DNA of 64,000 nucleotides from Perna viridis. Its lineage: Eukaryota. Below, one piece after another: positions 1 to 64,000 of this stretch (positions are counted from its first letter, which is position 1; every line of letters starts with the position of its first letter). The DNA is taken from the NCBI GenBank assembly GCA_037379345.1, contig CM074520.1:8928001-8992000 (forward strand). Direction: 5' to 3'. The position numbers and the translations under genes were made by a program. A model generated the notes under the pieces. That model was not told the DNA's origin. It saw only the letters and a list, made by a program, of their open reading frames with translations, and did no database searches.

Positions 1-320
1 TTTTTGGAAAAAGGAGAGAATGATAAGATGTACATAAAATATGGATTATTTTAAAACATAAACTGATACCATAACATTATGGAGCCTGATGAATTATATA
101 TAATGCTGGTGGTATCTTTTTGCATGACTTCTCAAAACCGGCATTTTACATTGAGCAATGCTGATCAGACTTAACGAATGATCTAATTACAATTCATTCA
201 AGAAAGCAAAGCAATATATGATGGCACGAAAATGAACTAGAATATACAGGATGAAATGTACAGAAATAAACAAAACAAAAATAAATCCCTATCAGCAACT
301 GGAGGAGGATAAATACTCAC

Positions 321-1097
321 TTCAGATAATATTGACTTCCCCTTTGTTCTAAACAGTAGAAATCAAAGTGAATTACATTTGGTATGTTAACGCTATATTG
401 CTGTATAACGGTAGAATTATAGAAATTCATATCCCCTCTATCAGCTCCCTTCCACACACCTGACAAAGTCGATGGAAAATCACATGGTTGTGAATCTGAA
501 ATATATAAATGGTAAAATCGTAAAATACCGGGTTGAACAAAAAGATTTTTTCATGAGGAAGAAATGAGACATATGATATATCATTTATTATATCTTTAAA
601 GTCAGGTGTTTACATAGCTTTAGCGTGCGATATGTTTTCTTCGTTTCATTCATTTCATCAGTGGCATCAGATGGTTGAGATTCAACATGTTCATTAGTAT
701 GCTAAACCTAAACGCTTGGATGTAACGTAACACGATTCATAATGTTTGCATCCTTAGACATTTAGAAAATCCTTAAGACATCCTTAGAAAGATTATTTCT
801 ACTCTTTTTTTTTAATATTAATATCTTACTTTACTTATTGATTTGATAATGCGACAACTTTTGTAGAGAACACTTTATATATTTTTATTTACAGTGTTTG
901 TCTTTGAGGTAGTCGATAATGACAAACAAATTTCATGCTATTTTATCTTAAATTTACCCGTCGTCTTTACATTTCCTGAAGGTGTGAAAATTAAATAAAT
1001 TAGGACTTCATAACAGTCCTACCATGGAAACAATTATACTAGACTTACCTCTAATTGTAAAGAATAAGATACACAATACAATTGATACCAAGGCCAT
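321..1097 (-). CDS. Cys-rich secretory-pathway protein, paralog A (first two coding exons; gene continues beyond the left window edge)
   Basis: Exon 1049-1097 encodes a signal peptide MALVSIVLCILFFTIR (donor gtaagt, phase 1). Exon 321-495 (175 nt, tttcag/gtgagt, phase 1 to 2) encodes DSQPCDFPSTLSGVWKGADRGDMNFYNSTVIQQYSVNIPNVIHFDFYCLEQRGSQYYLK. Phases and the C..P / DFxC..YxLK motifs match paralogs B and C. Confidence 0.8.
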
Positions 1098-2825
1098 CTT
1101 CTCGAAACATCGAAAGTTAAAAGATCTAAAAAAAATATGAACTAAAGTTCATTGAATCATTGTGGTTTGTTAATATTATGTCAAAGTTACCATGGTCTTA
1201 ACATAGGGAACTGCAGGGTTATTAAACAAAAACCCATTTGTTGAAATAAACACAGAAATGTTTTAATACGATTCCCTTACTTGATTAAAACAAACGAATG
1301 TTTATTTCTTCTGACCAGTATTAAAGCTCTCACATTCTGACTGCATGAGAAGGAAAGATAACATCAAACATTTTAACAGATGTAATCATCCATTTCAAAA
1401 ATGAAATTTATAACCACCCCTTTAAATACACGTTGTCTTTGTTAAACCAGTTATCGTTGGACGTTAGTATTCACGAGAGATGGTCGTTAATTCTATATGA
1501 ATTGGTCAACCAGTTGAAATATTGTAATTTATACCAATACTTCTATTTTTGGTAAATGATGAACAATCAGTTATTTGATTTATACTCAGAAAGTAAATTA
1601 AATAATAAACATGACAATTTATTATGAAACATAAACGTATTTTTTTTTATTTCGTTAGTTGAAGAATATTGACGCTTTCATGTCCAGATTCCCTCATTGT
1701 CAATAGAGACATTAAAATGGTAATGGATTATCACGATATATGCAAATCATTGAGAAAAGGAAAAAAACAACATTACCATTTTAAAACTGCTTCCAGTCTG
1801 TTTTGAAAAAAAAAGTTGTTTTTATGAATCCGCATATTTGACATACATGTAAACAAGGTGAAGTTTTAACTAAAAAAGGATTTAGCAGAAACGTAAGTAG
1901 TTTGTGAAAACATAAATACGACTGATTTTAAATATCTTTTACTTTACAGCGTACTATTTATTTTTTAAGCTGAAGACAAGTACATAAGTTAATAAAATCT
2001 AACAAGAAAGAAAATTATTGTCAAAATACTGTAATAGATATAATACTGTTACCAAAGGGTTTTTTCAATGTAAACGTGGGCTGCATGTGGAATTATATAA
2101 TGCAAAATTTAGCTCTCGAAAAATAAACTTAGCTTGCTCATCGTACGCTATTGGTTTGTGTATTTTTGTTGTTCTTGTATAATTGTTGGACGTACAGTTG
2201 GGTATTGTTAGATGTAGCATTAGTATTGTCTGTTGTCACTTGAAAGAAGCTTTTAGGCACAGTAATACGATCTTAATCATTCACTTTCTTATAATTAATT
2301 CAAAGCTTCATTTCTACTTAGCATATTGGATGCATTAAAAATGATGGTAAAATTGAAAAGGAAATGGATACAATCTATTGAACATTATGTCTGTTACTTG
2401 CATTGACATTTTGGGGTTGCTGGGGTCAAGTGAGAGATTTATCTTTATAACTTTTAAGTGGGTTCCTTGTGACATGTTAGCTATTCTAGTTAACTGTTGA
2501 CCCGAAAGTGAATATGCTCATTGTAATGTAAACCAAAATTAGTCATTGGGACAGCAGTGAACTTTTTGCACTAATCCAGAATTCATTGTCATTGGGCATT
2601 TAAACGTTAATACTTTTACAATGTTATCTTACAGACGCTGTTTGAAAAAAAAAGCATTATTTCAAAGTATTTTATTAAATGGCTGTTTTAATTGCTTAAG
2701 CGTTAAATTGTCAATAATTTAAAAATTATATATTAAAGAGAAAACATTGAAAGCAACTATTGAGAAAGCACCATTACGTATATGTAAACACCAGAAAGTG
2801 CTAACACCGAGTGTTTATACAATAT

Positions 2826-3022
2826 TTGGGCTTTGTCTGCTGGTACGACAACATATATGTCATGTATAGTAGACAATGTTTTTGCTACATCGGGGTTTTT
2901 TGAAAACTGATGTAGCCTTGGCACTCATTGACCTACTTAAAACTTTCGTTTGTTTCAAAATTAAAGACCTCACGGCCTTTAGCACAATTACCGCTATAAC
3001 CTTGGTTCCCTTGATTACACTT
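2826..3022. mobile_element. Chimeric Penelope-like (Naiad-type) fragment: internal piece (-) joined to an inverted 3' terminus (+)
   Basis: 2826-~2980 closely matches ~6010-6170. ~2988-3022 is the family 3' end (ATTACCGCTATAACCTTGGTTCCCTTGATTACACTT) in the opposite orientation. Confidence 0.75.
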
Positions 3023-3039
3023 GCACATGCATTGAATAT

Positions 3040-4547
3040 GGTCTCACTAACCACTTCCGGGTCAAATGGCCACCCCCCTATGTAGTACCAAAAACACACT
3101 GAACCTAGACATATGCATTGTAAGTGCATTATTTGTGTGTATTATGATTAAAAGTAGTCAAAATAAAGCTGAGAATGTGTACTTTAAGATCATATATGTA
3201 ATTAACTACAAAAGTGTATGAATATTGTTTACATGTGTGAGTAATTTGCCTCCATGCTGTCAGTTAGCAGAACAGGTAAAAATGTGGATTTTCAGTATTA
3301 TTTATTCAAGTAAATTTTGTGAAGAATTTCTACTATGATCGTACCATTAGCATAATGATTTTGGAAGCCTTATTTTCCAAGCTTCGCAACGGTATGCAGC
3401 TTGAAGATGTCATTTGTCCTGGGAATTCACAGTGAGACTTTGAAAATTACTTTTTTAACATGTAAAGTAATGGAAACGTTAGAAGTGGTTAGTGAGACCA
3501 TAAATTAAATTATGGCATATTTCAGAGAAATGCATAATTTGAGGAAAATTGCCTTTCCTGGTCATTATTTCCATTTTCCCATAAAATCAGTATAGTGATA
3601 TTGGTAATCTGGCTATATTTTAAGAGGTGCATTGTGCAAGGTATTTTAAAAAACAACATAGCAACAAGATTTTTATCAGTAACAGTTACTCATAACTTGA
3701 CGTCATCCATGAAATACACAACGTCACTGCTTGGGATATTCAAAGTACTCAAATAGTCACACAGCACAGACTAAGAATCACACAGTAATGAAATAGGTAT
3801 GATATAAATTGTTGAAATCTGTTCTTTTTTCATAATGATAAATGATATTTACTATTACAACTTCTTGAATTATCATAGGTATCAATTTGGTGTGACAAGT
3901 TAGTTAAAATTGTAATTTTTTAGTAATTTAGGGAAAATATCACTGAGGGGCATGATATAAAAATGACCATTTCTTTGTAGTCCTATGTCTGATTTTGATA
4001 GTTTTGGTCTTATTAGACTCACAATACCACAAGCTTTCATAAAATGTAAAAAAAGAAAAAACATAAAAACTCATAAAATGTTTTTAAGGTCTCACTAACC
4101 ACTTCCGGGTCAAATGGCCACCCCCCTATGTAGTACCAAAAACACACTGAACCTAGACATATGCATTGTAAGTGCATTATTTGTGTGTATTATGATTAAA
4201 AGTAGTCAAAATAAAGCTGAGAATGTGTACTTTAAGATCATATATGTAATTAACTACAAAAGTGTATGAATATTGTTTACATGTGTGAGTAATTTGCCTC
4301 CATGCTGTCAGTTAGCAGAACAGGTAAAAATGTGGATTTTCAGTATTATTTATTCAAGTAAATTTTGTGAAGAATTTCTACTATGATCGTACCATTAGCA
4401 TAATGATTTTGGAAGCCTTATTTTCCAAGCTTCGCAACGGTATGCAGCTTGAAGATGTCATTTGTCCTGGGAATTCACAGTGAGACTTTGAAAATTACTT
4501 TTTTAACATGTAAAGTAATGGAAACGTTAGAAGTGGTTAGTGAGACC
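3040..4547. mobile_element. Non-autonomous composite DNA transposon, KolobokP-like: two 460-bp long terminal direct repeats around a 588-bp non-coding core
   Basis: 3040-3499 and 4088-4547 look identical. Each has its own TIRs GGTCTCACTAACCACTTC...GAAGTGGTTAGTGAGACC, GG..CC termini and AT-only 4-mer flanks (ATAT, ATAA, TTAA, TATA). The outer TSD is imperfect. Confidence 0.8.
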
Positions 4548-5087
4548 TATAGACATAATTTGTTTTGGTTATCATTCTTCCCTAATGTACAAGGCTTAAT
4601 TGAATTCTGATTGTCACACCGATTGCAGGGAAGTTCGCCTCGTCATGGTTCTCTTAGATTAGTGTGGGCGAGGCCTAAAATGCCAACAGAACGTTCATGA
4701 AAACAAATACATAAAAACTGTATTCGACACATTAAATTTGTATATGAAAACAATGATTGAGGGATAAAATTGGTGAATATTGATGCCAGCGGTAAACATG
4801 GATTAAGACGGGTAGCATGTCCTTAATTTGGACCTGTCTTAGTTTGTTTATTATAAATTAACTGTCAGAATTATTCTTGGAATAGAACAAATATATCTGC
4901 AAAACTTATTTTACACGAAACCAAAACACTTGTTTTTGTTATAATCGGAAGTATTCTAATTGTGCTATCGTTATGCCAACTGTGGTCTTTGAACTTTTTT
5001 TTTTGTTATACATCTATTGACAAAACAAACTACGCATTTGAAATACAAACATACCATTCGTATGCATTGTATAGAGCTAATTTAGAT

Positions 5088-5131
5088 ATGCTGTACACCT
5101 GTTTCAAGACGCAACCTCTCATCAGCAGCAT
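5088..5131 (-). ncRNA. Minimal type I hammerhead ribozyme
   Basis: Minus strand reads ATGCTG-CTGATGA-GAGG TTGCG TCTT-GAA-AC AGGT GT-A-CAGCAT. This gives a perfect 6-bp stem I, an intact CUGAUGA/GAAA core, a wobble-rich 4-bp stem II, a very short near-palindromic stem III and a GUA cleavage triplet (cut between 5094 and 5093). Confidence 0.75.
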
Positions 5132-5233
5132 TAGAATCAACTTTATAGGAAGATGTAAATCAAAACATAAACTGTATACAAGAAGTACATAAAACCAAAA
5201 CTATCGAAATAGGAAGCCAAATGCAACATGTGC

Positions 5234-6372
5234 AAGAGTAATCAAGGGAACCAAGGTTATAGCGGTAACCAAAAGAACGTAATTCAGGGACAAAGACCAG
5301 ACATGAGAAACAGACATACACAACAAAGAACATAAAGTAACTAAAATCATACATACAAAGTAACAAAAGTAAATGAGCAACTCGGACTCCACTAAAAACT
5401 GGGAGCAGGTGCACTGGTAGGGTAAGCGTCCTCTGCTTTTCTAGAAACACCCGCCGAGTTGCTCATAAAAAATCAAGTCCGGGGTAGACAAACGAGGAAT
5501 GGTAAACTATGATCCGTTGAATAAATCAGTTTTCATGGTGCTGATGGATACACCATAACGATCCACGAGTTCATGATGACGACCATAAAACTCCTGTAAT
5601 GATGACTTCAACCTTGTAGCAAAATAACCCTGTTCCACAATCCTATTTGTTAGAGTTCTAGTGCGATACAAAACGTCTGCGTAGTTTCGGCAAGCTCTGG
5701 CATAACGTATGAGTTGTGATATGAACACTCCATACGCAGGAGCCGAAGGGATGTTGCCACAGATGAAAGGAAAGTCGACAATTCTGACAGAAAAGTCATC
5801 ACGTTTGTCGTAAAGTTTGGTTAATAGTTTTCCTTTTCCATCGATTTCTAAGTGTAGGTCAATATATGAGGCTGACTTCACAGTGTCTGTAGTATCCTTT
5901 ATCTCAAGTTCTTTTGGGTAGATGCAATGTATCAAATCCCCCAATAATAATTATCCTCTGATAATAAACATTGGACATAAAACGTTTTGCAGACAAAAAC
6001 AATGTTGTTTTGGGCTTTGTCTGCTGGTACGACAACATATTTGTCATGTATAGTAGACAATGTTTTTGCTACATCGGGGTCTTTGAAAACTGATGTAGCC
6101 TTCCTTGGCACTCATTGACCTATCTAAAACTTTCATTCGTTTCAAAATTAAAGACCTTACGGCCTTTAACCACTCTGGCAGAGAATCAATGTCTTCTTGT
6201 TCTCGTTTTATCCATTTCCTTGCATAGTCCTCGACGGCATCCATAAGAACTTTGAAGTTATAATTCCAATTTATGGAGCGTGGTTCACGATACTTGGGAC
6301 TTTTAGAAAGGATATTACGCAGAGATTCGTTTTCGATAATGGTTAAATCTCCCGTAACGACGTGACCAGAAT
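5234..6372 (-). mobile_element. Penelope-like retroelement (Naiad-type, RT at C-terminus), 5'-truncated and internally deleted
   Basis: ORF 6044-6376 has GHVVTGDL..LRNILSKxPKYREP..INW, followed by a frameshifted VVPADKAQNNI. ORF 5507-5944 has [49 protein letters not shown] and stops with no C-terminal GIY-YIG. The RT core is deleted near 5945-5990. Structured 3' UTR at 5234-5506. Confidence 0.85.
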
Positions 6373-6709
6373 ACAAGGATTGAAAATAATCTATGTTTCA
6401 TGTGTTCAGGAAATCAGGACTATTGCAGTACCGGCTGCTCTGATGGTGCAATATCGATTTTCCCAGATTTTTTTTGGTCTTGTCTTGAGTATGGATCGGA
6501 TTAATGTTTGGTAATTTTGTTGTTACCCTTATTCACGTTAAGGCCGTGATTTAGGATTTCGACGCATTTGAAACACCCTAATATGACGTTTTGGTATTTT
6601 TAACCGATATGTACCTAAGTGTTTCACGTATTTTACATATTTTGAAATTTGTAATACTGCAAATTTGGATAATTATGTCAAATAAAATCTTTCGGGGTCA
6701 GTCAAGTCC

Positions 6710-6900
6710 GACTGCTGGGTTGGTGAATATCTTTGAGGACCCTTAGTTCACAAGCATTACTGATTACTCTATATATATATGTAATTGAAACACCCCACTA
6801 TTGACGCTTCGGTATTTTTTTTACCGATGTCTGACCACTGGGTTGATGAATATCTTCGAGGACCTTTAGTCTACAAGCATTACTAATTATATATATTTGT
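6710..6900. repeat. Degenerate two-copy repeat (~123-bp spacing)
   Basis: GACTGCTGGGTTGGTGAATATCTTTGAGGACCCTTAG..CAAGCATTACT at 6710 recurs with substitutions at 6833. Both copies end in (TA)n. Confidence 0.6.
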
Positions 6901-8379
6901 TTGATCACCATCCGTTTAGTGTCCTTCATTTTATAGTTCTTTTCTCTTCTGTGATTTTTTTATTCGTTCAGTCTCTAAAACAGTTACATGTAGTGAGAGG
7001 GGCCTATTATATCGCCCTGAAATGCATGTTGATTGGTTTACTATTTGAAAGATAGATTTAACGTTCTATGACAGATGTTTCATATATTTAAGAATGAAAA
7101 CGCTTGATCAATTGCATAACCCTACATTTTACTAGCTTGACCTGCTAAGCTAGACTATCATTGTTTCAAGACTGTAAATTACAAATTTAAAATGGAGGCT
7201 TGTGATCACGCAAAACAGTATTTTAACCCCGTCGCATTTTTTGCACCTGTCCCAAGTCAGGAATTTTTAGCCTTTCTATGTATTGTCTGGTTTTCACTTT
7301 CAGTTTACTTTTAGCTTCCTGGTGTATATAGGAGAAACGATTTTGCTGTACCTGTGTATAATTTTGTTTTGGGGGTCAACTGCAGCCTGCCCTGTAGTTT
7401 GAGGTTTTCCCCGTCGTTCATTGAAGACCCATGGTTGCCTTGAGATATTTGTCAGCCCAACAAAATGGTTGTCTCTTTAAAATATTCACTATATTTCCAT
7501 TATCGTTATGCATTATGCTTTTAACGTAGGAATAAGTTAGACGAATAGTAATCGTTTTGCGTCTTTTTTTTTAAATATTCTCTTTTAATCGAGGTTTTTT
7601 TTCCAGAATATCAATACGCGCACATTATTTTAACTTTGATCGTTTTGTGTATATTTCTGATCCTAATGTGAAGTTTAGTAAATGATGTAAAAGAGATGTT
7701 TTGGTTGACACAAAAGCCCAGAATGGTCGATTAAAGGGTCAGAAACGATTGTTTTATTGTATATTATCAATCCTTATGAAAAGGAAATCAAGGAAACTAG
7801 GATTTAAATTTAAAAGTACAAGCTGACTGCTTCTGTGGGCAAAAATGAAATAAAAAGATGTAGATATAAAAGCAAATATTAAGATCCATACGATAAAAAC
7901 TTTTTTTATATTGTATTTCACAAGCATTTTTGTAGTTTGTGAAGCACACGAAAAAAAATATGGCAAATGAAAAGATGAACTCAATGCTGTATAAGTTTGT
8001 TTCGATATTGTCCATGTCAAGTTTTTAATTTTCACTATGTCCAGTTTCAGATAACACTGATATCTTGGCATGCAATATTTCAACCTCGCATCATATATAT
8101 ATGCACCCTTGTATTAACATTCTATGTATTTACATAGTAATGGGAATAGAAGTAAGGTGGGGGGGGGGTTGAATTCCCACATCCCATTAGACATCTTACA
8201 TGTGTTATATGCTACTGCTCTACTGCCTCATCAGATACCATCAGACGTCCTTTCCAGTTACATCATAAGCTTATGTCCGCACTCTAGATTTACGTACGAG
8301 AAAGTATTACTCTGTTAATGAAAGCTATATTTTATATAGCCTAGTTGGCTGAGTGGTCTATAGCGTTCCCCTTTAATCT

Positions 8380-8510
8380 CGAGAGGATTACAAGATTTTT
8401 CTACTCGAGATAATTAAAATTAATTTTAAATTTCAACTCACGAACTTTAACGAGTGGGTTAAATCTAAAATGTATCTATCGAGAGTGGAGAAATCCTGTA
8501 ATCCCCGAAG
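8380..8510. repeat. Long imperfect palindrome, probably part of a non-autonomous DNA element
   Basis: GGATTACAAGATTTTTCTACTCGAGATA ... TATCGAGAGTGGAGAAATCCTGTAATCC are inverted arms. Confidence 0.55.
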
Positions 8511-9230
8511 GAATTGGAGGAGAATTTGTTTCTCCCATAAAACCTTTAAAAACTAGTAAATGTAAGATGGCAGGAATACTCTCGGAGAAATTTAATCACC
8601 TTTTGGTGGTTAAACAGTTACGTGCATTTTTAATCATCGGCGGAGAATGAGAGAAAGAATTTAATATACCGTCAAAAAATTGATGATACACCTAAAACTA
8701 ATAAAATGTGTTGTAACAACAAATGAATCGTGTGAAAAGTCGTTTGGTCATAGTAGAAGCTTAACTTCACAACTTGAGTTCGCAATATCACTTCTTTGTA
8801 GAGGACAAAGTCCTCACAATGGTAACCAATACAAAAAACCCTTTTAACCTTAGAAGTACTATGAGCCTGATTTCAGTCTGACAGGAACTTGTAATACCAA
8901 GGGTAATACAAAGCAAGGATTCATGTTTTTAGTTTCGTATCTTTAACAACATTAGGTGCATATAGCTTTAACTTATGCAGAAAATATAAATCGTAGTTGA
9001 TGTAAAATTGTTAAAAACATTTTATAAAGATATCAAAATTCATGTTTGTATCCAACTTTTTCCTCTTACTGGTTACATCTACCTCATATTAAACACTTAT
9101 TTACTATAATCAAACAACACAAATATATTAATATAACATCACTTTTCCGGCATTCACATACATAGACTTCCTATACAAACTATCTCCTATTTTTTTATGT
9201 TCACACACTTCCGAAAAAAAAATGACGAGG

Positions 9231-12200
9231 TCACCTTTCATCGTTGTTTTCAAATAGTCCCGAATCGCTGACACTGATCTGGGTATAGCTTCGGTGTATT
9301 CCTCCGCTCATATAGTCATCAAGGGTGTCCCTGTATAACGGTTTGATGTTTGGAATTGTCATTACACCAGCTGGTTTTTGTTCCAGGAATATAGCACTCA
9401 ACATTGTAAATTCATCCACGGGTTTCTTTGGTCTGAATAATGAACTCATATTAAAATCGGGTGGTTGCACTATTGGTCCGTTAAATCTTGCACGTCCAAC
9501 CTTTTCACCTTTGCTAACATCAATTTCTGTGGGAAGTCTTGGGGAAAGACGTTTCTTCTTAAATTTTGGTAACTTAATTTTTGGCCGTTTAATATGTTTA
9601 CATATACAACCATATTTTTTGTAGCACCACATGAACATGCAAATTATCCAGATTAGGAGAGGAATGAAAAACAGAGCACCAATTGTGTAGTATAGCCAGG
9701 ACAAGCTAACAGGTTCTTCTGGTGTGGCTAAGAATTCAATGTTAAGAAATAAAAGTAAAAAGTGAGATTCACGCTGGAAAATGCTTAGATTTTTTTCATC
9801 AGCAATGCAAAAATTGGCAAATGAAGAGTGTACTTAAGTGCTCGTTTTAATTCATATGAATGTTTATTTGACTTCTCATGATTACACATCGATGAAAGGA
9901 AATCCTTCTATATAATTGTTAATTGTGTAAGGTGATATTTTAAACACACGATAGACTCTGAAATCGACAACAGTAAAATTATAAACTTTAAACATCGACA
10001 AAACAACATTTGTGTTGCGTTAAACACAACAAATTAAAAAAGGTATAATTTGATATTTATAACAAACATACAACGTACCTGGTACAGTGTCTAAACATGT
10101 CTCTGAAAAAGAAGTGATTGTTCACAAAAATCAAAGGCTATCATTGATACTATCAATAAGTTACTGTTCAATCAAATAAATTACTTTCTTGTCTAAACTA
10201 GCTAAGACATTAAAATTGAAGTAAAAGAATGCGTAATTGTATTATTTTAGAACTTTCTATCATAATGTCACTTTTACTTTTATTGTTAGAAATTCATATA
10301 TATATGACAAAGTGTGCGTGGAAGAGATATCAAGTTTGTATAACGGCATTTTGACCCTAATATACTTTTCCGGTCATACCATATATATTCCAGATAACAT
10401 AAGAGACACCATTTGCTCCGGGGTTTGTAGCGGTAGTTGCAACTTCACATATGTTAGGTGTTTCCGTTGCATAAACTACAGAACCTTCCTTTCTAAAAGC
10501 CTGCCAAAATGAATGAGATAGTTGGTTATGTTTATATCAATACACAGATAAATTAATAAAATTACAAACCATTCAAATTAAAAATAATCATCGTGGAAGC
10601 CTTGTTTTTTTTTTGTTTTTGCTTTTTTTGTTGAAATGATAAATCTGAAAAAAATATTGTATTTCCCATCCACTGACTTTTGGGTGATGAATTTCACATG
10701 GACGTGATGAAATTTGTTTCTGATGGAATCAGGTCAATGTTACGTCATCCTGAGTATTTTTTTCGGTAATTTTTTTTATTTAAAAGAAAGGAAAATAAAA
10801 TACTATATAGTGATATTATTGTACTTAAATAATCATAATTCATAGTAATAAGTTCGCACAAAAAGACGTACCAAACAAGAATACCGAAACGTGTTTGTTT
10901 CATCCACATTCAGGTCTTGATTCCATAGACCTAAATAGGACGATGATCCCACAGTTGTAGAAAATAAACAACTGTAGTTACCAGTACCTGAAACATATGT
11001 TGTTCTAATAACATATAATAAAACAACTCGATACAACATATGAAAAAAAAAACAAATAAAAACGAACAGAAAAAAAAAAACAAAACAAAAGTGTCAATAT
11101 GGGTGTATTAAGATGAATCAAAATCAATTACTTTAAACATGCTAACTTCGAATATTAGGTTCTTGCTATATTTAGTATAGAAACATGGTCGATTATACGT
11201 TTTATAACAGCCTTACTTGAGAGTTGCTTTGCTGGAGCCGGACACGAATCATTATAATTGAAACTGACCATGGACCTGTCGGCACAAACATCCACTCGCC
11301 CACCATCACAGTTTTGTGTAGAACCAGCACCAGATGTTACATTGAAACTAAGAAATACTGCCAGTAAGTCATCGGGACATCGTTCATTCAGTAAACCATC
11401 ATTGAATGCATCTTTATGGAAAAGTAATAAAAATGAATTAATTGTACTAGTATACAGATATTATTCTTAAAACTCATATTCTTAAGCTTAATACAAAATA
11501 TCTTTCAAAATTAGTAATTCTAAATTTTATCAAACTGTTGGTAGTTCATTCATTGTTGAAAGCTAAATTTGGTTAAATTCCTTGTTAATATCATGGGATA
11601 AACTTGATCAGTTGACTATTTTAAAACAATTATCAGGCCAATAGAAACTATAATTTATTCTCTTCGAATATTTATATAGCATCACCTCCCTTTACTAGCA
11701 TGACAAAAGTCTGTTTTTCATAAGGATATGGACGGTTACATGCGTCTTCAAAAGTACCACTATTACCAGTGGAATCTCCGTAAAGGTGGTCCTGTGCTAT
11801 AGCATGGTATTCTGCAAGAAGTAACCATATCATCATTTAGTAGAAGATTGATATGTCAAGAAACGACACTGATCATGGGACTATGAAAAGCAAATACAAA
11901 TACTATAAAATATAAAATTCCTATTCCAAAATTATTTTCTGGATTAAAAATAATGAGCTTAAGATTTCAATGTAGATACTTCGTAAAGTGCAACGCAAAA
12001 ATGCTCTTTATATCTTCTTTTTTAGACAAAAGATGTTTTACTGGTTTTGTCGTCGTATACAAACCTGTTCCAAGATAATAATAATACGTGTAGTTATTCA
12101 CTTTGAATAGCTCGATGCACATATAAAACTTTGTAATCACATTAAAGATGTTCGGCTCTTTCACCATTCTGAAATATATGATAAAATGTTAATGCTAGTA

Positions 12201-14748
12201 ACCATATTTAGTTTTTACATCCTTAATAGTACTATATTAGAATACCTCGAAACCAATTTTCAGCCTTAGTTTACAAACATTTTAATTTCATTTTTACTCA
12301 TGAATTTCATATAATCCATATCATTTGAAGCCTAAACCTAATGCAGACATATTCCGTGCTTTAATACTTATATCTCTATTGACAAAAAAGTATTAATGGA
12401 AAACGATAGGACATTTGTTGTAATATTTATGTATAACTGTTTGATAAATACTGAATAATACATGTCAAAATTTGTATCACATGCGGTATCAACCCGAGAC
12501 AACTATATCACCCCAAGGACCATAGGTCGAAGGTTGATACCACTCGTGATACAGATTTTGATCTGTCATGTTCATTATACCATATTTTTTTAACTATACT
12601 TCAAGTATGGTCGGTGAAGGGGTGCGATATAGGTATGCGATATAGATCTAGGGGTGTGATATAGGGTATGCGATATTGGTCTAGAGGTGTGATTTAGGGT
12701 ATGTGATATAGGTCTAGGGGAGTGATATAGGCTATGCGATATAGGGTAAACGATATTGGGTTTCAACAACACACATGTATATTTTAATCTAAATGTATGA
12801 AAATACTTAGTTTCGTTCACACTGATTAATTTCATTTACAAAGAAATATTTCTTACTTTAGGAAATATCGATCATTTCTTTTTTCAACACATTCAAAATC
12901 AGAATGGTCAAAATCTGTGAGCGGTATTGTCAGTGGGTAGTTGATAAAGTGTGTCGTGTTGGCACCAAAAGTTCCTATAGAGGCACTGATGTAGGTGTCG
13001 GAATCTACAAATGGCATGGCACAAAGCGCAGCTGAAAAACAGAAACTCCAAGTGATATACTATATACTAATTTAAGGAATTTGATGTACTTACACGGAAG
13101 TCTTTTGAAATATTTTATTTTTAGGAGTAAGCATTATCAATATCTATTTTCCCTTGCATTACTCTTACTTCAGTTTAAAAATAAATGAAAGCACCTTAAA
13201 AGAAATATTACAAAAAAACCGGTGACGTAAGTATAAGTAGTATAAGTAATCAGTGACAAACATTATACACAACAATGGGTATATGTTGAATCCACACAAA
13301 TGTCTATATAAAGTTGTTGAGTATGTTTTATAATGTGTTTTTTCATATTGATCCTGTAGTAAGTCCAAAGCCCAAAGACAGTCCTTTCGGACCAAGGGTA
13401 GATGTATTGGGCCTTAGCCTTGCCTCAGTCCAATAGGACTTGTCGGAGGACATGATACACGACCAATAAGAAGACAAAAATCTTCTTTGACACATTTATT
13501 TACCATGCAGTTGTGTAAAATATAAAAAAAATATTACTGTGTTGACACATACTGTAAGGATTCGTGTATAAAATGCGCAAGTAAGACGGCGCTCTTGTCA
13601 CATTTAGCTGTGGAGCCAGCTACAGTTACAGTTAGATATAAATTGTAGCATAATTGAAAATAAAATTGCGCATATTTTATTGGTATATTTCTATTCCTAA
13701 ATTATAACAAAAATATTCTGTATTATTTTGTTGACTACCGGAAGTATAATATCCATATTGAGCCTGTTCGTATGAGGCCAGTTAATCCATATTCAGCCTT
13801 TTTTCATATGGTGTCTATTTTCTATGTATTAGGCCTGTATTTTCGTATCGGTTCAATTATCGATTTTTTTTAAAAATAATTCTGGACATATAAAAAGTAT
13901 TGAATGGACAACTGTAATCACATTTTACACAACTGGTTAAAGAGTAATCAACAGAACCAAGTTTCTAGCGGAAATCAAAAGAATGAAATCCAGGGACCAG
14001 ACATGGAAAATAGACAATAACAACAAAGAGCAATAAGTAACTAAAATAATACATACAAAATAACAAAAGTAAATGAGCAACTCGGACTCCACTAAAAACT
14101 GGGAGCATGGAACAAGTGCACCGGTAGGGTGCAATTCTAAAAACACCCACCGAGTTGCTCATAAAATGTCAAGTCCGGGAGAGAAAAAGGAAGGAAAACT
14201 ATGACACGTTGAACAAATCAGTTTTCATGGTACAGATGGATACACCGTAACGATCCACGAGTTCATGATGACGACCATAAAACTCGTGATGACTTCATCT
14301 TTTAGCAACATAAACCTGTTCCAGAAGCCTAATTGTAAGAGGTATAGCTCTGGCATAACGTATGAGTTGTGATATGAAAACTCCAAAGGCAGGCGCTAAA
14401 GTGATTTTGTCACAGTTGAAAGAAATTAATTCATATTATTGACGTTATAAACACTTTTCACAGTCTTACAATAACATCAAAAGTAAATATTTTGATTATT
14501 TCCTATTTGTTACATGTTGACAGTTAATATTAATTGATATATCGTAAAAAATACAATAAAAGTGTTTCTACTATGAAAATACCGGACAGCGAAAACATGG
14601 ATCAGAATTAAAAAGAAAACTTTTTTACATTTAACGAAATCTTTGACATTGCGTTTGAAAAATAGCAAATTAAAGACCAAAATTATTTCTGAATATAATT
14701 ACCTGCAGATGGTATCCAAATCGAAATAAAATAAAATAAAAACGTCAT
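9231..14748 (-). CDS. Cys-rich single-pass type I membrane protein, paralog B (9 exons, 467 aa; uncharacterised)
   Basis: Exons 14703-14748, 12857-13031, 12065-12168, 11686-11811, 11217-11411, 10872-10987, 10380-10500, 10079-10102 and 9231-9727 are all GT-AG and phase-consistent, total 1404 nt. Hydrophobic N-terminus MTFLFYFISIWIPSAA, Cys-rich ectodomain, TM WLYYTIGALFFIPLLIWIICMFMW, basic Cys-containing juxtamembrane region and a ~130-aa tail. Confidence 0.88.
12460..12745. repeat. Palindrome plus ~33-bp minisatellite (non-autonomous DNA element remnant) in an intron
   Basis: Inverted arms CAAAATTTGTATCAC..GGTATCAACC / GGTTGATACC..GTGATACAGATTTTG, followed by three to four GATATAGGTCTAGGGGTGTGATATAGGGTATGC-like units at ~12626-12745. 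Confidence 0.6.
13940..14425 (-). mobile_element. Naiad-type Penelope-like element, 3' fragment
   Basis: Matches 5234-5770 (RT C-terminus [12 protein letters not shown] plus 3' UTR) with deletions. Confidence 0.85.
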
Positions 14749-15940
14749 CCTTAAAAGAGGGGTAGCATTAACATGCACGGACAAAATTGAAATGGAAACA
14801 TAACACATAGTAAGAACAAGATCACTTTTCAACGTACTATACTGGATGCTGCACCTAAATTACTTTTATAACATGTTATTAATGTCATTAAATTGAAAGG
14901 GAGCGTTACTGTGTATATAATTGAAAAATACCTCCTTAAACAAGAATACTATTGTTCTTATATGGATGTTTAATTACAACGTGACGATTTTTGGCGATTT
15001 ATGGTTTTTTTCTTATTAAAAGTTTTTAATAATGTAAATCAGGTAGCAGGTACTTTTTTTTAAATACTTATAAATTCAGCTAATTTTGTATGTTCGGCAA
15101 AGACCACCTTTCAACCGTTTATAGATTCATGTTAAGGTATTTGTTCGTGTTGGTATACAATGCCCGTAAAATAAAAACTTACTAAAAACAGCTTATACGA
15201 AGGTGGCATCAACAATATAAATTCATAATTCTAATCTAGGCATATTGAAATATTTTTTTCCACAATTACTTATAGTAATCTATCTAAAGAAATAAAATAG
15301 GTATTACTACATTTTATACAGTTGTAACCTCTCATTACAAACGTTATTTTATAGGTATAATGACTCCCTTTACCAATTGTCCATGCTTACTTTCTTTCTA
15401 AAATGTTACATAACTTTAAGCCACCATCATGTACATATCGACCGATAAGGTGTTACTACTTATCTCTACTGTAGATAAAAATTGAGTCCATTTATCAACG
15501 TGTTTATAGTGTGTGCTTATTGAACACAATATTATTCAGTGTTTTTAAAGCTGGCGACTCTATACTCATGCAATGTCCCTGTGTCGCCAATCAGTTACTT
15601 TTAGTTTTATACGTTTTTAAGGTTTTAAGTTAGGATTTTTTTCATCGTCTGTGTTACTTCAGTATTGCTTTCGCGTTTATTTTGTTTTTCGTGACTAGGT
15701 TTTAATCTCGTATTCAAATTGATGTTAAAAATCTATGTTACAGTATACTATTTTAATATTTCACCGAGTGGGACGCAATAGAGTTTAACAACGCCCATTT
15801 ATGCTCAGATGGTTAAGTTGGTGTTTGAATAAAAAGCACGTTTTAAAGAGGTTTAATCACTTCTATTTTAACTTATCAAATCAGCAAACGGTTAAACGTT
15901 CCCTTCTCTTAATCGATTCAGTACAGCATATACTAAGACG

Positions 15941-18035
15941 ATGGCTGTAACAGTTACAATAGTGTTTATGTCAATGTTGTATGTTGGCTGTGTCTGTAAG
16001 TATGATTCTATTAATTTTGATTTCTTAATTTTTGTTATCTTATAAGCATGGCTTTTATCATTTTACGAACTTATTTCTTTATTTTGTCTTTCTTGTTTTC
16101 TGACATTGTCAGTTTATGCGTTTTCGAAAGTGTTTTTCCTTTTTTTTTTGTATCCTTTCAACAGTATATTTGCTCATCTTATAACTGAATTCGCATTTTG
16201 GAACAACTTTGATTATGCTGTCATAATATTCCTTGTGGTGTACAACAAAGATTTACTTTTTACGATAAAACAGAAAGGCAATACAGAAATCAACCATTGC
16301 GCGAGTAATTAATTATGCACAAAAATAAACATATTACGAAATTTCCTTCTCTGTTTTGCTCCTTGAAAGAAACGGCAAAGTATTTAATTACAAAAATTCA
16401 TATTTTTATAAATGATTTTATTCGTATCCATTGACTTCTAGATGCAACCTGTATATTCCCAGAGTCCCTTCAAGGAGTTTGGAGTGGCGGTACAGACGGA
16501 CAAACATCCTTCCAGTTTAATGGTGATACTTTGAGAAACTTTAGATTAAATGTACCGACTATGAAATCTAGTGATTTTATATGCTACCAGAACCAGAACG
16601 ACGGAGATAAACAAACCTACATACTGAAGTAAGTACCTATATATAGAAGTAGGGTAGTCCACCGATTATCGCCTGGTATTGTTTCTAATTATTGTAATTA
16701 TTGAAGCCCCTGTATGAGATGTAATAGAATAGAAACCTGCTAACAAAAAATATATAAACAAATGTATTGAAAGTTTTTTTTAACAAAACATCCCCAAGAA
16801 GAGGTAGGTAATAGTATACGAAATTCTTCCAAATCAAGATTTACAAAAGAAACTTATCAGAAATAAATGAGGCAAAAATATGATAATAATAATATTTTTA
16901 AAAGTAAAATAAACTAAAAACAACAGAACACAAACACACACATTAGGAACATAACACGAGCGCATAATTAAAAAAAACAAACCAAATTAACTAGTTACTC
17001 AGTAAAGAGATTACGTTCTCTTTTTACATATATCCTTAAAAAATACATTTTACAGAATTTGTATTTGAAACATTGCAGGGCAAAAGATACAATAGAGATG
17101 TTCAATTCTGTGTTTAATCTGTACTTCTGTCTGACAGTGCAAGACGAAACCTACGCTATTGACACAGGTAACGTACCTATTCATACACACATTGTTTAAA
17201 GGTGGGCTGTGGGTACGTTGATCATTTTTGATCACATTTGGTGCATCATTTATGGAATAAAGAATAATTTATACAAGTATTTCGTTATATAGGTTTGCTT
17301 GCAATATATTAATGAATAAATGTAAAGCATAAGTTGTATATTGGTTTGATATTGTAGGATTCAACACTTACCTGAATGATAAAATAACTGCAGTTCCACT
17401 GGGAACAGAACCCAACTTAAATGACATATGTAACCGGGAAGGGGACATAAGTGGCATGCAGAAAGTTTCACCAAGAGGATTTGCAGGGAGGGCTCAGTCA
17501 AGAGACACTAATATTGAACGGTACTTTTTTACACCTAAAGCAATGTTTGGAAAATTAGAAACTACCCTATCTGTTTGTTCTTCTATCGACATATAAAGGG
17601 GATGATATTATGTAACTGTTCAATAATGTGTTATGGATTTGATAAGAATGTTGTAAAGCGTATGTAGATGTACATAAAAGAAAGAATTGGTCAGTGAATG
17701 CTTGCAAAGGAAGACAATTCTACTTAATAATAATTTTGAATTTTGAGCTTTTGAACACAACTTTCCACTAACCATATCCTGTTAGCATATCTCCCTCCTA
17801 GAGCTTTGAGGGATTTCTGTTAAGCAAAGAAAGATTTGACGGTATTAATATGCGTACATTGAGAAAATAAAAATCGAAAGGCAGCTCTCCAGAAGCGCGT
17901 TTAATGATATTTCATGAAACTTTGTAAAATGTAATAATAATATATTTTTTTAAATAATTAAACAAACCTTTTCTCATTTTTTTCTCCAGAATAGTAGAGG
18001 AAATAAAGACACTAGCCGAAAGGAACAAGAACTAA
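15941..18035 (+). CDS. Short secreted Cys-containing protein, paralog C (5 exons, 179 aa; no TM)
   Basis: Exons 15941-15995, 16442-16628, 17079-17167, 17358-17520 and 17990-18035 are GT-AG and phase-consistent, total 540 nt. Signal peptide MAVTVTIVFMSMLYVGCVYA, then TCIFPESLQGVWSG...DFICYQ...TYILK, ...YFCLTV..., ...DICNR..., ending IVEEIKTLAERNKN*. The last junction is the least certain; read-through of exon 4 would stop at 17596, also without a TM. Confidence 0.8.
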
Positions 18036-18121
18036 ACCGATGATTCTTATCTTTGCAATAGATGTTTTAGTGGAGATTTCATTTGTATATTAAAGTTTTT
18101 TGTACAACTAGACACCTGATA

Positions 18122-18151
18122 AATAAATTCAACTTTTTTATTTCTTTTATT
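18122..18151. terminator. Opposed polyadenylation signals of two convergent genes
   Basis: AATAAA on + at 18122-18127. AATAAA on - at 18137-18142 and 18146-18151. These lie between the stops at 18035 (+) and 18303 (-). Confidence 0.55.
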
Positions 18152-18302
18152 TTTATATTTAGCAACTACAGAAATTGTTTTCAAATACATTGATATTGTT
18201 CGTAACACTAAACCCTTAATAGTAGTAAAATATGATTCTTTCGATTATTCTTTTGATAAAGACCTATGTATAAGGAAACGAGCAAGCCATTTTCATTACA
18301 TT

Positions 18303-20493
18303 CTATTGTCGAAAGACAAGGATTCGTTTCCCACAATCACTAGATATAACTAGCTTTCTTAACTTTCTACTGTAATGAATTGCATACGGGAGATGGAGAG
18401 ATTCGAAGGCAGGTTCATCAATGAGATACTTGCTTCCATCAGGGGAGACCTCTAAAACATGCGGCGCTGATCCGTAGTTGATAATAAGGATTCTACTCTC
18501 CGATAACGAAGTTATACCTTTGAAAATTGAACCCGGGAACTTGAATTTATAAACAGTTTCCCCCATATGATCAAAACAAACAATTGAACTGTCATCATCA
18601 TTGGTGAAGAAGATTTTGTTTCCGCATACATGCACGTAATTTCTGTAGCTGACAGGAGTTATGACAGTGTTGATAATTTGACCTCTATGATCAATAACAA
18701 GTAATCCCTCCGTCTTACACGCAACCACAAAATACTTGTTCATTTTGGTAATACCAAAGCACCCGTAGGTAAGTTCAACAATTTTGCGCTTCTCTTTGTC
18801 TTTCAAGTAGACTACTTGAAAGTATTTTTTAAACGGAAGTGTCACAAAAGCCCTATTTGGGTCAACCATTGCAAAATCAAACGGCTCATCTTTCAGATGG
18901 TATGTATCTAAAACACTGCCGTCTTCGGCACAGTTAAGTAAACGTTTGTTTTTGCTATCTGCCAACAAAAGGTTCCCGTCATCAAGGATTGTGACACCAG
19001 TAATCATTACTTTATCTTTCTCGTCTGCTGGTATAGCAAAATCGGACGACAAGTAGAAACTTGGAACTATTGCTTTACGCTCAAAGCTGAAAGTGTTTTC
19101 CAGACGGTTCTTATCAACATACTTGGGCAGAATAGGAGTAAGTGTCCGGTTTCGTTTGCTGTTGTTGGGCGACTCAGTGTCTCTAACAGTGAGAATATCC
19201 ATATCGACATGGACCGGGCTGCACAAATGCGGATCAAAACCGAGCTGGTGTGCTGAATATGGAATTTGTGTCCGATCAGTGTTTTTAGGAACATCAATTT
19301 CTACTTCAGTTTCCATAAGGCGGACTCCGCCTATCTTTTCTGCATTCAAAAGTTTCTGAAAGCTACTTTGAATCGACAGATCAACTTTCATTTGCTTTAC
19401 GCTTTCAGGTAAACTAAGCAAATACCGCTCATGTCGCGTCTGCACGTGAGCACAGTCCTGGATAAAATTAACGGTTTCGGCATTCGATCCCACTAATTGA
19501 AGCTCTTCAATCATTTCAAGATGTGCAGTAATAGCCTTTCGTTTTTCTTTTAAATCATCCATCTGAACTTGAAGTCTTGACTTATAGTCACTTACATCGC
19601 TGTCTATGTCTTCTAGAAGTTTTCTTACGAGACTGTCTATTGCTTTTCGCATATTTTCTTTGAAGTCGTGAACCTGATCTTTCATTTTGTCCTTTTGAAG
19701 GTCTAAGGCCTTAATATTTTTATTTCTATCCTTCAGAATCTTACCAAATGCAACACTGGATTCTTTTAGCCTCTGCTTCAAATCATTGATCGCAAAGGAA
19801 TTACGTGCACCAACACCATCGGCGTTGATGTCCAAAGTCTTGCAATTGAAATGCGAAACGTCTTTTCTACAAAGATCACAAATTGTGTGATTGTGAAACC
19901 GGCAGTACATTGATATTACTTTTGACGGATGTGTCCGACAGAATATAATCGGTCTCTCCTTTCTCAGGGCAAAGATGTGGTAATCCTCAACGGACACGAA
20001 GCTATGATTGGACGAGAATTTCAGTTTTTGGTGACGTTTCTTGCACGGAGAACAAAGAAACTTGTCACATTTATCACACCAACCAACAGCAATTTTGTTC
20101 TTTCCTTGTCCAGCACAGTTGTTGCATGGAAAAGTCGTAGCCATTCTTGTTGCTGAAAGAATAAATGTGTTCAACATCAAATTTATAGTGAACCCCTGCT
20201 ATATTTGACTTTAATTGTTATTCATTGATATGTTTAATTTAATGCGTAATATGTGGTTACTTAAGAAAAAAAAATTTGCTTCAAGGCATGAGCCCCAATT
20301 AAGTTGAATGTCTGTGATGAATGCCAAAAGGCTTATTTGCCCTGAATAACCACACCCCCTTGAGATATTCGAAACGCCCTATATCCTTTTGTTTTAACAT
20401 TAACCCCATCCCGACCCCCTACCCACCTAAAAAAAGATTGACTGATAGATAAGTGAATATTGACAACTTACCCGACATCGTTTTACCAGCCAT
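18303..20493 (-). CDS. RING-less TRIM-like protein: two B-boxes, coiled coil, NHL-like beta-propeller (623 aa)
   Basis: Exon 20472-20493 (MAGKTMS, gtaagt, phase 1) splices in frame to exon 18303-20152 (acceptor tttcag). B-box1 CNNC..WCDKCDKFLCSPCKKRH..H, B-box2 CRTH..YCRFH..ICDLC..H, heptad-rich middle, and ITGVTILDDGNLLLADSKNKRL-type propeller repeats. Confidence 0.9.
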
Positions 20494-23004
20494 CTTGTTA
20501 CAATTTTACACACAAAGTTACAAAACTGAACAATGTTTAAAAATATGTAGACGGTGTCAACTTGGTACGAAACAAACAAATCACTGTTCCGTAGCAGCCA
20601 TTGTTTTCAATTAAGATATGTATTATTGGTTTGTATATCAAATTCTTTATTGTTCCACATTTTAACATGGACACTCGATAAGTGATCAATGCATGGGCAG
20701 ATAGACTATTTACTGTTGTTTTGTTTTGTCCCTTAATGGCTTAGTATGTTTTCATTGTGATACTTTATAATCTGAAAAACGTGATAGGATCTAGAACAAA
20801 TTGTCCCTAAAATTTCTTGTAATCCACACCCGTACGGTCCATTGATAAATGTTAACTATTTGTTTGTGAAAGAGTGCAAAAGATTTATTGAGATTTACAA
20901 AATACAGATATTTGATTAACCTAAAATAAGGAAGACAATAATAATGTGTGAAATCTGTCTTAAAGAACAGACATAATCGTACAATCAGTTAAAAAGGAAA
21001 TGTGATATGATTAAAGCCCTGTATAACCTCGAAAAAATATTTCATTTATTTATCGCATAAATTTTGGGAGAAAACACAACGATTTAACGGAAAAAGTTAT
21101 ATTGTTTACATGTACCGATTTAATTTGTCTTCAGAGAAAGCATATATCCGTGAATAACACAGAGGTTTAGCGCATTTAGATCGATTCTAAAGTAAACTAC
21201 TTTCGCAGTATTTGAATGGCGATAGTTCGTCATATCATATTCTTATTCTAAGTAGTACTCCAGCTAAGAATCATGCAAGTGCAAATTGCGATTCGTGGTG
21301 GGAAAGCCTACATATTTTTATTATTGATATTAATTGACATGTGGCTTTCCATATAACCTCTGTTTATAGGAAATATGAATTATAAGTAATGAACTATATA
21401 ATTCAAAATTAAGAGAGATAACTATGCAAATAACACTTAAATGCAACAGAAAATATTAGATTTTCGATGTGATCTCATAAGAACAAAAAAGATTGGGATG
21501 AACAATTACACATTTCATCATTTAGACCCATAAATCAACTTGATAACAAAACTAAAAAATGTAGCCTTTTTGGGGGTGTATCACGTTTCAGAATTTACAT
21601 GATTCTTAAAACGACTACTTCTTAATATATCCGCAGCAGTTTATTTATCGCATAACAGGTCACACCATCCTGTCCCGAAAAACAACACATTTTCTCCGGT
21701 TTAGAGTAAATGAATTGTTTTTTTTTTAAGAATCCCGATATGCTTTAAGAAATAGTTTAAATTTTGTTTCACATAGAATATTAGGTTTCTAAAAGCCGAC
21801 GATTGACTAAATACTTCTCCTGCGTTTTCCCCTTGTGTAATATTTACTATACTTTGACAGTGTTCAATGTTCGTTGTATTTTTTAGTTCTTACTTTGCTA
21901 CTTTACACCGAATTTTAGATATTGCTTTAACCTATATCGTCCTAAACCTTTCTCAAAACTTACCTCTGATTCCTCTAGTCATAATATCATGTTGTGAAAT
22001 GATATTAGGATACCAATGTTTACAACACGTTAAGAAACGTAAATAAACTTTCAACAGCTGACCGTAGTAATCAAAGTTGGTCGTTGTCGTAATTCACAGT
22101 ATACAATAGAAATGAGGTTATCAGTAAAACACTTCGATAGTACATTCAGTGTTGGTTTACAACTGAATTTATTTACAACTTCATTGTAACCTTTAATGAA
22201 TGACGAATTCGGTTATCGTTTGTGTTCTTATTCGCACAATCTCTTCACTTAAACAGAACGTAATCATAAACATGTACAGATTTTTAACGAAAAATATCAT
22301 TCTTTAATAGTAAATAATCACTAAGACACGTTGCACGTCGAAATCATAAACCAAAACGATCACAACTCTATACAATGAAAAAAATCAGAATGAAAAATGT
22401 GATACAAGTACGATTTTTTTAAAAATAAATTGATTTATTAAAAAAAAAACCACTCGTGTTAAATTCGTTAAATCTTTATTAAGAAGAAGACATCTAGTAT
22501 CAAGGTAAAAATATATGACAATTCTAGATTCAAGAAAACATAACAGAAAACATTCAATAAAGTAAAATTTGAAATGTAAAAAATTCACAACAAAACGTAT
22601 GATAAAATGGGAAATAGATAAAATATTTGAATAACATATAATAAATCAGATGTTCAAGTAAAAGGTCGTCCTGTTGGTCCAACAAACTATTACATAATGA
22701 TACAATGTAATATTAACCTGCGTCAAATTATTTGTTCCAAATGAGCGAGAACAATAACAACACAAATAAGACAAAACAATACTGTGAACAGTACGCTATA
22801 CATTGCTGTCGACCTTTTCGACCTCATTATTTTATTTCTTCTAGTGTACCCACTGAGGGGTCTCGCAATGCACAAAACACCCAGCAAAACATGGTTTATC
22901 CAACCAATGAGCTACACTCCTCAACTATACAAAGTACATTGTTGCTAACCAATGCCAATCATGCTCAGTCCCTAGATATCCAAATTATGAACAATTCAGT
23001 AGGC

Positions 23005-26000
23005 TTAGCTGATTCGCTCAAATGAGACATCGACTGAAAAGTCATCCTTGTATATTTTATGTACTTTCTTTTTATGTGGGTTATCCAATTCGTCCCTCGG
23101 AAGCAGTAACCTGTAGAAAAAAATTGTGGTGTATATATATTTCATCTATGGGGCAGACAAATGTAGTTACGGAATCGAGTACTCATAGTACTTGTGTTCA
23201 ACGTCTATCATAAAACTGATGTCACAGGGGTAATATTTGTATGAATCAAGACTTCACTCAGTGTATAATTTAGTCTATTTTAGGTATATGAAAGAATACT
23301 TTTATAATTATTTTTTATGGACTTAACCTTCGAGCATGGGAGGCTAATCCTTTCTTGGCACCTGAGTTTACAAATTTGTTATATGTGGTGTTCCTGTCTT
23401 AACTGTGTACATAGAGATATAAAAAATCTTATACTTCTTTGTTATTTCATTCAATAAAGGTATACAGAAAATGTATCAGTTAACACACTGAAAGAACACA
23501 GTAAAAAGCTAAATAAATCAGTTCAATTTCTGCTGCACAATAACAATTATTCAAGGGTCATTACAGTAACTTCTTATAGCAAATTTCTAAAAATATCTAG
23601 TAAGACAGTATCGGACATTAAGAAATAAGATACTATTTGTTACGCACTGCAAATGCATATAAAAGCTATTCTTAAGTGTTATACATGACAATCATACAAG
23701 GAGAAGGATATTAGGTGCAATATTACTTATTCAAGTGACTCGAGTTGAGGGGCGTTTCCTGTCGAAATTCTATATCTAGGAAAAAGTACTGAGCGAACAA
23801 TTATGGTTTTCATGAGTTCCAAATCGTAAAATAGGTCAACTTAAGAAAAATCACGTATGCATAAATAATAACGCTTTTTGTTTAAAACAGACATGGCATG
23901 TTAATATTTAATCAAGTCAACAATTAAATTATAAACTGATATTACATACATACCTGTTGTTCTCAATAAACGATGTATGAAACCAGAAGAAAAATGCACA
24001 GTCATCGTAAACTTTAGGGACTTTCATCTGGAAAAACAGGGATCATTTATACTAGATTGATTGAAAACCCATCAATGTGGACTTTATTAGGAAACACTCT
24101 TCGATTAAAATGTAACAGATCTTGTTAAGAAAGTAGAAAATGACGGTGGATCGAGAATATCCATTGATTGATTACTGACCGATATTTCATGCATTTCAAA
24201 CGCATAGTCTGCTTGCACATATGTGACACTCACTGTCATATTATCAACTTGCTTCCAAATGATTGCAACAACTAATATATACATACACGTGAAACTCGTG
24301 TTAATCGAATCTTCAGAATTTCATATGAAAATCATGTCAGTGAATTTTGATTTATTTGTAATCCTCATTCTTGAAAGGAGATTCACGTGAACTTTATGTG
24401 AAAATTACTCTTTGCATGTCATCTAAAAACACGTAACTTTTTATGTGAATTTACCAGTCCTAACTGAATTCCACCAAGTCATGCACTTTGAATATTGACA
24501 GCGTGTTCGACAAATGTGGCAATATTTTCACTACCTATTTCCCTCTAACTACAGACAAACCTGTGTATCTAGAAAATTTGAAGGCATAGCATCTCCGAGA
24601 TACGAAAAAGTTACATCAAGTTTATGTAAAATTAAATCAAAAACTGATCTGACTTGCAGGGTTATTATTTTTTTTGCAGATTGCAAAAATAAACAAACAC
24701 CTGAGATTCAATTGATATGGTCCACTCATTTATACAGTTGAAATCACCTACTGTGTGTAAGTGGGTATTGTCGTTCTTTTGACCAGCATGTCAACGTGAA
24801 TAGCGTTTACCTTTAATACCTAGGGAACATCTCAAAACATTATCCAGACTAGGTTCATTTTCGACCTCTCTGTAGAATTGATAAAATTAAAATTGCAAAA
24901 GTCAGGCCAGTTTTTGATATAATTTACATAAAATTTATGCAACTTTCTAATTTCTAGTGGACGCTATGCCTTAAAATTCATCTAGATGCATTTTTTTTTC
25001 TGTAGTCAGAGGGAAATTAGTAGTAAAATTGAGACCTATTTGACGAAAGGTAATGATGAACCTTAAGTTAGATTTCATTGGGAATGTCAACCAAACTTCA
25101 CATACTCACACAAGCGTGTTACATCTCGACTGTTAATTTAGGCGGCTGATATCTTTTGAGATAATTGTCTTGCAACAAAATATTGCATTATTTTCAACAT
25201 ACGTTAATATACTTTTGAAGATCCTCAGGACCTGGGACTATGTCATCAAAATAATACGTTTTTTCATTTAGACATATCTTAGGGCAAAATAGCTGATTAT
25301 ATTGTGTCCAGATTGATTAAAAGCTTTATGTCATTGTAACTCAACTACACTAAAAAAGACATACAAACCAGTTTTACTTTATTGTATGTCAAAGTTAGTA
25401 TCTGTCGATCTATTTCTATTATGTTATAAATATCAATAAGCATAATTCTACTAATCTGCATTCTGGTGATAGCATATATTCATTAGCATAGTATTACATT
25501 TGAATATGCTTTGTGTCTGCCTTGACGAAAATTGTATAATAATAGAATCATCAAGCGGTAAAATCCCACTACTAGTCCTGTTCCTGTTCTTAGACAGAAA
25601 CTTGTTTACTTGGGGAAATGTCACATTTGTCTGTATTTTCATCTTTTATTGAGGTTATTATCAGGTGGTTGGTGGTTTTTAAAGTGTTTTTTTTTTTAAT
25701 TCTTGCATTATAACAAGAGCACTAGATACTTACAGATTTTGATGTAAACCGCACTTTGATATCACCAACGAGATCAGGACAGTTAAGAATCTTCACATCT
25801 ATTAGATTTTTTAAATTGTCGTGTCTTATCTGAAATATATTTTTATATTCAAAATGTAAACAGAAATGTCACACGAGTAGCGGCAGCAGTGGTATATAAC
25901 AGTACGTATCTTATTTGTTTTGTTTTACGGAAACTCAATCTGATCTAGACTAAAAACTTCATCATATGAAAAGAAACGTAATGTATTACGTCATGTTGGC

Positions 26001-29000
26001 TCTTCCATTGTAGTTTCGCGAGTGTTACCGAAATACCCGAGGATATAGTGCAGGAAAGTTTTTGAGCAGTCATATAACAATAAAGCTCTACTCAGACAAT
26101 GTAATCAAAGACGTTCTATCGTATGCCCATTAGATAATATTATCCCAGTTCTGACGATGTTGAATTTCAAAAATATGCTCTTCTCTCAAGTTATGACGTT
26201 TGGTCTGCTGAACCAAGCAAAAACAGATAGTGGGTTAGTTAAAAAGTCAGTCTTGATTTTGCTACTGTTTAAATCGTTGCAAATCTGGCGAGAGAGAAAT
26301 GTCATCTCATTTTGTCGAAGAACCATCACATAATGTAAGTGTCATCATCAAGGCCAATTTTTACACACAAATTACACTGATCAAGTGTACTAATCTGAGA
26401 TTGTGAAATTCAAGCTTTATCGTATAAAATATGGAAATGTACTTTTGATTAGAAACGTAATTTGAAAACTATTACCTGACAGTTTGTCTGCTTCCCAAAA
26501 TTAACCAGATATATTTTGTTGTTGTGTTTATATATCTCCATAGACAAGTCTCTTCCATCTCCCCTACCAACACCTGCAGGTATGTAGAATGATAATAAAT
26601 TGTCATTTGCAATAAGAAATATAGAACTATGTTGATAGTGCTTGTTGTTTCTTTTATATTTGTTGCCACAAAAATTCTAAACTTAAGAAGAAAAAATCGC
26701 AAACATCTGAAATACGTTGGTCGAGAACTACCTTTACATTAGATGAGTATCACAATTATATACCGTATGCTACATCTAGTAATAATACTGACCAAAATGT
26801 ATCATCATTCAGGTAAAGTATGGAAAATTGTTTACCTACTTAGCTATATGTTACAATGACATGGTGTGTCTGTCTTTCTATGAAGAAAATCGTGATAATC
26901 TAACCGTCAAATAACAAAATACCTACCTTTAATTCCTGTAATTTTAATGTTCGTTATTTTTATTGTAACGACTGGCGGGGTTTCTCCATCGTAGTCTTTC
27001 TTGACACTTTCATAATAACCAACATATCGGCTCTATGAAACAAGAAATTTGAACACAGAAAAAATTGAAAGTATATGACCATACTTTTATAATCGTTAAA
27101 TATTGAGGAAAGAAAGCGACCTGATTTTCCACAGTTTTGTTCAACGTCTTATAGTTTTCCTTTCCTCTTCTTCTACCCCGCACTTGACTTTTTATGAGCA
27201 TCTTGGCGGATGTTTCTAGAAAAGCATAGGACGCTTATCCTACCGGTGCATCTGGTCCACGCTTCCAGTTTTAGTGGAGTCCGAGTTGCTTATTTACTTT
27301 GGTTACTTTGTATGTATTATTTTAGTTATTTAATTTTCTTTCTTGTGTTTGTCAGTTTTCCATTTCTGGTCTTTGTCCCTGGATTACATTCTCTTGATTT
27401 CCACTAGAATCTTGGTTCCATTGATTACTCTTGCAAAAGATGATTTAAAAGAATGAATCTAAAGTAAAGTCCCAAGAAAAGTCAAACTAAACTGAATAAA
27501 TATTTATGGCGCCAGTTTCTTACCTCAGCATATACACATAACTATAAAGTCGCTGTCTAAACCCCCTAAATCCCTTAAGAGAATTGCTATAACCACTCTA
27601 GCGACAAAGTATTAAAACATTTCAGCTGATTTATGGTATAATGGAAAATATATATATCATTTTCTCTGACGGTATAATACTGTTGTCCATACAAGTATAT
27701 TACATTGATCCAATAGCATAAAACAATTTGAGAGAAGAATCGATTTTATTCCGTATACATCTTCTCCTTGTTATAACGTGTAAATCATTTGATATGTAGT
27801 ATATTTTAATGACTTCGTAAATTGAAAGTCTATTTTTATATTAACTTCACAAAAACAGATTTCTGGGAAAGAGACTTTAAGACAACGACGTAAATCTAAG
27901 CACAATAATTAAATGAGCTTGCTGTGGGTGTATTTTCGTCAACTGAGAGTTCTTACATGTATGGTCAAGTCTATAAAACGCAGCAAATCTAAAAATTGTT
28001 AGATGGTTCCTTTAAATTACAAGCAGTTGGTGATAGTAAATTTATTTTCTTCATTAAAGTTTATAGTTTTTGAATTAAGAAAGAATGACAAAACAAATAA
28101 TGATTTAAGTTGTACTCTATTATGAAACAGAACGGTAAATACTTCCCCTCATTCTGTCAGAAATGTTTCATAGTATACAGCAATACATGCAGGGAAACAA
28201 ATATTGCAGGGAATGTGGAATGTGTTAATTATAAATAGGCTATAGATTACATAGCAAATATGTGATGAATCAACTTTTGTATGAATATCAGACAGAACTA
28301 CACATAAAACATGCTCTTAAAATTGTTAACAACATGACAAGACAGAAACGATTTTCGATACACGATGAATTTATAATGCATTTCAGAAAATTATTCTTGC
28401 TTTCGAAGAAAAAAGTAAGGGCTAGAGTCAAAGAGACTACTAAAATGAGAGTTATGTGGTTCTGAAGTATTTCATTAAATATCAGTACATGTACATTCAC
28501 TTTGATAAGAATATTAACAACATCGGATGCATTGTGCTAATTATGTTGCACTATTACAATTTCCTTTCTACTGCAATATATAACGAGTGAAAATTACACA
28601 ATCATGTCTACTGATAACGATGCATTAATCAAGGCATACCTGGCTTGGTGTCTCGACACCCTGAAATGTTGTTCCTACACTGAGGTCGGTCCTTCTGCCG
28701 CCAAAGTAATCTAAGCTGCTCTAAAATACAAGGAAGTAAATCTAAAACTTCTTCGAGTAACTAGATATTAACGCTTAGACACCGATTTCCCCCCAGTGAA
28801 GTCCGATTTGACCGTCGTATTTTATTGAAAACCTAAAATTGTAGGACTAATGTCATTCTGAAAACTAGAAAATCACTATTAAATTGAAAATGTACCAATT
28901 ATCAACTATCAAACTAACAGTGGAAATCTGATAGCATTTTTACAACGCACCATACCTCAGCTTCTTTAAACATATCGCAGTCCACTAACCAGGTACATAT

Positions 29001-32000
29001 CATGGTTCCAGTCCGACCTTTGCCACCCTTACAATGTACGGCTATGACATTCCTCTCATCCTCTGATAACCATTTACGTACATTTGTACAAAACTTAATA
29101 AGGTCCCTAAAATGCAGTTGAAGGAAAAAAGATCTAGTTGTAAAATATTGAAGTTGCAGTAGAAAATATGAAAAGTACGAAAAAAAAAAAAAAAAAACCA
29201 CCTATCAAAAGCTGCATTTACAGTGGTTTTATAGTCAATAGTGGAAGAAGATGCGCTAAAAAATGCATGTTTTCAAAATTTGTACTTCTATTATAAGGTA
29301 TTTACTATTTTCTTGAAACTCTTAAGCGCTACTGAAATAAACGAACGAGAACAAGATTACGTATAAATCAAATGGAATGAATTACTAACTCTAGAGAAGG
29401 AACGTTGTGATCATCTATAAACAGCCGTTCTACTCTTCCGTGGAATTTGTCTGGGTCGTAATTACGTTCGCCTGCAAACAAAAAAAATACTGCAACTAAA
29501 ATCAAGCTTGACATGACAGGGCGATAAATTGTTTGTTGGGGTTTAACATCCGAGCAGCAATATTTCAGCTATATTCAGACGACAGGGCGATAAAGAGTAG
29601 GAATTAAGTGATTAACTTTGAAAATACTCTTCCAAAGTCAAGGGCGATAAATTGTTTGTTGGGGTTTAACGTCCGAGCAGCAATATTTCAGCTATATTCA
29701 GACGACAGGCGATAAAGAGTAGGACTTAAGTAGTTAACTTTGAAAATACTCTTCCGAAGTCAAAGGCCAAAAAATCACACAGATAAAGTGAAGCCTAATT
29801 TGCCAAGAATCTGCCGTCACAATAAAAGTTAAAAATGCAATAAAAGCTTGCATTTGCAACAACATGTTGTATTCTCTAAACAGGTTGATTTTATTTGTTC
29901 GTTTCATCAGTTTCTACATTTTAAAGTTGGAAAAAAAAAATTCCTCCAGCTTCACACTGCTGCATTTAAGACATGAAACGACTACTGTATAACTTTATGG
30001 ATTGAGTTGTTGTTTGTAAAATATGAATATGTTTCTTTCCAAATGGGTGTTCAGTAAGTTTAGAGTAATGTAGTTCTGTCCAAGACTATGTAAACCACGT
30101 ATGAAATTTTCCATTCCTTATGGTTAATACACGTTAAAAACAGGACAATACGGAAAACCGGACAATTAAGGAAATGCAAGTAACGGTATTCGGCTTAATA
30201 TCAAGAATCATGACAATTTACTTATTTACATGTCTGCAGCCACAGCAAAACATTTAAATATAGCATGCATACACCGTACATGGTTAATGCAGACGAATTG
30301 GCAGAACAGATCCCGATCATTCATTCCATACCAAATTCGTTTTAGGACCGGTATTTTATTAGTTACTTTATATAGCCAAGCTATCACGAATGTATTTTCT
30401 TCATATTGATATTGTGCCATGTTCTCGGACATGCCATATTGGGTCTCAAAATAGTCGTTTTATTTGTTTCATTTTTTCTCTCGACTGCCTAAACCCAAAA
30501 TGACGGTCTTAGAATATAATAGAGGACAAATAGGAAAAAGTATAGGAGTTTTGGTTTTCTTGGAATTGCAAACCCCTTAACCAGAATTTCTTGTTTCCAT
30601 TTCATGAAGTACCTTACATTATCTTTTCCTTCAAAATATATAAAATGTTAGTTTAAGAATATCTATCTTTCATTGGCGTAAATGTATAAGACTGAGTGCA
30701 GCCAACAGTGTAATGAATGATATGGTTGAATAAAACACATCATAATTTATCTATTTCTGTATATATATCGTAGAAAACTCATCTTATTATTATATCTTGT
30801 CTTTCCCGTTGAAAGTTTATCAGTAATCATCAATATCAGTGATACCATGTAACTGTTATAATACTGTACAGTTGCAAATTAAAATTTCAGTACCGCCCTG
30901 CCTCTCTAAATACTAATAGTAATACATTTCATCGGGACAATGAACGGAGTAATAAAGATCACAGAATGAAAGAACGGATTTTGCAATACCATAAAGAAAT
31001 CTGCTAGGAAAAAATAAGAAGTAAAAATATAAACGGTAATTCACACTAATGGAATGACGCCAGTGGGGTTACAAACCGTTATATTTTACTATTACTTACT
31101 ACACAGGTCATAAACTCTGTAATGATCCTGGTGTTTTGTATCTAGGAATCGGGCTACATCCTGAAAAGTCAGGACGAGAGCTATTAATAAAACGCAGTAT
31201 ATCACAAGAAGAGATATGATGAGCAAATTATAACGCAAGCTTTGTCGAGGAAGAAAAGGCGAGCATTTCATTCCATGTTCTAGTCCTATATTGAAGAGAG
31301 AAACTTGTGTTGTTAATGCCCTTTAGCATACAATGTATGACGTTTACATATTCTCGACGGAACCAGTCTTATCTTATCTGTGATGCTAAAAATTAAACGA
31401 GAAAACAAATTGCTCTAGAGGATATAATTGCCATTCACAACATAAATACGCTTTTGCTAATTAACAAATCTTAATTGGAATAACGTTTGACTGAAGCTAG
31501 GAATGAACACCTATAACTTGTGACAATTACCTCTATCGGATTTCTGTAAAGTTTCCGAACACCGGATGACGGGAATGACATCGCTATTACTCTTTCTGTC
31601 AGAAAAATACAATGGTAACGTTCATAAAATTGTCGGGAAATCGGGTGTAAACAAATAAATGAATGCTAATTGAATGACGGAGTTATATTGTACAAATACA
31701 AAGGTAAATCGTGTCTGGGACAGGACTTTAAACCACGAAACAGCAGAGTTCTGCAATAACAACCTACAGCTTTGTGAATACAGATAAACTCTTTTCCATG
31801 ACATTAACATCTTGTATATTATTCCCATGGAGTAAATAATAAACGGAAAACAATATGAGTAGCAAAAAAAAAATAATAACCGCTAAGAAAATCTACCATT
31901 ATTAATCATTAATCTTTGATCTATTTTACGTCATGGTCTAATGTTCAATTTAGAGTACAATATGGAGACATATCCGGCTCATTCTTCCGTACAAAATATT

Positions 32001-35000
32001 GCAATTAATTATAAAGTGGTAAAACATACCTGTAACATAGCATAGATCCAGATCGAAGCCATCCTTCTGGTACCGCCGTTTGTTTTGAGATACTGTTTGT
32101 CTTGCCGCCTTGGTGAAGTGACGATACTGTTGAACCATTATGTATATACTTCGGAAGATTCGAAGTATTCGTAACATTCTACCGAGTACACCAAGTCTGA
32201 AAAAAAATTAAAAAAATTAATGTCAAATATCCCAATAACCATGGATTACATTTATACCAATCTCCACCAAAGACCTATAACCGTATTCCTATTTACTACA
32301 CATCCCTCCCCTACTTTTTTAATCAGGATGTGAAAAAAATCACAGAGCATAAGCACTCCTCATTTCATATCGCAAAGCTTTACGATACTTATTTACATAA
32401 GAGGTGCGATTTAGTATTAGTATTGAGTATGGCAGATGTGTTAAAGCCTTGAAATATACTATTTGTGCAGGAGATTGAGTTGGTACAGAACGTTTAATAA
32501 GCATGTATTATCTGGTATATAGCAATACAATAATGACTTTATCTAAAGAAAAACAAAGTTGAAACTTTGGAATTGAAAATGTTATGGAAATATGGAAAGC
32601 CCGTATATAGCGTTAAATGTATATCAACATGTAAATGTGATAAAATATTTAAAATCTTTCATCAAAATCATAAAACATATAAATTTAATCTAATGTGGAT
32701 TTATGAATAGCTAGCGGCAGGTCCAGAGGGAATGTTATAATTGACTTTACAAATATAGCTAATCTGTTTACCTAGAGAATTGATTATTTGACAAACCAAC
32801 AATATACGTAGCAACATCCACGGCAAAAGTTACAAATACAACTACCATATCAGCTACGTCCATCCAGCACTTAAAAAAACGCTTTCTACAACGAAGAAAA
32901 AAAAAGGTTATTAATCAAGTTTGATATACTTAATGGAAAAGTCGAACTTACTAATAGTTTAGTAAATGAATAAAATATATTCTGATAATTAAGTAGCAGA
33001 CTTTCTAAAAATCAGACAGAAGGTGATTCATGCATGTCAAAAACCCACCAAATTCAGTTTTATTTCTTGTTCAGACACAGTAACTGATCATGTAACCAGT
33101 CTTAGTTTTTCATTTGGTTGTTGCGCTTTTGAGATAACAATTATATAGATTGTACATGAAATTTGCACTTTGCAAGAGTTATCGTTCTTGATTTGGCTTG
33201 ATTTGGTTGCTTTTAGTGGGAGATAAAGGTATGAAGTGCAAATCTAAATGCAGAAAAGGTTGTTGCTGTGTGAAAGTATAGCATATGTAGACTAAAAAAG
33301 CATCGTTTGTTTGGTGGGTTTTTCTTGACCAGGAATCACTTTACCATTGGTAGTGTCTGAATTTTATGCGGACTGGTAATTATATTCCGTATCATCAATA
33401 ATTATAACTGATATATTATCATACAAATATATAATACATATTTAAGTCATTGATAAAATTAGCTTTAAAGAATGATCTTATTTGATTCATGAAAGAACGA
33501 TAGTAGTAAGTATATGGCAATTTTTAAACTATTAAAAAGTAGATGGCAATTTTTAAACTATTAAAAAGTATATGGCAATTTTTAAACTATTAAAAAGTAT
33601 GTCGGTTCTCGTTTACCTGATACACAAAAAGCTATGCTGAAGGGTAATAACAAAACTATCGAACCGATAAAAAATAAAATCTAGACAATAATAAAAAATA
33701 AATATTAAAAAATCAATAAATACGTATAACAAATGGCAGGATCAAGCTAAAACCCGGAAAATTGGAAACTACAGCAACCACTGCGTGATCTAAATACACA
33801 CTAGTTTTAAAATAAGGACAATACCAACACTGTTTTAAATTATCTATACCCTCACAGTACAGGAAGCAATGTTACACTCAGCTCAAATTAAATCATAACA
33901 ATTTCCTAACGACAAGATCTACAGGTTTGGGCGCTCTTATATAGAATATTCCTGCTTCCACTTAGTCTCGTAAACTCTACCTTAGGTTATTTGTAATTCC
34001 CTATCTTTTTCAATAATCAATTTCATATAAAGTTTCATAAAAATCAAGAAACAAAAATTTGAGACTAAATGTACATGGTCAGATGAACCGACAAACAAGG
34101 TCGCGGACATTATTGTGATAAAAAAAAACACCAAACTTTGTAATCTCCAAATTTCAATACTTCTATTCCCCATACTCAGTTAAAATCCCGACTCAAAAAC
34201 CTTATTCATTTTTGTTATTCCATAAAAGATAGCACACCTAGATACAAATATGTAGACCTTGGTAGAGATTCTTCATACTTTATTCCAATTATCTTCCAAA
34301 TATACCGGAGATGTTATCAAAATGCTAGAATTTTTGATCGACAACATCTTTGTCCAGTGTGGTGGACGCGTTTTTCAAATGGGAACAAATTGTGCTCCTC
34401 AAATTGCTGACCTATTCCTTCACTCCCATGAGGCTGACTAGCTGATCTGATCTAAAAGAAGGAACATTGTTTGGCTAGATCCTTTAATCTCAGTTTCCGC
34501 CATACAGATAATTAACGTATTATCGTTAAACAATCCTAGTTTCGGGGGTTTGATACATTGCATCTACCCCAAGAAACTTGAGATAAAGGATACCACAGAC
34601 ACTGTGAAGTCAGTCTCATAACTGACCTACACTTAAAAATCGACGGTAAAGGAAACTATTGACCAAACTAAACTACACGACAAACGCGATGACTTTTCGT
34701 TCCGTATTGTCAACTTTCCTTTCATCTGTGGTAATATTCCTTCAGCACTTGCGCATGGAGTCCATATCACAACTCATACGTTATGCCAACGCTTGCCGTT
34801 ACTACGCAGAAGTTTTGTATCTAGACTTCTAACAATTAGGCTTCTGGAACAAGATTATGTTGCCAAACGATTGAAGTCATCACTACAGAAATTATATGGT
34901 CGTCATCATGAACTCGTGGATCGTTACGGTCTATCCATCTGCACCATGAAAACTGATTTGTTCAACGTGTCATAGTATTCATTTCCTCTTTCGTTGACCT

Positions 35001-38000
35001 TAGACTTGACTTTTTATGAGCAACTCGGCGGGTGTTCCTAGAAAAATAGAGGACGCTTACCCTGTCGATATACCTAGTCCATGCTTCCAGTTTTTTTTTT
35101 TAGTGGAGTCCGAGTTGCTCATTTACTTTTGTTACTTTGTATGTGTTATTTTACTTATTTTATGTTCTTAATTGTGTGTTTTCCATGTCTGGTCTTTGTC
35201 CCTGGATTACATTCCTTTGATTTCCGCTAGAATCTTGGTTTCCTTGATTACTCTTCAAATATCATTTATCTTAACAACTAACATAATTCATACTTTAATA
35301 CCTGCAACAAATCAAAGGGTCGGTTCGCAAAACTAAAACAGAATAATAAAAGCTCCGTACAATAATCGATAGAATCTTTATGTTGTTCCAACTAACAAAT
35401 TGTTTCTCTTCCTTTATTTAAATGGAAGTCGAAGTTGGCGTAGCTTAAGTATATTTTTTTCAGACGTATGTCCTCAACAGATAACTCCGTAACACTTTGT
35501 CAGATTAAAAACAAATCAAAACCAGTCTCAATGTGGGAAATCAATAAGCAACCAACGACAGAATTGTCAGAACCTAACTAGATGGAAATTAAGATCGAAA
35601 GCTCCGAGGATTTGGTGGTTGTTTGAATTAATGTTTTATCAAAAACTATGAAGATGTATTCCAGTGGGAAATGAAAGCAGAACCATGTAAAGCTATGAAC
35701 AAATTTTCACTTTATTGCCAAGTTGCTTCCGCTTACTAATAGCAATATTTCATTCACATTATGATATAAATTCATGGACATCATTTTAATCCCCTGAAAT
35801 CGTTCCAATCAAGGTTTCATATAGAAATATTAATATTGGGATGTCATCTACCCCGGACTTGACTTTTTATGAGCAACTCGGCGGGTATTTCTAGAAAAGC
35901 AGAGAACGCTTACCCTACCGGTGCACCTGGTCCATGCTCCCAGTTTTTAGTGGAGTCCGAGTTGCTCATTTGCGTTTGTTACTTTGTATGTATGATTTTA
36001 GTTACTGTATGTTCTTTGTTGTGTATGTCTGTTTTCCATGTCGGGTCTTTGTCCCTGGATTACATTCTTTTGATTACCGCTATAACCTTGGCTCCCTTGA
36101 TTACTCTATCAAAATAGCGATAAACACTAACAAAGCGGTAATTGAAGGCATTATCAATAACAGCCATTTTTCACTGGTGACATGCTATGTACCATTAAGT
36201 TGTTGTAGGGAATAGAAATGACAGCTTACTAAAGTTTCATTTTAGCCAACCAAACAATATATAATAGACATCCTGTGAATCATACACTCTCGCTTCATTT
36301 TATAGAGATTCAGATATTACATGCTTTCAACTGGTCAGTTTTCCTTTTCTCGTTTGTCTACCCCGGACTTGACATTTTATGAGCAACTCGGCGGGTGTTT
36401 CCAGAAAAGCAGAGGACGCTTACCCTACCGGTGCACCTGGTCCATGCTTCCAGTTTTCGTGGAGTCCGAGTTGTTCATTTGCTTTTGTTACTTTGTATGT
36501 ATGATTTTAGTTACTTTATGTTCTTTGTTGTGCATGTCTGTTTTCCATGTCTGGTCTTTGTCCCTGGATTACATTCTTTTGATTACCCCAATAACCTTGG
36601 TTCCCTTGATTACTCTTTCAAGCTGAACCATGCCTTCGGAATACTCATTGGTCATTCGTATTAATGTTCCTTTGAAAGGCTTGCGATCAGGTAATGGTTT
36701 CATGAATATGTCATAAATAGCCCTACAGAAAACACCCTGCATAATACATATTTGGATAAACTATATTTAGGACACCTAAAACAAGCATGGCACATTGAAT
36801 CTGTGATAGAAATTGATTATTGTTTTTTTCCAGAACAAAGAAGGGGTAATCATTTCATAAGGGTAACTTTTGTGGGCTTTCTAGTTCAAATTTTCATGAT
36901 TTTTGATTGATTAGAAAATTGTAGTTATATGCGTCAGACATATCAAGAATTGCAGGGCGAGGAAAGCGTTCTACTTTTTCTATTTTCAGAAGAATACTCC
37001 ACAAATCGGCATATCACACCACATTATTCTCTAGAGCTATTCAAAAGTCACTTTATCCACTATATCTTTTATTTGCCTCGTGCTTGACTGAAAGGTGGTG
37101 ACTACTTACTAGACCGGGGACTGAAAACCCACGACCCCCCGTACTCACGATACAGACAAGGAGCTCAAATTGTAGATTGAATATTACCTTACCCTTTAAC
37201 GAATATCCGAACAAATATCTCCAGTATAAAGTAAGCAATGATAGCTCTAGAGACTTGCTCTATTTCGTAAGAATCGCCATCGAACACAGTCAGCTCAACA
37301 ATAACCAGAATAATGTCTGTCAAAATCAGCACCACGGTGAATATCCTAAACACAATATGCTCTATCAGGCCTTTTGCAAACAGACGACATTCTCTGAAAT
37401 AGAAATAAAGATACTTTTGGGCGAATAGAAACAAACATTGCCATGTTAAGCAACAAAAATAAATTATTGATATGATAGCACTAGAATGGTTTTCTAGCAG
37501 ATGGCATTAGCACAAAAATTTGTTTAGGTAGATTTTTTTTCATTGGTATTTCTTGCAATTATGTTGTATCAAAGAAAAATGGAAAAAAAATTGCAAAATC
37601 ATAACATAAACAAAAGTAAACAAAGTCAAATAAATGCTTATAAATATGATAACAACAAATATAAAGCTTAATAATTCTATATTTTACAATGATATTGAAG
37701 GAAACTTCATTGAAGAATACTGTCACGTGGAAAGAAAATATATTGCATGCATTGTAAGAGATCTTAGTTCTTCTATATGTTATACACAAGTATCTTTAAT
37801 TTTCACTTTAATTTCACATGTTTCACTGTGAGTGACATATATATATAACTTTGATAATGTATAAGATGTATTTATACCTATTTGATTAAGAACGATCTAA
37901 GTGCAAGTAATGTGTAATACAAAAAATTGTTGGTAATTAATCCCGCTATTAGCTAACGTTGCGTAGCCGTAATTAACAACTTTTCCTTCATCAGCAATTT

Positions 38001-39509
38001 TACAGTTGTTCTAGAATGCATAATTTGACATTTAGGTGCAAATCACAATACCAGCTGTAAGCACTTACTACTACTATGCCTCTCCAGTTAGTAACGTGCA
38101 CACACAGAATGTTGTCAAAGTGTTCCTGTCACAAAGCTAGGTCTGGAATAGTGTCTAGTGTAACCGATTTTAATAAAATAATTACTGTTTTACATCATTC
38201 TACTATAGAAATAGTTTAGTTTTTATACCCCAGCTTAAAAAGCGAGCATATATTAATCTTGCCCGCTGTCCGTCCGTTCATCCATTCGTTCGTCCACAAT
38301 ATCAATCTACAACTCTTCTAAAACCGCTGCATGGAATTCAAGGAAACTTTCACACATTGTTTTTTCTCCGTGATGCCATTGTGCACCTTTCATTTGTTAT
38401 CACCATCTAAATGATTTTTGGGGTCTCCTATATGTTTTAAACGGAGGGTAGCGAGTGTACCATCCGTGGTGACCATCAAGTGAGCTTTACTTAAAGTATT
38501 TTTATATTTTTTATTCCTAGTATGAAGTAAGCCAATTCGGCCGTTCTAGAGTGTATCGACAAGAGAACTGGTGGGCTCCTATGAATTTTTATATCCAGAC
38601 TAGCCGACTAATACACAGTTGAGTTGCATTTTTATCGTGTCAGTTTTTTTCGTAAAGATTCCTAAAATAGATAAATGTGACCAAATGGCAAGGATGCCAC
38701 ACAAGTTCAGGGAGTATTTGTACAATCGAGTTGAAAAGACACGGTAAGGTCATCATGCTTTATCTGCATACCGAATTTGAACACTTGAACCAAGAAGAGA
38801 CGTGCGTGATTACCTACGTGTGGATTGCGCTAAGTAAAACTTACATGTTTTCGACGCCTTAAGGCTAAAAAATGTTTTTGTGCTAATTTCCTTAATATTC
38901 TATGTGGTTGTAAACGCAATTCATCCTTCATTTCGATACATGTAATTAAATCCAGCTTTCTTTTACACTAGTTATTCCTCCGTTGACTATAGTACATGGT
39001 TTGAGCAAGTCAGTTTAGTAAAATGATGCATATCCCCTCACAGCACCCACTCTGAAATTTCTGTCCGAGTCAAATACATTTTGACTAGGGTTTTATTTTT
39101 ATTCATATTAGTGTGATTTATGTTTCTCTACCCATGTTTTTTTTATTTGTCTCCGTCACGTGACTTTCCGAGTTTTTGGTATTGCTTTAATGGACAATGG
39201 CTTTCTTGATTTCTTAAAGTAATCTTTTAAATTTCAAACCTACCCGAGTCTAGTCTCTGGCCGTTTATCTTTCCCATGGAACTCATCCTCTATAATCAAA
39301 TCCTGGACTATTTTTGTCTCATCACTGTCTCCATCGTAGTTATCGAGAGTATCTGTAGGGTCTTTCACCATGACCTCTACTAACTCAGGGCCATCTGCAA
39401 GTGTTGTTCCATTCTGTTCGAGTTTTCCCGCGTTCTCAGCATCTGTCGGGTGCGATTCTGTGTCTTTTTGAGCTTGGTCATTTTCAGATTTTCCGTTTGT
39501 TTCATCCAT
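23005..39509 (-). CDS. TPTE2: Voltage-sensing phosphoinositide phosphatase (VSP/TPTE/TPTE2 ortholog), 14 coding exons, 555 aa
   Basis: Exons 39244-39509, 37193-37393, 32772-32885, 32030-32196, 31531-31595, 31100-31160, 29390-29471, 28956-29106, 28640-28720, 26927-27032, 26476-26573, 25734-25829, 23954-24027 and 23005-23110; 1668 nt, phase-consistent. S1-S4 voltage sensor (S4 [16 protein letters not shown]), [17 protein letters not shown] linker, IDDHNVP, active site [19 protein letters not shown], and C2 domain ([19 protein letters not shown]). A possible extra 5' exon ends at 40226 and would add MTHRRI. Confidence 0.95.
27135..27432 (+). mobile_element. Naiad-type Penelope-like element, 3' terminal fragment
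   Basis: Same 3' UTR as 34976-35255, ending TTGATTACTCTT. Confidence 0.85.
29515..29763 (-). mobile_element. 52-bp 5'-truncated SINE/LINE tail with 14-bp TSD, then tandemly duplicated (123-bp unit)
   Basis: 29529-29580 is the reverse complement of the tail at ~41230-41282. It is flanked by GACAGGGCGATAAA at 29515-29528 and 29581-29594. Unit 29518-29640 is repeated from 29641. Confidence 0.85.
33511..33600. repeat. 29-bp minisatellite, 3 copies
   Basis: TATATGGCAATTTTTAAACTATTAAAAAG x3. Confidence 0.9.
34296..35255 (+). mobile_element. Naiad-type Penelope-like element, decayed RT core plus 3' UTR
   Basis: [33 protein letters not shown] (RT motif B'), a degenerate YIDD region, [14 protein letters not shown] and [12 protein letters not shown], broken by stops and frameshifts. 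Ends TTGATTACTCTT. Confidence 0.88.
35847..36107 (+). mobile_element. Naiad-type Penelope-like element, 3' UTR-only copy
   Basis: Contains the ATGAGCAACTCGG...CCGAGTTGCTCAT structured module (35869-35969) and the family terminus. Confidence 0.85.
36338..36618 (+). mobile_element. Naiad-type Penelope-like element, 3' UTR-only copy
   Basis: Highly similar to 35847-36107 and to the reverse complement of 5234-5506. Confidence 0.85.
38221..38490. mobile_element. Helentron/HINE-like non-autonomous element remnant
   Basis: Starts TTTTATACCC with a short hairpin, followed by a (GTCC/ATCC/GTTC)n microsatellite and a satellite-like body. Confidence 0.45.
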
Positions 39510-52800: not shown

Positions 52801-55800
52801 TATGGAATGATAATGAAACTTGCTTGACAAGTTGGTGTATAATATATATGTATGTTGATTTTACAGTTCCAAAGGGGTGTTATGGATGAACAGGTAAACA
52901 GATGGGCACTCTTAACATCCCTTTATTTATTTTACCACTGATGCAAAACTATTTAAAAAGTTAAAATATCATAAATGGAATAATTTAAAAGTACTAGGAA
53001 TGTCTTTTTTAAAAAAATATTGTTTACAAAGTCATATCAAGTTTTACTCGTTAACTTTATTGAGGTAATGAGGAAATATATAGTGTTACTTTGAATTAAC
53101 ATATATAAAAGCTGTATAAATTACTATACCTTTGCATCTGGTTTGATTCCACTGTCAAACAATGCCTACAAATATGAGAGAAATATATCAAATATTTTGT
53201 CCTGCTTTTATATATTTGTACATGATCTTAAGCTGGGCCAACATTTCATTTATTCAGTTCTTAATCCTTGAAGTTGAATTTTATATCACTTACACATGTA
53301 CTTCAACCAGAACAGATTAATGTTTAATTGGTAACATGGTGCATGAAGTTACTTCAAACTGAAGACCAGGAGAATAGAAATAGATTTTAATCTAGACTGT
53401 ACATGCAGTATTTGATAATGGCATTTAAATTCAAATTGTCTTTAAATTCAAACAAAAGTACAATACCAAGCCAAAGTTTCACAAAACAATAAACAAACCC
53501 ACAAAAATTTAAACATGCTTTAATTCAGCGGACACTCCAACCAAACTCTTGTGATTTCATAATGTCATAAAGAATTCAGAACTTTCTCAGACTCTGATCT
53601 TTTCTCCACATGTGCGGTGAATGGTGTTAGGACATAGGATTCAATATAAAGAATATTAAACACTAGTTTACCTCATTTTTAATGATGTTTCCTACACCAG
53701 GAAGAATATCTTGGTCCAATAACACATCACAAGCCATTCTCTCTTTTTGTTCCATAACAAGGGTTATGGCCCTTCTCTGGTTAAATACAGGTGAGCATAT
53801 GTCAAGGTCATGAAGACTTTCATATCTTGTTTGACAATCTGTAGATGCTCTAAGAATAAGTTCATGGTTTACATGTAGTTATAATCATTGTTATATGAAG
53901 ATAGATCAAACTTTTGAGGGTGTCTCTCCATCTATTTCATTGCCATGTCAAACAAAAAAAAACAAAAAAAAAATATAAAAGCAGCTTGTTAATATTTTTC
54001 TGGTAATAAACAATGTAAAAACACCCTCCTCCTTTTAAGGAACTTAAGACATAATAAAAAACTGTGCCACTGAATAAGTCCCATAACTCTAAAAATAGAA
54101 TTTGTTTCTCCGAATAAAATACAGACCAGGAATATTAGTCCTTAATAAAAAGCAATTATCAAAATTTTGAAGTTAATTGAATGAGCGGTAAACAGTTTAC
54201 AGTAAGACATGTAAAAAAATCCTAAAAAGCCTCACAAAATTTATAGTTTATTTACATTTGTAACAAGGCGTTCTCAATTTACAGTGCTTTATATCAATGC
54301 AGATGGAAAAACAAGAGAAAGAACAGACATTTGTATACACTATCACAATATGTCCTGTCTTTGATGGGCTTATAAAAAGAAAAGAAATGCCTCCCTCCCT
54401 TATTCAGTTGATGAAAAGTGTTCGGCGAATAAAGAGGATGACTTTAAATGACCTAGCTTTGTATAAGTTCCTGAAGAATATTCAATATGAACTATATTTC
54501 AGGAATTCATATAATAAATATCTTCATTCCTAAGCCTATATGAACTGCTACTCAAAACGTTATGAAAGCTTTGGAAAAGTTGGAAAAGACAAAATCTACT
54601 TTTCTCCATAAGATATACAGATGTACCTGATGATGACGGCAGATTTATAGAAACTAAGGAGATCACCACACAAGTCTATCTCTAATGAAGCCGTCTCAGC
54701 ATTACCACCACCATCATGATCAAGTTTCTGGTCATTAACTCTGAATGATCCAGCCATGAGGAAATGTACCCTGTTAATTAAATGATTGAGCATGTTGTAA
54801 TAGCTAAAATTTTCATGATTTTATACATAAAGATGACTTTACATTCAATACCACTACTAGGGCAAAAAATACCACCAATGTACTGTACTTTAAAACACAT
54901 CTTTCTTGGCACACATGCGAAACATGCTTACATGCATGTGTCACAAATGTGAAGCATGTTTGCCTATGTATATACATTTGTTGAACAGTTCATGTAAAAT
55001 AATAAAGTCCCAAATAAAAGCATTACAAAAGTTGCTGTATATTTACCATTGACTTAATATGCCAATTCATGCCCACATAATTTGTATTTTTCTGTCCCTT
55101 AAAATTGAACAGCCCACATTTGTTTGTTACTTTTTTAAGCAGTATGTTCAAACATTTCCAAATCTGTTAAATCTACACTTGGGGAACTCTCACATTTATA
55201 TCTATAAAAAATAATACTTCCTCAAGTCATTTAAAGTTTCTGAGTGTTGGTTAAGTATCAACATTTAAATCTAAGCAGCTTACTGTATGTTTTTTTTTAT
55301 CAATGTGTAGTTCAATTTTGTTCTTGAAAACCACTTCACATTTCAATAGATATGAACAATTCACCAAAGTTTCATAAATATAAGTGAAAGTGTTTTTAAG
55401 TGATTGTGCGAAAACTTGAAAATCCCCCTTTTTTTTAAATATAAAAATTCATAACACGAAAACGAAAAATCTGACATTTGTAAAAATTGTAAGGGAACTT
55501 ACGTCAATAGATATGTACAATTCATCAAAGTTTCATAAAAGTTGGTGAAAGTGTTTATGAGTTATTGTCCGAAAACTTGAAAATACCCCCTTTTTAAGTA
55601 TAAAAATATTCATTGCAAAAAAAACAAAAAATATGAAATTCATAAAAATCGAAAGGGAGTTTATGTCAATAGATATAGACAATTCACCAAACTTTCATAA
55701 AAGTAGGTGAAAGTGTTTTTGAGTTATTGTCCGATGTGTTGACGATGGAAGGACAGACGACAATGGTATAGTTGGTATACCATAATACGTCCCGTCTTAG

Positions 55801-58800
55801 ACGTACCTATAAAAAAATGTTTTAGAAATTGGACCAAAAATAAAAAATCAATTGTTTAGGGTGAGGCTAAATTTAGTACCCCTTTTACTCCAAAACCATT
55901 AAAGATAAGCCTACTCGTAAGAAAGTTTGTACAGAATTTCAAAAGGACCAGACTGACATCTGAATCACAAAAATCATGATCAACAATAAGCTTTTCCTAT
56001 TAATACTAATGATAACACCTATTTTCCACCTTTTAGCCCTTCATTTCCAAAAGGGATAGGGCAAAACTTCCAAAAAATTTAAGACACTCTGTCAAGTTCC
56101 TAGGAACAATGTGTTAAAACATCAAAAAGACTGGATAAGTTTTACTTAAGTTTTTGTAATTAAACTTAAGTTATGGATGCCAATGACAACGACAACAGGG
56201 TGATACCATTATACGACCGAAACAATTTTTTGTAGTCATATAATGGTATAGTGGATACTTGATTGTTAAAAATGAGCTCAATTGAATCTTTACTTTAAGA
56301 GTAAGACTAATAAAATCTTTACAGACAACAATTGACACCAAATGATAGTTAAAGCTCTGATGATCCTCTAGTCCAAAAAGAGCAGATAATTGTGATGTTG
56401 AAACTAATTCATCTGTTGGACATTGCTCCAGAATAATCATTGTAGTTAAAAGTGTTTTTTTATGAAATGCATGGTGATAATTGAAAATATTTACAATTAC
56501 TGGTAGTTACATGTGCATGCATAAACTGACCTCAGGCAGACGTCACCAAAGTACATAAAAAGTTCCTTCCCAAGAGTCTGCACTTCATCCAATCGTCTCC
56601 CGATCAGCTGATGGAACTGAGAGGTTGTGATGCCTTTTGTTGGTTTTATTTCCTGAATTCAGAAAAAAAAAACATTCATGTTGAAACAATGAAAGCTATC
56701 TGAAACAAAACCATTTTGACTTGGTCCAGTTTAAGCATGTTTGGTTAACCAAGGTTGAAACTATGTTGCACATGACATAGAGAGACTATTAATGTAATAT
56801 TAGGTGTTTGGTTTAGACAGGGTTTCAGAATATTCTGGGTTACACAGGTTTCATTGTACATACAATGCATTATTGAGTAAAATATTTTGCAAATTTGGTA
56901 TCGAGGGTGAGAAAAAGCTTTTAATTGCCTTTTCAGTTTTTTAACCACAAAAAAAAATAACCAAAAATATAACTGATATGTAATAAATTCCACTTTCCAG
57001 ATTGTTATTGCTGGAATTAATTCAAAATAGATTGTTTCATCTTTAATGTCATTTTTAAGTAAAAATCTCAACAAAAAAAAACAGTCAAAGAATATCAACC
57101 AGTAAAACCCATTATTGCCCTTAGTCCATTTTAATAATTTATAGGTTACATTCCTGAGATTTAAAGGCGAGTTAATATTTTTGTTGTTTTTACTGATTTT
57201 TCATTCTATACATGTACATGTATATTCTGAAAATGAAAAGAGTTTTCTTTTTGAAAATAAATAATTTCTGCAAATATTTCTTCAAGCAATGACACCTGAA
57301 AGCCTTTGGTGCCAAGAATTATAATACAGCCCTATACAAATGTACAATGTATGTCATACTGTTAATTATGAATTCAAGATGTTTTGCCACAAAACCTTTT
57401 ACCTACTTTCCTGTTCGCCTTGGGTTGTTTCGCCTATATACTACTTCGCCTTGTTGCAACTCATCATTTACATGTACAATTGGAATGATGTTTTAGTTAA
57501 CAGATATACTCATACAGAAAGTGAAATCAAAGACTGAAGTCTTCAAAGCTGCTAATCGTTAAATATTCTATGCCATTGACTTTGGCTTACTTTCAACATC
57601 TGAAATGGCAAGAATACCATATGCTCTAAAACTGGGTGATTTCTGCAAGAATCTTGACTCCCTTGATATGATAACTCTTTCGTAACCGTGATGACCTGAA
57701 TGTTTTTCTATCAAAACAACTGGTTACCAGGAAGTGTGGGTGATGTTTTCGTTCTACAAGTTTCTCTCAGATTTTAATTAGTTTTATAAAGTTTATTTCG
57801 ATTATGATTTTTAATCAGGACAAATTAACAACTATAACTTTCTTGATCTTATAAAAACATAATATATATTAAACAATAAAGCCATACCTGTTTATTCAGT
57901 TAATTTTACTGTGAAACTGATTAATTGCATGCAGGAACTTGGTTTTTGGCATTTTGTTTTTCTGAAATACTTTCTTTCTCATATTTTTAATTCTTGTTAA
58001 ATAACCATTTGCTCTATGCATATGCAGGCATAAGAAAAAAAATTGGTGTTGAAATTCATATATTTTAAGGTAAACCATAAACAACCCATTTGTGTTTTTC
58101 CTTTATTATATATTTTATGTTTACCCCCATATACAGAAATCTTCATTGTTGAACACATCGAGACGAAACAACTCACTATAGTAGGCGAAACGACCCAATG
58201 CGAATGGGAATTTAGGCTAAACAACTTGTACTGGTAATTACTATTGTGGCAGGACAGCCTACCTGCGTTGCAGTAGGTAGTGAGATTTAAAAAGCCAGTT
58301 AATTGACTTGGCTAAAGAATTAATTTTATTTAAATCTCACTACCCACTACAATGCAGGTAGGCCACCCTGCCACACTATTTTTTTTAGCGAAGTCTGTGT
58401 TGCTTATATATTTTGGTTTCTACAGTATGTACATGATATTTAGAATATTCCTCATTCTTCGATGTATTTGGGAAAAAAATAATAGATATGGTGAACTGCA
58501 ACAAATGCACCAGTAGATAACCTAAATCTAAAATAGTAAATACATGTAAATGTACTTTTAGAGATCTGGAAAGGCCTTCAACAACTGACAAGTTTAGGTA
58601 AGTCGGAAAGACCCCAATAACAAAAGCAATAAAATCCATGTCTATTTTATTTGTCTAGTCATTACTCCTGGATCATGTTCTTTCTTATTAAAATTTTAGT
58701 TCTGGTTCTCTCCATTCCCCTTGTTACGGCTTGTATAGTTGTAAGCATGCATACTGTACATTGCTATTTACCCTATCTACTGCATTTCCCTGGACTTTTT

Positions 58801-58870
58801 TGACAATTTTTCCTTTAAATCTGCCTTTAATCTTCTCCCCCTTTACTTTACAACCAGGCCCTTCAACCAT
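46809..58870 (-). CDS. NEIL3: Endonuclease VIII-like 3 DNA glycosylase (10 exons, 493 aa)
   Basis: Exons 58772-58870, 56531-56652, 54627-54770, 53672-53849, 53130-53165, 52296-52370, 51489-51652, 49221-49417, 48020-48324 and 46809-46970; 1482 nt, phase-consistent. Diagnostic MVEGPGC N-terminus (Val2 nucleophile), TLGKELFMYF, H2TH LLDQDILPGVGNIIKNEALF, FPG zinc finger CGQC..RVTYFCRHCQ, RanBP2-type finger WACSVCTLIN..CNAC and two GRF zinc fingers. Confidence 0.96.
47078..47289. mobile_element. MITE with ~35-bp TIRs (Kolobok-like termini)
   Basis: GGAGAGAGACCTGGGGTAAGGGACATAACTCTT ... AAGAGTTGTGTCCCTTACCCTAGGTCTACCTCC, flanked by TTCA and TTAA. Confidence 0.7.
47421..47442. repeat. (CA)n microsatellite
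   Basis: About 11 CA units. Confidence 0.9.
49161..49264. repeat. 52-bp tandem duplication spanning the NEIL3 exon 8 donor site
   Basis: 49161-49212 and 49213-49264 are diverged copies, each containing CAG|GTATTTGT on the minus strand. Confidence 0.9.
50990..51160 (-). mobile_element. Degenerate tRNA-derived SINE (Meta-core-like)
   Basis: Minus strand has a tRNA-like head followed by CACACCAAATACTAAAATTGGTGGTCATTGCTTCTCTGCCAAGCAC, resembling molluscan MetaSINE cores (from memory). Confidence 0.4.
55330..55815. mobile_element. Helentron/HINE-like element with ~160-bp internal tandem repeats
   Basis: Three TCAATAGATAT..CAATTCACCAAAGTTTCATAAA..GAAAGTG units, then a GACG/GACA-like tract and terminus TACCATAATACGTCCCGTCTTAGACG..TATAAAAA. 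Confidence 0.65.
57398..58225. mobile_element. Non-autonomous Mutator-like TIR element in NEIL3 intron 1
   Basis: Left CCTACTTTCCTGTTCGCCTTGGGTTGTTTCGCCT is the inverted counterpart of right AGGCGAAACGACCCAATGCGAATGGGAATTTAGG. It carries the same TTTCGCC motif as the element end at 58956. Confidence 0.6.
58245..58376. mobile_element. Hairpin MITE (~47-bp inverted arms)
   Basis: TGTGGCAGGACAGCCTACCTGCGTTGCAGTAGGTAGTGAGATTTAAA / TTTAAATCTCACTACCCACTACAATGCAGGTAGGCCACCCTGCCACA. Confidence 0.75.
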
Positions 58871-58955
58871 CTTCAGTCAGCAGTATAGTTCTCTTATTTT
58901 CTTACATTGATTTTAGTGCTAACGCTTCGTAATTTACCGCCAGTATGTGTAGTGA

Positions 58956-60190
58956 AGGGGCGTCGGGTAGTTTCGCCCTTTTTCCCATTCGCCCTCTCGT
59001 TGTTTCGCCCTTTTTCCCGTTCGTCCGGGTTGTTTCGCCCTTATTGTAGGGTCGTTTCGCCCTCATTGGATATACATGTGTTTATATATACCGAGTAATT
59101 GATGGGTCATTTCGCCCTCCTGAGATTTATTTTCCTGTTAATTGGCTTGTGTTGTGACAGGTAAGAATACATGTTTATTCTGTGAATAAAAACTTGAATG
59201 TTTGTATAGTAGGGGTTGATCTAATTGTTAAATTGATAGATACTTGTACTGGTATTCCTTTTTCTTTCAGATAAAGCCCATCAGTTGCTGATTCTGAGGC
59301 AATGTCACAAGAGATATTTATTGAGAAATGAGAAAATTGGAAGATAACCAATTATGTCATTATATATCTTTTTCGGCCTCGAGAATAAATGTGATATATG
59401 GTGATGACAGAAGAGATTAATATAAGTTCTGAACATTTATTTAAATAATTCATGAGTATAAGAGCACAATTACTAGCACATTGTTACAACAAACTGTTTA
59501 AAGAATACATAGAAAATGAAGCATGATTAAAATTTGATTGAGAATAAAAGCACTATTTATATAAGTTACATATAATAACACACAGTAAATGACAGGGTTA
59601 AAAATACAACATGATCATGGGAATTATAAAAGCACTAATTATAATAGTCACTACATCGTTCAAAAACACTGGATCACAATATCATCAGTCGCAAAATCGG
59701 TATATATGTCCAATCTTCTTGAGGAACGTTGTTGTTGTTGTCGTCCAGTCGGTTGTAACGGCGATTGGTCTCCCTCGCAAGGTCATCGGAAGCAACACTG
59801 ATGGCGATGAGTTCAGCCTCCCTTCTCAACAGCGGGATCAGTCTATATATTCCACGGCCGGAACTGGATTTCTGGTTGAGTCTGGTGTGCCATTCTAAAA
59901 TTAAAAAAAAAAACATGTTAAAATTGCAAGGAAAATGTATTTCAAAACCTGAAATGAAAGAGGTTGTTATACATTTCTAGTATATTTAGTTATGTATCCT
60001 ATCGTGGATTCAAAATTAATTTCTTTTATTAAATTGATATTTCTTTTCATTTTAGTTTGATTATATAGGTGTTTGATTTTAAATATAAACTCAATAAAAA
60101 TATAGATACCTTCCACGTCGTTATTCGTACGTACGGACAGCTGAAAGACGCTCCACGATTCCACTGGAATAACTGAGTTCCGAAACCACT
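58956..60190 (-). mobile_element. Mutator-like (MULE) transposon remnant: 3' transposase exons plus terminus with TTTCGCCC repeats
   Basis: Exons ~60110-60190 and 59674-59894 (GT-AG intron) splice to WFRNSVIPVESWSVFQLSVRTNNDVE(E)WHTRLN..IYRLIPLLRREA, the RTNNxxExWHxxLN motif of MULE transposases. Repeated GTTTCGCCC units at 58968-59118. The 5' part is missing. Confidence 0.75.
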
Positions 60191-60745
60191 GCAATTTTAG
60201 TGAAATTTTGGAATTCCAAGGGCCGTAACTTGGTAAAAAATCAGTGGAGTGGAACGAAACATACACTTGAGTTGTAACTAATCATACTTGACACATATAC
60301 ACAACATTGGTCCATTATCTGCAAGCGTATGGGAACAATATGCGGAAAATGGCAATTTTAGTGAAATTTTGGAATTCCAAGGGCTGTAACTTGGTCAAAA
60401 ACCGGTGGAGCAGAATGAAACTCAAACTTGATTTGTAACTAATCATAGTTGACTCGCGTACAAAATATCAGCCCAATATCTGCAAGCGTATGGGAAAAAA
60501 GTGCAGAAAATGGCAATTTTAGTGAAATTTCAAAGTCCAAGGGCCATTACTTGATAAAATATTGGTGGAGCGGAACGAAACTTAAACTTGATTTGTAAGT
60601 ATTCATACTTATGACTCACATACAAAATATCAGCCCAATATCTGCAAGCATATTGAAAAAAAGTGCGGAAAATTGATTTTGTTTCGTACGGACGCACAGA
60701 CACAATGAAGGGAAAGACTGATTAATAAGTGGCGGGGCCCTAATT
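60191..60745. mobile_element. Helentron/HINE-like element with three 161-bp tandem repeats
   Basis: GCAATTTTAGTGAAATTT units start at 60191, 60352 and 60513, followed by a GGACGCACAGAC tract. It interrupts the MULE transposase exon. Confidence 0.7.
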
Positions 60746-60851
60746 AAAACAAGAAATGGACTTTGTCCTTCCTTCACTTGGTCAACACAAAAAAAATCCT
60801 TCATTTGGTGGAGTTTTTGGTTTGGAGTATTTACTAGTCTCAATAACTATA

Positions 60852-62658
60852 GATTACAGACCACTAATTCAACCAATGAGCATTTGGAACGTACGCAAAA
60901 ATAGTCCTACGCAAAAATTACCCCTGTTCCACATAGTGCTGTGAAAAAAGTTCTCATCTTATTTAAAAAATTTAAACAGTTTCTGAAAGGAAAAACATTT
61001 CTGTACATTTTATAGGTGCATTTTGCTTCTTGTGATGTGAAGCCTAATCTCCATAATGATTTTTAAAGATATACCCCTATCTTGTGAAAACACTGGGATT
61101 TCCCATGCTATTTATAGACCCTTCACTTCCGGTGACCAGTCCTGCACTGCAAGTCTGCTAACCCCACATGCCATTCTGAGGATTGTGAGCTGACATGTAG
61201 AATCATGCTGATATATAGTCCTCTGCAGGTTAAAGTTAAGGTAAAGTCCAGAGAAGCCATTGAATATTGTGAAATTAGCATAGAAGCCTATGGGAAGTGG
61301 AATTAGTGGTTTTTAGCCTTAAGCTGAAGCCATGGCAAAATGAAAAGTTTCTTGAAATAGCTTTAAACTACTTGAAGATCTTGTTAACTTTGCCATGAGA
61401 GGAATACACTACAAAAATCCTTCAAAATATGCATTTTTTTAAGTTATAGGTCCAAATTATGGAAAATTGGTCTTTTTGGCTGATTTTTATATCCTATCTT
61501 GTAAAAAGTGTAGAAAATTTAGTAAAAATATCAAATATTAAACTTTGAGGGCTATATTTACCTAAATATGGTGGTAATAAGCACTTGAAATCAAGTTTTG
61601 TGTAGATTTGAGCAAAAGTTAGGTTAGAAATGAGGAAAAACTCACTTTCATTACTGCGGTTAAGGCCATATAAGCATTCCCCTATGGCAAAATGGAAAAT
61701 CCATTATTGAGTACTTTTTTTGCTTTAGGTGCCCTTTACTGGTCATGTTTTAATGTGAAAACACTGTATTTACAAATTTAAAGCCAAATATATCACCTTT
61801 TGTGAAAATTTAAAGATTTAGGATTTTTGACGTGATCAAGAAAAAGGGGGAGGCATGTCAGAAATAATTTTTTAAAAATAGACCAATTTCTCAGAAAATG
61901 ATTACTTTTAAATCTATCTCTTTATTAATATTGTTAAAAAACAAGTTGTGATTGATTTTTTTTATTTGAAATATCAGAAAAAGTTCTTTGCAAATATTTA
62001 ATGCATTTAAGTATGGTAGAATATTGTCACTTTTTTGCTCGTGCAACTTGGTTACCCTATATTTAAAAATCAAATGTTTAAAAAAGTGCTTGTCCCATTT
62101 CACTGAAACTTTGCAAATGCATTCAGTATGTGTGTAGGAAGATACCTGTATAGTTATTTATTTTTTCTAAGACAAAAAGTGACTCTTTAGGTTACAGACC
62201 ACCAATTCAACCAATGAGCATTTGGAACGTACGCAAAAATAGTCCTACGCAAAAATTACCCCTGTTCCTCATAGTGCTGTGAAAAAAGTTCTCATCTTAT
62301 TTAAAAAATTTAAACAGTTTCTGAAAGGAAAAACATTTCTGTACATTTTATAGGTGCATTTTGCTTCTTGTGATGTGAAGCCTAATCTCCATAATGATTT
62401 TTGAAAATATACCCCTATCTTGTGAAAACACTGGGATTTCCCATGCTATTTATAGACCCTTCACTTCCGGTGACCAGTACTGCACTGCAAGTCTGCTAAC
62501 CCCACATGCCATTCTGAGGATTGTGAGCTGACATATGTAGAATCATGCTGATATATAGTCCTCTGCAGGTTAAAGTTAAGGTAAAGTCCAGAGAAGCCAT
62601 TGAATATTGTGAAATTAGCATAGAAGCCTATGGGAAGTGGAATTAGTGGTTTTTAGCC
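60852..62658. mobile_element. Non-autonomous composite KolobokP-like DNA transposon, second family
   Basis: Direct repeats 60852-61318 and 62190-62658 differ by a handful of substitutions and one 2-bp indel. Each has imperfect TIRs. 871-bp non-coding core. 4-bp TSD TATA at 60848-60851 and 62659-62662. Confidence 0.88.
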
Positions 62659-62966
62659 TATATAGTAATATTGTTGTAGTTGGAATTTTGTAAAGATTCT
62701 ACTGCAAAACAATAGTTAGCCTGATACTTTCTAAAAGTCATGAATTTCTGAAACTTCCATACAGAGAATCCATGACCAGCTGAGCAGAATGAACAAACAT
62801 CAAACACAATCTGGACATGATTTTATTAAGTTATGTAAAAATTGCACATTAAAATTTCATTTATATCAAAGGACGTGTAATACAAGTGTTTCTATATTTC
62901 CAAATCAGTTCTACTGTCATATCCATAGCATAGACATAATTCTGTTCATCTGAATCAGTACATTAA

Positions 62967-63212
62967 CTATGGGTTTATTTTTTTCTTTCCCCTTCCTCTT
63001 CCTCTCGAAGGACTTTTCTGTGAATCCTTTACCGGACTATTGACTTTAGATTTAGCTTTCTTAGGAGAACTGTCCTTTGACCTGGTTTTCTTAGGAGAAC
63101 TATCTTTTGACTTTATTTTCTTAGGAGAACTGTCTTTTGACTTTGCTTTCTTTGGACTTCTTCTCTTTTTTTTGGGACTTCTCCTCATGTTTTTCATGGT
63201 AAAGGTGATGCA
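62967..63212 (-). CDS. Basic SPKK-repeat exon (histone H1 tail/protamine-like or C-terminus of a chromatin protein); upstream exons not identified
   Basis: Acceptor tttcag at 63213-63218, then open frame CITFTMKNMRRSPKKKRRSPKK(AKSKDSSPKK-like)x3..PSRGRGRGKKKINP*. The 30-bp repeats keep the SPKK reading frame. Confidence 0.55.
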   Translation of the reverse strand, partial: CITFTMKNMRRSPKKKRRSPKKAKSKDSSPKKIKSKDSSPKKTRSKDSSPKKAKSKVNSPVKDSQKSPSRGRGRGKKKINP

Positions 63213-63344
63213 CTGAAAGAGAAGATATTTTCTTTATCACCCACTAATCATGGTCACCATGACTTTGTCTACTATCTTTAACTCAGATATTGCATGCATA
63301 TTTTGACCTTATATTATACACAATGATTAAGATTTTAATACATA

Positions 63345-63551
63345 CTGTGAAAGCATTATTGTTCGTGGGGTATCAATTTTTGTGGTTTTCGTGGGTGAGC
63401 CAAACCACAAAATTTGGCTCACTCAAAAAGAAATTTCCATTGATGTATGTGTATACTGAAAATCTCAAAACCACGAATTCAAGAAGCCACAAACTTGTGT
63501 TTCATCCCTAATCCACAAAAATTGGTATCAACGAATGAAGTACTATCACAG
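63345..63551. mobile_element. MITE with TA target-site duplication (Tc1/mariner-like)
   Basis: TA|CTGTGA..TTCGT..TATCAATTTTTGTGG ... CCACAAAAATTGGTATCAACGAA..TCACAG|TA. Confidence 0.7.
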
Positions 63552-64000
63552 TATTTAATTCAAGGGACCGTTTATCTTTAGTTTTTATAGTATGGATGTC
63601 AAAGGCTAAAGTCCAATGAGAGACTTTCGAATGCCAATTTAATGCACTCCTATGATTTAGAGATTCACTAATCAGTGTAATGATCTATTTTTCTACATGC
63701 ATAGAGCTTAAATCTGTTACCCAATGAAATGCAATCATATACTGAAATCAACGTAATTTCTGCAAGTGTTAATGAAAATGTCTGGGAAACTCTTGGCTTT
63801 CATTTTACAGAAAGAAAGAAAAGAGCAATGTGCTGATACATTTACAAATAAAGTTATGCCACACAATAAAACAATTAGCATAAACAATGAAAATATTGAT
63901 TCATACATATACCTTATCATCTAAGAATTCCTTTAATTTCTCCATGCCACATTTTATACCAGCATCAGTTATTTTCTGTTTCAAGACATCCAATTCAAGG

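What the first reader, a model, noticed from the sequence alone, without database searches (positions are those of the whole stretch)
321..18035. Three-gene cluster of an uncharacterised Cys-rich family: a membrane receptor-like gene head-to-head with a short secreted paralog
Seen: three genes share a phase-1 signal-peptide exon and a phase 1-to-2 second exon (175, 175 and 187 nt) ending DFxC..YxLK. B and C also share exon 3 (YxCI/L, ends T-G|gt) and exon 4 (DxCNR). B (467 aa) adds further Cys-rich ectodomain, a TM and a tail with juxtamembrane Cys and Tyr motifs (e.g. YTQI). C (179 aa) stops after the first module and has no TM. The B and C start codons are only ~1.2 kb apart and divergent. 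The ORF track misses nearly all of this. Inference: a co-regulated receptor plus soluble decoy/ligand pair of a fast-evolving invertebrate family. CxFPxxLxGxW recalls DUF7042/7044-type modules, but this is unverified.
Basis: partly seen in the sequence, partly recalled or inferred. Interest (0 to 1): 0.75.

Follow-up and report, generated by a model that had tools for sequence, protein, structure and literature searches.

The report
Bivalve receptor-like gene family cluster
These are real, transcribed genes of a little-studied shellfish family of cell-surface proteins, one of which has become a short secreted version; what any of them does is still unknown.

Summary
I rebuilt all three gene models by hand. 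B is a 9-exon type I membrane protein of 467 aa, or 487 aa from an upstream in-frame ATG. A is a full 9-exon paralog that runs off the window's left edge. C is a 5-exon, 179-aa protein with a signal peptide, 4 Cys and no TM.

The family is not unassignable. Full-length relatives occur in scallop, oysters, pearl oyster and mussels, all labelled "uncharacterized". A's ortholog hits Pfam DUF7042 above cut-off and DUF7043 just below it.

The cluster is larger than three genes. At least two more paralogs lie left of the window, and there are about 15 loci genome-wide. C is not a recent truncation of B. Its nearest relative is D, another short gene 4.1 Mb away with the same exon plan.

The receptor/decoy pairing with B is untested, and several points count against it. 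B's first domain is the most divergent in the family, and the C:B contig-depth ratio varies about 16-fold.

The parts
1049..1097 (-). Gene A exon 1 (CDS part): signal peptide MALVSIVLCILFFTIR plus 1 base, donor gtaagt, phase 1
   Evidence: Matches the N-terminus of ortholog P0003.
321..495 (-). Gene A exon 2 (175 nt, phase 1 to 2): the first half of the DUF7043-like domain, with CDFPSTLSGVW. The other 7 exons of A lie left of the window at G000:C10:8923579-8927697.
   Evidence: (DUF7043 E 0.0033)
14703..14847 (-). Gene B exon 1. There is an in-frame upstream ATG at 14808. The transcribed exon reaches at least 14847.
   Evidence: (joint 13031|14703 in 4 of 4 runs; the X10 contig reaches 14847)
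12857..13031 (-). Gene B exon 2 (175 nt): a divergent first half of domain 1, reading CAMPFVDSDTY instead of CxFPxxLxGxW
12065..12168 (-). Gene B exon 3 (104 nt): YMCI and the YYYY motif
   Evidence: (joint 12168|12857 in 3 of 4 runs)
11686..11811 (-). Gene B exon 4 (126 nt): DACNR and the end of domain 1 (TFVMLVKG)
11217..11411 (-). Gene B exon 5 (195 nt): start of the DUF7042-like domain, 4 Cys
10872..10987 (-). Gene B exon 6 (116 nt), 2 Cys
10380..10500 (-). Gene B exon 7 (121 nt): the YATETPNxC motif
10079..10102 (-). Gene B exon 8: a 24-nt micro-exon (ETCLDTVP). A has the same micro-exon (GTCEIIIP).
   Evidence: Family consensus.
9231..9727 (-). Gene B exon 9 (CDS plus stop): stalk, TM segment (KD19 2.46), juxtamembrane CYKKYGCIC, and a conserved tail (FRPKKP, PLYxDTLDDYM, RSYTQIS)
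14848..15577 (.). Region between the outermost observed 5' ends of B and C: the candidate shared (bidirectional) promoter. No notable repeat or palindrome.
   Evidence: The promoter role is inferred, not shown.
15578..15995 (+). Gene C exon 1. Contigs start at 15578 (X1), 15695 (X5) and about 15860 (X10, X12). The ATG is at 15941 (MAVTVTIVFMSMLYVGCV plus 1 base).
16442..16628 (+). Gene C exon 2 (187 nt): CIFPESLQGVW ... DFIC ... YILK
   Evidence: (DUF7043 E 0.002)
17079..17167 (+). Gene C exon 3 (89 nt): YFCL
   Evidence: joints in 4 of 4 runs
17358..17520 (+). Gene C exon 4 (163 nt): DICNR followed by a novel charged stretch, with a phase-2 donor. D shares this donor position.
17990..18035 (+). 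Gene C exon 5: IVEEIKTLAERNKN plus stop. There is also an unspliced variant across 17521-17989 that ends ...SVCSSIDI*.
   Evidence: (joint 17520|17990 in 4 of 4 runs; read-through contigs in 4 of 4 runs at lower depth)

Best explanation
The interval holds the right-hand end of a tandem array of one bivalve-wide gene family.

Long members (A and B here; Z and Y just left of the window) are type I membrane glycoproteins. From the N-terminus they have:
- a signal peptide;
- a 4-Cys DUF7043-like domain (exons 2-4);
- a DUF7042-like domain that, with the stalk micro-exon, carries 8 Cys (exons 5-8);
- a Thr/Pro stalk entered through a 24-nt micro-exon;
- one TM helix;
- a juxtamembrane Cys cluster;
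- a cytoplasmic tail whose motifs are kept from mussels to scallops (FRPKKP; P-L/I-Y-x-D-S/T-L/I-x-D-Y-M; in most members RRxS..SLYSF).

C is a separate, strongly transcribed, correctly spliced gene. It encodes only the signal peptide and the first domain, plus a short hydrophilic end. It therefore most likely leaves the cell as a soluble single-domain protein.

C and D (4.1 Mb away) form an old 'short' subfamily with their own shared fourth intron. C is therefore not a recent truncated copy of B.

Shown: gene anatomy, transcription, splicing and family membership.

Inferred:
- The long forms act as surface receptors or adhesion-type molecules that signal through the conserved tail.
- C acts outside the cell as a soluble binder of whatever the membrane-distal domain of the family recognises (about 45%).
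- It is specifically B's decoy or ligand (about 15%).
- The 0.73-kb gap is a shared promoter (plausible but untested).

The confidence figure given applies to the anatomy and the family assignment, not to these inferred functions.
For: Splicing and transcription:
- All 6 laid junctions are seen in 3-4 of 4 runs from 4 studies.

Paralogy:
- A and B share all 8 intron positions and phases.
- Exon-2 scores beat 500 of 500 shuffles for all 6 pairs.

Family:
- The tail profile found 19 proteins at E<=1e-3 among 1.84 billion.
- These include full-length proteins named only 'uncharacterized' from Argopecten, Magallana, Pinctada and Mytilus.

Pfam:
- P0003 (A's ortholog, 58-90% identical across the seven exon-level tblastn matches) hits DUF7042 at 31.5 bits (cut-off 27) and DUF7043 at 25.8 bits.
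- 9 of 10 exon-2 peptides hit DUF7043 at E 0.0006-0.045, always on model positions 2-52.
- hhalign against a canonical DUF7043/7042 ORF of this genome gives E 1.6e-4 over 189 columns, with the Cys residues aligned.
- The nearest ESM Atlas clusters are molluscan DUF7042/7043 (0.95, 0.94, 0.91).

C has no TM:
- Maximum KD19 is 0.65 in any C exon, against 2.46 (B) and 3.21 (A) in the TM exons.

The short form is old:
- C's best match in its own genome is D (40%, E 2e-6; tblastn E 1.4e-10).
- C+D is the only resolved fork in the exon-2 tree (86/82).
- D has the same phase-2 donor in exon 4 and open exon frames.

Soluble forms recur:
- Oyster LOC105321891 has predicted isoforms that stop just before the TM.
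Against:
- DUF7043 is below Pfam's cut-off in every protein of this subfamily tested.
- B's own exons hit no Pfam family.
- C's exons 3 and 4 are barely similar to A and B. After its fourth Cys, C lacks the conserved strand (T/Y)-(F/I/V)-x-(L/F)-(V/I/L)-(R/K), so its domain may be incomplete.
- No short relative of 82-261 aa was found in 5.8 billion proteins or in metagenome contigs. These are weak blanks.
- Secretion, membrane topology, glycosylation and palmitoylation are all unproven.
- The C+D support is modest and the bootstrap had not settled.
- Contig depth is a poor measure of expression.
Confidence: 0.75

Rival explanations
1. One reading: B and C are a co-regulated functional pair. 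B is a membrane receptor and C is its own soluble decoy or ligand, both driven from one bidirectional promoter.
For: - The ATGs are head-to-head and 1193 bp apart. The transcript 5' ends come within 731 bp or less.
- Both are present in 4 of 4 laid runs. Four further runs of the same species hold next to none of the stretch.
- C keeps the 4-Cys pattern of the receptor's outer domain.
- Soluble isoforms are predicted in oyster.
Against: - The runs were chosen for holding the stretch, so co-presence is biased.
- C:B depth ratios are about 8, 16, 93 and 122.
- C's exon 2 is least like B's (z 5.0, against 16.6 for A and 17.9 for D).
- B replaces F, G and W of the family-invariant motif, which C keeps.
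- C's sister D is not head-to-head with a receptor. It lies in tandem behind E.
- Another head-to-head pair at C10:21.92 Mb consists of two long genes. The arrangement is therefore not tied to a long/short pairing.
Confidence: 0.15
2. C is a transcribed but functionless remnant: a partial duplicate of a long gene that kept its promoter, signal exon and first domain exons and acquired a chance terminal exon.
For: - Exon 3 and exon 4 similarity to A and B is weak.
- The conserved last strand of domain 1 and the YYY motif are lost.
- The C-terminal 40-odd residues have no relatives.
- No homologue was found by word search.
Against: - The frame is intact through 5 exons with canonical GT..AG introns.
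- All 4 domain Cys are kept.
- It has a deep, intact paralog D with the same derived exon plan.
- Contig depth is high, about 8- to 122-fold above B's.
- There are no differences inside the laid CDS pieces in X1, X5 and X12.
Confidence: 0.1
3. A and B are not signalling receptors but structural or adhesive surface glycoproteins, with the tail serving only for sorting. C is an unrelated-in-function secreted matrix or immune protein.
For: - The canonical DUF7043/7042 protein of this genome is a 691-aa intronless ORF. It has a Ser/Pro-rich stalk and a hydrophobic C-terminus and no signalling tail.
- E has a TM but only a short tail.
- YTQI fits a Yxx-hydrophobic sorting signal. That consensus is recalled, not tested.
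Against: The tail motifs are conserved across mussel, oyster, scallop and pearl oyster over about 150 residues. That is more than a sorting signal needs.
Confidence: 0.2

Closest known systems
Pfam DUF7043 (PF23070) / DUF7044 (PF23071) with DUF7042 (PF23069) / DUF7045 (PF23073) proteins, e.g. the 691-aa intronless ORF at G000:C9:14596273-14598345 of this genome
   Same: - The domain order is the same: a CxFP...W 4-Cys module followed by a CP... Cys-rich module.
- Cys positions align (hhalign E 1.6e-4).
- DUF7042 is above cut-off in A's ortholog.
- The nearest ESM Atlas clusters are mostly molluscan.
   Different: - The canonical protein has two DUF7043-DUF7042 units, no introns, a Ser/Pro stalk and a hydrophobic C-terminus without a conserved tail.
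- A and B have one unit split over 7 exons, a TM and a 130-150-aa conserved tail.
- DUF7043 scores stay below cut-off (14.5-25.8 bits).
- The function of these DUFs is unknown. I found no paper naming them (0 papers).
Magallana gigas LOC105321891 and its orthologues: Crassostrea angulata LOC128156709, Mytilus californianus LOC127726358, Argopecten irradians XP_069131019.1 and Pinctada imbricata KAK3100157.1. All are 'uncharacterized'.
   Same: - The architecture is the same as A and B: 12 ectodomain Cys, the YYY motif, the TTTEAP stalk, a TM, and the FRPK(K/R) and Y-x-D-S-I/L-x-D-Y-M tail.
- The oyster gene also yields predicted soluble isoforms.
   Different: - The oyster's soluble forms keep both ectodomain modules and arise by alternative splicing of one gene. 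C is a separate gene with only the first module.
- Identity to A and B is about 30-45%.
- No paper names these loci in searchable full text (0 papers).
Receptor / soluble decoy pairs in general, e.g. vertebrate TNFR-family decoys and the IL-1R2 type (recalled from general knowledge, not from any call)
   Same: A membrane form and a secreted form share an extracellular binding module.
   Different: There is no sequence relationship. No binding, ligand or signalling is shown here. This is an analogy of logic only.

Membership tests
Pfam DUF7043 (PF23070) | Whole-protein score at or above the curated cut-off of 27 bits | tested here: not met
   - Exon peptides: C 18.9 bits, A 18.2 bits, and 7 other paralogs 14.5-20.5 bits. 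Each exon 2 covers only about half of the model. B has no hit.
- Full-length relatives: P0003 25.8, P0007 21.5, P0010 21.6, P0009 20.8, P0018 16.7, P0021 15.1 bits.
- The joined A, B and C proteins were not scanned, because the joined step was left out.
Pfam DUF7043 (PF23070) | Collinear match to the model from the N-terminal CxFP motif, with conserved Cys spacing | tested here: met
   - 9 of 10 exon-2 peptides match model positions 2-4 through 44-52.
- P0003 matches positions 3-79 of 104.
- hhalign aligns C1-C4 with a canonical member.
Pfam DUF7042 (PF23069) | Whole-protein score at or above the curated cut-off of 27 bits | tested here: inconclusive
   - Met by A's ortholog P0003 (31.5 bits, residues 159-280).
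- Below cut-off in the oyster proteins: P0024 25.1, P0018 23.9, P0025 22.3 bits.
- No hit for P0007, P0021 or P0038, or for the single exons 5-7 of A and B.
Bivalve TM subfamily (LOC105321891-like) | Conserved TM plus cytoplasmic tail (C-Y-K-K-Y-G-C, F-R-P-K-K/R, Y-x-D-S/T-L/I-x-D-Y-M) | tested here: met
   - B and A tails against the family profile score E 4e-22 and 2.3e-56 in the own genome.
- The tail profile retrieves proteins from Argopecten, Magallana, Pinctada and Mytilus.
- C and D have no such exon. Single-sequence and profile searches find tails only at A, B and Z.
Bivalve TM subfamily (LOC105321891-like) | Twelve family-invariant ectodomain residues of domain 1 (C, F, P, G, W, G, Y, C, C, YYY) | tested here: inconclusive
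   - A keeps all of them.
- B replaces F, G and W with M, D and Y.
- C keeps C, F, P, G, W, G and three Cys, but has F for the Y and only one Y of YYY.
This is read by eye from alignments A3 and A4.
Receptor / decoy pair | The soluble form binds the receptor's ligand or the receptor; expression is coupled | not testable with these tools
   - There are no binding data.
- Only 4 contig-level runs, chosen for holding the stretch.
- Read laying and the look-up of sequencing runs have one call each.

The most novel reading that the evidence does not exclude
C and D are ancient secreted single-domain antagonists or co-ligands of a bivalve-specific family of DUF7043/DUF7042 surface receptors. The receptors' conserved phospho-tail defines an undescribed signalling pathway. 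The B-C bidirectional promoter couples a receptor to its own soluble modulator.
Probability: 0.12. Interest if true: 0.65.

Novelty: new member of a known kind. Interest (0 to 1): 0.4.

Why it matters
Bivalves carry many expanded, unnamed surface-protein families thought to serve immunity and self/non-self recognition. Few of these have verified gene models.

This report adds four things:
- Transcript-verified models for a membrane member and a secreted member of one such family.
- A link from that family to four Pfam domains of unknown function.
- Evidence that its cytoplasmic tail is conserved across four bivalve orders.
- Evidence that a soluble first-domain form has been kept as a separate gene lineage.

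That gives experimenters a defined pair of constructs (the C protein and the A/B ectodomains) for binding and localisation tests.

It does not by itself reveal a new mechanism. The proteins already exist as 'uncharacterized' predictions in other species.

Tried and rejected
1. Pfam on single exons of B gave nothing useful for 8 of 10 exons. Only the exon 2 peptides of A and C gave weak DUF7043/7044 hits. The weak B exon 6 hits (GldC-like and G7C_C, E about 0.1) were rejected as chance.

2. A word search for short (82-261 aa) relatives with the domain-1 alignment A3 had 275 candidates. None scored at E<=0.01. At E<=10 there was one 74-aa protein at E 9.7, which I rejected. The first alignment, A2, misplaced the exon-4 rows and was not used for searching.

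3. Two metagenome scans were blank: A5 (C+D exon 2) and A1 (tails). The tool warns that records of this genome or of near ones may be left out. I therefore could not test whether C, or the B-C arrangement, is conserved in other species.

4. The PDB sequence search with A4 returned only a chance PsaN hit at E 0.27.

5. An ESM Atlas search that skipped the four DUFs gave no usable hit.

6. Paper searches for DUF7042/43/44, LOC105321891 and six accessions or loci found 0 papers each.

7. D's terminal exon could not be fixed without reads. D ends within 3 codons either way.

8. The intergenic region showed no notable repeat or palindrome.

9. I looked for ITIM, ITAM and SH2-type motifs in the tail by eye, using recalled consensus patterns. 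None fits family-wide. YTQI is confined to B and P0002.

10. Species identification failed. The exact look-up of the neighbouring B-box protein found only an unnamed Logan record.

11. Depth-based co-expression was rejected as evidence, because the tool itself warns against ranking by contig depth.

Full report
**What is in the sequence**

The window is AT-rich (about 30-38% GC) and has no N runs.

They lie at 320-364(-), 12856-12900(-) and 16573-16629(+).

- **B (- strand)** has nine exons: 14748-14703, 13031-12857, 12168-12065, 11811-11686, 11411-11217, 10987-10872, 10500-10380, 10102-10079 and 9727-9231. The CDS is 1401 nt, or 467 aa.
- **C (+ strand)** has five exons: 15941-15995, 16442-16628, 17079-17167, 17358-17520 and 17990-18035. 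The CDS is 540 nt, or 179 aa.
- **A (- strand)** has exon 1 at 1097-1049 and exon 2 at 495-321. It then leaves the window.

I computed lengths from coordinates only.

**Transcripts**

The look-up of sequencing runs listed 24 runs of one organism. I laid contigs of four runs from four studies on 12060-18059. The contigs are spliced, so these runs are RNA.

Joints seen:
- B exon 2|exon 1 (13031|14703): 4 of 4 runs.
- B exon 3|exon 2 (12168|12857): 3 of 4 runs.
- C 15995|16442: 3 of 4 runs, plus matching loose ends in the fourth.
- C 16628|17079: 4 of 4 runs.
- C 17165|17356 (cut +2, so 17167|17358): 4 of 4 runs.
- C 17519|17989 (cut +1, so 17520|17990): 4 of 4 runs.

All have GT..AG ends on the gene's strand. 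One X5 contig of 1405 nt has 1066 nt beyond B exon 3. The model predicts 1079 nt to the stop.

Results that complicate the model:
- Unspliced contigs cross C's last intron in all 4 runs at lower depth (79.9 against 1040.6; 108.8 against 1145.9; 272.2 against 392.3; 19.9 against 41.1-318.5). They give an alternative end...SVCSSIDI*, which also has no TM.
- B's exon 1 is transcribed to at least 14847 and contains an in-frame ATG at 14808. B may therefore start 20 codons earlier.
- C's contigs start at 15578, 15695 or about 15860. The gap between the B and C transcripts is therefore at most 731 bp.

**Gene A and the size of the cluster**

B's tail exon finds one other tail in the genome, 4 kb left of the window (37% identity, E 2.3e-14). 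Fetching that DNA shows that A is a complete 9-exon paralog. It has the same intron positions and phases as B, including a 24-nt micro-exon.

A profile of full-length relatives (A4) gives 38 exon-level hits in this genome. They include:
- A third complete gene (Z) and a fourth (Y) further left.
- Loci on the same contig near 11.6, 13.07-13.11, 17.1, 21.92, 22.0 and 40.2 Mb.
- Two loci on another contig.

An earlier first-reader note of this scan (s1-780787) had flagged 'four tandem receptor-like genes' on the adjoining window. I located A, Z and Y myself. 'Three-gene cluster' is therefore an effect of the window edge.

**What family it is**

The word search with B's tail found only the window's own ORF and P0002, a 169-aa fragment that is 62% identical.

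Pfam left the exons open, so I ran the large search with a tail profile of B, A and P0002 (alignment A1). It returned 19 proteins at E<=1e-3, 11 at <=1e-10 and 3 at <=1e-30.

Full-length hits are:
- P0003 (453 aa). The source is an unnamed Logan record. It is 58-90% identical to A across the seven exon-level matches, so it is A's ortholog in a related species.
- Argopecten irradians XP_069131019.1.
- Magallana gigas LOC105321891.
- Mytilus coruscus and M. californianus proteins.
- Pinctada imbricata proteins.

All are named 'uncharacterized' or 'hypothetical'.

Pfam results:
- P0003 hits DUF7042 at 31.5 bits (cut-off 27) and DUF7043 at 25.8 bits.
- Of 10 exon-2 peptides from paralogs of this genome, 9 hit DUF7043 (E 0.0006-0.045), always on the first half of the model. 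B's does not.

Other supporting results:
- A canonical DUF7043/DUF7042 protein of this genome is a 691-aa intronless ORF with two such units. It aligns to the family profile with E 1.6e-4, probability 50%, over 189 columns, with the Cys residues in register.
- The nearest ESM Atlas clusters are molluscan DUF7042/7043 clusters (0.95, 0.94, 0.91).

This is a divergent, single-unit, TM-anchored branch of that superfamily.

No paper in the searchable library names these DUFs or loci (0 papers each). Supplements were closed. No relative has a solved structure by sequence.

**The short gene C**

C has a hydrophobic N-terminal exon, four Cys at the family's domain-1 positions, no N-glycosylation sequon, and no segment with KD19 above 0.65.

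Its closest relative is not B. Exon-2 alignment z-scores are 17.9 against D, 16.6 against A and 5.0 against B.

D lies at G000:C10:13.065-13.069 Mb. It has a signal exon, exons 2-4 in the same phases, and, like C, an extended exon 4 with a phase-2 donor. It ends within three codons even if that donor is unused.

In a tree of 17 exon-2 peptides, C+D is the only fork with support (UFboot 86 / SH-aLRT 82). It is not starred and the bootstrap had not settled.

Five other candidate loci were checked. Four (L007, L009, L011 and E in L012) have second-domain exon 5 and 6 matches, and L008 has a weak exon 7 match. One (L010) showed only exons 2-3 within 10 kb.

C and D therefore look like an old short lineage kept intact, not a fresh truncation.

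Evidence against a complete domain in C:
- After the fourth Cys, C lacks the conserved strand seen in all long forms.
- The YYY motif is reduced to one Y.
- Exons 3 and 4 are only marginally similar to A and B.

**Receptor features**

The TM segments score KD19 2.46 (B) and 3.21 (A).

The tail alignment across B, A and P0002 has 41 invariant columns. These include C-Y-x-K-Y-G-C, K-L-P-K, F-R-P-K-K-P and Y-x-D-x-L-D-D-Y. The wider alignment keeps F-R/K-P-K, Y-x-D and, in most members, R-R-x-S..S-L-Y-S-F.

YTQI occurs only in B and P0002.

Reading RRxS as a basophilic-kinase site, and the Cys cluster as palmitoylation sites, is my inference from general knowledge and is not tested.

**The pairing hypothesis**

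For:
- The head-to-head layout.
- Both genes are present in 4 of 4 laid runs.
- Four same-species runs hold next to none of the stretch.
- Oyster has predicted soluble isoforms that stop just before the TM.

Against:
- The runs were selected for holding this stretch.
- C:B depth ratios span about 8 to about 122. Depth is itself unreliable.
- B's first domain is the family's most divergent. Three of 12 invariant residues are changed, including F, G and W of the motif that C keeps.
- D sits in tandem behind E, a long TM gene with a short tail, not head-to-head.
- A second head-to-head pair at 21.92 Mb joins two long genes.

I put a B-specific decoy or ligand role at about 15%. I put a family-level soluble binder role for C at about 45%, and a functionless remnant at about 10%.

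**What could not be done**

- Two metagenome scans and two word searches for short relatives were blank. Conservation of C outside this genome is therefore unknown.
Other notes of this scan call it a mussel, which I did not verify.

**Verdict**

The family assignment is confirmed at superfamily level. The functional pairing is unproven and somewhat disfavoured. This is a well-documented new member set of a known but uncharacterised kind, of moderate interest.

Noticed in passing
It lies inside the transcribed exon 1, so B may be 487 aa with a longer leader.
   Followed up: partly
window 17521-17989: C's last intron is retained in lower-depth contigs in all 4 runs. This gives an alternative C-terminus that ends ...SVCSSIDI*.
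   Followed up: partly
window 18303-20180 (- strand): A single-exon ORF of 624-625 aa carries a B-box zinc finger (PF00643, 29.2 bits). It is convergent with C. One 2190-nt X10 contig joins C's 3' end to this region, so the 3' ends probably overlap.
   Followed up: partly
window 13860-14459 (B intron 1): This repeat has very high RNA-contig depth (about 7e3 to 1e5) and many variant joints. It resembles the ORFs at 5160-5450 and is probably a transcribed mobile-element fragment.
   Followed up: no
G000:C10:21919068-21929175 (L013, L014): A second head-to-head pair of family members lies here, both of the long type. Their second exons are about 3.4 kb apart, the same spacing as for B and C.
   Followed up: partly
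G000:C10:13070705-13075973 (L005, L012): Paralog E is long, with a TM exon, only a short tail and tandem peptide repeats before the TM. It lies directly upstream of the short gene D on the same strand.
   Followed up: partly
G000:C9:14596357-14715779: At least three intronless ORFs of 661-712 aa carry canonical DUF7043/DUF7042 units above the Pfam cut-off.
   Followed up: partly
P0010 (Pinctada imbricata KAK3087298.1): This database model fuses a retroelement endonuclease domain (PF03372) to a family member and lacks part of domain 1. It is probably an annotation chimera.
   Followed up: no
window 5507-6376 (- strand): The ORFs of 145 and 110 aa between A and B gave no Pfam hit. Earlier first-reader notes place a retroelement and a hammerhead-like motif here.
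   Followed up: no

Follow-up and report, generated by a model that had tools for sequence, protein, structure and literature searches.

Here we assign the hammerhead ribozyme motif in this 64,000-nt stretch of Perna viridis DNA (the window) to a decayed copy of a 381-383-nt mussel-type retrozyme, which was likely split by the chance insertion of a Naiad, a Penelope-like element (PLE). The retrozyme family is itself likely a non-autonomous passenger of Naiad that carries the 63-nt start module of that element. The retrozyme is an additional mussel retrozyme, and the locus itself is an ordinary Naiad insertion in ordinary debris; its interest lies in the tie to Naiad at the level of the family.

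The original prediction described a type I hammerhead on the minus strand at 5131-5088, and all of its claimed parts and its cut site could be located in the sequence. Stem I comprises 6 bp (5131-5126 with 5093-5088), the core elements are CUGAUGA (5125-5119) and GAAA (5105-5102), stem II has 4 bp including two G-U pairs (5118-5115/5109-5106), and stem III has 2 bp with a 4-nt loop. The triplet is GUA (5096-5094), with cleavage predicted between 5094 and 5093. CUGANGA, GAAA, and NUH thus stand in the type I order of canonical metazoan hammerheads. The predicted extension of stem I (helix 1 of the alignment) is paired in 82% of cells. Taken alone, the core pattern is within chance, with three matches in the window against 1.34 expected and counts as high in 15 of 100 shuffles, and the fold of the window copy is not above chance (z 0.37). 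Rfam searches of window positions 1-15000 and four family loci gave no hammerhead match at E values up to 10, and with one Naiad head added they gave no ribozyme or other credible family. Despite a single core at chance level, the hammerhead is a genuine family motif, because it belongs to a repeat family: one 40-nt version has 84 exact copies in the genome, a looser pattern has 642 matches, and 4950-5300 as a query yielded 4,662 first-look candidates, 40 of which were scored.

The motif had been called minimal, a label that does not fit: according to Cervera and de la Pena 2014 (PMC4209133), canonical metazoan type I hammerheads have 6 bp in helix I, 4 bp in helix II, and 1-2 bp with a palindromic loop in helix III, and the sizes found here agree with these. 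Minimal PLE hammerheads usually lack helix III and have a long helix II (6-8 bp) and an extra base before 10.1 (PMC4209133); the window motif departs from them in helix III, in helix II length, and in the base before 10.1. Against the majority of 29 other copies, the window copy differs at four of 44 positions (5112, 5110, 5109, and 5099). The change at 5109 adds a wobble, and that at 5099, where 22 of the 29 have C, breaks the stem III palindrome. The window copy therefore has canonical helix sizes but has lost the palindrome, which is perfect in most family copies, and its self-duplex energy is -3.6 kcal/mol versus -12.3 kcal/mol with an intact palindrome. Core, stems, and palindrome are all intact in 10 of the 29. 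The wobble-rich stem II had been read as a sign of decay. This is wrong for the G-U pair at its base, as U at 5106 (position 11.1) occurs in 29 of 29 other copies and is the family state; it is right for the wobble at 5109, and the palindrome break at 5099 is decay as well.

Because G10.1-U11.1 departs from the conserved G-C pair, with C present in a minority of copies, the family ribozyme may be slow or dead. Across the hammerhead alignment, nine of 17 pairs change on both sides and none of 500 shuffles reaches the score. This signal stems from five rows of other hammerhead families, chosen by core pattern, and supports the fold rather than the activity of this family.

By sequence comparison, the hammerhead is part of an old copy of a mussel-type retrozyme, a repeat of 381-383 nt. 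Tandem periods are 381 nt (L021), 383 nt (L015, L097), and 379 nt (L110), and monomers are found singly, 5'-truncated, or head to tail. The family thus has the makeup of a non-LTR retrozyme, a low-GC non-coding unit of 150-450 nt with a type I hammerhead, present as monomers and tandems. Folded as a circle, the L097 monomer shows modest self-pairing (z -2.3, with 1 of 100 shuffles as low). Family copies have a variable 5' side and a fixed 3' end, which lies about 45 nt beyond stem I and about 50 nt beyond the predicted cut. In the window the retrozyme is present as two collinear halves on the same strand (6760-6612 and 5233-5041), and the downstream half ends at about 5041, the fixed 3' end of the family, 4 nt before the would-be module start. 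Among 24 loci like 6534-6760, 14 continue into a hammerhead within 600 nt. With no second hammerhead of the family in the 64-kb window, a broken palindrome, and a degraded module, the window copy is likely inactive. The features of the locus are collected in Table 1.

Table 1. Features of the retrozyme-Naiad locus in the window.
Feature	Positions	Strand	Basis or remark
Downstream half of old retrozyme copy	5041..5233	minus	about 80% identical to young monomer
Predicted stem I extension past 4-nt bulge	5082..5140	minus	MFE fold; 5140-5136 with 5087-5082
Type I hammerhead ribozyme motif of retrozyme	5088..5131	minus	sequence, fold, copy comparison
Dead, 5'-truncated Naiad copy	5234..6371	minus	motifs and comparison with L086/L087
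Naiad remnant, RT C-terminal part	5944-5507	minus	followed by 3' UTR to 5234
Naiad remnant, piece with GHVVTGDL and DKA motifs	6371-5955	minus	motifs
Spacer, Naiad remnant to upstream retrozyme half	6372..6611		6533-6414 recurs elsewhere in genome
Upstream half of same retrozyme (monomer about 105-255)	6612..6760	minus	sequence comparison
Degraded module copy, 5' strand of outer helix lost	6706..6766	minus	sequence comparison
Second degraded module copy, 123 nt upstream	6829..6889	minus	sequence comparison

Hammerheads were also seen in other settings in this genome. A minisatellite (L096, G000:C1 about 47448235-47449800) consists of about 34 head-to-tail 45-nt units, each consisting solely of the family hammerhead; a version with three units lies at C1:47552729-47552845, and DNA run X18 contains 44-45-nt step-back joints at the hammerhead minisatellite. 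A young non-coding element of about 890 nt (L129-L135, L137, L139-L141, L143-L145; mostly 97-99% alike) has a hammerhead core and a palindromic stem III, with no clear stem I. Further hammerhead families (L138, L146, L147, L148) have G10.1-C11.1 and a GUC site, and L146 and L148 each hold two hammerhead motifs about 516 nt apart.

A Naiad-type 3' end had been noted near the hammerhead on the same strand, and a Naiad-like end was indeed found at 5234, with a 35-nt tail (5268-5234). Relative to L086/L087, the remnant has an internal deletion of about 670 nt. CxC and DKA motifs are both present in L086-L088, and DKA is present in the window remnant. The region upstream of the RT in L086, which is absent from the remnant, matches the Naiad_Mgal endonuclease closely by eye. 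Pfam searches of seven pieces gave sub-threshold RVT_1 on two and no GIY-YIG, and a PDB search gave nothing. The natural Naiad unit is 3,409 nt, and a copy of the 3' end stands before its head, forming partial tandems; the body of 3.4-4.4 kb, partial tandems, and 30-40-nt tail of Naiads are thus all found here. As in the published Naiad clade of PLEs (PMC8557442), which has a GIY-YIG endonuclease upstream of the RT, there is a region before the RT that looks endonuclease-like by eye, CxC, DKA, a 3.4-kb unit, 5' truncation, partial tandems, a 35-nt tail, tens of thousands of ends, and no canonical hammerhead. Unlike in that description, insertion targets were not (TA)n in the 29 ends examined here.

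The sense strand of the whole 3,409-nt Naiad unit lacks CTGANGA, as do all 30 of 30 Naiad 3' stretches, and no canonical hammerhead was found in the Naiad of this genome, whether in its 3' ends, the window remnant, or the whole unit. A hammerhead belonging to the Naiad 3' UTR is ruled out by the other Naiad ends that lack it and by the absence of CTGANGA from the unit. The statement that Naiads lack canonical hammerheads applies to the Naiad here. Craig et al. (2021; PMC8557442) list core-only hammerhead motifs in some Naiads and, in the accessible part of the paper, none for Mytilus Naiads.

Naiad material is common in this DNA. Seven more Naiad 3' ends lie in the window (13940, 27432, 35255, 36107, 36617, 43591, and 3022), about one per 8 kb. 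At G000:C3 46030347-46081511 (L171-L185, L331-L336), at least 16 full Naiad units stand head to tail with a period of about 3,409 nt; the examined unit has a broken frame, and the Naiad copies seen in this analysis are broken. The Naiad 3' UTR in the window contains a long predicted hairpin (5467-5372, minus strand); by eye, the inside of this hairpin looks similar to a motif that other published Naiads have close to their 3' ends. An inverted Naiad RT piece with the 35-nt tail occupies 2825-3029, and 2988-3029 is an inverted repeat of 5227-5268, including 7 nt past the Naiad end. The tail at 2988-3022 was rejected as a daughter of the window Naiad, as the RT piece is 94-96% identical to other copies versus 92.5% to that of the window.

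The tie between the two families is a shared 63-nt module. The retrozyme monomer and the Naiad 5' module align over 63 columns with 55 identities (87%) and a score of 83, against at most 30 in 200 shuffled monomers. The module lies at monomer positions of about 90-153 and resembles the first bases of Naiad_Mgal; full-length Naiads and the retrozyme monomer both open with it. The rest of the monomer had no other match in eight long Naiad loci. At tandem junctions, both retrozyme and Naiad continue with this module directly after the 3' end. The whole module follows the Naiad 3'-end copy directly in 14 of 17 Naiad heads examined (two of the 17 come from a single array); the remaining three have a deletion in the module, part of it, and none of it, respectively. 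Relative to the module, 3' ends fall at -7 to -1 in 28 of 30 Naiad copies. Of 58 retrozyme loci, 17 lacked an anchor; among the 41 that could be anchored, 38 end in the same interval, and the five at -7 may include false anchors. As the shared segment lies just past the ends of both families, the Naiad enzyme likely copies the retrozyme.

An 11-nt motif of the module, CTGCTGGTGGA, has a wider distribution. In the accessible part of the Craig 2021 supplement it occurs 11 times, always at Naiad heads, from oysters, ark clam, pearl oyster, mussels, hemichordates, and one more species. The genome contains 189 exact motif loci, and the first 30 comprise 20 Naiads (five from one array), nine retrozymes, and one other locus, with no third carrier of the module among them. 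The module is also present in the published 375-nt Mytilus retrozyme, a short distance past the cut (PMC4918200 Additional file 11, figure text). A metagenome scan for the motif gave 120 stretches, 80 of which were fetched; 64 of these 80 (GC 47% or more) were set aside as likely bacterial chance matches, and the 16 AT-rich loci were analysed. Eight of the 16 have a hammerhead motif on the same strand, and four are Naiad heads or junctions, two with the Naiad nuclease region downstream and two with an RT end upstream. At L192, L204, and L212, two hammerhead motifs 340-355 nt apart flank the module.

A mechanism can be proposed from these arrangements. If the family works like the published mussel retrozyme, hammerheads that pair via the palindromic stem III would cut tandem transcripts, and the products would be ligated into circles. 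By analogy with anole Poseidon, the Naiad reverse transcriptase would then bind to the module and initiate cDNA synthesis 1-7 nt upstream of it, on retrozyme circles as well. On a circle, such priming would fix the 3' end at a point other than the cut site and leave 5'-truncated copies, and synthesis running for more than one round would produce tandems. On balance, we lean toward the module being an RNA signal for template recognition and internal start by the Naiad RT, conserved from molluscs to hemichordates, and toward bivalve retrozymes being hammerhead circles that captured it. The retrozyme copy in the window would likely be a bystander.

The main rival reading treats the module as DNA, an internal promoter acquired by the retrozyme from Naiad. 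In that case the site of transcription start or stop would account for the 3' ends beside it, and reverse transcription need not depend on the module. In Penelope and Chlamys, internal promoters occupy the region 5' of the ORF (PMC8557442), which is where Naiad has the module, and the high primary-sequence conservation of the module from molluscs to hemichordates suits a factor-binding site. Furthermore, covariation of the module fold is not significant (86 of 500 shuffles score as high; 23 alignable rows), so the module may act as DNA. An Rfam search of the Naiad head gave no match for it. However, the Naiad and retrozyme copies of the module are predicted to fold into the same three nested helices, and in Naiad_CGi, Sglo, and Pfla the outer helix has different letters that by eye still pair. 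A promoter also leaves unexplained why, on a template that is likely a circle, retrozyme copies stop about 50 nt beyond the cut and 1-7 nt short of the module. We therefore consider the promoter unlikely and retain a start signal in RNA as the preferred reading.

It is also conceivable, and we think very unlikely, that the retrozyme took the module from Naiad once and is now moved by another Penelope-like element with its own hammerhead. Canonical PLEs with hammerheads coexist with mussel retrozymes (PMC7229834), other hammerhead families are present in this genome, and Xenopus retrozymes match PLE pLTRs (bioRxiv 10.64898/2026.07.22.740005). On the other hand, the module remains 87% identical to that of the resident Naiad and the end positions of the two families agree, no third carrier appeared among the 30 module loci, and no other RT was seen beside the retrozyme copies examined.

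A close known counterpart is the non-LTR retrozyme of Mytilus galloprovincialis (PMC7229834; PMC4918200). Its AT-rich units are likewise 350-390 nt long and occur both dispersed and in tandem, with a type I hammerhead whose stem III is small and palindromic and with the module a short way past the cut. It differs in its stem sequences and has G10.1-C11.1 and a GUC site, whereas the family here has G10.1-U11.1 and GUA. Cleavage (about 0.1 per minute) and circles were demonstrated for Mytilus, while for the family here both are predictions. In their accessible parts, the Mytilus papers name no autonomous partner, and the Naiad description (PMC8557442) makes no mention of a conserved 5' module or a non-autonomous hammerhead partner. 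According to a 2020 review, metazoan retrozymes have no conserved motif that would indicate the mobilizing retrotransposon (PMC7761336).

Xenopus retrozymes (bioRxiv 10.64898/2026.07.22.740005) resemble the family here as non-autonomous PLE derivatives. Their homology is to PLE pLTR regions, whereas the family here has just the 5' module in common with its partner, which lacks a hammerhead; that study, as far as accessible, examined the link between retrozymes and pLTRs in Xenopus and not in invertebrates. The proposed start resembles that of Poseidon PAc of Anolis carolinensis, the only PLE protein reconstituted, which initiates reverse transcription at internal sites of the RNA that correspond to the genomic 3' ends (PMC11167929). 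Poseidon PAc belongs to another clade, has its own hammerhead, and starts in a stem-loop inside the ORF, whereas the candidate signal here is a non-coding module common to element and passenger. The anole protein-binding region spans the start sites and lies within the ORF, which makes the analogy with the Naiad module loose (PMC11167929).

Naiad and retrozymes go unmentioned in the accessible part of PMC10294476. In the literature covered, which included few subscription papers and repeat databases, the two appear together only in PMC8557442 and bioRxiv 10.64898/2026.07.22.740005, as far as these are accessible, and no link through the module was found; priority in print or in Repbase is possible. 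A module found in both a hammerhead-less autonomous element and a hammerhead-bearing passenger joins two questions, what copies retrozymes and what determines PLE 3' ends, and it fits the idea of hammerheads riding on PLEs that do not need them. If true, the proposal would identify both the enzyme and the cis-element responsible for the only invertebrate retrozymes demonstrated as abundant circles in molluscs. The module would also be a portable 60-base tag with which a telomerase-related integrating enzyme could use any circular RNA as its substrate.

At the window locus itself, the Naiad next to the hammerhead is likely a chance insertion into a retrozyme copy. Two explanations had been offered for this adjacency, and the collinear halves and the lack of genome-wide 3'-end linkage favor the first, insertion of the Naiad into an older copy of the retrozyme. 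The genome contains 27,544 exact matches to the 16-mer at the Naiad end. Given these ends and the 642 hammerhead patterns, at least 0.75 pairs with a hammerhead 70-130 nt downstream of a Naiad end are expected; with a hammerhead 12-mer, one was observed, the window itself, and hammerheads are thus not linked to Naiad ends genome-wide. Neither the retrozyme repeat nor a hammerhead core was present at any of 29 other Naiad 3'-end loci. Naiad insertions into the retrozyme are found elsewhere, clean in a monomer at L095 and antisense at L155; the left junction in the window is not clean, with a 240-nt spacer. When matching was relaxed, five junctions on the same strand fell at monomer positions of about 263-293 (window, L002, L007, L099, and L149), most of them from searches built to find them, in which three of five sense hits and one of two antisense hits were real. 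About eight junctions are expected in such a 30-nt stretch, given a local density of 11 Naiad ends per 90,814 nt and some thousands of retrozyme copies. The cluster is within chance, and a mild hot spot or preference is possible.

The second explanation, that read-through RNA gains a self-cleaved 3' end, found no backing in reads: none matched 4560-5174 at 97% likeness in one raw RNA run, perhaps from another animal. A functional adjacency, with Naiad preferring this retrozyme spot or switching template onto it so that read-through RNA gains a self-cut 3' end, is highly improbable: in its favor are the five clustered junctions and a Naiad end at -104 in one of 30 hammerhead loci taken in positional order, and against it are the genome-wide count, the differences among the junctions, the antisense insertion at L155, the lack of reads over 4560-5174, and a window copy with neither palindrome nor hammerhead partner in the window.

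In the same run, 376 reads pass from the Naiad end into diverse flanks. The retrozyme family accounts for 1,549 reads in 10.4 million records, most of which continue into other sequence and represent host transcripts. This RNA run, X21, shows no pile-up of read ends at the hammerhead cut site; 64 of its reads span the monomer junction, which tandem DNA explains, and their strand is likely antisense. At L097:2750, 100 reads of X21 pass from the hammerhead into Naiad 3' UTR sequence; these come from another locus that is expressed and has a piece of Naiad inserted downstream of the ribozyme.

Two further features of the window were noted. A 463-nt element with inverted ends is present in two copies that are 99.8% identical (3037-3499 and 4085-4547), and it also occurs in L097. 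It is likely a MITE, and the near identity of the copies could reflect a recent duplication or an assembly duplicate. On the minus strand at 18306-20198 lies a 631-codon open frame with a cysteine-rich and putatively B-box-like start.
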